Source: Candidatus Limnocylindria bacterium (GTDB lineage: Bacteria > Chloroflexota > Limnocylindria > QHBO01). From it: a stretch of DNA of 64,000 nt. The DNA lies in the NCBI GenBank assembly GCA_046715765.1, contig JBKJYH010000046.1, forward strand, positions 9-64,008. The letters are read 5' to 3'. Shown one piece after another: positions 1 to 64,000 of the stretch. The position numbers and the translations under genes were made by a program. Each line of letters starts with the position of its first letter. The stretch's first letter is position 1. Below the pieces are notes generated by a model. The model was not told where the DNA came from. It ran no database searches and saw only the letters and a program-made list of their open reading frames with translations.

Positions 1-44
1 CACCTTTCAATTGACCGATCCGGTTCTTGCACGCGTCGCACCGC

Positions 45-121
45 GGGCGGTTAGCTCAGCCGGTTAGAGCACCTCGTTTACACCGAGGGGGTCGGGGGTT
101 CGAGCCCCTCACCGCCCACCA
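45..121 (+). tRNA. tRNA-Val (anticodon TAC)
   Basis: Cloverleaf read from sequence: acceptor GGGCGGT/ACCGCCC, D-arm AGCTCAGCCGGTTAGAGC, anticodon loop TTTACAC, T-arm GGTTCGAGCCC, CCA encoded. Very close to the canonical bacterial tRNA-Val. Confidence 0.85.
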
Positions 122-135
122 GCCCGCCTGTTAGG

Positions 136-747
136 ATGGCCGCGTCTCAATTCGCTGACGGAGTGCGCGCGTTCATGGAACCCACTTGGATCATCCTGGC
201 CGTGGTGGCGGTGATCGCCGTCTTCCTGGTCTTCCTGTACAACGGCCTGGTTCGCCTGCGCAACCTGGTGGACGAGGCGTGGAACCAGATCAGCGTCCAG
301 CTCAAGCGCCGACATGACCTGATCCCGAACCTCGTCGAGGCGGTCAAGGGTTACATGGACTTCGAGCAGGAGACCCTGACCAAGGTCATCGAAGCGCGGA
401 CCGCCGCCGTATCGGCGAGCCAGGCAGGAGCGGCAGGAGCCGCGCAATCGGCCCAGGCCGAGAACTTCCTGACCGGCGCCCTGCGCCAGCTCTTCGCCCT
501 GAGCGAGAACTACCCGGACCTCAAGGCCAACCAGAACGTGCTCCAGCTCCAGGAGGAGCTGACTACCACCGAGAACCAGATCGGGTTCTCGCGGCAGCAC
601 TACAACAGCACCGTGCGCGAGTACAACACCTCGATCCAGACCTTCCCCAACGTGCTGCTGGCCGGGATGCTCGGATTCGCCGGACGCGACTACTTCCAGA
701 TCGAAGAGGCGGACGCCGCGGTCCCCACCGTCAAGCTCCGCGACTGA
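136..747 (+). CDS. lemA: LemA family protein (N-terminal TM helix)
   Basis: 203-aa ORF with an N-terminal hydrophobic helix and the LemA-like conserved core (NLVDEAWNQI..KRRHDLIPNLV..NYPDLKANQ). Confidence 0.8.
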   Translation: MAASQFADGVRAFMEPTWIILAVVAVIAVFLVFLYNGLVRLRNLVDEAWNQISVQLKRRHDLIPNLVEAVKGYMDFEQETLTKVIEARTAAVSASQAGAAGAAQSAQAENFLTGALRQLFALSENYPDLKANQNVLQLQEELTTTENQIGFSRQHYNSTVREYNTSIQTFPNVLLAGMLGFAGRDYFQIEEADAAVPTVKLRD

Positions 748-769
748 TCCCGCGCCACCGCGTGGCGTC

Positions 770-1747
770 ATGACCGCGACACCGGCACCAACCACCTTCT
801 TTCACGAGATCGCCCGCAACCGGCGACGGTCGTGGGTGCTCGTCGTCCTGGTGGTGCTCATCCTGGGCGCCCTCGGCGGCGCGATCGGCTATGCCAGCGG
901 CTACGGCTGGGGCGGGATCATTGTCGCGCTGGTCGTCGCCACCCTGATGAGCCTGGGCTCGTACTTTGGCGGCGACAAGCTGGTCCTCGCCAGCAGCGGT
1001 GCCCGAGAGGTCCCGCGAGAGGCTCCACCGGACGGCTACCAGCAACTGATCAACGTCGTCACCGAGATGTCTCTTGCCGGCGGGATACCGATGCCGCGGG
1101 TGTACGTCATCAACGACTCGGCTCCGAATGCCTTCGCCACCGGGCGCGATCCGAAGCACGCCTCGCTGGCCGTCACCACCGGCCTGCTCGAGAAGATGGA
1201 CCGCGAGCAGCTCCAGGGGGTCGTCGCCCACGAGATGAGCCACATCGGCAACTACGACATCCGCTTCACCCTCTTGGTGGGAGTGCTGGTCGGCAGTATC
1301 GCCCTGCTGGCGGACTGGTTCCTGCGGTTCACCTTCTGGGGCGGCGGCAACCGCGGTGGCGGAGGTGACCGCGACAAGGGCGGCGGCGGAATCGCAGCGC
1401 TCGTCTTCGTGCTGGCGATCGTGCTGGCCATCGTCGCGCCCTTGGCCGGCGCGCTGGTGCAGGCGGCGGTCAGTCGCAAGCGCGAGTCACTCGCCGACAT
1501 GAGCGGCGTGGAGCTGACCCGTAACCCGACAGGCCTGGCGCGGGCATTGCGGACCATCGCTGAGGACCCGGAGGTTCTCGAGGTGGCCAACCGGGCCACC
1601 CAGCACCTGTACATCGTCAACCCGATCAAGCGCTTCGAGAAGCGCGCGTCCGGCCTGTGGGACACCCACCCGCCGATGCCCGAGCGGATCGCGGCCCTGC
1701 GCGGGCTGGCGGGCCAGTTCGGCCAGGACCCGTCGCAGATCCCATGA
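770..1747 (+). CDS. htpX: M48-family zinc metalloprotease, HtpX-like
   Basis: HEXXH motif (VAHEMSHIGNYD), multiple TM segments, Gly-rich loop; frequent genomic partner of LemA. Confidence 0.8.
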   Translation: MTATPAPTTFFHEIARNRRRSWVLVVLVVLILGALGGAIGYASGYGWGGIIVALVVATLMSLGSYFGGDKLVLASSGAREVPREAPPDGYQQLINVVTEMSLAGGIPMPRVYVINDSAPNAFATGRDPKHASLAVTTGLLEKMDREQLQGVVAHEMSHIGNYDIRFTLLVGVLVGSIALLADWFLRFTFWGGGNRGGGGDRDKGGGGIAALVFVLAIVLAIVAPLAGALVQAAVSRKRESLADMSGVELTRNPTGLARALRTIAEDPEVLEVANRATQHLYIVNPIKRFEKRASGLWDTHPPMPERIAALRGLAGQFGQDPSQIP

Positions 1748-1777
1748 TCGGCCGCTAGCAGGCCGAGGGAGGTCGCC

Positions 1778-2746
1778 ATGTTTGGATTCGGTCACTCCGG
1801 TTCCGCTCCAGCGCCGTTCGACGGGCTCAACGGTTCGCGGCTCGCGGGGCCGGTAGGTTCCCATCCGCTGCACGAGGTGCGGGCGGCCCAGCTGATCCGA
1901 TCCTCGGACCAGTTGCTAGGAGAGATCACCCTCGATGGACCCGCGCGGGTGGGCGATGGGCTGACCGGCACGATCCGGGTGACCGCGTCCGAGGGGCTCA
2001 GCGCGCGCGGCGCTGCCTTTCGGCTGGTCGGCCTCCGCCTCGACGAGGTCCGACGCGAACGAGAGCAGCGTGACAGCCAGGGACGGGTCATCTCGCGGGA
2101 GGAGTGGGTGGAGGCCCAGGGCCGGCTCTTCGTCGAGCAGACCTTCGTCGAGCCACATGTCCCCGCTGACCTCGCGGCAGGCGTGACATGGGAGGCCCGT
2201 TTCGCGGTCCCCGCGCCACCGCTCGGGCCGCCGTCGGCGCACCTCGGCGAGTCGATCGTGGCGTGGGCGCTGGAGGTGCGATGGGACCGCGCCATGAGCG
2301 GCGACATCCGGCTGGCAACCTTGCTCGTCGTCTCTCAGAACCGTGACCTGCAGGCAGCCGGCGTTGGACGCCAGGGCGGGCAGAGCCTGATGGCCAGCGT
2401 GGCCGTCGGCGATGCCGCCATCGAGGTGACGTCACCGCTGCCCGCGCCGGCCGGGAGCGACCTGCTGGTCCGGGTCCGCTGGCCAGCGGCTCCGTCGGGT
2501 CGCGGCGGCCGAGTCGAGCTCCATCGGCGAACGAACGCGCCCAACGCGGTGGAAGGCATCATCGCGTCCACGGCGGTGGATCCGACCGCCCTGAGGAGCG
2601 GCGCAGATGTGACCCTCACCGTGCCAAAAGGAGCGGCACCATCGTTCGACGGGGCGGGCCTGGAGAATCGGTACGTCCTGCGGGCCCTGGTCGACCGGGC
2701 CCTCTTCGCCGACGCGGCGATCGAGCGCCCGATCGGGGTCGTGTGA
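1778..2746 (+). CDS. hypothetical protein, possibly Spo0M/arrestin-like two-beta-sandwich (tentative)
   Basis: 322-aa ORF with coding-like composition and third position in the LemA-HtpX cassette. Two internally similar halves; only a weak Spo0M resemblance. Confidence 0.5.
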   Translation: MFGFGHSGSAPAPFDGLNGSRLAGPVGSHPLHEVRAAQLIRSSDQLLGEITLDGPARVGDGLTGTIRVTASEGLSARGAAFRLVGLRLDEVRREREQRDSQGRVISREEWVEAQGRLFVEQTFVEPHVPADLAAGVTWEARFAVPAPPLGPPSAHLGESIVAWALEVRWDRAMSGDIRLATLLVVSQNRDLQAAGVGRQGGQSLMASVAVGDAAIEVTSPLPAPAGSDLLVRVRWPAAPSGRGGRVELHRRTNAPNAVEGIIASTAVDPTALRSGADVTLTVPKGAAPSFDGAGLENRYVLRALVDRALFADAAIERPIGVV

Positions 2747-2770
2747 CGCCGTCGATTACTAGTCGGCGGG

Positions 2771-2809
2771 GCTCTGAAGGTAGAGCATCGCCCCGAAGAG
2801 GTGGGTGAC
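2771..2809 (+). other. degenerate tRNA-Phe-like fragment (D-arm plus anticodon arm, GAA anticodon retained; no T-arm or acceptor pairing)
   Basis: 32 of 39 nt identical to the internal part of the intact tRNA-Phe at 6720-6795 (GCTC..GGTAGAGCA.CGCC.CGAAGAGG.GGGTG.C). Confidence 0.5.
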
Positions 2810-2821
2810 GAAACGAAAGGT

Positions 2822-2848
2822 GCCCGCCGCTCCCACTGAGCGGCGGGC
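2822..2848. terminator. GC-rich hairpin between convergent genes, putative bidirectional terminator
   Basis: Perfect inverted repeat gcccgccgctc-ccact-gagcggcgggc. On the minus strand it is followed by acctttcgtttc, downstream of the cupredoxin gene. Confidence 0.5.
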
Positions 2849-2869
2849 ATCGGATGGACGCGAACTCGA

Positions 2870-3838
2870 TCAGGTCGCCGCGACAACAGTGATCGTGCCG
2901 AACATCCCTGCCTCGTAGTGGCCCTCGATCTCGCACACGAGCTCGTAGGTGCCAGGCTCCATCGGGATCAGATACAACTCGATCTCAGCACCGGCAAACA
3001 CCTCCACTTCGCGTGGAGCGGGTGCCTTGAACTCACCCGATGCGTCTTCAGCCTTGCGGAAGGCGACCGTACCGAAGAAGTCCTCGGCCGTGAACTCGTG
3101 CTTGACATCGCCCACGTTGAGAACCGTGATCACGTACGGCTGGCCGGCCGTCAGGCTGATCTCCGACGGCGCAAAGGCGAACTCGGAGAGCTCGATCGTT
3201 GGCGTTTCCGCGGCGTCCCAGTCGGCCGCCTGCACCAAGGCCGGGCCGTCCTGTAGCCACGGGCCGGTGCTCACGTCGGCCAGTTCGACTACCGGCGTTG
3301 CGGGAGTCTCGCCGGTCACGGTGATCGTGCCGAACATGCCTGCCTCGTAATGGCCTTCGATCTCGCACACGAGGTCATAGGTGCCGGGGATCAGGGGGAT
3401 CAGGAAGATCTCGACGGTTCGCCCCGCGAAGACCTCGACCTCGGTGAAGAAGGGGACTTTTACCTCGCTCTCGGCCGTCTCGGCCTTGCGCGTGGCGACG
3501 GTCCGGAAGAAGTCCTCCGCGGTGAACTCATGCTTGACGTCTCCGGAGTTGACGACTTCAAGGACGTACGGCTGGCCCGCCTCGAGGACGAGGTCCTTCG
3601 GCGTGAAGGCGAACTCGGTCAGCTCAATGGTGATGGTCTGCTTCAGATCCCAGTCGGCCGCTGCGACGAAGTCGGCCGCGTTGGCCACGTACATGGCCGG
3701 CGCCGGGGCCTCGCTGGGCGACGTGAGGTCAGGTGGCTCGGAGGAGGACGCTGCCGGACTGGCACTTCCGGCCTGGCAGGCGCTGAGGATGAGAGCGAAG
3801 ACGGTGATGGCCGCGGTCCGGCTCATGGTTGCTGTCAT
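2870..3838 (-). CDS. lipoprotein with two tandem type-1 copper (plastocyanin/azurin-like cupredoxin) domains
   Basis: Lipobox LILSAC. Each half carries His (VKHEF) and Cys/His/Met (LVCEIEGHYEAGMFG) copper ligands. The two halves are about 75% identical. Confidence 0.75.
   Translation of the reverse strand: MTATMSRTAAITVFALILSACQAGSASPAASSSEPPDLTSPSEAPAPAMYVANAADFVAAADWDLKQTITIELTEFAFTPKDLVLEAGQPYVLEVVNSGDVKHEFTAEDFFRTVATRKAETAESEVKVPFFTEVEVFAGRTVEIFLIPLIPGTYDLVCEIEGHYEAGMFGTITVTGETPATPVVELADVSTGPWLQDGPALVQAADWDAAETPTIELSEFAFAPSEISLTAGQPYVITVLNVGDVKHEFTAEDFFGTVAFRKAEDASGEFKAPAPREVEVFAGAEIELYLIPMEPGTYELVCEIEGHYEAGMFGTITVVAAT
2879..3743. repeat. about 432-bp tandem direct duplication inside the cupredoxin gene (domain duplication)
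   Basis: Two near-identical protein halves. The antisense shadow ORFs at 2918 and 3350 start with similar peptides, 432 nt apart. Confidence 0.7.
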
Positions 3839-3969
3839 TGGCGTGCCTCATGGATGCGTGGCTGGTCCCACACAGCATCGGCGGCCGGGGCGCTGCGCGG
3901 TATCGCATCCGCGGGGGGACGGCCGTGGGGCAGACCGCCCATTCGTGGTGGGCAGAACGAGGGATGGAC

Positions 3970-4620
3970 CTACAGGTCGATGAGACCCCGGGAGATGGCG
4001 TACTTGATGAGAGCCGCCTTCGAGTGGAGGCCGAGTTTGCGCATGATGTGGTCCCGGTGTGACTGAACCGTATGCGGGCTCAGGTAGAGCGCCGCGGCGA
4101 TCTCGGCACCCGTCATGCCCTGGGCGATGAGGCCCAGGACCTCCTGCTCGCGGTCGCTCAGCCCATCGTAGGTCGCTCGCTCCTCGTCGCTTCGATCGCG
4201 GTGCAAGTAATCCGCCACGAGCCTCTTGGTGGCGGCGGGAAACAGGTACACATCGCCGCGGTGGGCGGTGCGCACGGCGGAAAGCAGCTCCTGGACCTCG
4301 GCCCCCTTGAGGACGTAGCCTACGGCGCCTGCGCGCAGCGCCTGGAACAGGTAGTCATCCCGGTCGTGGATCGTGAGCATGACAACGTTGATCAACGGGA
4401 ATCGCTCCCGGATCTCGCGGGTCGCGACCAACCCGCTGACGCCCGGCAGCGTGATATCCATCAGCACGACGTCCGGCCGGGTAGCCGGGAGCGCTTCGAT
4501 CGCCTCGCGCGCACTCCCGGCTTGCCCTACGACCTCCATGTCGATCTGGCTGTCGAGCAAGCCGACGATCCCCGCCCGGACGAGGGTGTGGTCGTCGACC
4601 ACCAGCACGCGAATCGCCAC
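3970..4620 (-). CDS. two-component response regulator, NarL/LuxR family
   Basis: Receiver domain (VLVVDDH...D...) followed by a C-terminal LuxR helix-turn-helix. Confidence 0.85.
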   Translation of the reverse strand: MAIRVLVVDDHTLVRAGIVGLLDSQIDMEVVGQAGSAREAIEALPATRPDVVLMDITLPGVSGLVATREIRERFPLINVVMLTIHDRDDYLFQALRAGAVGYVLKGAEVQELLSAVRTAHRGDVYLFPAATKRLVADYLHRDRSDEERATYDGLSDREQEVLGLIAQGMTGAEIAAALYLSPHTVQSHRDHIMRKLGLHSKAALIKYAISRGLIDL

Positions 4621-6591
4621 TCAGGCAGCTTCCGGCACGATCGGGAGTTCGACGACGACCTCGGTTCCGTGTCCGGCCCCGGAACGGACCTGCATCTTCC
4701 CTTCGAGCAGACGCACCCGCTCCTGCATGCCGAGGAGGCCCACGCTCTGCGCGTTGCCTGCCGGCCCGAACACATCCGCGGGGTCGAATCCGCGTCCGTC
4801 GTCGGCGACGGAGAGCCGGGCGACGCCGTCGGCGACCTCGAGACTGACCCGCACATTGCGCGCCGCGGCGTGGCGTGCGACGTTGCCGATCGCCTCCTGT
4901 GCGATCCGGAAGAGCGCGGTCTCGACGTGCCGCACCAGGCGGACGCCAGAACCGTCAGCGTCGATCGTGACCACGGTTGCGGGATCAACGATGCCCATCT
5001 CACACAGCCAGCGGATCGCGGGCACGAGGCCGAGGTCGTCAAGGGCCGACGGCCGCAGCCCCAGGATCAGCCGGCGCGTCTCCTCCAGGAGGCGCGCGGC
5101 GATCGCGCGCGCTTCGGCGATCCGCTCACGGGGCTCGGGGCTGGAGCCTTCTTCGGCCAGACCGTCCCGTGCCCGGTCGAGCGCGATGGCGAGCGCGGCG
5201 AGAGTCTGCGCCGTCTCGTCGTGCAACTCGCGGGCCAGGCGATGTCGCTCCTCCTCCTGTGCCGAGATCGTGGTACGCAGCACATGGCCGAGCCGAGCTG
5301 TCCGGTCGGCGACCCGTGTCTCGAGCTCCGCATTCGTCTGCTCGATCGCGGCAAGAGCGGACTGGAGTCGACGACGCATCACCTCCAGACTGTCGGCAAG
5401 CTGTGCCACCTCGTCTTGCGCGTTGACCTCGATCGGGCTGGCGAGATCCCCCTCGGCCATCCGCTCGGCTGCCCGGGTCAGCATCTCGGTCGGGGCGACG
5501 ACACGGCGGGTCGTGACCCAGGCCACCCCCAGCGTGAGGGCGAAACCGATGCCGATCGAAAGGAAGAGCCGGTCACGAAGTTGGAGCGGGAGCGCCAGGG
5601 CGACGTCCACCGCCTGCTCCAGCACCAGGTAGAACGGGCTGCGCCCAACCGGCACGACGGCCATGACGTGAGACTCACTGCCGGGCGTGCTCTCAGGATC
5701 GTGACGAAGCGTCGCGGCCCCGCCCGCATCGGCGAGGGAGCGGATGGCCGAGTAATGCGGGCTCGGCTGGCCCGGGTACTCGTCCGGTCCGATTCCCAGG
5801 ACAACCGTCCCGTCACCGGCGACGATCTCGAGGTGATATTCCGCGGCGTCGCCGGCGTATGGCGGTGGGACGGCGACCTGGTCAGGCTGCAAGCCATCGG
5901 CTGTTGGCAGGAATGGCAGATTCGAATTCATCGCCTCGATGTGCACGGCCACAATCAGCCCCGCGTTGCCGGACGCCCCGCCAACGCGAACGACCACGAT
6001 GGCGAACGGAGGGGCGCCCTCGGCAGGGGCCACGCCGGCGACTATCCGAAAGCGATCGTCGGGCGAGCTATCGAGGTCCGCCGCTGGCAATTGAGCACCA
6101 CCCGGCGAGGCGCGCGGCTTGCCGGCCTGTTCGAGGAGTCGACCGTTGTCGTCCAGGAGCCATACACCGATGACATTGATGAAGCGGTACAGCTCGGGCG
6201 TGCGTTCGAGGCGAGCGAGCAGACGGGCGGCCGCTCCCACAGGTGCACCCGACCCGGGGCGTGGGAACAGGTCCTGGCGTGACCCCTCGACCTCGGCGGC
6301 AACCTGGGCGAACTCGCGCACGACGGTGCCCGCCGTCATCTGGGCGGTAACGAGCCGCTCCCGGTAGACCAACTCGGTCGCCTCCCCGATCGCACCCAAG
6401 CCGACCACGGCCACCACGCCGAACATCACTGTCAGCCCCGCCGTTACGTAAAGCATGATGCGCCGTTGCAGGCCCAGGCGCCGGAATCGGTTCATGATCG
6501 GCCCATATGGTGTGGCCGCGCGGAGAAGCCGGAGCGATCCATGGTCCACATTACGCCCGGCGGCGCTGGAGCGAGGGACGCTCCCGTACAC
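4621..6591 (-). CDS. sensor histidine kinase (periplasmic sensor domain, HAMP, HisKA_3, HATPase)
   Basis: HELHDETAQTLAAL H-box; N-terminal TM helix, extracytoplasmic domain, second TM helix and HAMP. True start may be the internal Met near 6495. Confidence 0.8.
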   Translation of the reverse strand: MYGSVPRSSAAGRNVDHGSLRLLRAATPYGPIMNRFRRLGLQRRIMLYVTAGLTVMFGVVAVVGLGAIGEATELVYRERLVTAQMTAGTVVREFAQVAAEVEGSRQDLFPRPGSGAPVGAAARLLARLERTPELYRFINVIGVWLLDDNGRLLEQAGKPRASPGGAQLPAADLDSSPDDRFRIVAGVAPAEGAPPFAIVVVRVGGASGNAGLIVAVHIEAMNSNLPFLPTADGLQPDQVAVPPPYAGDAAEYHLEIVAGDGTVVLGIGPDEYPGQPSPHYSAIRSLADAGGAATLRHDPESTPGSESHVMAVVPVGRSPFYLVLEQAVDVALALPLQLRDRLFLSIGIGFALTLGVAWVTTRRVVAPTEMLTRAAERMAEGDLASPIEVNAQDEVAQLADSLEVMRRRLQSALAAIEQTNAELETRVADRTARLGHVLRTTISAQEEERHRLARELHDETAQTLAALAIALDRARDGLAEEGSSPEPRERIAEARAIAARLLEETRRLILGLRPSALDDLGLVPAIRWLCEMGIVDPATVVTIDADGSGVRLVRHVETALFRIAQEAIGNVARHAAARNVRVSLEVADGVARLSVADDGRGFDPADVFGPAGNAQSVGLLGMQERVRLLEGKMQVRSGAGHGTEVVVELPIVPEAA

Positions 6592-6602
6592 ATGCCCACG
6601 AG

Positions 6603-6632
6603 TTGACGCTCGACTCGCGCGGTCGGTATGCT
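6603..6632 (+). promoter_or_regulatory. candidate sigma-70-type promoter for the tRNA cluster (TTGACG-18-TATGCT)
   Basis: Hexamers read from sequence, about 85 nt upstream of tRNA-Phe. Confidence 0.35.
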
Positions 6633-6719
6633 CTCAGGCGCGAGACGCGACCGTGGACGAGGACCGGCCAAGATCAGGCAGGTGGTCGGGCTGCGCGACA
6701 ACCTCAACGGAGCGGGCGG

Positions 6720-6795
6720 GCCGAGGTAGCTCAGTTGGTAGAGCACCGCCCTGAAGAGGCGGGTGTCGTCAGTTCGAATCTGACCCTCGGCACCA
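6720..6795 (+). tRNA. tRNA-Phe (GAA)
   Basis: Acceptor GCCGAGG/CCTCGGC, anticodon loop CTGAAGA, T-arm GTTCGAATC, CCA encoded. Confidence 0.9.
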
Positions 6796-6823
6796 GACTT
6801 CGTGAGCGCGGATCGGTCATCGG

Positions 6824-6899
6824 GCGGAAGTGGCTCAGTTGGTAGAGCATCACCTTGCCAAGGTGAGGGTCGCGGGTTCGAGTCCCGTCTTCCGCTCCA
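6824..6899 (+). tRNA. tRNA-Gly (GCC)
   Basis: Acceptor GCGGAAG/CTTCCGC, anticodon loop TTGCCAA. Close to the canonical tRNA-Gly(GCC). Confidence 0.9.
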
Positions 6900-6942
6900 T
6901 TTCTTTGCCTCGCCTGCTCTGCTAGCCTCAGGCCGGTGCCAA

Positions 6943-7017
6943 TGCCCCGTCGTCTAACTGGCAGGACAGCGGACTTTGGATCCGTGAACCGAGGTTCGAA
7001 TCCTCGCGGGGCAGCCA
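6943..7017 (+). tRNA. tRNA-Gln (TTG)
   Basis: Acceptor TGCCCCG/CGGGGCA with the U1:A72 pair typical of tRNA-Gln; anticodon stem GCGGA/TCCGT, loop CTTTGGA. Confidence 0.7.
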
Positions 7018-7032
7018 GCGCAGTTGAACCGA

Positions 7033-7107
7033 GGCGACGTGCCCGAGTGGCCCAGGGAGCGGTCTGCAAAACCGCGTACACGGGTTCGATTCCCGTCGTC
7101 GCCTCCA
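7033..7107 (+). tRNA. tRNA-Cys (GCA)
   Basis: Acceptor GGCGACG/CGTCGCC, anticodon loop CTGCAAA. Confidence 0.85.
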
Positions 7108-7116
7108 TCATTCGGC

Positions 7117-7202
7117 GCCGGAGTGGCGAAACGGCAGACGCAGCCGGCTTAAACCCGGCGGCCCGCAAGGGCGTGGGGGTTCGAGTCCCTCCTCCGGCAC
7201 CA
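7117..7202 (+). tRNA. tRNA-Leu (TAA), long variable arm
   Basis: Acceptor GCCGGAG/CTCCGGC, anticodon loop CTTAAAC, extended variable arm GGCCCGCAAGGGCGT. Confidence 0.85.
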
Positions 7203-7204
7203 GT

Positions 7205-8467
7205 TCAGCGGCGGCGAAACAGGCTCTGGCGGCGGCTGGGGACCGCTGGCGCGACCTCGGTTGATGGCGTTTCGAGGCCTACCGCCGCGCGGGCCAGGTG
7301 GCCCATCGCCAATGCCGCAGGAGAGGTTGGCCGCGAACTGACCACCGGCGTGCCCTCGTTCACGCTGCGCACGACATCGACATCGGCGAACGGGATCTCG
7401 GCCACCGGGCGCGTCCCCAGCAGGCGCTCGATATCCCTCCCCTTGAGGAGTTCCTTGGCGAACAGGTGGTTGACGGCGAAGTGCACTTTGGCCTCGAGGT
7501 CGGTCGTCTCGCCCAGGTAGGCCAGCAGCAGGCTGACCGCGCGCAGGGCCGCGATCTCCGGATAGACCACCACCACGATGGTGGCCGCCTGCACGAAGAT
7601 CCACAGGACGCGCTCATCTATGCGGCTGCCGGCGTCGACCACGACGTAGTCGAAGCGTGGCCGGAGTAGCGTAATCGCGCGCTCCAATTGCTCGATCCCG
7701 ATCCGGAAATCCATGTCCGGGCGGGTCGGGGCGGCAAGAACGGCGACGCCGGATGCATGTCGGGTCAGGTACGAGGCTGCCTGCTCCACATCGGCCAGCG
7801 CCTGCTGGTCAGCGCACAGGCTGCCGATGTCAAAGTTGGGCGTCAGGTTGAGATGGGTTGCTACCTGGCCGGACTGCAGGTCGAGGTCCACCAACAGGAC
7901 GCGCGCAGCGGCCATCCCGGCTTGGCCCCCTGCCAGTAGGACCGCGGTGTTTACTGCTAGGGTCGTGGTGCCGACGCCACCCTTGGGTGAGAAGAAGGCC
8001 ACGATCTGGCCAGTCGGTGGACCGCCACCGGGCGGGTGCAGGTGGCCGCTGCGGATCAGCAGGGCCTGGACTCGACCCTCCAGTTCGCGCCGGATGTGGG
8101 CTTCGCCGATGACCTCGTCGGCGCCGGCCTCCAGGAACGCGATCCGGGCCTCGATATCCACGGCCGAGGTGATGAGCAGGACCGGCAGCTGACCCCCGGC
8201 CGCAGCGCGTAATCCGGCGATCGCGCCCGCGACCGCCAGGCCATCTGCGACCAGCAGGTCAAACGAGGCATCGCGCAGGGCGGCCACCGCATCGGCCGAG
8301 GTTGGCACGGCGGTGATCGCGTAGCCCAGCCCGCGCAGCTGCGACTCGAGCTGCGTGCGCATTTCACCCGCGGGGGCGCATACCAGGAGGGGATTGGTCG
8401 GCATTTGTCCTGCGGCGGCGGGATTGTTGGCTGCGGAGTATAGGCCGGTGGGCGAGCGCGTTGCCAT
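7205..8467 (-). CDS. CpaE/TadZ-like protein: N-terminal pseudo-receiver domain fused to a ParA/MinD-family P-loop ATPase
   Basis: Walker A (FFSPKGGVGTTTLAVN). The N-terminal REC-like fold lacks the acidic DD pair. No other tad/cpa genes are nearby. Confidence 0.7.
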   Translation of the reverse strand: MATRSPTGLYSAANNPAAAGQMPTNPLLVCAPAGEMRTQLESQLRGLGYAITAVPTSADAVAALRDASFDLLVADGLAVAGAIAGLRAAAGGQLPVLLITSAVDIEARIAFLEAGADEVIGEAHIRRELEGRVQALLIRSGHLHPPGGGPPTGQIVAFFSPKGGVGTTTLAVNTAVLLAGGQAGMAAARVLLVDLDLQSGQVATHLNLTPNFDIGSLCADQQALADVEQAASYLTRHASGVAVLAAPTRPDMDFRIGIEQLERAITLLRPRFDYVVVDAGSRIDERVLWIFVQAATIVVVVYPEIAALRAVSLLLAYLGETTDLEAKVHFAVNHLFAKELLKGRDIERLLGTRPVAEIPFADVDVVRSVNEGTPVVSSRPTSPAALAMGHLARAAVGLETPSTEVAPAVPSRRQSLFRRR

Positions 8468-8489
8468 CCCCGGACTGGGAGCCTATACT
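8461..8489 (+). promoter_or_regulatory. rpsF operon promoter (TTGCCA-17-TATACT)
   Basis: Near-consensus hexamers at 17-nt spacing, about 110 nt upstream of rpsF. The -10 sits inside the recurring GCTATACTCGG motif. Confidence 0.55.
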
Positions 8490-8596
8490 CGGTCGGCGCC
8501 TCCGGCGACGGAGGCTGCAATCATGTAACGGGCTCCTTTCTGCCGCTCGATCGACTGACAGACGAGCCGCAAGCCCAGAGAGAGGAGATACGGCCG

Positions 8597-9013
8597 ATGC
8601 GCCGATACGAACTCATGCTTCTCATTCGACCCGACCTGGACGACGATAAGCTCCAGGCGGCGGTCGAGAAGGTCACCCGCGCCGTGGTGAACGCCGGCGG
8701 TACGCTGACCAAAGTCTCGCCCTGGGGCAAGCGCCGCTTGGCGTACGAGGTGCAGCACTACCGCGAGGCGAGTTACTTCCTGCTCCACTTCGATATCGCC
8801 CCGTCGGCGATTCGCGAGATCGAGCGGGGCCTGCTGATCAGCGAAGAGATCATGCGTCACCTCGTCACCGTGCTGACCGTTGACGGCATCGCCCCGCCGC
8901 TGGATGACGAGGCTCTCGCGGTTGACGAGGGTCTTGCGGTGGCGCCGGCCGAGATCGACGAGGTCGTCGCCTCGGTCGATGACGAAGACGTACCCGCCGC
9001 TGTTGAGGCCTAG
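8597..9013 (+). CDS. rpsF: 30S ribosomal protein S6
   Basis: MRRYELMLLIRPDL..; RBS GGAGA upstream; acidic C-terminal tail. Confidence 0.9.
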   Translation: MRRYELMLLIRPDLDDDKLQAAVEKVTRAVVNAGGTLTKVSPWGKRRLAYEVQHYREASYFLLHFDIAPSAIREIERGLLISEEIMRHLVTVLTVDGIAPPLDDEALAVDEGLAVAPAEIDEVVASVDDEDVPAAVEA

Positions 9014-9034
9014 GCAGGCAGCCAGGAGAGTGTC

Positions 9035-9505
9035 ATGTCGCTGAACCGAATGCAGATCATCGGCAACCTGGGTGCGGACCCGGAGTTGCGCTACACGCCC
9101 AGCGGGAAGGCCGTGGTCAACCTGCGCGTGGCGGTCAACAACAACCGGCGGGGTGCCGACGGCGAGTGGGTCGAGGACACGATGTGGATGCGGGTCGAGG
9201 TCTGGGACCAGCCCGCCGAGCGGGCCGCAGAGCAACTGCGCAAGGGCAACAAGATCTATGCCGAAGGGCAGTTGCGCGCTCGCGAGTACGACGCGGCGGA
9301 TGGCCAGAAACGAACCAGCCTGGAACTGACCTCCGCGCGGATCGTGAACCTGGAACGGCGCCCACGCGACGAAGACGGCTCCGTAGGCAGCTTTGGAGTG
9401 GGCGAAGGGGCGGCGCCCGTCGCACGCCCGGCACGGACATCGCCGACCGCCGAGAAGGCCGCGCCCGACCAGCCCTTCGTCGACGTCGACGACATCCCCT
9501 TCTAA
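9035..9505 (+). CDS. ssb: single-stranded DNA-binding protein
   Basis: N-terminal OB fold (MQIIGNLGADPELRYTPSGKAVVNLRVAV) and C-terminal acidic DDIPF tail. Confidence 0.9.
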   Translation: MSLNRMQIIGNLGADPELRYTPSGKAVVNLRVAVNNNRRGADGEWVEDTMWMRVEVWDQPAERAAEQLRKGNKIYAEGQLRAREYDAADGQKRTSLELTSARIVNLERRPRDEDGSVGSFGVGEGAAPVARPARTSPTAEKAAPDQPFVDVDDIPF

Positions 9506-9526
9506 TCAACGAGGCGAACGACCCCG

Positions 9527-9796
9527 ATGCCACCACCCCGCTCCAAGAAGGAATCGAATGACCTGTACCGCGATCGACGCCGGCGCAAGGTCTGCAACTT
9601 CTGCGTCGATAAGGTCGACGCCATCGACTACAAGGAGGTCAACCGCCTGCGCCGATACCTGTCGGAGCGGGCCAAGATCGAGCCGCGCCGCAAGACTGGC
9701 ACGTGCGCTCGGCACCAGCGGATGCTGACCATCGCCCTGAAGCGGGCCCGCCAGGTCGCCCTCCTGCCCTACGCGCCGGAGCACCTCCGCCCATAG
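9527..9796 (+). CDS. rpsR: 30S ribosomal protein S18
   Basis: Conserved [28 protein letters not shown] core. Confidence 0.9.
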
Positions 9797-9818
9797 TCCC
9801 GCCCGACTGAGGCAAGCC

Positions 9819-10925
9819 ATGGACCTGGTCCTGCTCGTCGGATCGCTGCTGGTGATCCTGATCGCCGCCGAGCTATTCACCAACGGGATCGAGTGGTTCG
9901 GCCGTCGGCTGGACCTCGCCGAGGGCGCGGTCGGCAGCGTGCTGGCCGCCGTTGCCACGGCCATGCCCGAGACGCTCATCCCGGTCATCGCGATCCTGGT
10001 GCCTGTTCTCACCGGAACGCCCAGCCACAGCTCGTCGGAGGTCGGCGTGGGCGCCATCCTGGGCGCGCCCTTCATGCTCGCCACCCTGGCCATGTTCGTG
10101 ACCGGCAGCGCGGTGCTGATCACAGCCCGCGGCGGGCGACGCTCCACGGACCTGAAGGTCAACGTGCGGGTGCTCGGTCGCGACGTGGCGGTCTTCGTGG
10201 TCGCCTACTCAGTCGTGATCGGTTCTGCCTTCCTGCCAGCGATCCCGGTCGTGCGCTGGTTGGTGGCCGCCGGACTCCTGATCACCTACGTGCTCTACGT
10301 ACGGGCGCATTTCTCCGATGAGAACGGCGAGTCAGACGCGTCAGACCTGAATCGACTGCACCTATCGCGCCTGGCGCCTCGCCGCCCGGTGGACATCGAT
10401 GTCCTCCCGGGCGAGCGCGATGCCTGGGAGGGGCGCGAACCGGCACCGGCTCTGCGGATCATCATCGCCCAGGTTGGGCTGGCGCTCGGGCTGATCCTGG
10501 TCGGAGCGCAGGTCTTCGTGGGCGCGGTCGAGCACCTGTCCACCACCATCGGGCTCGACCCGCGGATCCTGGCCCTGATCATCGCCCCCATCGCTACCGA
10601 GTTGCCCGAGAAGTTCAATTCGATCATCTGGGTGCGCAGCGGGAAGGACACGCTGGCGATGGGCAACATCACCGGGGCGATGGTCTTCCAGAGTTGCCTG
10701 CCGACGGTGCTGGCGATCCTGTTTACCGAGTGGACGGTAACCAGCGACAGCCTGCTCTCCCTGGTGTCCGGCGGGGCCGCATTGCTGGCCACCCTGCTCA
10801 TCTTCGGCTCGATGTGGCGACGAGGCAGCCTGCCGGCCTACGCACTGCTGCTCGGCGGCCCGATCTACCTGGCCTATGTGGCTGCCGCGCTCTTCCTGCC
10901 GGGCGCGGTGGCCGGGGGAGGCTGA
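9819..10925 (+). CDS. CaCA-family cation (Ca2+/Na+ or H+) antiporter, YrbG-like
   Basis: Polytopic membrane protein with two alpha-repeat regions (GAVGSVLAAVATAMPE and GNITGAMVFQSCLPT). Confidence 0.7.
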   Translation: MDLVLLVGSLLVILIAAELFTNGIEWFGRRLDLAEGAVGSVLAAVATAMPETLIPVIAILVPVLTGTPSHSSSEVGVGAILGAPFMLATLAMFVTGSAVLITARGGRRSTDLKVNVRVLGRDVAVFVVAYSVVIGSAFLPAIPVVRWLVAAGLLITYVLYVRAHFSDENGESDASDLNRLHLSRLAPRRPVDIDVLPGERDAWEGREPAPALRIIIAQVGLALGLILVGAQVFVGAVEHLSTTIGLDPRILALIIAPIATELPEKFNSIIWVRSGKDTLAMGNITGAMVFQSCLPTVLAILFTEWTVTSDSLLSLVSGGAALLATLLIFGSMWRRGSLPAYALLLGGPIYLAYVAAALFLPGAVAGGG

Positions 10926-10999
10926 CGAGGTGGGGCGTATACTCGGCGACGCCGATGCCACGCGGCGCGTGGCACCACCCGGGCGCTGAGGAGGCCAGC

Positions 11000-11959
11000 T
11001 TGCTCAAGCAGGGAACACCGGCCAGGGCCACGATCGGTCACAACACCGACGGGCTGTGGGCCTATTTCCGCGGCCAGTACGTTCCCCTGGCCGATGCCAG
11101 GGTCAGCGTCCTGACCCACGCCTTCAACTACGGGACGGCCGTCTTCGAGGGAATCCGCGCCTACTGGAACGCCGAGGCAGGGCAACTCTATGGGCTCGAG
11201 TTCATCGCTCACTACCAGCGACTGCTCAACTCCGCCAGGTTCCTGATGATGAGCGTCCCGCATACGGCCGAGGAACTCGCCGCGATCACCGTCGAGGTCC
11301 TGCGCCGCGGAAATCTGCGCGAGGACGTCTACCTGCGACCACTGGTCTACAAGTCAAGCGAGTCGATCGGGGTGCGCCTGCACAACCTCGACTCCGACGT
11401 CGTGATCTTCGGCATCCCGTTCGGTCGTTACATCGACACCGATGGCGGGATTCGAGCCCAGATCTCGACCTGGCGCCGCACCGATGACAACGCCATCCCG
11501 GCCCGCAGTAAGTTGGCAGGGGGATACGTGAACGGCGCGCTGGCCAAGACCGAGGCGCAGCTCAACGGCTTCGACGAGGCGATCGTGCTGACCCACGATG
11601 GGCACGTCAGCGAAGGCAGCGCCGAAAACCTGTTCATGGTCCAGCAGGGGCGACTGATCACCCCATCGGTGACTGACAACATCCTCGAGGGGATCACCCG
11701 CCGCCGCCTGATGCAGGTCGCCACCGAGCTCGGCATTCCCGTCCAGGAGCGGACGATCGATCGGACCGAGCTCTACCAGGCCGACGAAGTCTTCCTGTGC
11801 GGCACCGGAGCCCAGGTCGCGGCGGTCGTCGAGATCGACCGCCGTCAGATCGGCGATGGAAACACTGGGCCGATCACCCGGCGCCTGTCGCAGATCTACT
11901 TCGACGCGGTGCGCGGTCGCATCGACGCCTACCGGGACTGGCTGACCCCCATCCACTGA
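11000..11959 (+). CDS. ilvE: branched-chain amino acid aminotransferase (class IV)
   Basis: Class IV aminotransferase motifs (FEGIRAY..; ..EAIVLTHDGHVSEGSAENLF..LCGTGA). TTG start at 11000 preceded by GAGGAGG. The longer ORF from 10694 overlaps the antiporter gene and is rejected. Confidence 0.8.
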   Translation: MLKQGTPARATIGHNTDGLWAYFRGQYVPLADARVSVLTHAFNYGTAVFEGIRAYWNAEAGQLYGLEFIAHYQRLLNSARFLMMSVPHTAEELAAITVEVLRRGNLREDVYLRPLVYKSSESIGVRLHNLDSDVVIFGIPFGRYIDTDGGIRAQISTWRRTDDNAIPARSKLAGGYVNGALAKTEAQLNGFDEAIVLTHDGHVSEGSAENLFMVQQGRLITPSVTDNILEGITRRRLMQVATELGIPVQERTIDRTELYQADEVFLCGTGAQVAAVVEIDRRQIGDGNTGPITRRLSQIYFDAVRGRIDAYRDWLTPIH

Positions 11960-11960
11960 G

Positions 11961-13277
11961 TTGAAGGTGGCATCCCGCAGCGTGGCGAGTTCGCAGATCC
12001 GCCTGGCCCGTCAACCGGGACGCCTGCTGGCAGGCCCGGCCGTCATCGGGGGCACCGGGCTGATGATGGTCGGCCTCGGCGCCGCGCACGCGGCCTCCGG
12101 CGCGCTGCTGTTCCTGGTTCCGGCTGCGGTCGGCGGGCTGGCTGTCCTCGGCGCGGGATGGCTGGCCGGCGTCATCCTGACCGCTCGGCTCGAGGTCGAC
12201 GTTGCGTCGCTGCGGTTGCGCTGGCTCGGGCATGATCAGCACTTCCGGCTGGCGCCGGGTGCCCTGACCCGGATCTCCGTCGGCGGGCGTGGCCGACCGA
12301 AGCTGCGCGCGCGCCTTGGAGCGATTGGTTGGGCGCTCGGCCCGGCTACCCTGAACGACGAATCGATCACGGTCGTCCGGCTCGCCCCGGGACGCCCCAT
12401 GGTCATGATCCCGACCGACCAGGGTCGGCTCGCGGTGGCCGTCGCAGACGAGCGCGAAGTGGTGGAGGTCCTGACCGCCGCGGTCCGCCTCCAGCTGCGG
12501 CTCGACCAGGCCCAGGCCAGGGTCCGCCCGGTGCCGATTGCCGTCTCGGCGCCCCCGACGGCGGTCGCCGGAGCGGTGCTCGCACTCGATACCGCCGGCG
12601 GCCTTACCGGGATCCAGCGGGAACAACTCGAAGAGCGACTTGCCACCCATCGCACCGCGGCGGTGGTGGCTGCCGAGTCGGAGCGCCGAGCGGCATCCGA
12701 GGCGGTCCGGAGCGGCAACTACGAGCCACCGCGCACGCCATCCCCGAGGGCGATTGCCGTGGACGATACGCCGCGCCCATCGCGAGCACGCCAGCGCTCG
12801 ACCTGGCATCGGCCCGCCTGGTTAGCGGTGGCGACGCTCATCCCGCGTGCCGCCACCCGCCCAGTTGGCACGCCTCGTCTCGTCACCCCCGCCGCCGCAG
12901 CGCCGGCGTCGCCGGCGGGTCTCGCCTCGTCCGCAGTCGCCGTCACCCGAACCTTGCCGCGGGTGCGGTTGCCATCCATCTCGCTCCCGTCGGTTCGGGT
13001 GCCGGTCCCGCGCTGGGCCGCCGGTCGCGGTCGCTCGCTGCTGGTCCTGGCACCTCCCCTGCTGGGAGGCGCGACCTGGCTCGCAGGGAGTTGGCTCGAA
13101 CTGCTTCCGGCCGAGACCGAGGGGATCCGCATTCTGGCGCTGGCCGTGATCCTGGGGGGACCGGTGGCACTCGCCGGGTCGATCGTGGCCTGGATCCGCT
13201 TCCCGCGCCTCGCCGGCCTGGTCGCCGTTAGCGGATTGCTCGCCCTCGCGCTCGTGGGTCGTGCCCTGGTCGGCTGA
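11961..13277 (+). CDS. hypothetical membrane protein with an N-terminal bPH_2 (DUF304-like) domain and a long Ala/Pro/Arg-rich low-complexity region
   Basis: Two TM helices followed by a PH-like segment; C-terminal TM helices; TTG start. Confidence 0.5.
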   Translation: MKVASRSVASSQIRLARQPGRLLAGPAVIGGTGLMMVGLGAAHAASGALLFLVPAAVGGLAVLGAGWLAGVILTARLEVDVASLRLRWLGHDQHFRLAPGALTRISVGGRGRPKLRARLGAIGWALGPATLNDESITVVRLAPGRPMVMIPTDQGRLAVAVADEREVVEVLTAAVRLQLRLDQAQARVRPVPIAVSAPPTAVAGAVLALDTAGGLTGIQREQLEERLATHRTAAVVAAESERRAASEAVRSGNYEPPRTPSPRAIAVDDTPRPSRARQRSTWHRPAWLAVATLIPRAATRPVGTPRLVTPAAAAPASPAGLASSAVAVTRTLPRVRLPSISLPSVRVPVPRWAAGRGRSLLVLAPPLLGGATWLAGSWLELLPAETEGIRILALAVILGGPVALAGSIVAWIRFPRLAGLVAVSGLLALALVGRALVG

Positions 13278-13460
13278 CCCCACGCGATTGACAATCCGGC
13301 GGCCGCGCTGCGACCATCCGCCGACGGCACGACCCCGGGTCGTGCAGGATCAGAGCATGGCCGACGCGGGTCTCCCCGCGTGATCGAACGCCCCGTCCCG
13401 GAGCCGTTCGGGGCGGGTCGCGTGGTAGTTGGGAAGGTGTGCAGGGTGGGCTTTCGAGCG
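13278..13460 (+). promoter_or_regulatory. ileS 5' leader: TTGACA (13288-13293) promoter-like element plus stable hairpins, possible T-box-type leader (unconfirmed)
   Basis: About 180-nt noncoding region with the hairpin CACGACC-CCG-GGTCGTG and others. AUC triplets are present. The T-box consensus is not clearly recognisable by eye. Confidence 0.3.
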
Positions 13461-16637
<3,177 letters not shown>

Positions 16638-16665
16638 TGTCGGTGGGTCGCGTTACCATCGGTCG

Positions 16666-17175
16666 GTGACGATGGCAGCCCGACGAGCCGCCCTGCCGCG
16701 CGAGACGATCGCGCTGTTGGCAATCGGCATCCTGATCACGATCGCCGATCAGGCCACCAAGGCCGCCGTGGTCGCCAACCTGGCGGTGGGCGAGCGCGCG
16801 TCCATGGTGGGGGATTTCATCGTCGCCTGGCACTTGCAGAACCGGGGTGCGTCCTTCTCGCTGCTGCAGGGCGCCGCGTGGTTCTTCATCGTGGTCACCA
16901 TCGTCGCATTCGGCCTGATCGCCGGCTACCACCGCAGCCTATTGGGCCGTCCGATGTGGCTGCACGTCGTGCTAGGCGTCGTGCTGGGCGGGGCGCTTGG
17001 CAATTTCGTGGATCGGGTGCGCCTCGGTTACGTCACCGACTTCATCTCGGTCGGCTTCGGCGACCTGCGCTTCCCTGCCTTCAACGTGGCGGACTCGTCT
17101 TTGACGGTCGGGATCGTGGTCCTGCTCGGCTGGATGGCCTTCGGGCAGCGGGCGGCGCCCGGAGACGGTGGATGA
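16666..17175 (+). CDS. lspA: lipoprotein signal peptidase II
   Basis: LspA conserved segments (NRGASFSLL..; FNVADS..). Confidence 0.9.
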   Translation: MTMAARRAALPRETIALLAIGILITIADQATKAAVVANLAVGERASMVGDFIVAWHLQNRGASFSLLQGAAWFFIVVTIVAFGLIAGYHRSLLGRPMWLHVVLGVVLGGALGNFVDRVRLGYVTDFISVGFGDLRFPAFNVADSSLTVGIVVLLGWMAFGQRAAPGDGG

Positions 17176-18152
17176 CCGACCCCTCAGCCGCCGCTGAGAC
17201 GCGGACCGGGATCGCCGCAGCGGGCCGCGCAGACCTGGCGGTCAGCGCGATCGGCGGCATCTCGCGGGCTCACGCCCAGCGACTTCTTTCCGACGGACGA
17301 GCGCTGGTTGACGGGCATGCGCGGCGGTCCAGCGATCGGCTGCAGGGCGGCGAGCAGCTGACCATCCATCTCGAGGCGGTGCCCGATCAGAGCCTTTCGC
17401 CTGAGTCGATCCCGCTCCGAGTTGTGTACGAAGACTCCGAGATGCTGATCGTCGACAAGCCGGCCGGGATGGTCGTGCACCCCAGTGCTGGTCACGCATC
17501 TGGGACGCTGGTGCATGCATTGGCAGGCAGATCCGCGGCACGAGGCGAGACGCTCGGATCGATCAGCGGCGTGCAACGCCCCGGAATCGTGCATCGGCTT
17601 GACCGCGACACGTCCGGCCTCCTGCTGGTGGCCAAGACCGATGCCGCCCAGACGTCGCTGATGCGCCAGTTCGGCGCGCGGGAGATCGAAAAGCAATACT
17701 TCGCCCTGGTTCGCGGCCAGCCGCCGGCGGGCCGCGGCCGGATCGAGGCCCCCATCGGCCGCGATCCCCGGGATCGGCAGCGCATGTCAGTTGTCGCTGG
17801 GGGCCGCGAGGCGGTGACCGAGTACTCGCTCCTCCACTCCGGCGGCGGGTATAGCCTCCTCTCGCTACGGCCGCGCACCGGTCGTACGCACCAGATCCGG
17901 GCCCACCTCGCATACCTTCAGTTGCCGATTGCCGGCGATCGCCGCTACGGCGGCGGACCGGGACCCGGAGGGCTCGGTCGCCAGTTCCTGCACGCCGCCG
18001 GCCTGGCCCTGGCCCGTCCGCTCGACGGCGCACGCCTGCGCGCGTGGAGTGAGTTGCCGCCGGACCTCGCCGACTGCCTGGCCGCGTGTGGCATCCCGAA
18101 TGCCGGCCTGCCGGTCGGCTGCGGGGTCGCCGTCATGGAGGTGGGGGAGTGA
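17172..18152 (+). CDS. rluD: 23S rRNA pseudouridine synthase, RluD family (S4 domain plus catalytic domain)
   Basis: RLD...HRLDRDTSGLLL catalytic motif; ATGA overlap with the lspA stop. Confidence 0.85.
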   Translation: MTDPSAAAETRTGIAAAGRADLAVSAIGGISRAHAQRLLSDGRALVDGHARRSSDRLQGGEQLTIHLEAVPDQSLSPESIPLRVVYEDSEMLIVDKPAGMVVHPSAGHASGTLVHALAGRSAARGETLGSISGVQRPGIVHRLDRDTSGLLLVAKTDAAQTSLMRQFGAREIEKQYFALVRGQPPAGRGRIEAPIGRDPRDRQRMSVVAGGREAVTEYSLLHSGGGYSLLSLRPRTGRTHQIRAHLAYLQLPIAGDRRYGGGPGPGGLGRQFLHAAGLALARPLDGARLRAWSELPPDLADCLAACGIPNAGLPVGCGVAVMEVGE

Positions 18153-18784
18153 GCCGGTCATCGGGAACGCGGCGCTCGAAACGGCTGGTCTTCCCGAATC
18201 CCCTGCTGGTGGTCGTCTCGGGCCCGTCGGGAGTCGGCAAGAGCACGGTCGTGGCCGAGTTGGCGCACCGCCACCCGCAGGTCGTGCCGATCGTGACCGC
18301 CACCACCCGACCGCGGCGTCCCGGCGAGGAGGACAAGGTCCACTACCACTTCGTCACCCACGAGGCGTTCGACCAGTTGCGCGCCAGTGGCGGTCTGCTC
18401 GAGCACGCCGAGGTCCACGGCAGTTGGTACGGGACCCCGGTCGACCAGGTGCGCGGGATCCTCGCTGCGGGGCGCGACGCGATCCTGACCATCGATCCCC
18501 AGGGTGCGCGCGCGGTCCGCGGCCTGGTCCCCGATGCGCTTCTTGTCTTCGTCATGCCACCCTCGCTCGACGACCTGTCGGTCAGGCTGGCGCGCCGTGG
18601 GTCGGAATCGGCCGAGAGCCTCGCCCGTCGTCGGCGCGACGCCGAGCACTGGATGGCGAATTCCGCCGACTACGACTACGTGGTGGTGAATGAGACCGAT
18701 CGCCCCGAGGCCGCCGCCGAGCGGATCTGGGAGATCATCCAGGCCGAGGCTCGCCGCGACCCACCCCGCCGCGTTCGGCTCTAG
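18149..18784 (+). CDS. gmk: guanylate kinase
   Basis: P-loop SGPSGVGKST; GTGA overlap with the rluD stop. The longer upstream ORF is rejected. Confidence 0.85.
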   Translation: MSRSSGTRRSKRLVFPNPLLVVVSGPSGVGKSTVVAELAHRHPQVVPIVTATTRPRRPGEEDKVHYHFVTHEAFDQLRASGGLLEHAEVHGSWYGTPVDQVRGILAAGRDAILTIDPQGARAVRGLVPDALLVFVMPPSLDDLSVRLARRGSESAESLARRRRDAEHWMANSADYDYVVVNETDRPEAAAERIWEIIQAEARRDPPRRVRL

Positions 18785-18797
18785 GCCGGCTTCGGGC

Positions 18798-21161
18798 GTG
18801 CCCAGCGACGGGGCAGCGGTCCTGCGCATCGCGGTCGAGGCGGTCGCCGATCGCCCCGAGCGAACCTTCAGTTATCGCGCCCCCGAACCGGTCCCGCCCG
18901 GCTCGCTGGTGCTGGTGCCCTACGGTCGTCGGACGGCCCTCGGCTACGTCCTGCCAGGTGCCGCGCAGTCGTCGCCCGAAGATGGGAACGTGCCCTTGCG
19001 CGACATCGAGGCCGTGGTCAGCGGCCCGATGCTGACCCCCGACCTGCTTGCCCTCGCCGAGGAGGTGGCGGCTTACTACCGTGCCCCGATCGGGGTCACC
19101 CTGGCGGCGATGCTGCCGCCAGGGTTGGAATCGCGCCTCGAGCGACGCTGGACCGTTCCCGATCCGGACGCGCTCCCGCCCGCAGCCGCCCGGCTCCTGG
19201 CTACGCGCGATCCCGCGGGCGAGGTTGATGATGCCGCCCTGCGACGGGCGATTGGGGATGCGCGATCCGTCAACCGCCTGCAGCGAGCGGGGATCGTGCG
19301 CCCCGCCTGGCGCCTGCGCCCTCCTGACGTCGGGGAACGCCGCGTGCGGGTCCTGCGCCGGATTGCGGATGGACCCCAGCCGCGTGCTGGTGCCCCGGTC
19401 CAGCGCGCGCTGCTGGGTGCCCTGGGAGAAGGCGAGCGCAGCCTGTCCGAGCTGGCCACGGAGATTGGGGTGGAGCCGTCCGCGGTCCTCGAGCCCGCTC
19501 GCCGGCTGGCCGCCATCGGTGCCGCGGAACTCGGCTGGCGCCAGATGGTACGCGACCCGCTCTCGCATCGGCCTCGGCCGATGGAGGTGCGACCGCTGCC
19601 ATCGGCTGAGCAACAACTGGCCGCGGAGCGAATCGCCGCTCTCTCCCCGGGAGGTTCACTGCTGCTCGAGGGCGTGGCGGCAACCGGCAAGACCGAGGTC
19701 TACATCGCCGCAATCGAGGCGACGCTGGTCGAAGGCAGGCAAGCGATCATGCTCGTCCCCGAGGTCGCGCTCATCCCCCAGCTCGCCGACCGCTTGGCCG
19801 CGGTCTTCGGCGACGATCTGGCGGTGCTCCATTCGGGCCTCTCGGTCGGGGAGCGGCATGACACCTGGTGGCGGATCCTGCGCGGCGAAGCGCGGGTCGT
19901 GGTCGGGACGCGGATGGCGGTGATGGCCCCCCTCGCCCGATTGGGGCTGATCGTCATCGACGAGTCCCACGACGGCGGATACAAGTCGGATCGCACGCCG
20001 CGCCTCGATGCGCGCTGGGTGGCCGAGCGTCGCGCTGCGCTGACCGGTGCCCGCCTCGTGCTGGGGACTGCCACCCCGTCGCTGGTCGACCTCGCCCGAG
20101 TCCGCGGCGATCTCATCGAGCGCGCCCGCCTGATCGAGCGGCAGGTGGGCGTGCGACCGACGATCGAGATCGTCGACCTGCGGGCGGAGCTCGCCGACGG
20201 CAATCGCTCGGTCCTCTCGCGCGCGCTGGCCTCAGGGCTCGAACAGCTGCGCCTGGGCCAGGAGCAGGCCATCCTGCTCATCAACCGGCGGGGCGCGGCG
20301 AGCTTCATCCTGTGCCGCGACTGCGGCGAGAGCCTGCGCTGCCCCGATTGCGAGCTGCCGTACGTGTATCACTCCAGCGGCGAATTGCTGCGCTGCCATC
20401 ACTGCGGTCGGCGCGCCCCGGTCGAGACCCGCTGTCCGGCCTGCGGCAGCTATCGGATCCGCTACTTCGGGGCCGGCACCCAGCGTGTCGAGGCCGAGGT
20501 CCGCGCGCATCTCCCTCGCCTGCGCGTGGCCCGCCTCGATTCGGATGCGCTCGCCAACCGGCGCAGTTTCGAGGCGATCTACGACGCCTTCCGCGACGGC
20601 GAAGTGGATGTCCTGGTCGGCACCCAGCTCGCCGCCAAGGGGCTCGATGTGCCCGCCGTCACGGTGGTCGGGGTGGTCGCGGCCGATGTCACCCTCAACC
20701 TTCCCGACTACCTGGCCGCAGAGCGGACCTTCCAGCTGCTGGCCCAGGTCGCCGGCCGCGCGGGCCGCGGAGAGCGCGGCGGCCGGGTCATCTTTCAGAC
20801 ATACGCTCCGGATCACTACGCGGTGCGCGCCGCCGCGCAGCTCGATGTCGACGAGTTCGCCGCGGCGGAGCTGCCGAGGCGCCGCGCGCTCGGCTATCCG
20901 CCCTTTAGCGTGCTCGCTCGCCTGCTCGTCTCCGACCCGCGACGCGACCGGGCGGAGGAGCGGGCGCGGGAGGCCGCACGCGCCGTTGCGACGCCGGGGG
21001 TCGAGGTGCTTGGACCGTTGCCGGCCTACCTGCCGCGCCGTGCCGGACGCTGGCGCTTCCAGGTCGTGCTCCGCGCGGCCGAGGCCCGCGCCCGCGCCCG
21101 CGCCCTCGAGGCCGTTCCCGGTGGGGTGGCGATCGACGTCGATCCTGAATCGCTCCTGTAG
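18798..21161 (+). CDS. priA: primosomal protein N' (replication restart helicase PriA)
   Basis: Helicase motifs (GVAATGKTEVY, DESHD) and Cys-rich zinc-binding region (CRDCG..CPDCE..CHHCG..CPACG). GTG start after the gmk stop. Confidence 0.85.
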   Translation: MPSDGAAVLRIAVEAVADRPERTFSYRAPEPVPPGSLVLVPYGRRTALGYVLPGAAQSSPEDGNVPLRDIEAVVSGPMLTPDLLALAEEVAAYYRAPIGVTLAAMLPPGLESRLERRWTVPDPDALPPAAARLLATRDPAGEVDDAALRRAIGDARSVNRLQRAGIVRPAWRLRPPDVGERRVRVLRRIADGPQPRAGAPVQRALLGALGEGERSLSELATEIGVEPSAVLEPARRLAAIGAAELGWRQMVRDPLSHRPRPMEVRPLPSAEQQLAAERIAALSPGGSLLLEGVAATGKTEVYIAAIEATLVEGRQAIMLVPEVALIPQLADRLAAVFGDDLAVLHSGLSVGERHDTWWRILRGEARVVVGTRMAVMAPLARLGLIVIDESHDGGYKSDRTPRLDARWVAERRAALTGARLVLGTATPSLVDLARVRGDLIERARLIERQVGVRPTIEIVDLRAELADGNRSVLSRALASGLEQLRLGQEQAILLINRRGAASFILCRDCGESLRCPDCELPYVYHSSGELLRCHHCGRRAPVETRCPACGSYRIRYFGAGTQRVEAEVRAHLPRLRVARLDSDALANRRSFEAIYDAFRDGEVDVLVGTQLAAKGLDVPAVTVVGVVAADVTLNLPDYLAAERTFQLLAQVAGRAGRGERGGRVIFQTYAPDHYAVRAAAQLDVDEFAAAELPRRRALGYPPFSVLARLLVSDPRRDRAEERAREAARAVATPGVEVLGPLPAYLPRRAGRWRFQVVLRAAEARARARALEAVPGGVAIDVDPESLL

Positions 21162-21194
21162 CGGGCCGTCGCACAGCGGCGGACCATCGGTACA

Positions 21195-21710
21195 ATGGCG
21201 CACATGGTCGCGCGCCGTATCCTCACCGCCGAAGCCTCGATCCTGCGCGAGCGGGCGAAGAAGGTCACCGCCTTCGATGCGGCACTGCACCAGCTTCTGG
21301 ACGACCTGCTCGAGACGATGCGGGAGGCACCCGGCATCGGCATTGCCGCCAACCAGGTGGGGATCGGCCTGCAGGTCGCGGTCATCGAACTCGAAGGCGT
21401 CATCACCGAGCTGATGAATCCCCAGGTCGTGCGGGCTTCGGGCGAGGTAGTCGACTGGGAGGGCTGCCTCTCGATCCCCGGTTTCGTGGCCGAAGTCGGG
21501 CGACACGCCAAGGTCACCGTCAAGGCACGCGATCGCCACGGCAAGGAGTTCCGGGTCAAGGGCGAGGAGCTCTTCGCGCGGGCCCTGCAGCACGAGATCG
21601 ACCACCTGAACGGCAGGCTCTACATCGACTACCTCGAGTCACTCGAGGAGTTGGTCCGCGTCGGCGAGCACCCCGCCGAGGTGGGCGAAGAGGCGGCCGC
21701 GAGCATCTAG
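21195..21710 (+). CDS. def: peptide deformylase
   Basis: GIGIAANQVG, EGCLSIPG and QHEIDHLNG motifs. Confidence 0.9.
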   Translation: MAHMVARRILTAEASILRERAKKVTAFDAALHQLLDDLLETMREAPGIGIAANQVGIGLQVAVIELEGVITELMNPQVVRASGEVVDWEGCLSIPGFVAEVGRHAKVTVKARDRHGKEFRVKGEELFARALQHEIDHLNGRLYIDYLESLEELVRVGEHPAEVGEEAAASI

Positions 21711-22660
21711 TGGCGCGCCTCGGACGGCTCGCCTTCCTCGGCACCGGCGCCTTCGCCGTCCCGCTGCTGTCCCGCATCGCCGATGACTGCGACGCGCTCC
21801 TCGTCATCAGCCAGCCGGATCGACCCGCCGGGCGCGGCCTGCAGCCGCGCTCCTCGCCGATCAGCGAACATGCTCGCGCGATTGGCCTGCGGGTCGAGAC
21901 GCCGCTGCGCCTGCGCTCGGCCGAGGGGCGAGAGGTGATCCACGAATTCGCTCCCGACGGCCTGCTGCTGGCAGCGTACGGCCAGCTGGTGCCCCCGGAC
22001 CTGCTTGCGGTCGCAGTGCGGCCGCCGCTCAACGTCCACCCGTCGCTGCTCCCGCGCCACCGTGGCGCGGCACCGGTTGCGGCCACGATCCTGGCGGGGG
22101 ATCTTGAAGCCGGGGTGAGCCTGATGGTGATGACCGACCACCTCGACGCCGGGCCGATCGTGGCGCAGTGGAAGGTGCCGCTGACCGGCCGTGAGACCAC
22201 GCCACAGCTGGAGGGAGACCTGGCCGCACTGGCCGCAGAACGGGTCCCCGCCGAACTGGCGGCATGGGCCGCAGGCTCGCTCGCCACCGTCCCGCAGGTC
22301 GAGTATCTGGCGACCCTGATCCGCCCGTTCGAGCGCGAGGATGGCTGGATCGACTGGTACGCCACCGCGGACCTGGTCGATCGCCAGGTGCGAGCCCTCC
22401 AGCCGTGGCCGGGCGCCTGGACGATCATCGACGGCCGCCGCCTGCACATCCGGGCAGCCCACCCGGTGGCCGGGGTGGACGATGTCCCGATCGGTGCGCT
22501 GCTGCCGGGGACGTGGCCCCGGGTGGCCTGTGCCCAGGGCGCTCTGGCACTCGACGTGGTGCAGCCCGAGGGCAGGCCGGCGATGCCCGGCGATGCGTGG
22601 CGGCGAGGATTACCCCGCGACCACGTGATCCTGGGAGCACGCGGCACCGAGCTTCGGTAG
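21710..22660 (+). CDS. fmt: methionyl-tRNA formyltransferase
   Basis: Formyltransferase N-terminal domain (LNVHPSLLPRHRGAAP) plus C-terminal domain. Confidence 0.9.
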   Translation: MARLGRLAFLGTGAFAVPLLSRIADDCDALLVISQPDRPAGRGLQPRSSPISEHARAIGLRVETPLRLRSAEGREVIHEFAPDGLLLAAYGQLVPPDLLAVAVRPPLNVHPSLLPRHRGAAPVAATILAGDLEAGVSLMVMTDHLDAGPIVAQWKVPLTGRETTPQLEGDLAALAAERVPAELAAWAAGSLATVPQVEYLATLIRPFEREDGWIDWYATADLVDRQVRALQPWPGAWTIIDGRRLHIRAAHPVAGVDDVPIGALLPGTWPRVACAQGALALDVVQPEGRPAMPGDAWRRGLPRDHVILGARGTELR

Positions 22661-22743
22661 CGTGGTCTTCATCGGGCCTTCACCTGCTCCAGACTGGGCC
22701 GTGGCTATACTCGGCCTGCCCCCCAAAGGAGGTGGGAGCACAC

Positions 22744-23460
22744 ATGAACGGTTTCCTGCCATACGTCCTGCTGGTGATGCTGCCCACGATCGCGCTCACC
22801 GGCTGGGCTGCCTGGCGCGTCCGCTCGACCTACGCCCGCTGGGCACAGGTCGATTCCGGGATCAACTTGCCTGCGTTCGACTTCGCGCGACGCCTGCTCG
22901 ACCGCCAGGGACTGACCGATGTCCGGATCGAGCCCGTGCCCGGCCAGCTCACCGACCACTACGACCCGCGCGGCAAGGTGCTGCGAGTCAGCACCAGCGT
23001 GGCGGACCCGCGACGCCTGGCCGACCAGACCTCGGAGCACCGTCTATCGGTGGCAGCCGCTGCGGTGATTGCGCATGAGGTCGGGCACGCGCTCCAGGAC
23101 AGCCAACGCGAGCCGTGGATGATGGCCCGCCAGGCGATCGTCCCGGTGGCGCAACTCGGCTCGAGCCTCGCGCCATGGCTGATCATCGCCGGAGTCTTTC
23201 TGCAGGCGACCGGACTGGCGATAGCCGGCCTCGTCCTGTTCGCCGGCGCGGTGCTCTTCACCTTCCTGACCCTCCCGGTCGAGATCGGCGCATCTGGCAA
23301 GGCGTTGGCCTTCGTCGGCAGCCTGGGCATGATCGGCGAGCGCCAGGCAGGCGCCCGTGAGGTTCTCAAGGCGGCGGCCTGGACGTACGTCGCGGCAGCC
23401 CTGACCGCCCTCCTGACCTTCCTGTACTACCTGTCGTTGTTTGCCGGACGGCGTGACTGA
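22744..23460 (+). CDS. putative neutral zinc metallopeptidase (Zn_peptidase_2 family membrane protein)
   Basis: HEVGHALQ motif. ATG start 22744 preceded by AAAGGAGGTG; the longer ORF from 22264 overlaps fmt and is rejected. Confidence 0.7.
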   Translation: MNGFLPYVLLVMLPTIALTGWAAWRVRSTYARWAQVDSGINLPAFDFARRLLDRQGLTDVRIEPVPGQLTDHYDPRGKVLRVSTSVADPRRLADQTSEHRLSVAAAAVIAHEVGHALQDSQREPWMMARQAIVPVAQLGSSLAPWLIIAGVFLQATGLAIAGLVLFAGAVLFTFLTLPVEIGASGKALAFVGSLGMIGERQAGAREVLKAAAWTYVAAALTALLTFLYYLSLFAGRRD

Positions 23461-24595
23461 GCTGCCCATCGCCGGGCCGCTCCCGGCGATCAGCGAGGTG
23501 GCGCCGTCCCTGCTCGCCGCGTGGCTGGCTGCCCGCGGCGAGCCGGCCTTTCGGGCCGCCCAGGTGCTGAGCGGGGCCCACCGACCGACCACGACCGGCT
23601 TCTCCGACCTGTCCGACCTGCCAGGCTCGCTGCGCAGCGCCCTCGCGCAGGCATTCCGATTCTCGACCATCACGGCCAGCCACGAACTGGTCACCGGTGA
23701 CCAGCTGACTGCCAAGGCGGTCCACCAACTGGACGACGGGCAACGCATCGAATCGGTCCTGATGCGGGCGCCCGGATCGGGAGGACGCCGTCAACGGACC
23801 ACGATCTGCATCAGTTCGCAGGCCGGCTGCGCGGTGGGCTGTCCGTTCTGCGCCACGGGGCAGGCCGGCTTCGCGCGGCAGTTGACCCCGGGCGAGATCG
23901 TGGACCAGGTGCTGCACTGGCACCGCGCCCCGTGGCAGGCCCTCGGTGCCGATTGGACTCCGACCCAGCGCGCTGGCCACTACAACATCGTGTTCATGGG
24001 GATGGGCGAGCCACTGGCCAACGCGGACCGCGTCTTCCGTGCCATCGAACTCCTCAACGATCGGCGGCGGCTTGGCGTCGGCGCGCGCCACATCACGGTG
24101 AGCACATCGGGGGTGGTGCCGGGAATCGACCGGATGGTGGACGAGCTTCCCCAGGTGAACCTGGCGATCAGCCTGCATGCGGCGGATGACGAACTGCGGG
24201 ATCAACTGGTGCCCATCAACCGAAAGTGGCCGATCGCGGCGGTGGTGGGTGCCGGCCAGCGCTTCGCACGCATCACCCGTCGGCGGGTGACGCTTGAGTA
24301 CGTCTTGATCGACCATCTGAACGACTCGCCCGAGCAGGCGAACCGGCTGGCGGCCCTGGCCCGGGGCTGGCTCAGCCACGTGAACCTGATCCCCCTCAAC
24401 CCGACCCCCGGCTCAGCCTGGTCGGGGACCCCCGCCGCCGGGGTCCGGGCGTTCGCCGACGCGGTGCGGGCTGCCGGCGTCCCGGTGACCGTGCGCGACA
24501 CGCGCGGCCGCGAGATCGAGGCCGCCTGTGGGCAACTGCACGCACAGCTTGCCGGACGCCCGCTGCCGGGTCGCCCACACCTGGTGCCGGCATGA
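23441..24595 (+). CDS. rlmN: 23S rRNA (adenine2503-C2)-methyltransferase, radical SAM
   Basis: CxxxCxxC radical-SAM cluster (GCAVGCPFCATG) and RlmN family features. Confidence 0.85.
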   Translation: MPDGVTELPIAGPLPAISEVAPSLLAAWLAARGEPAFRAAQVLSGAHRPTTTGFSDLSDLPGSLRSALAQAFRFSTITASHELVTGDQLTAKAVHQLDDGQRIESVLMRAPGSGGRRQRTTICISSQAGCAVGCPFCATGQAGFARQLTPGEIVDQVLHWHRAPWQALGADWTPTQRAGHYNIVFMGMGEPLANADRVFRAIELLNDRRRLGVGARHITVSTSGVVPGIDRMVDELPQVNLAISLHAADDELRDQLVPINRKWPIAAVVGAGQRFARITRRRVTLEYVLIDHLNDSPEQANRLAALARGWLSHVNLIPLNPTPGSAWSGTPAAGVRAFADAVRAAGVPVTVRDTRGREIEAACGQLHAQLAGRPLPGRPHLVPA

Positions 24596-25272
24596 CGATC
24601 GGGGCGCCCCACATCAGCGCCAGCCTGCTGACGGCCGATTTCGCGGCGCTGGGGTCCGAGGTCGAGCGCGCCGCGGCCGGCGGGGTCGACTCGATCCACG
24701 TCGACGTGATGGATGGGCACTTCGTGGATGCCATCACCCTCGGGCCGAAACTGGTCCACGACCTCCGCGGACGGAGCCGCCTGCCATTCCACAGTCACCT
24801 GATGGTCAGCCGCCCCCTCGCCCAGGTGGGCGCCTTCGCGGCGGCCGGCAGCGACCTGATCGTCTTCCACCTCGAGGCCGACGACGACCCCGCCGAGGTG
24901 ATCGGCGCCATCCGTGCGGCGGGACGGTCGCCCGGCATCGCCGTCAACCCGGAGACGCCCCCTGAAGCCGTCCTGCCGTGGCTGGGCCTGGTCGACCTTT
25001 TGCTGGTGATGACCGTTCACCCCGGCCGGGGTGGGCAGGCATTCCTGCCCGACGTCCTGCCCAAGTTGGTGGAACTCCGAGCCGCTGCCGACCGTGCCGG
25101 GCTGGCCCTGCCAATCGGTGTCGACGGGGGCGTCGGGTTGCGCACCATCGGCCCTGCCCATCGTGCGGGTGCGGAAGTCCTGGTCAGCGGGTCGGCCCTG
25201 TATCAGCACGTCGGTGACCTGGCGCCGGCCGTGGCGGAGCTTCGCGCAGCAGCCCAGGCCCGCCCCGAATGA
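24592..25272 (+). CDS. rpe: ribulose-phosphate 3-epimerase
   Basis: HVDVMDGHFV... and MTVHPGRGGQ motifs. Confidence 0.9.
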   Translation: MTIGAPHISASLLTADFAALGSEVERAAAGGVDSIHVDVMDGHFVDAITLGPKLVHDLRGRSRLPFHSHLMVSRPLAQVGAFAAAGSDLIVFHLEADDDPAEVIGAIRAAGRSPGIAVNPETPPEAVLPWLGLVDLLLVMTVHPGRGGQAFLPDVLPKLVELRAAADRAGLALPIGVDGGVGLRTIGPAHRAGAEVLVSGSALYQHVGDLAPAVAELRAAAQARPE

Positions 25273-26852
25273 GCGGAGTCAGCCGCGGAGGGCGCGTCGG
25301 GCTCGCCGTACTGGTCCTGGGGCTGGCGGCGTGCGGACCGGTCCTGCCCTCCGGGTCGCCCACCCCGGTGCCTCCTCGCGAGTTCGTGGTGGTGGTCACC
25401 GATCGCGCGACCGGTGCGGCGCTATCGGGGGCGGTGGTGAGTGCCGGCAACCAGCGAGTCGCCACCGATATTGACGGTCGAGCGACGCTGGTGGCTCTGG
25501 GCGGGAGTTTGGTGGCCGTAAGCGCCGATGGCTACGACGATGCCGAGGGGAGCGTGCCCGACAGCGGCGACCTGGCGATCACACTCCGCGACAACGTGGC
25601 CCGCGGCACGATCACCGATCCTGCGGGGCGTCCGCTGGCCGGCGTACGGGTCTTCGTGGAAGGGTTATCGGTTGTTGCGCACAGTGACGAGCAGGGCCGG
25701 TATCGCCTGCCGGGCGTGCCCCCAGCGGGGACCCTCATCTACAAGCGTCCCGGCTACCGGCTGGGCGCCATCCCGATCGAGCCGTCGATGGCGCGAGACG
25801 TCATCCTCCCGCAATTCGAGGCGCGCGCGCTGTACGCGCCATCGGCCGTGTTCGAGGGAGCCGGCCGGCTGGACGAGATGCTGGCCCTGCTGGATCGCAC
25901 GGAGGCCAACGCCCTGGTGATCGACGTCAAGGAGACCAGCGGGAACCTGTACTGGGCCACCGACCTGCCCGAGGCGGTGGCGATCGGGGCGGTCATGGAT
26001 CAACCCCTGTTCGATCTCGAGACCCTGCTACCTGACCTGAAGGCGCGTGGGATCTACACCATCGCCCGGGTGGTGGTGATGAAGGACAACACCATGGGTC
26101 GGGCGCACCCGCAACTCGCGGTCATGAACGCCGTCACCGGGGAGCCCTGGCGTGACTACGGGGGGGGGATCTGGCTGGATCCGTTCAACGCGGGGGTGGC
26201 CGACTACATCGCCGCCCTGGCGGGGGACCTGGCGGCCAAGGGCTTCGACGAGGTGCAACTCGATTACGTCCGGTTCTTCAGCGACGGCGACTACTCGACC
26301 GCCGACACGAACCTGCCGAACACCCAGTCGTTCCGCCTGCCGGCGTTGCGGAGGCTCTTCCGGATCGTCTCCGAGCGGCTGACCGCGACCCGCGCCTTCC
26401 TCGGCGCGGACGTTTTCCCGATCAGTTTCATCGCCACCGACGACCAGGGGATCGGTCAGCGGCCGGAGGTGGTCATGCCCTTCGTGGACTACTTCTGCCC
26501 GATGGTCTACCCGTCGCACTACGGGCCGGGCGTCTTTGGATTCGGCGTGCCGAACGAGTACCCGTACGAGGTCATCGACCGAACGCTGGAGATCATGAAC
26601 GAGCAGAAGGCCGGCCTGGTGACCGTCATCCGGCCCTGGATCCAGGACTTCGGCTACGGCCCGTTCCGGGCATACACCGAGGCCGACGTCCTGGCCGAGA
26701 TGGCGGCAGCCCGGGACAACGGCGCCCAGGGCTGGATGATCTGGAACGCTCGGGCTCGCTTCACGACCTCGGCACTGTCAGGCCCGATCGAGGGTGAGGA
26801 CTCCGCGCCGGTGACCTCCGCCTCGTCGCCAAGCGCCAGTCCGACTCCCTGA
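25269..26852 (+). CDS. secreted lipoprotein: carboxypeptidase-regulatory-like N-terminal domain plus DUF4015-like putative glycoside hydrolase (TIM-barrel) domain
   Basis: Lipobox LAAC; (IDVKETSGNLYW..GIWLDPFN..QLDYVRF) resembles GH-like DUF4015. Confidence 0.55.
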   Translation: MSGVSRGGRVGLAVLVLGLAACGPVLPSGSPTPVPPREFVVVVTDRATGAALSGAVVSAGNQRVATDIDGRATLVALGGSLVAVSADGYDDAEGSVPDSGDLAITLRDNVARGTITDPAGRPLAGVRVFVEGLSVVAHSDEQGRYRLPGVPPAGTLIYKRPGYRLGAIPIEPSMARDVILPQFEARALYAPSAVFEGAGRLDEMLALLDRTEANALVIDVKETSGNLYWATDLPEAVAIGAVMDQPLFDLETLLPDLKARGIYTIARVVVMKDNTMGRAHPQLAVMNAVTGEPWRDYGGGIWLDPFNAGVADYIAALAGDLAAKGFDEVQLDYVRFFSDGDYSTADTNLPNTQSFRLPALRRLFRIVSERLTATRAFLGADVFPISFIATDDQGIGQRPEVVMPFVDYFCPMVYPSHYGPGVFGFGVPNEYPYEVIDRTLEIMNEQKAGLVTVIRPWIQDFGYGPFRAYTEADVLAEMAAARDNGAQGWMIWNARARFTTSALSGPIEGEDSAPVTSASSPSASPTP

Positions 26853-26861
26853 GGACGGCGC

Positions 26862-27326
26862 ATGCGCCTGGTCGTGCAGCGAGTACAACGCGCGGTGGTG
26901 CGCTCCGGGGGCGAGCCACTCGGCACGATCGGCGCTGGCGCGGTGGTGCTGGTCGGGATTGCAGCAACCGATTCCGAGGCACTGGTCGAGCGGGTGGCTG
27001 AGAAGCTGATCGGGCTGCGCTACTTCGAGGATGACGCGGGACGCACCAACCTGTCTATCGCCGAGGTCGGGGGATCCTTTCTGGTGGTGAGCCAGTTCAC
27101 CCTGCTCGCCGAGCTGCGACGTGGCCGGCGTCCTGGGTTCACCGGAGCCGCACCGCCGGAACTGGCAGAGCCCCTGATCCAGTACCTGGTTGCGCTTCTG
27201 CGGGCGACGGGAACCGAGGTCGAAACAGGACGGTTTGGGGCGGAGATGGAAGTCGAACTGGTGAACGACGGGCCGTTCACCCTGCTGATCGATTCGGATC
27301 GGGACCTGGGACCCGGACCGGCCTAG
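26862..27326 (+). CDS. dtd: D-aminoacyl-tRNA deacylase
   Basis: MRLVVQRV..SQFTL..; typical length of about 150 aa. Confidence 0.9.
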   Translation: MRLVVQRVQRAVVRSGGEPLGTIGAGAVVLVGIAATDSEALVERVAEKLIGLRYFEDDAGRTNLSIAEVGGSFLVVSQFTLLAELRRGRRPGFTGAAPPELAEPLIQYLVALLRATGTEVETGRFGAEMEVELVNDGPFTLLIDSDRDLGPGPA

Positions 27327-27538
27327 ACCTTCTCGGCGGTCCGCCGGCAGCGGGAGCAGGCGCGGATCCGAACCGAGGTCCCGTCACGCTGAATCAGGGT
27401 CGGCTGCAGGTTGGGCAGCCAGCGGCGCGCCGCGCGCTTGCGGTTCATCCCGACCGACTGGGGATTCCAGCCGGTGATCGGGCGCTTTCCGCACATCTCG
27501 CACACTTGGGCCACTGACCACATCTCCCGTTTCAGCAA
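27323..27538 (-). CDS. rpmB: 50S ribosomal protein L28
   Basis: VCEMCGKRPITGWNPQSVGMNRKRAARRWLPNLQ. Start may be the second Met (MWSVAQ). Confidence 0.8.
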   Translation of the reverse strand: MLKREMWSVAQVCEMCGKRPITGWNPQSVGMNRKRAARRWLPNLQPTLIQRDGTSVRIRACSRCRRTAEKV

Positions 27539-27601
27539 TGAACCGGCGCGCTCGATCGGCGCCGCCGGAACGGCCGCATCCTAGCACGCTACGATCGGGC
27601 C

Positions 27602-29728
27602 ATGCAATCAGCGCCCGGATCGGGCGGGGGCGCGTCGCGGGGCGTGCGCACTCCGCCACCGCTCAGTTCCGAGGCGCTCGATCTACCTGTCCGGGAGGCG
27701 ATGCCGGACCTGGTCAGGGGGGCTGGCGGGCTGGCGCGGCTCGGCATCGAAACGACCCGCCAGGCGCTCTTCTACCTCCCGTTTCGCTACGACGACTTCA
27801 GCCACGTGCGGCCGCTGGCCGGGCTGCGAGCCGGCGAGAAGCAATCCGCTCGTGCCAGGATCGTTGACGTGCGCATCGAGAAGGGGTTCGGGCGACGGCC
27901 TCAGCGGGTAGTGGTGGAGCTCGCCGACGAGAGCGGCACGGCCGAGGCGATCTGGTTCGGGAGGCGCTTCGTCGAGAATCGGTTGCGGGTGGGGGAGTGG
28001 ATCCTGGTCAGCGGCAAGGTCACGCTGCGCGGCTGGCGGGCCCAGTTCACCGCGCCCGAGTTCTCGCCGGCCGACAGCCAATCGATGCATACGGGGCGGG
28101 TGGTACCTGTCTACCGCCTCGCTGGATCGGTGACCCAGAAGCGGGTCCGGGAAGCCCTGGCCAGGATCCTGGATCGGGCGCTGCCGTTGGTGGAAGATCC
28201 GCTCCTGCCCGAGGAGCGCGCCGGCCTCCCAGCGCTGCCCGACGCCCTCCTGGCTGCGCACTTCCCCGAGGAGGCCGAGGATGTGAGCGCTGCGCTGGAC
28301 CGCCTCGCCCTCGACGAACTGATGGCCCTCCAACTGACCCTCGGCCAGGCAAGGCTGGCACGCGCCGACCAGCGGGCGGCAGGGGTGCCGGTGGATCGCG
28401 AGGAGCACGCGGCGCTGCTGGGCAGCCTGCCCTTCGTGTTGACCGGGGACCAGCAACGAGCGGTGGACGAGATGCTGGCCGACCTGGCCGTCGAGCGCCC
28501 GATGCGTCGCCTGTTGCAGGGGGACGTGGGCAGCGGCAAGACCGCCGTGGCCGCCATCGGGATGGCGGCGGTGGTGCGCGCCGGCTGGCAGGCCGCCCTG
28601 ATGGCGCCGACCGACATCCTTGCCCGCCAGCACCACGCCCAACTGGCCCCACTCCTCGAGCGACTCGGGGTGCGGTCGGTCCTGCTTACCGGATCGGTCT
28701 CCCAGTCCGCGCGTCGCGACGCGCACGGAGCAATCGAGGCGGGGATCGCCGAGGTGGTAGTGGGGACCCAGGCCGTCATCTCCGAGGCGGTGGCGTTTCA
28801 CCGGCTGGCGATGGTGGTAGTGGACGAGCAGCATCGGTTCGGCGTCGCCCAGCGCGCGGCGTTGCAGGCCAAGGGAGGATCACTCGAGCCCCACCTGCTA
28901 GCGCTGACCGCAACCCCAATCCCGCGGACCCTGGCACTCACCTTCTACGCCGACCTCGCGATCAGCACCATCCGCGAGCTACCGCCCGGCCGCCACCCGA
29001 TTCGCACCGAGATCCGCGATCGGTCCGCCATGGATCGAATCGAAGGCTTCCTGGCGACCGAGGTGGCCGCCGGACGTCAGGCCTTCGTGGTAGCCCCCCT
29101 GATCGTGGAGAGCGAGTCGCTCGATGCCGCGGCTGCGGAGAAGGAAGCCCAGCGCCTGGCAAACGCCCTGCCTGCGCTTCGCATCGGGTTGATCCACGGT
29201 CAGATGCGACCCGAACAACGAGACGCGACGATGGGCAGCTTCGCCGCGGGCGAGCTCGACCTCCTGGTCGCCACCACCGTGGTCGAGGTCGGCATCGACG
29301 TGCCGAACGCCTCGGTCATGGTGGTCGAAGACGCAGAGCGCTTCGGGCTGGCCCAGCTGCACCAGCTCCGCGGGCGAGTGGGGCGCGGGGCGCATCGATC
29401 CTTCTGCATCCTGCTCAGCGACGCCACCGATCCGCTCAGCAGGCGCAGGCTCGACGTGGTGGCCGGCTCGTCGGACGGGTTCGACATCGCAGAGCAAGAT
29501 CTCGCCATGCGGGGCGCCGGCAACCTGCTCGGGACGCGTCAGTCGGGCCTGCCGCCGCTACGGGTCGCCTCGCTCTTCGAGCCACGCCACCTGGTCCTCG
29601 CCGAGCGGGCGCGGAAGATCGCCGACCGTCTGCTCGAGGCTGACCCCACCCTTGCCCAGCGGCCGGCGCTGCGCCGCCTGCGAGATGACTTTGCCGCCCA
29701 CGCCGAGGAAGGTGGCGAGGCTTCCTGA
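27602..29728 (+). CDS. recG: ATP-dependent DNA helicase RecG
   Basis: Wedge domain plus helicase motifs (GDVGSGKT, DEQHRFG, TATPIPRT). Start is ambiguous (27602 or an internal Met). Confidence 0.9.
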   Translation: MQSAPGSGGGASRGVRTPPPLSSEALDLPVREAMPDLVRGAGGLARLGIETTRQALFYLPFRYDDFSHVRPLAGLRAGEKQSARARIVDVRIEKGFGRRPQRVVVELADESGTAEAIWFGRRFVENRLRVGEWILVSGKVTLRGWRAQFTAPEFSPADSQSMHTGRVVPVYRLAGSVTQKRVREALARILDRALPLVEDPLLPEERAGLPALPDALLAAHFPEEAEDVSAALDRLALDELMALQLTLGQARLARADQRAAGVPVDREEHAALLGSLPFVLTGDQQRAVDEMLADLAVERPMRRLLQGDVGSGKTAVAAIGMAAVVRAGWQAALMAPTDILARQHHAQLAPLLERLGVRSVLLTGSVSQSARRDAHGAIEAGIAEVVVGTQAVISEAVAFHRLAMVVVDEQHRFGVAQRAALQAKGGSLEPHLLALTATPIPRTLALTFYADLAISTIRELPPGRHPIRTEIRDRSAMDRIEGFLATEVAAGRQAFVVAPLIVESESLDAAAAEKEAQRLANALPALRIGLIHGQMRPEQRDATMGSFAAGELDLLVATTVVEVGIDVPNASVMVVEDAERFGLAQLHQLRGRVGRGAHRSFCILLSDATDPLSRRRLDVVAGSSDGFDIAEQDLAMRGAGNLLGTRQSGLPPLRVASLFEPRHLVLAERARKIADRLLEADPTLAQRPALRRLRDDFAAHAEEGGEAS

Positions 29729-30270
29729 TGCGCGTCATCGCCGGCACCGCGCGCGGCATCCAGCTCCGCGCTCCACGCGGCGACGGCACGCGCCCAATCA
29801 CCGACCGGGTCAAGGAGACGCTCTTCGGGATCCTTGGCGATCGGGTCCTGGACGCGCGGATGTTGGACCTGTACGCGGGAAGCGGATCGATCGGGATCGA
29901 AGCCCTCTCCCGAGGGGCGGCGTGGTGCACCTTCGTCGAGCAGGATCACGCCGCCTCGACCGCTCTTCGCGAGAACCTGCGCCGTGCGGGGCTGGAGGAT
30001 CGGGCGACGCTGCGCACATCCAGCGTGGAGCGCTACCTGGCGGGGTCACCGGCCGGGCTGGCTGACCTGGTCATGCTCGATCCGCCGTATCTGCAGCGTG
30101 CTATCCTCGATCCGCTGACTCGCCTCATTGCGGTGCTGGCGCCGGAGGCCACGGTTGTCGTCAAGCATCACTGGCGGACCGAATTTGACCTGCCGAGCAC
30201 GCTGGTCCGCTGGCGAGAACGCCGCTTCGGTGAGACCGCGCTGACCTTTCTGGAGGTACTCCGCCAATGA
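29728..30270 (+). CDS. rsmD: 16S rRNA (guanine966-N2)-methyltransferase
   Basis: DLYAGSGSIGIEALSRGA SAM motif and DPPY motif. Confidence 0.85.
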   Translation: MRVIAGTARGIQLRAPRGDGTRPITDRVKETLFGILGDRVLDARMLDLYAGSGSIGIEALSRGAAWCTFVEQDHAASTALRENLRRAGLEDRATLRTSSVERYLAGSPAGLADLVMLDPPYLQRAILDPLTRLIAVLAPEATVVVKHHWRTEFDLPSTLVRWRERRFGETALTFLEVLRQ

Positions 30271-30758
30271 CTCGCGTCGCGATCTTCCCTGGGTCCTTCG
30301 ACCCGATGACCAACGCTCACCTCGATGTTGCGCGGCGAGCGGCGTCGCTCTTCGACCGCCTGGTGGTGGGCGTCCTGCACAACCCCAAGAAGGCGCCGAT
30401 GTTCAGCGTGGCGGAGCGGGTGGCGATGATCGGCGAGGCGGTAGCCGACTTCGAGGCGGCCGTGGAGGTCACCGAGTTCGACGGGCTGACGGTGGACCTT
30501 GCCGAGCGAGTGGGGGCCGGATTCATCGTCCGCGGACTGCGTGCGGTGAGCGATTTCGAGGCAGAACTGCAGATGGCGCACACCAACCGCAAGCTCCACG
30601 CCCGGGTTGACACGGTCTTTCTGATGACCACCCTGGAATTCGGTTACCTGTCCAGCTCCCTTGCCAAGGAGGTCGCGCTGTTCGGTGGAGACATCAGCGG
30701 GATGGTGCCTCCAGCGGTTGCGCGGGCGCTGGCGGGCCGCGTCGCCACCGGGGCCTGA
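30267..30758 (+). CDS. coaD: phosphopantetheine adenylyltransferase
   Basis: PGSFDPMTNAHLD.. motif; ATGA overlap with rsmD. Confidence 0.9.
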   Translation: MTRVAIFPGSFDPMTNAHLDVARRAASLFDRLVVGVLHNPKKAPMFSVAERVAMIGEAVADFEAAVEVTEFDGLTVDLAERVGAGFIVRGLRAVSDFEAELQMAHTNRKLHARVDTVFLMTTLEFGYLSSSLAKEVALFGGDISGMVPPAVARALAGRVATGA

Positions 30759-30877
30759 GACAGGGGCGCGGCTATACTTCGGACCGGGCGCTCTGCCCGA
30801 TAGCGCCGGAGGATGAGGCCACGGATATCCTGTTCCTGATCCAGCGACTCGAGTCGCTGATCGCCTCGGGGAAGAAG

Positions 30878-31339
30878 GTGCCCCTCACCAACAGCGTGGC
30901 GCTCGATCAGGCAGCCGTCTTGGACCTGCTCGACCAGATTCGCACCGCCGTTCCGCCCGAGGTCGCTAACGCCCAGCGCCTGCTCGAAGAATCCGGGCGT
31001 GTGACGGACCGGGCACGGGAAGAGGCTGACGTCATCGTCGGACGAGCCCAGGAGCAGGCCGCCAGGATGCTCGAAGATCGCGAGTTGGTCCGTCTCGCGC
31101 AGCAGCGTGCGACCGAACTGATCGACGGCGCCAACGCGGAGGCGGTCGAGATTCGGCGAGGCGCGGATGAGTATGCGGCCGGCGTTCTGATCCGCCTGGA
31201 AGGGGAGTGCATCAAGGCCCTGACCAGCATCAAACGCGGGATCGACATGCTGGACCAGCGCCATCGACCGCAACCGACGGCGTCCGCCTCGGTCGCCGGC
31301 GTCGTGCCGGGTTCGAGCGAGACCGCCTCCCGGGCATGA
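30878..31339 (+). CDS. hypothetical coiled-coil protein (weak DivIVA-like N-terminus)
   Basis: 153-aa ORF from GTG. The in-frame upstream stretch has no start codon. Sits in the conserved yceD-rpmF-plsX neighbourhood. Confidence 0.5.
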   Translation: MPLTNSVALDQAAVLDLLDQIRTAVPPEVANAQRLLEESGRVTDRAREEADVIVGRAQEQAARMLEDRELVRLAQQRATELIDGANAEAVEIRRGADEYAAGVLIRLEGECIKALTSIKRGIDMLDQRHRPQPTASASVAGVVPGSSETASRA

Positions 31340-31878
31340 CCCTGCTCAACGTGGCGGGCCTGCTGCGGGAAGCGCCGGGAGCGACTCGCGAGGTTCCGCT
31401 CCGCGACCGCTACCAGGCCCTGGGCGCCGATCTCGAGCTCGCCGGGCCCCTGGATGGCGCCCTTCGCCTGCACCGCACGAACCGCGGGATCCTGGTCCAA
31501 GGCTGGGTCGAAGCCCCGGTCCGGCGCACCTGCGCCAGGTGCCTGGACGGGTATGTGGAGCCGGTCCGGGTCACGTTCGCCGAGGAGTACCTTCCCAGCG
31601 TGGACCCCAACACCGGGCATCCGGCACCGGTTTCCTCGACCGACGCAGAGGTCCAACGCATCGACGCCCACCACCAGATTGACCTGACTGTCACCCTGCA
31701 CGACGAGTTCGCGCTGGCAGAGCCGATGCACCCGCTTTGCCGTCCTGCGTGCCCCGGATTATGTGCAGCCTGCGGGCGCCGGCTCGATGTCGGGCAATGC
31801 AACTGTGTCACGGCGGAGGTGGATCCGCGGCTGGCGGTCCTCGGGCGGCTGCTGGACGCAGGCAGGGTCAGCGACTGA
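31336..31878 (+). CDS. yceD: DUF177 / YceD-family protein (23S rRNA accumulation protein)
   Basis: C-terminal CxxC...CxxC pair (CRPACPGLCAACG); conserved position upstream of rpmF; ATGA overlap. Confidence 0.8.
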   Translation: MTLLNVAGLLREAPGATREVPLRDRYQALGADLELAGPLDGALRLHRTNRGILVQGWVEAPVRRTCARCLDGYVEPVRVTFAEEYLPSVDPNTGHPAPVSSTDAEVQRIDAHHQIDLTVTLHDEFALAEPMHPLCRPACPGLCAACGRRLDVGQCNCVTAEVDPRLAVLGRLLDAGRVSD

Positions 31879-31947
31879 CGCCCTGCTGGGCGGTCGCTAT
31901 ACTGCGGCCACCCGTCCCCGATCCAGTCCGTACTCGGAGAGTCCCAC

Positions 31948-32151
31948 GTGGGCGTCCCCAAGCGCAAGGTTTCCAAGGCTCGTCAGGGCGAGCGCCGTGC
32001 CCACCTGGCCATCAGCGCTCCACCATTGGTGGAGTGCTCGCATTGTCACGAGCTCAAGCTCGGACACCGCGTTTGTCCGACCTGCGGCTACTACGACGGC
32101 CGCGAGGTGGTCACCATCGAGACCCGCGCGCCCGGCGAGAGCCAGCGCTGA
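31948..32151 (+). CDS. rpmF: 50S ribosomal protein L32
   Basis: MGVPKRKVSKAR..C..C..C..C zinc ribbon. Confidence 0.9.
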   Translation: MGVPKRKVSKARQGERRAHLAISAPPLVECSHCHELKLGHRVCPTCGYYDGREVVTIETRAPGESQR

Positions 32152-32166
32152 GAATCGACGTCGCGC

Positions 32167-33240
32167 ATGCGCATCGCGGTTGACGCGATGGGCGGCGATT
32201 TCGCCCCGCGCGAAGTTGTCCGCGGGGCGATTACCTACGCCGCCTCGCACGCCGATGAGGTGATCCTGGTCGGCGACGTGCCGCGGATCGAGGCCGAGAT
32301 CGATGCCTTTGGGCAAGGTCGTCCTGCGAGCGTCCGGTTCGTGGATGCGCCGCAGGTGATCGAGATGGGAGAGCACCCCGCCGCCGCGCTGCGCACCAAG
32401 CGTCGAGCCTCGGTCCTGGTCGCGACGAACCTCGTCCGAGATGGGGATGCCGACGCGGTGGTGAGCGCCGGGTCAACCGGCGCTGCGATGGCCGCCGCAG
32501 TGTTCCGGTTGGGACGGATCGATGGGATCGACCGCCCCGCGCTGGCAGCGCACGTGGTTACCGCAACGGGACCGATCATGCTGCTCGACGTCGGCGCCAA
32601 CGTGGATTCGGATGCCACCAACCTGGTGCATTACGCGGTGATGGGCTCCATCTATGCCGAACATGTCCTCGGCGTGAACCGACCGAGGATCGGCCTGCTG
32701 AACATCGGGGAGGAGCCGACCAAGGGCAGCGCCGCGGTGCGGGAGGCGCATCAACGACTGAGCGAGGTGGGACTCCACTTCGTTGGCAACGTGGAAGGCA
32801 ACGACCTGATCGCCCACGCAGCGGACGTGGTGGTGTGTGACGGGTTCGTCGGCAACGTGGTGGTCAAACTCTACGAGGGACTGACCGGCTACATCTTCCG
32901 AGCGCTGCGCACGGATCTTCAGGAGGGTCCGTTGGCACCGCTGGCCCTCCTCGCGCTCAAGCCCGGTTTCGATCGGATGAAGCATCGATTCGACCACGAA
33001 CGCTACGGCGGAGCGCCGCTGCTCGGCGTCGCGGGCGTGAGCATCGTGACGCACGGTCGCGCTCGGGCCCGGATGATCGAGCATGCGGTGCGGGTCGCCT
33101 CGGAAGCCGCGGCGGCCGGAGTCCCGCGGTTGATCGCCGCCTGGACTCGTGACCACCCGGTCATGGCACGCGCGGACCGCACCGCGCCCGGCGCGCCGGG
33201 GACCGTCGAAGTGGCGACTAGGCCCGGAGGCGCGACCTGA
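32167..33240 (+). CDS. plsX: phosphate acyltransferase PlsX
   Basis: MRIAVDAMGGD..; typical PlsX length and motifs. Confidence 0.9.
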   Translation: MRIAVDAMGGDFAPREVVRGAITYAASHADEVILVGDVPRIEAEIDAFGQGRPASVRFVDAPQVIEMGEHPAAALRTKRRASVLVATNLVRDGDADAVVSAGSTGAAMAAAVFRLGRIDGIDRPALAAHVVTATGPIMLLDVGANVDSDATNLVHYAVMGSIYAEHVLGVNRPRIGLLNIGEEPTKGSAAVREAHQRLSEVGLHFVGNVEGNDLIAHAADVVVCDGFVGNVVVKLYEGLTGYIFRALRTDLQEGPLAPLALLALKPGFDRMKHRFDHERYGGAPLLGVAGVSIVTHGRARARMIEHAVRVASEAAAAGVPRLIAAWTRDHPVMARADRTAPGAPGTVEVATRPGGAT

Positions 33241-33242
33241 CC

Positions 33243-33689
33243 GTGGCACGGGGCCGTACCGGCCACCGAGCCGACCCTGGCCTGCAGGCCCGCAGGTTGG
33301 CGCTGCTCGCCCTGTTTGAAGAAGAGTTCCAGCCGCGGGGCGCGAACGTTGCCCTGCAGCGCCTTGCCGACGATCGAGGAGCCAGCGCGTCCGTCCGCGA
33401 GCACGCAACCAACATCATCGAAGGCGTAGCGGCCAAGCGAGCCGAACTGGACGCACGAATCGCCGAGTTGGCCCCCGCCATCCCTGTGTCAGAGCTGGGC
33501 AAGGTGGAGCGTACGATCCTGCGGAGCGCGCTGTGGGAGGTGCTATACTCCGCCGCGACCTCGAGCGGGGAGACGATCCGCGACGCCGTGTCCCTCGCCC
33601 GAACCTACGCCGGGGACGCCGCGCGCCGACTGGTCAACGGCGTCCTGGGGAGCGTTTCCAGATCATCGGGTGGAGGAGTCTCAAGGTGA
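33243..33689 (+). CDS. nusB: NusB-family transcription antitermination protein
   Basis: [10 protein letters not shown]..; [13 protein letters not shown]..; [27 protein letters not shown]. Matches the NusB fold. Confidence 0.7.
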
Positions 33690-33928
33690 GCGACGCAACC
33701 ACGTTCGACCGACTCAAGAAGATCATCGTTGAGCAGCTCGGCGTTGACGAAGAGGAGGTCACCCTGCAGGCCTCATTCGTCGAGGACCTGAATGCCGACT
33801 CGTTGGATCTGGTTGAGTTGATCATGACCCTCGAAGAGAAGTTCGGGATGACGATCTCTGACGAGGACGCCGAGAAGATCCAGAAAGTCTCCGACGCGGT
33901 CGAATACCTCGAGGAGCACCAGCAGTAG
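33686..33928 (+). CDS. acpP: acyl carrier protein
   Basis: DSLD phosphopantetheine site ([11 protein letters not shown]). GTG start with GGAGGAG RBS; GTGA overlap with nusB. Confidence 0.9.
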
Positions 33929-33940
33929 GCTGGGGCCTGG

Positions 33941-34681
33941 ATGCCCGGCCCATCGCTCGAAGCGCTGGCGGCCCGCCTCGGAATCGCGCTGCGCGACCCC
34001 GACGCGGTCCAGTCGGCGTTCGTCCACAGTTCCTATTTCAACGAGAACCCGACCCTCGTCGCGGGACACAACGAGCGCCTGGAGTTCCTGGGCGACGCCG
34101 TGATCGGCCTGGTTGTCAGCGGCGTACTGTTCGAACGGTTTCCCGACGAGGACGAGGGATTCCTGACCGCCCGCCGCGCCGCGCTCGTCAATCGCGAATC
34201 GCTGGCTGCCATGGCGCTCGAGCTTGGTCTCGATCAGATGCTTCTCCTGGGACGCGGCGAGGCTGAAGGTGGCGGGGCCGCGCGACCCTCACTCCTTGCC
34301 GCAACCTTCGAAGCGCTCGCCGGCGCGGTCTATGCCAGCGATGGGCTCGAGACGGCTCGCTATTGGCTGGCGGCCGCGTTCCAGGAGCGACTCGGTCTGT
34401 CGGATGGGAATGCTCCGCCCAAGTCCGGCAAGAGCCGACTCCAGGAATGGGCACAGCGCAACCATCGGATCCGCCCGCGATACGAACTGGTGGAAGTCAG
34501 TGGGCCGGCTCACCGTCAGACGTTCCGGGTGGCGGCCTTCGTAAACGGTCGGTCCCTGGGAACGGGGGAGGGCTCGAGCCGACAGCGCGCCGAGGAGCGA
34601 GCTGCCCAGGCCGCCCTCGCCGGCTTGCAGCCCGTCGGTAGCCGAACGGACACTCCGCGAAAAAATCCCGCCGGAGCGTGA
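33941..34681 (+). CDS. rnc: ribonuclease III
   Basis: ERLEFLGDAV catalytic signature plus C-terminal dsRBD. Confidence 0.9.
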   Translation: MPGPSLEALAARLGIALRDPDAVQSAFVHSSYFNENPTLVAGHNERLEFLGDAVIGLVVSGVLFERFPDEDEGFLTARRAALVNRESLAAMALELGLDQMLLLGRGEAEGGGAARPSLLAATFEALAGAVYASDGLETARYWLAAAFQERLGLSDGNAPPKSGKSRLQEWAQRNHRIRPRYELVEVSGPAHRQTFRVAAFVNGRSLGTGEGSSRQRAEERAAQAALAGLQPVGSRTDTPRKNPAGA

Positions 34682-37600
34682 CGCGCATCAAGGAGCTGCG
34701 GCTCCACGGCTTCAAGACCTTCGCCGACGCGACGAGATTCGTCTTCGGGGCAGGCGTCAACGCGGTGATCGGCCCGAACGGCTCGGGCAAGAGCAACATG
34801 GCCGATGCCGTGCGCTGGGTACTCGGCGAGCAGTCCAATCGGTCGCTCCGTACCCGACGTGGCGATGACGTGATCTTCGGCGGAAGCGACCAGCGGCGGG
34901 CGCAGGGCCTGGCCGAGGTTGTCCTGACCCTCGACAACGCCGACGGGTGGCTCCCGATCGAGTACGCCGAAGTCTCGATCGCCCGTCGCGCATTTCGCAC
35001 GGGCGAGAGTGAGTACCTGATCAACGGCTCCCGGGCGCGTCTTCGCGACGTAGTCGACCTGCTGGGTGGGGGGCGACTAGGTGCCAACGAGCTGGTAGTC
35101 GTGGGCCAGGGAACCGTGGATGCCGCGCTGTCACTCCGGCCCGATGAGCGCCGCCAACTGTTCGAGGAGGCCGCCGGCGTCAAGAACCTCCAAGTGCGAA
35201 AGAACGAAGCGCTCTCGCGGCTCGACGGCGCCCGCGACAATCTGGCCCGGGTCAACGACCTCGTTGTCGAACTGCGCCCGCAGGTCCGCAGGCTGGCTCT
35301 GCAGGCTGCGCACCAACAGGAACACGCGGAGTTGGCGGAGCGCGCCGGCTGGCTTGCAGACGAGGGACACCGGCGCGCTGAGGCCATCGGCCGCGACGCG
35401 GTGGGACGCGCCAGGCGACGCGCGGCTGCCGCTGAAGCCGAGCTCGAGGCGAACAGGGCAATCGCCCACGCCGGGCGAGCGGCAGTGGAGGCATCCGCAG
35501 CTCGCCACGCCGAGTTGGAGCGAGCCGAGCGTGCGGCCGCCGAGGCGCGCGAGGCATCCCGGGAGCGGCTGATCCGGACCGAGAGCCAGCTCGAGTCGAT
35601 CGACGCGCGAGCGGCGGCACTCGGCGCGGAGCTCGACCTGGCCGAGCGTGAGCGTGAATCCGTGGCGGTCGCATTGGCGGCACTGGTCGAGCTCGAGGGC
35701 CCCGACGGTCAATTGCCGCAGCTGGCCGAAGCAGCACAGGCCGCGGACAAGCGGTTGACGCTCGCGACCGAGCGCCTGACCGAGCGCGATATGACCCTCG
35801 ACGCGATCGACGATGCGATGGCTGACGCCAGGCGCCGTTACGCGGAGCGGCTTGCCGATCTGGCGCGCCAAGGGGAGCAAGATGCTCGGCTGACCGCGCG
35901 CCGGGAGCGGATCACCGACGATTTGGGGTTGGCACGCCATGAGCACCAGCGAACCGGGTCGCAGCTGGCTGCGGCAACCCGCGCGGCGACCAACGCGGCC
36001 GCTGCGGTCGCCACCGCTCGCGAGGAACGGGCGATCGCCGAAGGTAGCCTGGCCGAGGCTCGAACCGCCGCGGACGGCACCCGCCTGGCCGCCAGGACGC
36101 TAGCCGAGCGAGTAGGTTCGCTGCGGGCGGAACTTCAGGCGATCCACGACGGCCCTGAGCACGGGGGTGGGCTCGGACGCCTGCTGGTGACTGCCGGCTG
36201 GCGGCCGCTCCTCGACCAGTTGGAGATACCCGCCTCTGGCTGGGCGGCGAGCGAGGCGGTGATCGGCGGCGACGTCGAGGAGGCCCTGCTCTGGGCAGAG
36301 GGAGTGTTCGCCGATCGCCTGACGTTCGCTCGCGGCTCGGCACGTCTCCTCGTGATGGAGACCGCGACGCCCCATTCGCCCGAGGGGGACGCCAGGCATC
36401 AGGCCCTCGCCGCCGTCGGAGCCAGCCAGACGCTGGCCGAATGGCTGGAGTTGGTCCGCGCGCCGCTCGCGTTCCACCACGCGGCGCTTGCCCCCGACGT
36501 GGACGCGCTGTTGCGCGGCTGGCGCGCACTACCAGCGGGCTGGTGCGGCGTGACTGCCGAGGGAGATCTGGCCGACGGACGTGGTGTCTTTACCCTGCGC
36601 GGACGCGGCGACACGCCCACTCCACGGTCGACCCGGCGTCAGGCGCGCCGTCGTGAGCTGAGCGACCTTGTCGGTCAACTCGAATCCGAGCTCGATGCGG
36701 CGGGTGACCTCGCGGGGCGCGCCCTGGCCCGCGCTGGCGAGGCCCAGCAGTCGTTCGAGACGGCCGTGGATCGCGAGGCGAAGTCTCAGCAGCAGGAGGC
36801 CACCACCCGAGCGGCACGAAGTGCCTCGCTGGACGCTCAACGGCGACTGGCTGACAGGATCGGCCAACTCGCTGCAGAACTCGACCGGCTCGAGGCGGGC
36901 GTCGAAGAGCCGCGAATGGTACCGACCTTGGAGGACGAGCTGGCCCGCCTGGAGGGGGAGGTGACGGTGGCGCGCGCCCGCCGGGTGGAGGCTGCTTCCG
37001 AGCGCGAGGCGGCGCGCCGCGCATGGATCGAAGCGCGCGACGCACTGGAATCGGCCGAGCGGCAGCGCCCGCGGGCAGATGAGCAATTGCGACGACAGGC
37101 GCAGCTTGATGCAGTGGATCGGACGTTGGCCACCCGAGCCGCCGAGTTCACCGCGTTGCAGGACCAGGCCTCGACGGCTCGAGGCGCACTGGCCAAGGCG
37201 ACCGAAGTGGATGAGGCGGCCGGCCAGCGTCGGGCCGCCGCCGAGCGAGACCGCGGGCAGGCCCGGACCGAGCTCTTGGCAGCCGAGCGGGCGGCGCTTG
37301 AGCACGTTGCGCGGGTGGCAGAAATGGAGCGGATGGTGCAGGTGACCGTCGCCGAGGTTTCGCGGACGCAGGAGACGCTGGCGACCATGGCCCGCGAGCG
37401 CCAGGCCGCGCTCGACTCGGGCACGGAGGAGGCTCCTGCCATGGCCGCGCGCGGCGCTCCCCCGGCTGAAGTGGCCGACCTCGACTCAGCGGCGCTGGAA
37501 CAGGAACTGCGGCGGGTGCGGCGCACGTTGGCGCTACTCGGGTCGGTGAATCCGTTCGCGATCGACGAGCATCGCGAATTGGCGGCCCGACTGGACGGGC

Positions 37601-38160
37601 TGACCGGCCAAGAGACCGATCTGCACGGCGCGATCGAATCCACGGGCGAGCTGATCCGGCGCCTCGAGACCGACATCGCGTCGCGGTTTGACGCCGCGTT
37701 CGCCGCGATCGGCACGAAGTTCGACGAGTATTGCCGCCTGCTGTTCAACGGCGGGTCGGCCTCGTTGTCGCTGGGCGAGGGCGCCGAGGGCGATGCGCCG
37801 GGCGGGATTGAGATCGCAGTGCGGCCACCCGGCAAGCGCCTCCAGCGGCTGTCGATGCTGTCGGGAGGCGAGCGAGCCCTGACCGGCGTGGCGCTCCTGT
37901 TCGCGATGCTCGACGTAAGCCCTGTCCCGTTCTGCATCCTCGACGAAGTGGATGCCGCCCTTGACGAAGCCAACATCGGCCGGTTTGCGGCCGCTCTGCG
38001 CCAACTCAGCGACAAGATCGACTTCGTGGTGATCACGCACAATCGAGCCACGATCGAGGTTGCCGACACGATCTACGGAGTGACCATGACCGATGCAGCC
38101 GTCAGCAAGGTGGTCAGCCTGCGGCTGGCCGACCTGCCGGCGGAAGTGATGGTCGGATGA
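34678..38160 (+). CDS. smc: chromosome segregation protein SMC
   Basis: N-terminal Walker A (GPNGSGKSN), long coiled coils, hinge, C-terminal LSGGE signature and Walker B. Confidence 0.9.
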   Translation: MTRIKELRLHGFKTFADATRFVFGAGVNAVIGPNGSGKSNMADAVRWVLGEQSNRSLRTRRGDDVIFGGSDQRRAQGLAEVVLTLDNADGWLPIEYAEVSIARRAFRTGESEYLINGSRARLRDVVDLLGGGRLGANELVVVGQGTVDAALSLRPDERRQLFEEAAGVKNLQVRKNEALSRLDGARDNLARVNDLVVELRPQVRRLALQAAHQQEHAELAERAGWLADEGHRRAEAIGRDAVGRARRRAAAAEAELEANRAIAHAGRAAVEASAARHAELERAERAAAEAREASRERLIRTESQLESIDARAAALGAELDLAERERESVAVALAALVELEGPDGQLPQLAEAAQAADKRLTLATERLTERDMTLDAIDDAMADARRRYAERLADLARQGEQDARLTARRERITDDLGLARHEHQRTGSQLAAATRAATNAAAAVATAREERAIAEGSLAEARTAADGTRLAARTLAERVGSLRAELQAIHDGPEHGGGLGRLLVTAGWRPLLDQLEIPASGWAASEAVIGGDVEEALLWAEGVFADRLTFARGSARLLVMETATPHSPEGDARHQALAAVGASQTLAEWLELVRAPLAFHHAALAPDVDALLRGWRALPAGWCGVTAEGDLADGRGVFTLRGRGDTPTPRSTRRQARRRELSDLVGQLESELDAAGDLAGRALARAGEAQQSFETAVDREAKSQQQEATTRAARSASLDAQRRLADRIGQLAAELDRLEAGVEEPRMVPTLEDELARLEGEVTVARARRVEAASEREAARRAWIEARDALESAERQRPRADEQLRRQAQLDAVDRTLATRAAEFTALQDQASTARGALAKATEVDEAAGQRRAAAERDRGQARTELLAAERAALEHVARVAEMERMVQVTVAEVSRTQETLATMARERQAALDSGTEEAPAMAARGAPPAEVADLDSAALEQELRRVRRTLALLGSVNPFAIDEHRELAARLDGLTGQETDLHGAIESTGELIRRLETDIASRFDAAFAAIGTKFDEYCRLLFNGGSASLSLGEGAEGDAPGGIEIAVRPPGKRLQRLSMLSGGERALTGVALLFAMLDVSPVPFCILDEVDAALDEANIGRFAAALRQLSDKIDFVVITHNRATIEVADTIYGVTMTDAAVSKVVSLRLADLPAEVMVG

Positions 38161-39041
38161 GTTCGGCCGGCCGCCCGCCCGGGCATGGGCTGGGGGCGCG
38201 CCTGCTGGCCATCTTCGGAGCCGGTGACCTGAGTCAGGCGACATGGGACTCTGCCGGCGAGGCCCTCGTCGGAGCCGACGTCGGCCCAATCCTGGCGGAG
38301 GAGTTGATCGCAGCCGCGCGGGAACGGATGCGCGGCGACCCGCCGAGGGGGGCGCGCGAGACGCTCGCGGCGGTGATCGGCGATCGCCTGGTGGCGGCGG
38401 GCAGCGGCCCGTTCGAACCAGGGCCGGACCCGGTCGTCATCGTGCTGGTTGGCGTGAACGGGAGCGGCAAGACGAGCACCGCGGCCAAGCTTGCCCATCT
38501 GCTCACCGTTCAGGGCCGCCGAGTGGTGCTGGCCGCAGCCGACACGTATCGGGCGGGTGCCGTGGAGCAGCTGCGCATCCTGGGGCAGCACGTAGGCGTG
38601 CCGGTGATCAGCCAGCGACCGGGTGCGGATCCCGGGGCCGTCGCCTTTGATGCGCTGGCGGCGGCGGAGGCGCGGGAGGCGGGAGTCGTGATCGTCGACA
38701 CGGCCGGGCGCCTGCACACGCGGGTCCAATTGATGGCAGAACTCTCGAAGATCAAACGCGTGATCGAGCGTCGGATTGCGGGCCAGCCCCGGCATGTCCT
38801 GCTGGTGCTGGATGCCGTAACCGGGCAAAACGGACTGGCTCAGGCCGAGGCGTTCGCGCGCGAGGCCGGCGTTACCGGGGTGGTGATGACCAAGATGGAC
38901 GGCGCGGCCCGGGGAGGCATTGCGGTGGCGGTGGCCGATCGATTGCGCCTCCCGATCGTGCTCGTCGGGATCGGGGAGGGAGTCGAGCAGATCGCGCCGT
39001 TCGATCCCCGAGCCTACGCCGACTGGTTGGTGAGCCCGTGA
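38157..39041 (+). CDS. ftsY: signal recognition particle receptor FtsY (short form)
   Basis: NG domain: GVNGSGKTSTAAKLA, DTAGR. Confidence 0.9.
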   Translation: MSSAGRPPGHGLGARLLAIFGAGDLSQATWDSAGEALVGADVGPILAEELIAAARERMRGDPPRGARETLAAVIGDRLVAAGSGPFEPGPDPVVIVLVGVNGSGKTSTAAKLAHLLTVQGRRVVLAAADTYRAGAVEQLRILGQHVGVPVISQRPGADPGAVAFDALAAAEAREAGVVIVDTAGRLHTRVQLMAELSKIKRVIERRIAGQPRHVLLVLDAVTGQNGLAQAEAFAREAGVTGVVMTKMDGAARGGIAVAVADRLRLPIVLVGIGEGVEQIAPFDPRAYADWLVSP

Positions 39042-39104
39042 GGCTAGAATGGCCCTCCCTTCGACCTCCTCGCGCAGGATCCCCGTGGTCCGCGCCCTAC
39101 CTGG

Positions 39105-40448
39105 ATGCCCATGTTTGACCACCTCTCGTCCCGACTGCAGGGCGTCGTTACGCGCCTGAGAGGCCGGGCACGGATCACCGAGGCTGACCTTGACGGCGCG
39201 CTGCGCGAGGTCCGGCTCGCGCTGTTGGAAGCCGACGTCAGCTTCCGGGTGGTTCGGGACCTGTTGGCCAATGTTCGGCAGGCCCTGCTGGGCGCCGACT
39301 TGCTGAGCGGCCTGCACCCTGGCCAACAAGTGGTCAAGGCGGTACACGACCAACTGGTTGCGACACTCGGCGGCGAGCAGCGCCAGTTGCGGCCCGAAGG
39401 GCGCCCCGGAGTGGTCCTGCTCGTCGGCCTGCAGGGGTCCGGCAAGACAACGACCGCGGCCAAGCTCGCGGTTCAGATGCGCAAGGACGGTCGCCGACCG
39501 CTGCTGGTTGCCGCCGACGTGTATCGCCCCGCCGCGGTCGACCAGCTCGTGGCGCTGGGTGATCAGGCCGGGGTAGAGGTCCATGCCAGGCCAACCGGCA
39601 CGCCTGCGCTGGAGGTCGCTCGGTCAGGGGTCGACGCGGCGCGCCAGCGCGGCCTCGACCTGGTGCTGATCGACACGGCCGGCCGGCTGCAAGTTGACGA
39701 GCCGATGATGGACGAACTGGTCCGCATCGCGGGGGCCATCGCCCCGTCGGAAACGCTGCTGGTGGTGGACGCAATGACCGGTCAGTCGGCGGTCGAGGTG
39801 GCCGAGGCGTTCCGCGCACGCCTGCCTCTCACCGGCCTGGTGCTCAGCAAGATGGACGGCGACGCGCGCGGCGGCGCGGCCCTCGGGATCCGGGCGGTGA
39901 CCGGGATTCCCATCGTGTACCTCGGCACCGGCGAGCGATCCGATGCCCTCGAGGCATTCCACCCGGATCGGATGGCACAGCGAATCTTGGGGATGGGCGA
40001 CATCCTGACCCTCATTGAACGGGTCCAGGAGCGCGTCGACCGCGACGAGGGCGAGCGTATCGCTCAACGCATGGCCGACGCGCGCTTCAGCCTGGACGAC
40101 TTCCGCGCCCAGCTCCGGCAGATGGAGTCGATCGGGCCGATCGGTCAGATTCTTTCGATGATCCCCGGTGCTGGCGGGATGGCCGAGGCTGCGCAGCAGG
40201 CGGTCGACGAAGGGCAGCTGCGCAGGATCGAGGCAATCATCGACTCCATGACGCCCGCCGAACGGCAGCGGCCGGAGATCATCAAGGCCAGTCGGCGACG
40301 ACGGATTGCCGCTGGCAGTGGGACGACCGCCGCGGACGTCAACCAGTTGCTCAAGCGCTTCGAAGAGATGCGTCGAATGCTCCGACAGCTGAGCAGCGGA
40401 CGCCTTCCGGGGATGGGCGGCGGAGTGCGCGGCATGCTCGGGCGCTGA
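39105..40448 (+). CDS. ffh: signal recognition particle protein Ffh
   Basis: NG domain (GLQGSGKTTTAAKLA, DTAGR) plus Met-rich M domain. Confidence 0.9.
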   Translation: MPMFDHLSSRLQGVVTRLRGRARITEADLDGALREVRLALLEADVSFRVVRDLLANVRQALLGADLLSGLHPGQQVVKAVHDQLVATLGGEQRQLRPEGRPGVVLLVGLQGSGKTTTAAKLAVQMRKDGRRPLLVAADVYRPAAVDQLVALGDQAGVEVHARPTGTPALEVARSGVDAARQRGLDLVLIDTAGRLQVDEPMMDELVRIAGAIAPSETLLVVDAMTGQSAVEVAEAFRARLPLTGLVLSKMDGDARGGAALGIRAVTGIPIVYLGTGERSDALEAFHPDRMAQRILGMGDILTLIERVQERVDRDEGERIAQRMADARFSLDDFRAQLRQMESIGPIGQILSMIPGAGGMAEAAQQAVDEGQLRRIEAIIDSMTPAERQRPEIIKASRRRRIAAGSGTTAADVNQLLKRFEEMRRMLRQLSSGRLPGMGGGVRGMLGR

Positions 40449-40535
40449 TGGCACGCTATCCTCATCCCGACGAACGCACTATCCATCCGGCGCCCCGCAC
40501 TGTGGCGCCGGTGCCCAAACAGAGAGGTACGACCC

Positions 40536-40847
40536 TTGGCAGTACGGATCCGGCTGAGCCGGGTGGGGGCCACCAAGCGCCCGAGTTACCGGGTGGTGGC
40601 CATCGACAGCCGGCGGCCGCGCGACGGCAGGGCGCTGGAGATCCTCGGCTTTTATGACCCGCTGACCGACCCGGCGACCGTGAAGCTCGATGCCGAGCGA
40701 GTGCAGGCCTGGATCGCGAAAGGTGCGCAGCCATCGGAGATGGTCGCGCGGCTCATTCGGCAGGCCGGTACCGCCGCCAGCCCGGTGGTAGAGGAGCCGG
40801 CCAAGCCGGGGCGCCGCACACCCGCCAGAAAGAAGGCCACCGCATGA
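40536..40847 (+). CDS. rpsP: 30S ribosomal protein S16
   Basis: MAVRIRLSRVGATKRPSYRVV.. Confidence 0.9.
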   Translation: MAVRIRLSRVGATKRPSYRVVAIDSRRPRDGRALEILGFYDPLTDPATVKLDAERVQAWIAKGAQPSEMVARLIRQAGTAASPVVEEPAKPGRRTPARKKATA

Positions 40848-41080
40848 AAGAGCTGCTCGAGTACATCGCCCGACGCCTGGTGGATAAGCCTGATGCGGTA
40901 GCGGTGGACGTGAACCTCGAAGACGATGACGTGATCCTGACGCTCAGCGTTGACGAACAGGACATGGGTCGGGTCATCGGTCGGGACGGTCGCGTTGCCA
41001 ACAGCATCCGGAGCCTGCTACGGGTGATGGGTACCCGGTCCGGCCAGCACGTCGAACTGGAGATCACTGGCAACGAGTGA
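40844..41080 (+). CDS. KH-domain RNA-binding protein (YlqC-like)
   Basis: GRVIGRDGRVANSIRSL KH motif; conserved position between rpsP and rimM. Confidence 0.8.
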   Translation: MKELLEYIARRLVDKPDAVAVDVNLEDDDVILTLSVDEQDMGRVIGRDGRVANSIRSLLRVMGTRSGQHVELEITGNE

Positions 41081-41099
41081 GCGACTGACCGTTGCGCGG

Positions 41100-41564
41100 G
41101 TGCTCGGAGCCAGGGGGCTCTCGGGCGGCCTGCGGATCGAGTTGCTGACTGACTGGCCGGAGCGCTTCGCCGCCGGCGGATCGGTCTGGGTCGAGGGCGA
41201 AGGGGAACCCAGGCAGATCGCCGAGATGGAATGGGGCGGCCGCGTCCCGGTCATGCATCTCGTCGGGGTTGATTCCAGGGAAGCAGCCGACGCACTGAGG
41301 GGTTGCTTCCTGGAGGGCCTGGCGCGTCCGCTCGACGACGGTGCGTATTACTGGCACCAGATCATCGGGCTACGGGTGCGCACCATTGCCGGGGAGGAGC
41401 TCGGCTCCGTGACCGAGGTCTTTCGTGCCGGTGGCGCAGAGGTCTACCGGATCGAAGGCGATGCCGGCGAGGTGCTAATCCCGGCGCTCCGATCGGTGGT
41501 GCTCGAGATCGACCTCGCCGCCGGCCGGATGGTGGTTGACTATCAGGTCGAGGAGGTGCGCTGA
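41100..41564 (+). CDS. rimM: ribosome maturation factor RimM
   Basis: RimM N-terminal barrel (VARVLGARGLSGGLRIE) and PRC domain. True start may lie about 15 nt upstream (no ATG/GTG there; possible CTG). Confidence 0.85.
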   Translation: MLGARGLSGGLRIELLTDWPERFAAGGSVWVEGEGEPRQIAEMEWGGRVPVMHLVGVDSREAADALRGCFLEGLARPLDDGAYYWHQIIGLRVRTIAGEELGSVTEVFRAGGAEVYRIEGDAGEVLIPALRSVVLEIDLAAGRMVVDYQVEEVR

Positions 41565-41566
41565 GC

Positions 41567-42295
41567 ATGCCAGCCGACCGCAACCTGTTGCTCCACCTGG
41601 ACGTGGTGACGCTCTTCCCGGAAATCTTCGAAGCGCCGCTCCACGCGTCGGTCGTGGGCAGGGCAATCGACAACGGGCTCATCTCGGTGACGATCCACGA
41701 CCTCCGCCTGCACGGGCTCGGACGGCATCGCAGCGTCGACGACTATCCGTACGGCGGGGGAGCGGGGATGGTGTTGCGACCCGAGCCAATCTTCGCCGCC
41801 GTGGAGCCGCTGCGGGAGGCGGGCGCCCATGTCGTGCTCTTGGATCCGGCCGGGGAACGGCTCAGCGATCCGGTTGCGCGGCGGCTCGCCGGCAGACGAC
41901 GCATCGCGCTGATCTGCGGCCGGTACGAGGGAGTTGATGAACGGGTTCGGACGCTGGTGGACCAGGAAGTGAGCATCGGTGACTACGTCTTGACGGGCGG
42001 GGAACTCCCCGCACTGGTGCTGATCGACGCCGTGGCCCGCCTGGTCCCCGGCGTGATCCAGGAAGAATCCCACCTCGGGGACTCGTTCGTCGGTGGGCTG
42101 CTCGAGGGTCCGCAGTACACCCGGCCGGAACGATTCCGAGACCTTGAGGTGCCGACGGTGCTGCGGTCAGGGAACCACGCCGAGATCGCGCGCTGGCGGC
42201 GGATGGAGGCGCTGCGCCGAACTGCCCACCGACGGCCGGACCTGTTCGACGCATCCGCCCTGACCGATGCGGAGCGTGCCGACCTCGATCCATAG
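41567..42295 (+). CDS. trmD: tRNA (guanine37-N1)-methyltransferase
   Basis: SPOUT knot motifs (VVTLFPEIF..YPYGGGAGMV..GRYEGVDERV). Confidence 0.9.
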   Translation: MPADRNLLLHLDVVTLFPEIFEAPLHASVVGRAIDNGLISVTIHDLRLHGLGRHRSVDDYPYGGGAGMVLRPEPIFAAVEPLREAGAHVVLLDPAGERLSDPVARRLAGRRRIALICGRYEGVDERVRTLVDQEVSIGDYVLTGGELPALVLIDAVARLVPGVIQEESHLGDSFVGGLLEGPQYTRPERFRDLEVPTVLRSGNHAEIARWRRMEALRRTAHRRPDLFDASALTDAERADLDP

Positions 42296-42336
42296 TCGGG
42301 CGGCCCACGTTGGAGGAGCGGGCAACTCGGCGCACA

Positions 42337-42363
42337 TTGCCACCTCCCGCGCGCTGCTATACT
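42337..42363 (+). promoter_or_regulatory. rplS promoter (TTGCCA-15/16-TATACT) followed by about 110-nt structured leader
   Basis: Hexamers read from sequence; the GCTATACTCGG motif. The leader holds the hairpin GCCCCC-AAAACGC-GGGGG. Confidence 0.45.
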
Positions 42364-42473
42364 CGGCCTCGTCGCGGCCGCATGGCGGTCGCGTCCCAGC
42401 GTCTGCCCCCAAAACGCGGGGGTGCGCCACGGGTAAGCGGCCAATACGCCGCCGGTAACGAGGACCTCCCACC

Positions 42474-42824
42474 ATGGGCCTGATCGACGAGATCGAGCGA
42501 GAGCAGATGCGCGCCGACGTTCCGGAGCTTGCGTCCGGGGATACGGTCCGCGTCTCGGTGAAGGTGGTAGAGGGTGGCCGCGAACGAATCCAGGTGTTCG
42601 AGGGAACGGTCATGCGTCTGCGCGGCGGCGGCCTCAACACCCGGATCACGGTGCGCCGCATCGCCAGCGGCGTCGGCGTGGAGCGCACCTTCATGGTTCA
42701 CGCGCCACGCGTGGACAAGATCGAGGTCGTACGCCACGGCGTCGCTCGCCGAGCGCAGCTCACCTTCCTGCGGAGCCGGGTCGGGAAGGCTGCGTCCCTG
42801 CGCGAACGCCGAAGCAGCCGCTGA
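42474..42824 (+). CDS. rplS: 50S ribosomal protein L19
   Basis: [24 protein letters not shown].. Confidence 0.9.
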
Positions 42825-42901
42825 CCCGGATGCCCGGTTCCGGCCGGGGGGCCGCCCCCTCCTGGCCGATACGGCGCCAGGGGTCACCCCGCGACGCTGG
42901 C

Positions 42902-43570
42902 ATGCTTCACGAGCGCGAGCTGCAGCTTGCTGGCTTCCATCGGATCGCGGGCATCGACGAGGTCGGGCGCGGCTCTCTGGCAGGCCCGGTGGTGGCCGCG
43001 GCGGTGATCCTGCCGGAGCGTCACCGGATCCGGGGCCTGCGCGACTCGAAGGTCCTCTCGCGGACGCAGCGCGAGAGCCTGTACCAGCTCATCCTCGACC
43101 GCGCGACGGCGGTAGGGGTCGGCTGTGTGGAGGTCGAGGTGATCGATCGGGTCAATATTCTCGAGGCGACGAAGCTCGCCATGTGCCAGGCCATAGCACG
43201 GCTCGCCCAACCGCCGGATCACCTGGTGATCGACGCGCTCAGCCTGCGCGACATCGAGCTTCCGCAGCGGCCGATCATCGACGGGGACGCAATCAGCGCC
43301 TCGATCGCTGCAGCGAGCATCGTGGCCAAGGTGACGCGCGATCGGATCTGCGTCGAACTCGACCAGCGCTACCCCATCTATGGGTTCGACCGGAACAAGG
43401 GGTACGGGACGCCGCTGCACCTCGACGCGCTCGCCTCCGAGGGCCCCTGTGCGTGGCATCGGCGGACCTTTTCACCGATCCGTCAGCTCCTCGCCGGCGA
43501 GCAGTTGACCCTGGAGATGCTGCTCGATCTGCCGATCCTGAGCGACGAGGAGATCGACCGCTCCGACTGA
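42902..43570 (+). CDS. rnhB: ribonuclease HII
   Basis: IAGIDEVGRGSLAGPVVAAAV active-site motif. ATG 42902 preferred over the longer ORF. Confidence 0.85.
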   Translation: MLHERELQLAGFHRIAGIDEVGRGSLAGPVVAAAVILPERHRIRGLRDSKVLSRTQRESLYQLILDRATAVGVGCVEVEVIDRVNILEATKLAMCQAIARLAQPPDHLVIDALSLRDIELPQRPIIDGDAISASIAAASIVAKVTRDRICVELDQRYPIYGFDRNKGYGTPLHLDALASEGPCAWHRRTFSPIRQLLAGEQLTLEMLLDLPILSDEEIDRSD

Positions 43571-43609
43571 ATGGGCGGTTGCCCGACCTGGGCGGGCGAG
43601 GCCTGATGC

Positions 43610-43981
43610 GTGGCTGATCCGCGCCACCTGCTCGGGAGCCGTGCCGAGGAGCTAGTGGCGCGCTGGCTGGAAAGTCGCGGCTGGCAACTGCAGGCGCGGC
43701 GCTGGAGATCGACGAACGGCGAGCTCGACTTGGTGCTTCTCGAGCCGGGGGGCGTGCTGGTCGGGGTAGAGGTGAGGTTGCGCCGGAATGACCGCGCCGG
43801 ATCTCCCCTCGAATCGGTCACTCAACGTCACCTGCAGCGACTGCGCGCCACGCTGGGTGCCTATGCCCGGCAGTACGCCACCCCCGCGACGGGCCTCCGA
43901 CTTGACCTGGTAGCGGTCCAACCCTCTAGGCATTCGGGGCACTGGGTCCTGCGCCGACTGGCCGGAATCGACTCGTGGTAG
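43610..43981 (+). CDS. yraN: YraN family endonuclease (UPF0102)
   Basis: GEDLA...W...GW.....R......GELDLV....G.L..VEVR.R pattern. Confidence 0.8.
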   Translation: MADPRHLLGSRAEELVARWLESRGWQLQARRWRSTNGELDLVLLEPGGVLVGVEVRLRRNDRAGSPLESVTQRHLQRLRATLGAYARQYATPATGLRLDLVAVQPSRHSGHWVLRRLAGIDSW

Positions 43982-43998
43982 GCGGGGCACGTCGATCG

Positions 43999-45078
43999 CT
44001 AGGGGGTGAACAGCCCCTCCAAGGCCAGGATCGATGCAACGTAGCGACGGCTGCTGACATAGATCCCATGCCGATCCGTCCCGGTCTGGCCCTGGTAGTA
44101 GGCGGCTAGGGCGAGGTCCCGATGGCCGTACCGATTCAGATAGTGGTGGATCAGACGCAGGCCGGCCCTGACATTCGAGTTGACCTCGTACAGGTTGACA
44201 GGCGCTCGCAGCATGCTCGCGGCGATCCAGTCGGCGGTGGGGGGTGTGATCTGCATGACCCCGATCGCGCCTGCGCTGCTGACCGCCGACTGCTGCCAAC
44301 CGGATTCCTGCCACGCTAGGGCGAGGGCGAGCGACGGCGGCACACCCTCAGCCAGGGCCGCCGCCTCGATCAGCCTGCCGATGCCGGCGCGACTCGCGAC
44401 GAGTCGGGCCATCTCCGACGACATGCGTGGTGAAGCGGGGTCCCCGCCGCCAATGGTCGAGGCGGACGAGGTCGGGACGGTGAGGAGCAGGCCGACCCGG
44501 ATCAGCGAGGGGTTGGCCAGCGCATTGGCACGGACCATGGCTGGGACGGTCACGCCATAACTTCGGGCGATGCTCCACAGCGACTCGCCGGCCGCGACGC
44601 GGTGCTGCCGGGCCGGGCCGGGCTGTGACGTCGGGGGCGTGGCCGTTCGCGGGATGACCAACCGCTGGCCAGGCCGGATCAGCGACGCGTCGGGAATCTC
44701 GTTGGCTGCGACCAGCGCCGCCAGGCTGACGCCGTAGCGTCGGGCGATGCCCCACGCCGACTCACCCGACCGCACCAGGTGGACCGTCGGCGCGTCTGCC
44801 GCGGTCGAGGGCTGGGGCGTTGTCATGGACGGGGTGGCGGCCGGACCGACTGCAACGCGCAACCGCTGCCCCGGCACGATGTGGTCGGGGTCGAGCAGTC
44901 CGTTGAGGGCGACGAGTTGCGCAATGCTGACCCCCTGGTCGACTGCGATCTGACCGAGCGTGTCACCAGCCTCCACGGTGACCCAGCGGTCGGCACCAAG
45001 CGCCGGGACGACCGCCAGCAAGGTGATCAGCAGCCCGGTGGCGACGGAGACGGTGACCAGGCTCCGGTGGCGACGCAT
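43999..45078 (-). CDS. LysM-repeat lytic transglycosylase (three LysM domains plus SLT domain), secreted
   Basis: LysM repeats (VEAGDTLGQIA.., VRSGESAWGIA.., VAAGESLWSIA..). SLT catalytic motif (LALALAWQESGWQQ..AIGVMQI). Start at the Met preceding the signal/TM segment. Confidence 0.8.
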   Translation of the reverse strand: MRRHRSLVTVSVATGLLITLLAVVPALGADRWVTVEAGDTLGQIAVDQGVSIAQLVALNGLLDPDHIVPGQRLRVAVGPAATPSMTTPQPSTAADAPTVHLVRSGESAWGIARRYGVSLAALVAANEIPDASLIRPGQRLVIPRTATPPTSQPGPARQHRVAAGESLWSIARSYGVTVPAMVRANALANPSLIRVGLLLTVPTSSASTIGGGDPASPRMSSEMARLVASRAGIGRLIEAAALAEGVPPSLALALAWQESGWQQSAVSSAGAIGVMQITPPTADWIAASMLRAPVNLYEVNSNVRAGLRLIHHYLNRYGHRDLALAAYYQGQTGTDRHGIYVSSRRYVASILALEGLFTP

Positions 45079-45418
45079 TGGTCCTCCGACAGCGGCCGGC
45101 GGCGGGAACGTCCCGCGTGAAGTCCGGTGATCGGATGCTAGGAGGGGGATCGCATCGGTCAAGGTACGAGCGGATGGGACCGCGGTACTGAAGTACTGTG
45201 AGGTGCGGACCGGTGCGGATTGGGTGAGTGCCGGCACTCAGAGGCCCTTTGGTATACTCGCCTACGGCTCGGCCCGCTGGTGTCCCAACCGGCACAACTG
45301 GCGGAGACCATCGACGATCACACACGTCCCATGGATCTGGCAGCCGCGGTGCCCGACGCAGGTTCGGGTGGCCCGCCGGAGTGGAGATGGGGCGGAGGCT
45401 CAACCGAAGGAGAACACC

Positions 45419-46336
45419 GTGCCCACCATCAGCATGAGGCAGCTGCTTGAGGCTGGGGTCCATTTCGGCCACCAGACTCGCCGCTGGAACCCCAAGATGC
45501 GCCGCTACATCTTCGCGGAGCGCAATGGGATCCACATCATCGACCTGGCGCAGACCGTCGAACGCCTGAACGCCGCGCTCGCCTTTGTGCGCGAGACGGT
45601 GCGCAAGGGTGACAGCGTCCTGTTCGTCGGGACCAAGAAGCAGGCCCAGGAATCCGTCTCGGGCGAGGCCCTGCGGTCCGGCCAGCACTTCGTGAATACG
45701 CGCTGGCTGGGCGGGATGCTGACGAACTTTACGACCATCAAGCGCCGGATCCAGCGCCTCGAGGCGCTGGAGGCGCGACGCGACGGCGGGGAATTCGAGC
45801 GCCTCACCAAGAAGGAGGCCGCGAAGCTCAACGAGGAGATCACGAAGCTCACTTCCGCCCTCGGCGGGATTCGCCGCATGCGACGCGTGCCCGGCGCCAT
45901 CTTCATCGTCGACCCGCACCGCGAGCAGATCGCGGTGGCCGAGGCGCGGCGCCTGGAGATCCCGATCGTGGCCATCACCGACACCAACTGCGACCCGGAC
46001 CAGATCGATTGGGTGATCCCGGCCAACGATGACGCGATCCGCTCGGTCCGGTTGATTTGCACCATGGTTGCCGACGCTGCACTCGAGGCCCAGGCCGAGC
46101 GCCAGGCGCGCCTGGACGAGGAATTCGAGCAGGTGGAGGCGCTGCCCCCGGTCGATGATTCGATGCTCACTGGAGAGGCCGACTACAGCGCGGCACTGGC
46201 GACAGGGGAAGCCCTGGTCTTCGAGCCCGAGCCGGAGGAGGACGAGGAGGAAGAGCGACGCGCCCGGGCGCGTCGTGCCACTGAATCGGCCGAAGCCGCC
46301 GATGAGCCTGAAATCGAAGAGGGTCCGGCTGCCTGA
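45419..46336 (+). CDS. rpsB: 30S ribosomal protein S2 (with acidic C-terminal extension)
   Basis: [25 protein letters not shown] start 45419 preceded by AAGGAG. The upstream ORF extension is rejected. Confidence 0.9.
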
Positions 46337-46385
46337 GGCCGGCGGAACTCACCGGAAGCCCACGGAAGGGATCGAGACCAAACCG

Positions 46386-47009
46386 ATGAACATCAGGGCC
46401 GAGGATGTGAAAGCGCTCCGGGATCGGACCGGCGCCGGGGTGATGGACTGCAAGCGCGCGCTCGAGGAAAGCCAGGGCGACGTCGAGGCGGCGGTCTCTT
46501 CGCTTCGCGAGAAGGGACTGGCCAAGGCAGCCAAGAAAGCGGGTCGCCAGGCGCGGGAGGGAGTCGTGACTTCGTATATCCACCACGGCGCGCGGCTGGG
46601 CGTGCTCCTCGAACTCAACTGCGAGACCGACTTCGTCGCGCGCACCGACGACTTCCAGCAGCTGGCGCGCGACCTGGCGATGCAGGTTGCCGGGCTGGCG
46701 CCCCAGTGGGTGAGCAGAGACGACGTGCCGCAGGAGAGGATCACCGAACACCGGGAGCGCTTTGCGGCCGAGGCGGCCGCCGAAGGGAGGCCCGCCGACC
46801 GCGTCGCCACGATCGTCGAGGGGAAGTTGGGCAAGTGGCTCGAATCGGTCTGCCTGCTCGAGCTTGCGTACCGCGATACCGACCGCCGGATCGGAGACCT
46901 GATCACCGACAAGATCGCCTTGTTGGGCGAGAACATCAGGGTGGCGCGATTCGTGCGGATGGCGGTTGGGGAGTCGCCTGCCGGCTCCGACGAGGACGAG
47001 GCTGCCTGA
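46386..47009 (+). CDS. tsf: elongation factor Ts (short form)
   Basis: [24 protein letters not shown]-like N-terminus; ATG 46386. Confidence 0.85.
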
Positions 47010-47010
47010 G

Positions 47011-47757
47011 ATGACCGGCACCCCCTCGCAGCCGACCGCACGCTACGGCCGCGTCCTGCTCAAGCTGTCGGGCGAGGCGCTGCTCGGCTCTCGCCAGTAC
47101 GGGGTCGATCCCCTGATGGTGCGCGACATCGCTGCCCAGGTCGCAGCAGGGCGAGAGCAGGGCGTCCAGGTGGCGATCGTGGTGGGCGGCGGCAACATCT
47201 TTCGTGGAGTGGCCGCCTCGGCGGCAGGGATGGACCGTGCCACCGGCGACTATATGGGGATGCTGGCCACGGTCATGAACGGTCTGGCGCTGCAGGATGG
47301 ACTCGAACAGGCAGGCTGTCCGACCAGGGTCATGTCAGCCATCGCCATGAACGAGATCTGCGAGCCGTACATCCGGCGTCGGGCCGTGCGCCACCTGGAG
47401 AAGGGCCGCGTCGTGGTCCTGGTGGCAGGCACGGGCAACCCGTACTTCACCACCGATACCGCTGCAACCCTACGCGCGGTCGAACTGACGGCCGAAGTGA
47501 TCCTCAAGGCCACCCGGGTTGACGGGGTCTACGATGCCGACCCGGAGACACACCCGGATGCGATTCGGTTCGCCGAGATTGACTACACCTCGGTCCTCTC
47601 CCAGCGCCTGCAGGCGCTGGACGCCACGGCGGTCAGCCTGGCGATGGATAACGGCATGCCGATCGTTGTGTTTGACATGACCCAGCCGGGCAACATCACC
47701 CGCGCCCTGACGGGGGAGCGGATCGGGACCCTGATCGGATCGAGGACCGAGTCGTGA
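47011..47757 (+). CDS. pyrH: UMP kinase
   Basis: [21 protein letters not shown]. Confidence 0.9.
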
Positions 47758-48311
47758 CCCACCCCGCGCTGGCTGCGATCGAGCCGAAGATGGCACGCAC
47801 CGTCGAGGCCATGGACCGCGACCTGGCCGGGATCCGCACCGGTCGGGCCTCGACCGCCCTGGTCGAGCGGGTGATCGTGGACTATTACGGGACGCCCACC
47901 CCGCTCAACCAGATCGCCGGCATCAGCACTCCGGACGCACACCTGATCCTGATTCAGCCATGGGACCGCTCGGTCCTGTCGGCGATCGAGCGCGCGATCA
48001 CCAAGAGCGACATCGGCCTGACTCCCAACGTCGATGGCGTGGTTGTGCGGCTGAACGTCCCACCGCTTACCGAAGAGCGGCGCCGGGAGATGGTGAAGCA
48101 GGTGCGACGCAGGGCGGAGGAGGCGCGGATCGAGATTCGCAATCATCGCCGCGAGGTTGCGGACCAGCTGAAACGGGCCCTTCGCGACGCTGACCTGTCG
48201 ACCGATGAGGAACGGCGTGAACTCGAGGCCTTGCAACGAGTCACCGACCGATTCGTCGATCTGATCGACGGCCACGCCGAGCGCAAGGAAGCCGAGGTCA
48301 TGGAGGTCTGA
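47754..48311 (+). CDS. frr: ribosome recycling factor
   Basis: Typical RRF sequence and length; overlaps the pyrH stop. Confidence 0.9.
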
Positions 48312-48353
48312 CGGCTGGCTGTCCGGGAACATCCCCGCCACGTCGCGATCATC

Positions 48354-49007
48354 ATGGATGGCAATCGTCGCTGGGCGGCGAGTCACGGGTTGCCCGCCCT
48401 GGCCGGCCACGTGCAGGGGGTGGAGGCGATCCGGCCGATCGTGCGTGTGGCGCCCGATCGGGGAATCGAGGTCATGTCCCTGTATGTCTTCAGCCGCGAG
48501 AACTGGCGCCGCTCGGGCGACGAGGTCGCAGGACTCTTCGCGCTGATCGACGGGGCGGTCCGTCAGCACACCGACGAGTTGGTGGCGCAGGGCGTGCGGG
48601 TGCGGGTGATCGGCCGGTTGCACGAGGCGCCTGATGAGGTGCAGCGCTCGATCCGCGTGGCGGAAGAGCGCACGGCAGGCGGGAAGCGGATGGAGCTCAA
48701 CATCGCGTTCAATTACTCGGGCCGCGCCGAGATCGTGGACGCGGCCAGAGCCCTGGTGGCCGCAGGCGGCGCGCCCGACTTGATCGACGAGGAACGCTTC
48801 GCCGCGCACCTGTACACCGCCGGGCAGCCTGACCCCGACTTGATCATCCGGACCGGGGGTGAGCTGCGCACGAGTAACTTCCTGATCTGGCAGGGAGCCT
48901 ATGCCGAGCTGCTGATCTCGGCAGTCCTGTGGCCCGACTTCAGCGTGGCTGATCTCGATGCGGCCCTCGCCGAATACGCTCAGCGCCAGCGACGCTACGG
49001 GGGCTGA
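48354..49007 (+). CDS. uppS: undecaprenyl diphosphate synthase (start uncertain; conserved HPRHVAIIMDGN lies upstream of the first ATG, possible CTG start near 48315)
   Basis: IIMDGNRRWA, ..RTGGE.R.SNFL.WQ..Y.E motifs. Confidence 0.8.
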   Translation: MDGNRRWAASHGLPALAGHVQGVEAIRPIVRVAPDRGIEVMSLYVFSRENWRRSGDEVAGLFALIDGAVRQHTDELVAQGVRVRVIGRLHEAPDEVQRSIRVAEERTAGGKRMELNIAFNYSGRAEIVDAARALVAAGGAPDLIDEERFAAHLYTAGQPDPDLIIRTGGELRTSNFLIWQGAYAELLISAVLWPDFSVADLDAALAEYAQRQRRYGG

Positions 49008-49012
49008 TCCGC

Positions 49013-49870
49013 ATGCTCCGCACTCGAGTCCTGACTGCCGTCATCCTCGCGCCGATCGTCATTGGGTTGGCGCTGCTCGGCAATCCGTGGATAGGGCTCA
49101 GCGTGCTGCTGGTCAGCGTGATGGCCGGGGAGGAGCTGACCAGGCTGTTGCCACTGGCGGGCCTGCCCGTTCCGCGCTTGCCGACCCTGGCAGGGGTTGG
49201 TGCCGTCGCAGCAAGCCAGGTGGGACTCCTGGACGGGATGCTCCCGGGCAGCGAGACGGCGATCCTGGTCGCGAGTGCCCTGGGCCTCGCCGCTGTCGCG
49301 ATCCTGGGACCCGATCCGAGCGCACGCTTCCTGGGGTGGACCGGATCACTGTTCGCGATGCTGTATGCGGGGCTGCTGCCCGCCTTTCTTGTCGTGGCGG
49401 GAAGCCTGCCTGAACCGATGGGCGGCGCGTTGACGCCACTCGACCAGCTCGGCGTGGGTTCGGGCGCTGGCTGGCTGCTTGGGCTGATCGCCCTAGTGTG
49501 GGGCTTCGACAGCGGTGCGTACTTCGTCGGTCGGCGCTTCGGCAAGCGGCGCCTGGCGCCGACGATCAGCCCCGGGAAGACGGTCGAGGGCGTGGTCGGT
49601 GGGGTGCTCGCCAGCGCGATTGCTGGCCTGCTGGCCTGCTGGCTCATCGGTATCCCGTTGTGGCACGCCCCGATCCTCGGGCTGGTGGTTGGCTTGGCCG
49701 GGCAGGTGGGCGACCTCGCCGAGTCGCTGATCAAGCGCGCGGCAGGGGTCAAAGAGTCCGGGGCGCTCTTCCCGGGGCACGGCGGGATGTTGGACCGGGT
49801 GGATTCGTTCCTGTTCGCCGCGCCCGCCCTGGTTGCCTACGCAGCCCTCGTTTTCGGGGCCACGCCATGA
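49013..49870 (+). CDS. cdsA: phosphatidate cytidylyltransferase
   Basis: Polytopic membrane protein with the CTP-transferase signature (GFDSGAYFVGRRFGKRRLAPTISPGKTVEG). Confidence 0.85.
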   Translation: MLRTRVLTAVILAPIVIGLALLGNPWIGLSVLLVSVMAGEELTRLLPLAGLPVPRLPTLAGVGAVAASQVGLLDGMLPGSETAILVASALGLAAVAILGPDPSARFLGWTGSLFAMLYAGLLPAFLVVAGSLPEPMGGALTPLDQLGVGSGAGWLLGLIALVWGFDSGAYFVGRRFGKRRLAPTISPGKTVEGVVGGVLASAIAGLLACWLIGIPLWHAPILGLVVGLAGQVGDLAESLIKRAAGVKESGALFPGHGGMLDRVDSFLFAAPALVAYAALVFGATP

Positions 49871-51015
49871 TCGGGGTGGTCGTGCTCGGCTCGACTGGAT
49901 CGATCGGACGGCAGACGCTCGAGGTGATCGCGGCACACCCCAACGAATTCCTGGTGCGCGGCCTGGCCGCGGGGCGGCGCGGCCCGCTGTTCGAAGCACA
50001 GCTTGCGCAATATCCATCCGCGCGAGCCTGGAGCGCAGACGGTGAGGTCGACCCGGAGAGCAAGGAGCGCTGGGCCATGGGCGGACTGGAGGAGTTGGCG
50101 ACGCTCGACGGAACGAACCTGGTGGTGGTGGCGACAACCGGGATGGCCGCCCTGCCGGCCGTTCTGGCTGCCCTGGGCGCGGGCCGCCGCGTGGCCCTTG
50201 CCAACAAGGAAACCCTGGTGGCCGGCGGGCACTTGGTGGCGGGCCTCCTGGATCGGCTGGAGGGTGACCGACTCGACCTCCTGCGCCCGATCGACAGCGA
50301 GCATTCGGCCATCTGGCAATGCCTGCTCGGGGAACGGATCGAGAGCGTCGCCCGTCTGGTGCTCACCGCTTCGGGTGGGCCGTTTCGGGGGCGATCGGCT
50401 GCATATCTGACCTCGGTCACGGCGCGATATGCGCTGGCCCATCAGACCTGGCGAATGGGGCCGAAGATCACGATCGACTCGGCGACGCTGGTGAACAAGG
50501 CATTCGAAGCGATCGAGGCCAAATGGTTGTATCGCCTTCCCTACGATAGGATTGATGCCGTGATCCACCCCCAGAGCGTCGTGCACTCGCTGGTCGAGTT
50601 TCACGATGGCTCGTACAAGGCGCAGTTGGGGGTGCCGGACATGCGGATCCCGATCCAATTCGCGCTGACCTACCCCCGACGCCTCCCTTCCGTCGCCCGC
50701 CACGTCGCGCCCTCGGAGTGGGGCAGCCTCGAGTTCGAGTCACTCGTGCCTGGCGACTTCCCGGCGTACGCGACGGTCCGCGGGGCGGCCCTGGTTGGCG
50801 GCAACCGGGGAGCAATCCTCAACGCGGCCGACGAGGTCGCGGTAGAGGCATTCCTGGCCGGCACGATCGCGTTCCGGCGGATCGCGGAAACGATCGAAGG
50901 GGCCGTTGAGCGCTGGGGTTCAGCGAACGAACCCGACCTGGGGCAGATCGCCGCACTCGACGCTGAAGTGCGGGCCGCGCTGAGCGTTGAGCTCGGTCTG
51001 GGCGGGACTGCCTGA
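49867..51015 (+). CDS. dxr: 1-deoxy-D-xylulose 5-phosphate reductoisomerase
   Basis: VVVLGSTGSIGRQTL NADPH motif. ATGA overlap with cdsA; the longer ORF is rejected. Confidence 0.9.
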   Translation: MIGVVVLGSTGSIGRQTLEVIAAHPNEFLVRGLAAGRRGPLFEAQLAQYPSARAWSADGEVDPESKERWAMGGLEELATLDGTNLVVVATTGMAALPAVLAALGAGRRVALANKETLVAGGHLVAGLLDRLEGDRLDLLRPIDSEHSAIWQCLLGERIESVARLVLTASGGPFRGRSAAYLTSVTARYALAHQTWRMGPKITIDSATLVNKAFEAIEAKWLYRLPYDRIDAVIHPQSVVHSLVEFHDGSYKAQLGVPDMRIPIQFALTYPRRLPSVARHVAPSEWGSLEFESLVPGDFPAYATVRGAALVGGNRGAILNAADEVAVEAFLAGTIAFRRIAETIEGAVERWGSANEPDLGQIAALDAEVRAALSVELGLGGTA

Positions 51016-52133
51016 TGGACGTCCTGGTCACCATCGGTGCGTTTATCGGGCTGCTGGTGGTGTTGGTTCTCGTGCACGAGGTCGGCCATTTCCTGGTTGC
51101 CAAGCGCGCTGGGATCACCGTCCAGGAGTTTGGGATCGGCTTTCCGCCGCGCATCACCTCGGTGGTGTGGCGCGGGACGCGGTACTCGCTGAACTGGATT
51201 CCGCTCGGCGGGTTCGTGAAGATGCTGGGGGAGGACGGCGAGGCGGAGGCAGAGAAGATGCGACACCAGGGCCTCTCCGAGACCGCGGTTGACCGGGCGA
51301 TGGAGGGCGCCTTCAATCGCAAACCGGTCTGGGTTCGGCTGAGCGTGCTGTTGGCCGGCGTCGCCATGAACCTGCTGTTGGCGGTGGTGGTCTTCGCGGT
51401 GGCGTTGTCGCTACCTGTGCCGGAAGAGCGGGGTCCGTTGCTGGTGACCGAGGTGCAGGCCGACTCTCCGGCGCAGGCCGCCGGCCTGCGGATCGACGAT
51501 CAGATCGTCGCCGCCGACGGGCGGTCGTTTGAAGCATCCCGAGAACTGATCGTGTATGTGCGGTCTCGCGCCGGGGAGCGCGTTGCGCTGTCCATCCGCC
51601 GCGGCGGCGAAACGATTGCGCTGAGCGTCGTTCCCCGCGACCTGACGCCTGAGCAGGTGGCCGCCGGCCTGGGTGCGGTGGGCTTCAGTTGGCGCGCGAC
51701 GCAGATGGGTGAGTTGCCGCCGGTTGCCGCCAACCCGATCGACGCAATCGTCAAGGGCGCAACCGAGACAGCGCTGATTGCGTGGCAGATCCCAGGCGCC
51801 CTGGTTGATGCGGTCGGCGGGCTGCTCGGCCTCAACCCCGGAGCGCCGCCCCCGGTCGGACCGATCGGCATTGCCGAGGAGACCGGCCGCTTGCTTCAGG
51901 AGCCGCTGGTCCGCCAGTTGGCGTGGGTGGGGCTGCTGTCGATCAACCTGGCGGTCCTGAACATCCTTCCCTTCCCGCCGCTCGACGGCGGGAGGATTGC
52001 GGTGGTCGTGGTGGAGGCCGTGCGACGACGACGGATGCGCCCGGAGCGGGAGGCGCTGATCTACCTGACCGGCTTCGCCGTCTTGTTGACCCTGGTCATC
52101 CTGATCTCGATCCGCGACGTCCAGAACCTCTAA
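51015..52133 (+). CDS. rseP: RIP zinc metalloprotease RseP (site-2 protease, M50) with PDZ domain
   Basis: HEVGHFLVAKRAG HEXXH motif in the first TM helix, PDZ domain, LDGG motif. Confidence 0.85.
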   Translation: MDVLVTIGAFIGLLVVLVLVHEVGHFLVAKRAGITVQEFGIGFPPRITSVVWRGTRYSLNWIPLGGFVKMLGEDGEAEAEKMRHQGLSETAVDRAMEGAFNRKPVWVRLSVLLAGVAMNLLLAVVVFAVALSLPVPEERGPLLVTEVQADSPAQAAGLRIDDQIVAADGRSFEASRELIVYVRSRAGERVALSIRRGGETIALSVVPRDLTPEQVAAGLGAVGFSWRATQMGELPPVAANPIDAIVKGATETALIAWQIPGALVDAVGGLLGLNPGAPPPVGPIGIAEETGRLLQEPLVRQLAWVGLLSINLAVLNILPFPPLDGGRIAVVVVEAVRRRRMRPEREALIYLTGFAVLLTLVILISIRDVQNL

Positions 52134-52149
52134 CCGACCACCCGACGGC

Positions 52150-52179
52150 TTTGGCGGGGGGCAGGTCCCGCTGCTATAC
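52150..52179 (+). promoter_or_regulatory. nusA promoter (TTGGCG-18-TATACT)
   Basis: Hexamers read from sequence; the GCTATACTTCG motif. Confidence 0.45.
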
Positions 52180-52231
52180 TTCGCGTTGGTTTCGCCGGCG
52201 CGGACCAAATCGATAGTTGCTGCTCGATTGA

Positions 52232-52268
52232 ACGTGGGTCGGTTCGCCATCCCACGTTTTTGTTTCTG
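52232..52268 (+). terminator. intrinsic terminator/attenuator in the nusA leader
   Basis: ACGTGGG-tcggttcgccat-CCCACGT followed by TTTTTGTTTCTG, between the promoter and the nusA start. Confidence 0.6.
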
Positions 52269-52291
52269 CTCGTTCGCGTGCGAGGTGGGTT

Positions 52292-53419
52292 GTGAACCGG
52301 GACTTCATCGGCGCCCTGCTCCAGTTGAACGCCGAGAAGGGCGTGCCGCAGGAGATCCTCATCCAGACGCTCGAGCAGGCCATTGAGTCCGCCTATCGAC
52401 GCAATGCCGACGCGGCCGAGAACGTCGTCGTCAAGGTCGACCCCGAGAGCGGGCAGATCAGCGTCTACCGCGAGTACGAGGTCGTGGCCACACCCGAGGA
52501 GGTCACCGACGCCGAGTTGCAGATGCTCGTTGCCGATGCGCAGAAATTTGATCCGAGCACCGGCGTGGGCGGCCGCGTCCGGGTCCCGGAGAACGTGACC
52601 CAAGCCCAGCTTGGACGAATCGCGGCCCAGACCGCGGCTCAGGTCTACCGGCAGCGCCTGCGCGAGGCCGAGCGCGACGTCGTCTACGGCCAGTACATCA
52701 GCCGAGAAGGCGAGATCATGACCGGGGTGGTGCACCGCACCACCGACCAGGCGGTCGTCCTCGACATGGGCAAGGGCGTCGAAGCGGTGCTGGCGGTCAG
52801 CGAGCAACTCGCCGGCGAACACTACCGCATCGGGCAGCACCTCAAGATCTACGTCCTCGAGGTCCGACGAACGCCGCGCGGCCCGGTCCTGGTGGTGAGC
52901 CGCACCCATCGAGGCTTTTTGCGGCGCCTGATGGAGATGGAGATCCCCGAGATCTACAACGGCACGGTCGTCATCCGTGGCATCGCCCGAGAGGCCGGCA
53001 GCCGCTCGAAGGTCGCCGTGGAAAGCCGCCAGCCGGGAGTCGATGCCAAGGGCGCCGCGGTCGGACAGCGCGGTTCGCGGATCCAGGCGATCGTGGCTGA
53101 ACTCAACAACGAGAAGGTCGACGTCGTGCTCTGGAATGACGATCCGGGCCAATATGTCGCAGAGGCCCTGTCGCCGGCCGAGGTCATCACCGTGCGCATC
53201 GACGAGGAACACAAGATCGCCAACGTCGTCGTCCCCGAACGCCAGCTGTCGCTCGCGATCGGCAAGGAAGGGCAGAACGCGCGGCTGGCGGCCAAGCTGA
53301 CCGGATGGCGGATCGACATTCGGTCTGATGCGGGGATTGCGACCGCCGCAGCGCACGGCGGATCGCGTGGCGACGAAGCTACGCTGGAGGCACCGGCAGA
53401 TGCCGAAGCGACATCCTGA
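52292..53419 (+). CDS. nusA: transcription termination/antitermination factor NusA
   Basis: N-terminal domain, S1 domain and two KH domains. Confidence 0.9.
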
Positions 53420-53672
53420 GCGCCAGCCGCAACGCAGCTGCGCCGTTTGCCGGCGCGTCTCGGACAAGCGGGCGATGACCCGATTCGTGCGCGGGGTGGA
53501 TGGCGAGGTCAGCGTCGACCGCAGCGGGCGCGCCAACGGGCGCGGCACGTACCTGTGCGACGACGCTGCCTGCGGTGAGCCGGCCCGACTCGCCGATGGG
53601 GTTGGGCGCGCGCTCGGCGTGCGCCTGACCGTTGGGTCGCTGACGATCGAGGTGAGCGATGCCACCGCGTAG
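53400..53672 (+). CDS. ylxR: YlxR-family (DUF448) RNA-binding protein
   Basis: [19 protein letters not shown]...GRGTYLC.. motif. Overlaps the nusA 3' end as in other bacteria. Confidence 0.75.
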
Positions 53673-55560
53673 ATACCTGCCTCGCAAACCCCCGCGCCCC
53701 CCGCGCCGGCGCGCCAGCCCGGTTATCGGAACCGCGGCCGAGGCGGCCGCCGTGATTCGTCCCGCCGGCGCCGTCGAGTTGCCCTCCACCGTATCGGTCA
53801 AGGACCTGTCCGAGACGCTCGGGGTCAGTTATGCCGATGTGATCAAGGAGCTCATCCGCAACGGCATCTTTGCGTCGATCAACCAGTCGATCGAGTTCGA
53901 CACTGCGGCATTGGTCGCGGGCGAGCTGGGATTCGAGACGATTGAGCGCGGTGCCGCCGCGCGAGCCGCAGCGGCGAGCGGCGAGTCGGCCGAGATCATG
54001 GCCCCCGGAGCCGACGAGAATGGGACCGGTCGCGCACGGCTCTGGAGCGAGGACAGCCCTGCCGACCTGGTCACTCGTGCCCCGGTCGTGACGATCATGG
54101 GGCATGTCGACCACGGCAAGACCAGCCTACTTGATGCCATCCGCAGCACGAAGGTCGCCGCAGGCGAGGCCGGCGGGATCACGCAGCACATTGGGGCGTC
54201 CGAGGCCGTCCATAACGGCCGGCGGATCGTCTTCCTGGACACCCCCGGCCACGAGGCATTTACGGCGATGCGAGCCCGCGGTGCGCAGGTCACCGACATC
54301 GCGATCCTGGTGGTGGCCGCCGACGACGGGGTGATGCCGCAGACCAAGGAGGCGATCGATCACGTTCGCGCCGCCCGGGTGCCGATGATCGTGGCCATCA
54401 ACAAGGTGGACAAGGCGGACGCCAACCCGGATCGAGTCAAGCAGGAGTTGGCCGACAACAAGGTCCTGATCGAGGAGTTCGGCGGCGACGTCATTGCTGT
54501 TCCGGTCTCCGCCAAGCAGAAGACCGGGATCGAGGACCTGATGGAGATGGTCCTGCTGGTCGCCGACCTGCAGGACCTCAAGGCCAACCCTGGGCGCGCG
54601 GCGATCGGTACGATCATCGAATCCAGGGTGGACAAGGGGCGCGGCAACGTGGCCACCGTCCTGGTCCAGACCGGCACCCTGCGGGTCGGTGACATCGTCG
54701 CGGCCGGCCAGGCATCGGGCAAGGTGAGAGCCCTGGAGAATGCCGCCGGGAAACGCGTGCGTGCCGCGGAGCCGGCGACCGCGGTCGAGATCCTGGGCTT
54801 GTCGGACCTGCCCCAAGCTGGCGACATCCTGCGCGTCGTGCCCGACGAGAAGTCGGCGCGCGAACTGGCGGAGGCGGCCCGCGTGGGTTGGTTGGGCGAG
54901 GGGCGGGGTGGCTCAACCCTCGAGGAGATCTCGGCCCAGATCGGCGCCGCCGAGGTCAAGGAGCTGCGCGTGGTGCTCAAGACCGACTTCCAGGGTTCCC
55001 TCGGTGCCATCCGTCACGCCCTCGAACGCCTGAACACGTCCGAGGTGCGTATCAACATCCTGCGCGAGGGAGCCGGCGACATCAACGAATCGGATGTGTT
55101 GCTGGCGTCCGCATCGAACGCGGTGGTGATCGGATTCAACACCAAGCCCGACCCCGGAGCCCAACGCTCGGTCGAGGCCTCCGGGGTGGACGTTCGGCTG
55201 TATGAGGTGATCTACAAGCTCACCGATGACCTGGCCGCCGCCATGACCGGGATGCTCGCGCCCAAGATGGTCGAGCAGGTCGAGGGGCATGCCGAGGTTC
55301 GACTGGTGATCAAGGCGGGCAAGGCGGGCAACGTCGCGGGTTCATACGTGATCGACGGACGAATCGTCCGCGGAGCGCCGATCCGGCTGCTCCGCGCCGG
55401 GAAGCAGATCGCGGAGGGGCGGGTCGAGTCGCTCAAGCGCTTCAAGGAGGACGTCCGTGAAGTGGCCACCGGCTTCGAATGCGGGATCGGGATCGGCAAC
55501 CTGGAGCTGACCGAGGGCGACGTGATCGAGTGCTTCCAGATGGTGGCGCAGCAGGCGTAG
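53659..55560 (+). CDS. infB: translation initiation factor IF-2 (short form, Pro/Arg-rich N-terminus)
   Basis: G domain ([21 protein letters not shown]) plus C-terminal beta-barrels. Confidence 0.9.
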
Positions 55561-55567
55561 CCGGCTG

Positions 55568-55912
55568 ATGAGCCAGCGCACCGACCGCCTGGACAGTCAG
55601 ATCCAGCAGGAGCTGATGGATCTCCTGCACCGCCAGATGAAGGATCCTCGGCTCGGATTCGCGACCATCACCCGGGTCGAAACCGCCCGCGACCTTGGTC
55701 ATGCAACGGTGTGGGTCAGCGTGCTGGGCGACGTCAGCCAACGGGACGACACCATCGAGGCGCTTCGTGGTGCGGCAGGCTGGTTGCGCCGCCAGCTGGC
55801 CGAGCGACTGAGCCTGCGACACGTGCCCGAACTGCAGATCCGACATGACGATTCCATCGAGTCCGGCGATCGGGTATTGCGCATCCTGCGCGAACTGGAG
55901 GAACCCGAATGA
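55568..55912 (+). CDS. rbfA: ribosome-binding factor A
   Basis: KH-like fold sequence (RVETARDLGHATVWVSVLGD). Confidence 0.9.
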   Translation: MSQRTDRLDSQIQQELMDLLHRQMKDPRLGFATITRVETARDLGHATVWVSVLGDVSQRDDTIEALRGAAGWLRRQLAERLSLRHVPELQIRHDDSIESGDRVLRILRELEEPE

Positions 55913-56886
55913 GGCAGGTTGCCGACGCACTCCGCTCGGCACAGCGGGTGACCGCGTTCTGCCACGAGAACCCCGATGCCGATACGCTCGGCGCCGCGAT
56001 CGCGATCTCGATCATCGCCGAGCGGTTGGGCAAGCCTGCGGAAGTCGTGAGCGGCGACATTCCACCACCGTTTCTGGCGTCATTGCCGCGCATCGATCGC
56101 GTGCGCCGCGCCCCGGAACTGGAGCCGGACCTGGCGGTTGTCCTGGACGCGGGTGACCTGTCCCGCATCGGGCTCCCGTATCGCGCCAACGCGGACTGGC
56201 TGGCTCGCGCCACGCTGGTGAACATCGATCACCACGTCAGCAATCCGGGCTATGGCTCGATCGTCTGGATTGACCCGGCGGCGGCGGCCACCTGCGAGAT
56301 GGTGGCGCTGCTCCTGCCCGAAGTCGGCATCCAGCTCGACGCCGAGTTGGCGACCGCCCTACTGGCGGGGATCGTGCAGGACACGCACACCTTTGCCCAT
56401 CCCAACGCCACGCCCCGCACCCTGCGGGTGACTGCCGAACTGGTGGAGGCCGGCGCCAACCTGGCGGCTGCCAATCGCGCAATCTACGCCGACAAGCCGT
56501 TCACGACGCTGGCCCTGTGGGGCCAGATGCTGGGTGGCGTCTCGCAACTGGCCGGCGGGCGGATCGTCCACGCCTCGATGACCCTGGCGATGCTCAAGAG
56601 CGCTGGCGAGCAGCCGTCGGCCGCCGAGGGGTTCGTCGACCTGCTCGGGATCACCCGCCTGGCCGACCTGAACGTGCTGTTCAAGGAGGTCGGGCCCGCC
56701 GAGACCCGGGTAAGCCTGCGGACCAGCGCGCGCGCTGACGCGGTGGCGGTGGCCGCAGAATTCGGGGGTGGCGGACACTCCCGCGCTTCGGGCTGCACCG
56801 TGGCCGAGTCGATCGACCGCGCCAGGGAGCTGGTCCTGGCAGCCTGCGAACGTGAACTGGCGCGCTCCGATGCTCGGAGTCATTAA
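55909..56886 (+). CDS. nrnA: DHH/DHHA1 family phosphoesterase (NrnA-like oligoribonuclease / pAp phosphatase)
   Basis: HENPDADTLG, DHH motif (NIDHHVSN), GGGH DHHA1 motif. Confidence 0.8.
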   Translation: MRQVADALRSAQRVTAFCHENPDADTLGAAIAISIIAERLGKPAEVVSGDIPPPFLASLPRIDRVRRAPELEPDLAVVLDAGDLSRIGLPYRANADWLARATLVNIDHHVSNPGYGSIVWIDPAAAATCEMVALLLPEVGIQLDAELATALLAGIVQDTHTFAHPNATPRTLRVTAELVEAGANLAAANRAIYADKPFTTLALWGQMLGGVSQLAGGRIVHASMTLAMLKSAGEQPSAAEGFVDLLGITRLADLNVLFKEVGPAETRVSLRTSARADAVAVAAEFGGGGHSRASGCTVAESIDRARELVLAACERELARSDARSH

Positions 56887-57760
56887 CCTCGACAAGCCGG
56901 TCGGCCCTACCTCGCACGACATGGTGGGACTCTTGCGGAGGCTGACCGCCACGCGTCGGATCGGGCATGCCGGCACGCTGGACCCCATGGCGTCGGGCGT
57001 TCTCCCCATCCTGATCGGAGCGGCAACCCGCTTCAGCCAGGAACTGACCGGGTCGGCCAAGCGCTACGAGGCCGTGATCCGACTGGGCTGGCGATCGGCG
57101 ACCGATGACGCCGAGGGCCCACTCAGCCCGGGCGGCCGCCCACTGCCCTCACCAGAGGGAGCCGCAACGGCGCTGGCGGGCTTCGTGGGCGCAATTGACC
57201 AACGACCCCCGGACTACTCCGCGAGAAAGGTGGCCGGCCGCGCCGCTCACCGCCTTGCGCGGTCGGGGCAGCAGCCCGACCTGGCAACCCACCGGGTCCA
57301 GGTCGATGCGATCGACCTGTTGGGCACGGAGCGCGGCGAGGACTGGCTTGACCTGCGCGTGGACATCCGCTGCGGTCCGGGAACCTACATCCGCGCGATC
57401 GCGCGTGACCTCGGCGAGCGGATGGGTTGCGGCGGACACCTGAGTGGGCTGCGGCGCACCGAGGCAGCGGGCCTCGCGGTGGCAGCGGCCAGCACGCCGA
57501 GCGCGCTTGAAGCGCTCGCCTCGGCAGGCAGGCTGGCCGAGGCCCTGATACCGCTCAGCGGCCTGTTGAAGATGCCCAGGCTCGATCTGAGCGATGAGGA
57601 TGCGGGTCGGTTCCGACACGGTGCCATGAGCCGGCTTCCGGACGGGACGGCGGACGGTCGCTACGCGGTCTACCTCGGTGAGCACCTGTGTGGGGTCGGC
57701 GATGCCGCGGCGGGGCTGCTACACCCCGACAAGGTGATGCCAGCGCCGGGCGAGGCGTGA
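56870..57760 (+). CDS. truB: tRNA pseudouridine(55) synthase
   Basis: GVINLDKPVGPTSHD..GHAGTLDPMASGVLPI catalytic motif. ATG 56870 overlaps the nrnA end. Confidence 0.9.
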   Translation: MLGVINLDKPVGPTSHDMVGLLRRLTATRRIGHAGTLDPMASGVLPILIGAATRFSQELTGSAKRYEAVIRLGWRSATDDAEGPLSPGGRPLPSPEGAATALAGFVGAIDQRPPDYSARKVAGRAAHRLARSGQQPDLATHRVQVDAIDLLGTERGEDWLDLRVDIRCGPGTYIRAIARDLGERMGCGGHLSGLRRTEAAGLAVAAASTPSALEALASAGRLAEALIPLSGLLKMPRLDLSDEDAGRFRHGAMSRLPDGTADGRYAVYLGEHLCGVGDAAAGLLHPDKVMPAPGEA

Positions 57761-58695
57761 CCAGTCGAGTCGGTCGGCTGTCGTCCATCCCGCAGGTGGG
57801 GCCGGCGGTAGTGACGATGGGGGTCTTCGACGGCGTGCACCTGGGGCATCGTCGCCTCCTCGAGGCCACCCGTGAGGCGGCGCGGCGACTGCGAGTCGCG
57901 AGCGTCGCCCTGGTCTTCGATCCACACCCGGACCAGGTCCTGCATCCCGGAACCGTCGTGCCGCGCCTGGCACCGCTCGGCGAGAACCTGCGCCGGATCC
58001 GCGCGGCCGGGGTTGCTCACGCCGTGCCGATCCGCTTCGACGAAGGACTGCGGAGCATGTCGGCGGAGGAGTTCATCGCCGGGATGGCCCCCCGGATCCA
58101 GTTGCGGGGACTGGTGATGACTCCCGCCAGCGCCTTTGGGCGCGGAAGGGGTGGCACCCCGGCGCGGATGCGCGAACTCGGAGAGGCAGCTGAGTTCGAG
58201 GTGATCGAGGTCGAGCCGATGGTCATCGATGGGCAACCCGTCTCGTCCTCGCTCCTGCGGGTAGCCCTTGCATCCGGCGACATCAGCCGCCTGAGGCGAA
58301 GCGGTGGAATCCCATACCTGGAGGGGACGGTGGTCCACGGCGACGGTCGGGGGCGGACGCTCGGCTTCCCGACCGCCAACTTGGCCTTCGATTACGCGGC
58401 GCTCCTGCCGCCGTACGGCGTGTGGGTGGCACGCGCCCGGATCGTGACGGGCGCTTCGGCGCTGGATCGGCCGGCCGTGGTCAGCATCGGGACCCGGCCG
58501 ACCTTCCACTCCGGAGGGCGGGTGGTGGTCGAGGCTCACCTGCTGGACGGTCCCCTCGACCTCTACGGAACACGCCTCGGCGTGGAGTTGGTCGAGTTTC
58601 TGCGCGAAGAGCGAACGTTCGGCTCCCCAGCCGAGTTGGTGACCCAGATGCGCCAGGACGTGGAAATGGGACGCGCTGCACTGGAGCGTGCCTGA
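57757..58695 (+). CDS. ribF: bifunctional riboflavin kinase / FAD synthetase
   Basis: [10 protein letters not shown] nucleotidyltransferase motif; C-terminal riboflavin kinase ([11 protein letters not shown]). GTGA overlap with truB. Confidence 0.9.
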
Positions 58696-58762
58696 GCCTG
58701 GGCCACGCTGGAGTGGGCCGTCTGGTACCATCGCGGCGACACGAAAGGGAATGGAGGAATAC

Positions 58763-59032
58763 GTGGCGCTCGCCAAGGACGCGAAGAGCGCGACCGTCGA
58801 GGAGTACGCAACTCACGACGGCGACACCGGATCCCCAGAGGTGCAGATCGCGCTCTTGACCGAGCGGATCACATCCCTGACGGACCACTTGCGCAACTTT
58901 CCCAACGACAACCACTCTCGCCGCGGCCTGCTCAAGTTGGTTGGCCAGCGCCGCCGTCTGCTCGCCTACCTGGTCCGGACCGATATCGACCGCTATCGAA
59001 CGGTCATCGGTCGACTGGGCCTGCGCCGCTGA
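58763..59032 (+). CDS. rpsO: 30S ribosomal protein S15
   Basis: ..[23 protein letters not shown]..; 89-aa form from GTG 58763 with GGAGG RBS (alternative ATG 58751). Confidence 0.85.
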
Positions 59033-59054
59033 GACGGATTCACCACTCAGACTT

Positions 59055-59076
59055 CGGACGACGTTCGTCGTCCGCC
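59055..59076 (+). promoter_or_regulatory. stable hairpin in the rpsO-pnp intergenic leader (putative RNase III processing site / rpsO terminator)
   Basis: GGACGAC-gttc-GTCGTCC perfect stem immediately after the rpsO stop, with no U-tract. Confidence 0.4.
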
Positions 59077-59167
59077 ATCCATCTCTGCGGCCTGCGCGCC
59101 GCGCTTGCCGATGCCGGAGTGACATCACGACGCATCCGCTGAGCGCCTGGCAGACCAGACCCGCCGC

Positions 59168-61813
59168 ATGACACACACGGAGGAACCTGTGGCAATCAAG
59201 GTAGAGGCCGAAATCGGCGGTAAGCCATTCTCGTTCGAGGCTGGCAAACTGGCCGAGCAGGCCGATGGAGCAGTCCTGGTGCGCTACGGCGACACCGTCC
59301 TGCTCGCCACCGCGGTCAGCGCGGACCCGCGCGAGGGGATCGACTTCTTCCCCCTGACCGTGGACTACGAGGAGCGCATGTACGCCGCGGGCAAGATCCC
59401 CGGCGGCTTCATCAAGCGCGAGTCGCGCCCGTCGGAGGCGGCCATCCTGGCAATGCGCCTGACCGACCGGCCGATTCGCCCGCTCTTCCCCAAGGGCTAC
59501 AAGAACGACGTCCAGATCGTGCTCACCGTGCTGTCGGCCGACCAGGAGAACGACCCCGATATCCTCGCCATCAACGGTGCCTCTGCGGCTTTGACCGTGA
59601 GCAGTATCCCGTTCGAAGGTCCAGTCGGCGCGGTGCGGGTCGGCTACATCGATGGCGCGTTTGTCACCAATCCGACGAACACCCAGCTCGACGAGAGCCA
59701 GCTCGACCTGGTGGTCGCCGGGACGCGGCAGGCAGTGATGATGGTCGAGGCCGGCGCCAAGATCCTGCCCGAGACGTTGATGGCCGACGCGATTGCCTAT
59801 GGCCACGCCGAGCTCCAGCACAGCATCGACCTCCAGCTCAAGTTGGCGGCCGGCGCCGGCAAGGCCAAGCGCCTGCCGTTCCTCGGCCCCAAGGCCGATT
59901 CGGTCGTCAAGCTTGGTGCGGCGCTGGCCGGCGGCAAGGCCGAGTTCGTGGTCTTCGACGTCGAGACGACCGCCTTGAAGCCGGAGAACGGCTACATCGT
60001 GGATATCGCCGCCCTGCGCGTGAAGGATGGCAAGGTCGTCGACCGGTTCGAGTCGATGGTCAACCCGGGCCGCTCGATCATCGGGCACCAGGTTCACGGC
60101 CTGTCAGACGCCGACGTGGCCGACGCGCCGACTGCGGCCGAGGTGCTGCCCCGCTTCGCGAAGTGGGTCGGCGATGCCGCGCTCGTGGCGCACAACATCT
60201 CGTTCGACCTGCCCTTCCTGCTGCGGCACATGCCCAACGACGAGAAGTGGGCACCCGGCGCGGTCTTCGACACCCTGGAGCTGGCGTATCAGCTGTACCC
60301 CGATGCGGGAAGCTACAAGCTGGGCGACCTGATTCGGTTCGTGTTCGATCGCGACCACGCCGCGGCGCACCGGGCCATGCCCGATACGCAGGCCACCGCC
60401 GACCTGTTCATTGACCTGACCGAAGGGCTCTCGGCGCGACTCGACGCCGTCCGCAAGGACATCGCCGACGAAGTGCGCCGGGCGCGCAACGACTACAACC
60501 GCTCAGCGCAGGGCGATCAACTCGAGGACGTGCGACGCCGGCATGGGATCGGCGCCGCGCTGATGGACGTGCTGACCAAGACGACCGTCCGCGAGTTGGT
60601 GCTGTCCGAGGGGATCCGGATCGACGGTCGCGACCTGACCACGGTCCGCCCGATCTCGGTTGAGGTCGGGATTCTGCCTCGGACGCACGGCTCGGGACTC
60701 TTCACCCGCGGCCAGACCCAGGCGCTCTCGATCGCCACGCTCGGTCCGGGCAGCGACGTGCAGCGGCTCGACACCATCTCGCCCGAGACGGAGAAGCGCT
60801 ACCTCCACCACTACAACTTCCCGCCGTACTCGGTCGGCGAGGCACGCCCGATGCGCGGCCCCGGCCGCCGCGAGATTGGCCACGGCGCACTGGCCGAGCG
60901 GGCGCTGCTGCCGGTGCTGCCGAGCGTCGAGGAGTTCCCGTACACCATCCGGGTGGTCAGCGAGGTCGTCTCGTCCAACGGATCGACCAGCATGGCCAGC
61001 ACCTGCGGCAGCACGCTGGCGCTGATGGATGCGGGCGTGCCGATCAAGGCACCGGTCGCCGGCGCGGCGATGGGCCTGATCACCGATCCGGCCAGTGGAC
61101 GCCACGCGGTCCTCACCGACATCACTGGCAAGGAAGACGCCTACGGTGACATGGACTTCAAGGTCGCCGGCACCGCGGAAGGCGTGACCGCCCTCCAGAT
61201 GGACATCAAGGTTCAGGGCATCACCATCGAGGTGATGCGCGACGCGCTGGAGCAGGCCAGGGTGGCCCGCCTCCACATTCTGGGCAAGATGACCGAGGTG
61301 ATCAGCGCGAGTCGGAGCGACCTCAGTCCGTTCGCACCACGGATCACGACCATCAAGATCCCGGTCGACAAGATCCGCGATGTCATCGGTGCCGGCGGGA
61401 AGGTGATCCGCCAGATCACGGCCGAGACCGGAACCCAGATCAATGTCGAGGACGATGGCACGATCCAGATCGCCGCGACCAGTGGCGAGGCCGCCCAGAA
61501 GGCGATCCGCTGGATCGAGGGCCTGACCAAGGATGTCGAAGTCGGCAAGGAATACCTCGGCAAGGTCACGCGAATCATGAATTTTGGGGCCTTCGTCGAG
61601 ATCCTTCCCGGCAAAGAGGGGCTGGTCCACATCAGCCAGTTGGCCGACTTCCGGGTTGCCCGGGTCGAGGACGTGGTCTCCATCGGCGATGAGCTGATGG
61701 TGATCGTGACCGAGATCGACCGCATGGGCCGCGTCAACCTGAGCCGCCGCGCGGCAATGGAGCGCCACATGGCCAAGGCCGGAAGCGGCAGCGGCGGCGG
61801 CGAGCAGTCCTAG
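59168..61813 (+). CDS. pnp: polynucleotide phosphorylase with an inserted DnaQ-like DEDDh 3'-5' exonuclease domain (about aa 258-420)
   Basis: Two RNase PH domains, KH and S1 domains in a single 881-aa ORF. Exo I FDVETT, Exo [13 protein letters not shown] and Exo III HRAMPD motifs sit in the linker. Start may be GTG 59189 (RBS GGAGGA). Confidence 0.85.
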
Positions 61814-61861
61814 GCCGATGGCGCCGCCGCACCTCGCGGCGGCGCTGTACCCTCGTGGCCG

Positions 61862-62533
61862 ATGGGCAGCGAGGCGCTCCTGGCGCAGATCGCGGACGAG
61901 GTCCGTGGCTGCACTCGCTGCGCCCTCGCCAGAGGGCGAACGAAGACGGTCCCCGGCGAGGGGAACGTCCTGAGTGACGTCCTCCTCGTTGGCGAGGGAC
62001 CCGGAGCGCGCGAGGATGCCACGGGCCGGCCGTTCGTCGGTCCGGCCGGCGAGCTGCTGACCGAGCTCCTGCAGGCGATCGGCTGGCGGCGCGGGGACGT
62101 CTTCATCACCAACGTGGTCAAGTGCCGGCCGCCGGGCAATCGCGACCCGGAGCCGATCGAGATCAGCGCGTGTGGCGGCTACCTCGATCAGCAGGAGCGC
62201 GCGCTCGACCCGGCTGTCGTGGTCACCCTCGGGCGCCACTCACTGCAGCGCTACCTCCCCGGTGCCCGGATCGGGGCCGTCCACGGCCGCATGCGTCGCT
62301 CGTACACCGGCCAGCACGTGTTCCCGATGTACCATCCAGCAGCGGCGCTGCACCAGGCCTCGCTGCGCGAGACGCTGTTCCGCGACATCCGTGGCCTGCC
62401 GGCGGCGCTGCTGGATGCGCGTCAGGCGCTCGCTGACGGGCGAACGGCCGCGATCCAGGTTGAGGAGGCTGCGATGGTCGGGGTGACCGAGCTTGCGCAT
62501 GCCGACGACGCCGAACAGATGACTCTCTTCTAG
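61862..62533 (+). CDS. udg: uracil-DNA glycosylase, family 4
   Basis: GEGPGAREDATGRPFVGPAG motif and the Fe-S Cys pattern (C..C...C). Confidence 0.85.
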   Translation: MGSEALLAQIADEVRGCTRCALARGRTKTVPGEGNVLSDVLLVGEGPGAREDATGRPFVGPAGELLTELLQAIGWRRGDVFITNVVKCRPPGNRDPEPIEISACGGYLDQQERALDPAVVVTLGRHSLQRYLPGARIGAVHGRMRRSYTGQHVFPMYHPAAALHQASLRETLFRDIRGLPAALLDARQALADGRTAAIQVEEAAMVGVTELAHADDAEQMTLF

Positions 62534-62541
62534 GAGCTCCC

Positions 62542-64000
62542 ATGTCCGATTCCCTGCGCATCATCCCGCTCGGTGGGGTGGGCGAGGTCGGCAAGAACAT
62601 CACCCTCATCGAGATCGACGACGAGATCCTCGTGGTCGACTGCGGCCTGGCATTCCCGGAGCCGGAGATGTTGGGCATCGACCTCGTCATTCCCGACGTT
62701 ACCTATCTCGAGGAACACCGCGACAAGGTGCGCGGCATCGTGCTGACCCACGGCCACGAGGACCACACCGGCGCACTGCCCTACGTGCTGCCGAAGATCC
62801 CCGGAACCCCGATCTACGCCACACGCCTGACCGAGGGCCTCGTGCAGGGCAAGCTGCGCGAGCACAAGCTGCTCGACTCGACACCCCTCCACGTGGTCGA
62901 GCCGGGAGTCGAGTTTGCCGTCGGCAGCTTCCGGATCACGGCCTTCCGCGTCAACCACTCGATTCCCGACGGGGTGGGCTACGCGATCGAGACGCGGCTC
63001 GGGACGGTCGTGCACACCGGCGACTTCAAGTTCGATCACACGCCTCCGGACGGCAGACGTGCCGACCTGGGGCTCATTGCCGAGATCGGCAACCGTGGCG
63101 TCGCATTCCTGCTGTCCGACTCGACCCGCGCCGAGCGCGAGGGTTACACCCTGTCGGAGGCGACCGTGGGGGAGAGCCTGCACCGGCTTGTTGGCGAAGC
63201 GCCCGGCCGGGTGATCGTGGCCACCTTCGCGTCGAACATCGGCCGCGTGCAACAGGTCATCGATGCCGCCTGGGCGCATGGCCGCAAGATGGTCGCCATC
63301 GGTCGCAGCATGGAGCAGAACACCGCGATCGCCCTCGAGCGTGGCTATTTGGACGGTCGCGACGGCACCTTTGTCAAGAAGGAGCAGCTCCAGCGGCTGC
63401 CGAAGGACCAGCTGGTGGTCATGACCACCGGCAGCCAGGGCGAGCCGATGAGCGGGCTGACGCGGATGAGCAACCGCGACCACCGCAACATCAGCATCGA
63501 GCCCGGCGACACCGTCATCGTGTCCGCCTCGCCCATCCCGGGCAACGAGGAGGCCGTGGCCAAGACCATCGACAACCTCTTCAAGGAGGGGGCCATGGTC
63601 CACTACGAACCGCTCGTGCACTGCCACGTCTCCGGTCACGGGTCGCGGGAGGAGCTCAAGCTCATGCTCGGCCTCGTCAAGCCCTCCCATTTCGTGCCCG
63701 TCCACGGCGAGTACCGCATGCTCGTGCAGCACGGTCTGCTGGCCGAGGGCGCCGGAGTCGACGTCGACAAGATCTTCGTGCTGGAGAACGGCCAGGTCGT
63801 CTCGTTCGACGGAGAGCGGGCCAGCATGGCGGGCTCGGTTGCCGCCGGCGCGGTCCTGGTCGACGGGATCGCCGCGATCGACGGCATCGATGGCGTCGTG
63901 CTGCGTGATCGGCGCATGCTCGCGTCGGACGGCGTGGTCATGGTGGCCCTCACCATCGACGGCAAGACCGGGCAGCTGGTCGGCCAGCCCGACCTCGTCA
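62542..64000 (+). CDS. rnj: ribonuclease J (metallo-beta-lactamase / beta-CASP), 3'-truncated by the window end
   Basis: HGHEDHTG motif. ATG 62542 preceded by TAGGAG. Not in the ORF track because it runs off the window. Confidence 0.85.
   Translation, partial: MSDSLRIIPLGGVGEVGKNITLIEIDDEILVVDCGLAFPEPEMLGIDLVIPDVTYLEEHRDKVRGIVLTHGHEDHTGALPYVLPKIPGTPIYATRLTEGLVQGKLREHKLLDSTPLHVVEPGVEFAVGSFRITAFRVNHSIPDGVGYAIETRLGTVVHTGDFKFDHTPPDGRRADLGLIAEIGNRGVAFLLSDSTRAEREGYTLSEATVGESLHRLVGEAPGRVIVATFASNIGRVQQVIDAAWAHGRKMVAIGRSMEQNTAIALERGYLDGRDGTFVKKEQLQRLPKDQLVVMTTGSQGEPMSGLTRMSNRDHRNISIEPGDTVIVSASPIPGNEEAVAKTIDNLFKEGAMVHYEPLVHCHVSGHGSREELKLMLGLVKPSHFVPVHGEYRMLVQHGLLAEGAGVDVDKIFVLENGQVVSFDGERASMAGSVAAGAVLVDGIAAIDGIDGVVLRDRRMLASDGVVMVALTIDGKTGQLVGQPDLV

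Follow-up and report, generated by a model that had tools for sequence, protein, structure and literature searches.

PNPase is usually shown with one domain plan, from bacteria to human mitochondria: an RNase PH domain, a helical linker, a second RNase PH domain, and KH and S1 domains. The helical linker is the least understood part of the enzyme. Does the pnp gene of a Candidatus Limnocylindria bacterium depart from this plan by housing a second nuclease within the linker, and what would such a domain do there? We addressed these questions in a stretch of 64,000 nt of DNA (the window), which corresponds to positions 9 to 64,008 of the forward strand of contig JBKJYH010000046.1 (assembly GCA_046715765.1; GTDB lineage Bacteria; Chloroflexota; Limnocylindria; QHBO01). 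A previous sequence-only reading of the window had interpreted the pnp product as a PNPase with a built-in DEDDh exonuclease, in a PolC-like arrangement, and the sequence comparisons reported below support that interpretation.

The pnp gene encodes a PNPase with its phosphorolytic motifs intact

The pnp ORF spans 59168..61813 on the plus strand, including the stop codon, and encodes 881 aa arranged as PH1, a helical linker split by a DEDDh insert, PH2, KH, and S1. As the sequence-only reading had described, it is a single uninterrupted ORF in one frame. The NCBI deposit of the same protein is 874 aa long, its start (59189) lying 7 codons after the ATG at 59168, and relatives are annotated at lengths of 860 to 915 aa; the true start codon is therefore uncertain. 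The later deposited start also accounts for the outcome of an exact-sequence lookup of the 881-aa ORF, which returned no identical entry.

Pfam detected two copies each of RNase_PH and RNase_PH_C, KH_1, and S1 in the pnp product, together with RNase_T (PF00929). Both PNPase models were matched far above their cutoffs, namely the NCBIfam equivalog NF008805 (978.2 bits versus a cutoff of 471) and TIGR03591 (976.3 bits versus 525), and each match fell into two stretches with the insert between them. Foldseek comparison to solved PNPases (E values from 1e-47 to 1e-61; TM score of the PNPase core up to 0.87, target normalized) agreed with Pfam on two RNase PH-like domains followed by KH and S1, the arrangement that defines a PNPase. 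In contrast, the score for TIGR02696 (guanosine pentaphosphate synthetase I/actinobacterial PNPase) was 722 bits, below its exception-level cutoff of 1106.75.

The first RNase PH-like domain lies at 59222..59809 (plus strand, like all domains of the gene), with RNase_PH at aa 19 to 148 and RNase_PH_C at aa 151 to 214, and aligns to residues ∼21 to 234 of solved PNPases. The second, which holds the phosphorolytic active site, was placed by motif positions and alignment to solved PNPases at 60638..61327 (approximately aa 491 to 720). It is the most conserved region of the protein, with 127 of 230 positions invariant in the family, and contains all of the phosphorolytic motifs in alignment with the solved enzymes: RREIGHG (aa 567 to 573), SNGSTSMAS (603 to 611), and GDMDFKVAG (660 to 668). 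By analogy with E. coli PNPase, we take RREIGHG, the NGS-S/T-SMA phosphate site, and the GDMDFK metal site to have the same functions here. The KH domain follows at 61346..61519 (aa 727 to 784; KH_1, E = 6.9e-12) and the S1 domain at 61535..61750 (aa 790 to 861; S1, E = 5.9e-17). We infer that the product still assembles as the trimeric ring of PNPases.

A DEDDh exonuclease domain splits the helical linker

Solved PNPases aligned to aa ∼13 to 231 of the pnp product and again to aa ∼457/464 to 863, and their residues ∼235 to 310, the alpha-helical linker, were skipped. Some 237 residues stand here in place of ∼75, a net extra length of ∼165 aa, close to the "about 170 aa" that had been estimated at first. 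The insert (59936..60427, aa 257 to 420) divides the linker, leaving ∼30 of its residues before and ∼43 after. The N-terminal linker piece was assigned to 59810..59935 (aa 215 to 256) and the C-terminal piece to 60428..60637 (aa 421 to 490). A weak match to the PNPase helical domain PF03726 (aa 464 to 489, profile positions 56 to 81, E = 7e-4, below cutoff) falls within the latter piece, and PNPase sequence resumes after the insert, as had been noted, with GIRIDGR at aa 482 and a further PNPase motif at aa 508. Thus, alignment to solved PNPases places the insert between the first RNase PH domain and the rest of the helical linker, where the sequence-only reading had put it, and the structure model agrees.

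In the AlphaFold2 model of the whole protein (mean pLDDT, 75; pTM, 0.70), confidence was high over aa 257 to 490 (pLDDT, 85 to 95; ∼92 to 95 in the C-terminal linker piece). A beta-alpha-beta DEDD fold was modeled at aa 259 to 418 between linker helices: helices 202 to 230 and 243 to 254 precede it, and helices 421 to 438, 445 to 459, and 463 to 481 follow, just two residues beyond the last DEDD helix. Given this two-residue gap, the model suggests a domain that is rigidly integrated and held between the linker helices rather than flexibly tethered. Modeled alone, the insert reached a pLDDT of 93.5 and a pTM of 0.90, and its predicted fold is that of a canonical DEDDh domain. None of the solved PNPases matched by Foldseek has a comparable insert.

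The epsilon/DnaQ-type domain originally proposed at 59939-60428 corresponds to aa 258 to 420 and coincides with a PF00929 (RNase_T) match at aa 261 to 414 that covers the entire profile (positions 1 to 164 of 164; E = 1.6e-24; 87.8 bits versus a cutoff of 24). The insert also passed the TIGR00573 dnaq domain model (77.8 versus 71.5) and matched the NCBIfam DEDD exonuclease models PRK07883, PolC-exo, and DinG-exo with E values from 1e-34 to 1e-42. A PDB sequence search with the insert retrieved the Thermotoga maritima PolC exonuclease domain (2p1j; E = 2.3e-19). Across sequence and structure searches, the top matches were PolC-exo, epsilon, DinG, ExoX, and the PRK07883 DEDD exonuclease family, whereas no Orn or RNase T model was among the best 25 of 29 NCBIfam matches.

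All three exonuclease motifs were intact, as first reported: Exo I, FDVETT (59954..59971, aa 263 to 268); Exo II, AHNISFD (60188..60208, aa 341 to 347); and Exo III, HRAMPD (60368..60385, aa 401 to 406), whose H-x4-D spacing is the signature of the DEDDh subtype. The catalytic pentad comprises D264, E266, D347, H401, and D406; the residues initially numbered D263 and E265 were one too low. With a whole-domain profile match, the pentad, and the RNase H-like alpha/beta fold of DEDD nucleases, the insert has what defines the DEDDh superfamily, and by its sequence the pnp product belongs both to this superfamily and to PNPase.

Narrower family assignments did not hold. For epsilon proper (DnaQ; TIGR01406, PRK05711), scores fell well short of the cutoffs (TIGR01406, 83.5 versus 222.7; NF004316, 72.9 versus 196). 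DnaQ proper is a stand-alone protein of ∼240 aa with a C-terminal alpha-binding tail, whereas the insert lies inside a PNPase and lacks the epsilon C-terminal region. Models of PolC-type DNA polymerase III were likewise far from satisfied (NF001688, 123 versus 873; TIGR01405, 118 versus 1043), with the exonuclease segment alone matching. The insert is a complete second exonuclease domain of DEDDh type, in the PolC/DinG/epsilon subgroup, and is apparently active, and the alignments show that the PH2 and DEDDh centers both retain their defining residues.

The fusion is conserved across the class Limnocylindria

An embedded nuclease domain in a single contig could in principle be an artifact in which pieces of pnp have been joined to a dnaQ-like gene, through either chimeric assembly or an undetected frameshift. 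We therefore considered how widely the fusion occurs. A scan of species-representative genomes yielded at least 549 confirmed relatives. Both junctions were spanned in all of the best 80, and the whole protein was encoded in a single frame in ∼70 of these. The best 80 were Limnocylindria/Chloroflexota MAGs from many groups, built with short- and long-read assemblers. In full-length protein searches, the fusion architecture (PF01138, PF03725, PF00929, PF00013, PF00575) was shared by more than 240 clusters (90% identity), one of which contained the deposited window protein. An exhaustive search of representatives added a third lineage, Candidatus Limnocylindrus, with the same layout and 39% identity over the insert region. 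Among the top candidates checked in the representative library, which carries no taxonomy, none was assignable outside Limnocylindria. The taxonomic spread that the sequence-only reading had singled out for checking is therefore class-wide, and these comparisons show conservation of the fusion across the whole of Limnocylindria. Chance is excluded as the source of the domain match by the E values together with conservation in hundreds of relatives.

Some relatives do look like split genes of 150 to 450 aa, and a search with the insert and its flanks gave only fragments shorter than 460 aa. We rejected the interpretation that pnp is split in these relatives because the fragments came from frameshift-rich long-read assemblies with broken neighbors, and because the whole-protein query gave full-length proteins. 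At ten loci from such assemblies (MFD/ERZ250395xx), frameshifts fragment not only pnp but also infB, rbfA, truB, and ribF; many spurious short "exonuclease" proteins in databases arise in this way. Against an artifact stand the confinement of split genes to such assemblies, the ∼70 independent genomes (Illumina assemblies included) with a single frame over both junctions, and the uniform base composition and GC3 along pnp with no junction repeats. These observations effectively refute it. Nor did we find signs of recent mobile insertion at the insert, whether flanking repeats or a shift in composition or GC3.

The gene order around pnp is dxr, rseP, nusA, infB, DHH, truB, ribF, rpsO, pnp, udg, rnj. 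From this canonical position it follows that the gene with the insert is the single, syntenic housekeeping pnp, and the insertion into it is ancient, in frame, and fixed in the class.

Two observations concern how the fusion genes are recorded. Limnocylindria-type genes with ∼70 to 85% identity to the window protein occur in MAGs labeled as unrelated phyla (five as Steroidobacteraceae and one each as Binatia, Zixibacteria, and Solirubrobacterales). Mis-binned or mislabeled contigs are a more likely source than horizontal transfer. In addition, MAG SMAG_U3892 (DATBIK01) carries two different fusion genes, located on separate contigs and sharing 78% and 75% identity with the query, which suggests mixing of strains or species in the bin, or a paralog.

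Catalytic residues of the insert are invariant under purifying selection

In all 62 full-length fusion proteins aligned, the pentad D264/E266/D347/H401/D406 was invariant, as were the neighboring T267 and T268 in Exo I and R402 and P405 in Exo III. The pentad was also invariant in an alignment of 105 sequences that included free-standing DEDD proteins. The Limnocylindrus lineage keeps the pentad, with Exo III reading HRAGSD. Between clades, identity was 47% in the insert, 39% in the linker helices, and 67 to 75% in the PH domains. Nei-Gojobori dN/dS was 0.21 (clade A) and 0.31 (clade B) for the insert, 0.18 to 0.26 for PH1 and PH2, and 0.35 to 0.71 for the linker pieces; because a strong GC3 bias raises the absolute values, they can be read only relative to one another, region by region. 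The N-terminal linker piece was the least conserved segment (0.35 to 0.71, with 39% identity between clades). By this relative measure, the substitution patterns show the insert to be under purifying selection matching that on the catalytic PH domains.

These data bear on whether the insert might be a catalytically silent structural or regulatory module with a DEDD-like fold, for example, a gate for NDP and phosphate at the side pore or a docking platform. Such a role would suit the helical domain, which affects the activity of PNPase and borders a pore used by NDP and Pi (PMC2723993), and it would suit the apparently rigid junction of the insert with the linker helices in the model. However, pseudo-nucleases normally lose their acidic residues, whereas here the whole pentad is unchanged, both among lineages whose inserts share only 39 to 47% identity and in free-standing homologs, with selection matching that on the catalytic PH domains. 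Because the pentad is invariant, we regard a silent role as very unlikely.

A bifunctional exonuclease acting on RNA is the favored function

What, then, would an active DEDDh domain do inside PNPase? Our preferred reading, to which we assign a probability of roughly 55%, is that a housekeeping pnp with an ancient DEDDh insertion encodes a bifunctional 3′-5′ exonuclease, a trimeric ring whose added sites act most likely on RNA 3′ ends. In PNPase, the helical domain forms the face of the torus opposite S1/KH (Nurmohamed 2009, PMC2723993). It also helps to form a pore that, separately from the central channel, reaches the active site and may govern traffic of NDPs and phosphate (PMC2723993). Because the linker lies opposite KH/S1 and lines this side pore, an insert within it would put three DEDDh sites on the distal face of the ring. 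These would be Mg2+-dependent and hydrolytic and would sit beside the helical-domain pores, so that phosphorolysis in the channel would release NDPs and hydrolysis at the DEDDh sites would release NMPs. RNA 3′ ends, locally concentrated by the KH/S1/PH machine, would be the most likely substrate. Candidates include the short oligonucleotide remnants left by PNPase and 3′ ends or tails that PNPase handles poorly, or that it meets when phosphate is limiting. PNPase is known to leave a short oligonucleotide product (PMC11572968), and fragments of 2 to 5 nt need dedicated nanoRNases (PMC10570053). Taken together, the position of the helical domain, the remnant, and the need for nanoRNases make the combined phosphorolytic and hydrolytic reading the best supported.

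The remnant clean-up version of this reading is weakened by a gene in the same operon. This gene (55909-56886, plus strand), located between infB/rbfA and truB, encodes a DHH/DHHA1 protein of 325 aa whose entire length aligns with the NrnA nanoRNase model, although at 88 bits versus a cutoff of 350. A nanoRNase may therefore already be present, which bears on the need for the DEDDh insert in this task.

A further point against a role in RNA metabolism is that the closest characterized relatives of the insert (PolC-exo, epsilon, ExoX, and DinG) act mainly on DNA. The domain may instead be a DNA exonuclease, a serious rival that we nevertheless consider unlikely. All of its top matches, the PRK07883 family included, are DNA acting. 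The PNPases of B. subtilis and mycobacteria are linked to repair and show Mn2+-dependent activities on DNA, which also counts toward a DNA function. A gene for a family-4 uracil-DNA glycosylase (udg; 61862-62533, plus strand) lies directly downstream of pnp here and in relatives, although this may be incidental. The preferred substrates of B. subtilis DinG are ssDNA and RNA-DNA hybrids, and with Mg2+ this enzyme does not cleave linear ssRNA, whereas S. aureus DinG is reported to do so (PMC12525004). It is the DNA-acting relatives, combined with the sparing of linear ssRNA by the B. subtilis enzyme, that keep a role on DNA or R-loops in contention.

The nearest relative, PolC-exo, suggests another possibility: that the domain edits the products of PNPase's own synthesis, trimming heteropolymeric 3′ tails or misadded nucleotides in the manner of PolC proofreading. 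The architecture is PolC-like, with an exonuclease domain inserted in a catalytic polypeptide, and PNPase can polymerize from NDPs (PMC8284320). However, PNPase synthesis is template independent, which leaves nothing to proofread, and the 3′ end in its active site sits deep in the channel. We consider editing improbable.

Returning to the bifunctional exonuclease, a more elaborate form can be drawn by analogy with the exosome. The protein might be a self-contained machine with two chemistries, in which RNA enters by way of the KH/S1 cap, the ring first carries out phosphorolysis, and a terminal oligonucleotide or stalled 3′ end is then handed through the helical-domain pore to a covalently linked DEDDh site on the distal face. 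We offer this form speculatively and think it doubtful. If true, one polypeptide would degrade RNA fully to mononucleotides, and it would be the first bacterial PNPase with intramolecular channeling between phosphorolytic and hydrolytic exonuclease sites.

Relation to known nuclease architectures

Canonical bacterial, organellar, and human PNPases (E. coli, 3cdi/3gcm; C. crescentus, 4am3; S. antibioticus, 1e3h) share with this protein the PH1, linker, PH2, KH, S1 order, the catalytic motifs, and the genomic position after rpsO. In contrast, none that has been solved or characterized has a nuclease domain in the linker, which is split here by a DEDDh fold of ∼165 aa. The suspicion that this combination was unreported among characterized PNPases is thus borne out by the solved structures, and a search of openly available full-text literature turned up no account of a DEDD domain lodged inside a PNPase. 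PolC likewise has an exonuclease domain inserted in a catalytic polypeptide, but its host is a DNA polymerase rather than a template-independent phosphorylase. DinG of S. aureus and B. subtilis also fuses a DEDDh domain to a nucleic-acid enzyme; there the domain is N-terminal on a helicase, whereas here it is internal to an exoribonuclease. The DEDDh exoribonucleases Orn/REXO2 and RNase T, which function as homodimers, are not the closest subgroup to the insert, which instead resembles the monomeric polymerase-associated exonuclease domains.

Functional parallels are found in pairings of a PH ring with a DEDD nuclease. Rrp6 sits near the cap side of the inactive exosome ring. Both the exosome-Rrp6 pairing and the PNPase-RNase D pairing of the Caulobacter degradosome (PMC4245959) are noncovalent and use nucleases of DEDDy/RNase D type; here a nuclease of DEDDh type is joined covalently to a presumably active ring, on its face away from KH/S1. 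If active on RNA, the fusion protein would be a natural covalent counterpart of these pairings. It would also offer a tractable single-protein system for phosphorolytic/hydrolytic coupling, the role of the helical-domain pore, and end-product clearance. If it acts on DNA or R-loops, it would instead provide a physical link between PNPase and genome maintenance. On either account, an entire class of environmentally abundant soil and freshwater Chloroflexota hosts a second, chemically different 3′-5′ exonuclease domain in its PNPase linker. The enzyme plan is supposed to be universal, and this exception to it is robust, spans the class, and has evidently been selected, though its parts are familiar.

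Annotation of the fusion proteins and features flanking pnp

The fusion sequences are public, but without an informative name for the insert. Many of the full-length PNPases with the insert carry the JGI name "DNA polymerase III epsilon subunit family exonuclease," which was taken from the insert. Since the protein matches PNPase and the DEDDh superfamily but falls short of epsilon proper, the profile comparisons identify the JGI name as a systematic misannotation; the NCBI name, "polyribonucleotide nucleotidyltransferase," is incomplete.

Downstream of pnp, udg is an odd DNA-repair gene amid a cluster of RNA metabolism genes. The gene for RNase J (rnj) begins at 62530 and runs off the window, and the pnp-udg-rnj order also occurs in a relative. 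Upstream, the mechanically called rpsO ORF (58688-59032, plus strand; 114 aa) overlaps the end of ribF by 8 nt. The S15 profile covers only aa 34 to 113 of this ORF, and the real rpsO start is probably downstream of the ORF start.

The spacer between rpsO and pnp (59033-59167) contains a hairpin at 59055-59074, with a perfect 8-bp GC-rich stem and a UUCG tetraloop (GGACGACG-UUCG-CGUCGUCC). Folding of the spacer (146 nt folded) gave -60.2 kcal/mol, with a z score of -3.0 relative to shuffled sequences. This hairpin may serve to terminate rpsO, or it may be a leader (autoregulatory) element of pnp like that of E. coli. An Rfam scan of the window returned tRNAs only, with nothing near pnp; these comprised a single tRNA gene (45-118) and five more that are tightly clustered at 6720-7199, all on the plus strand.
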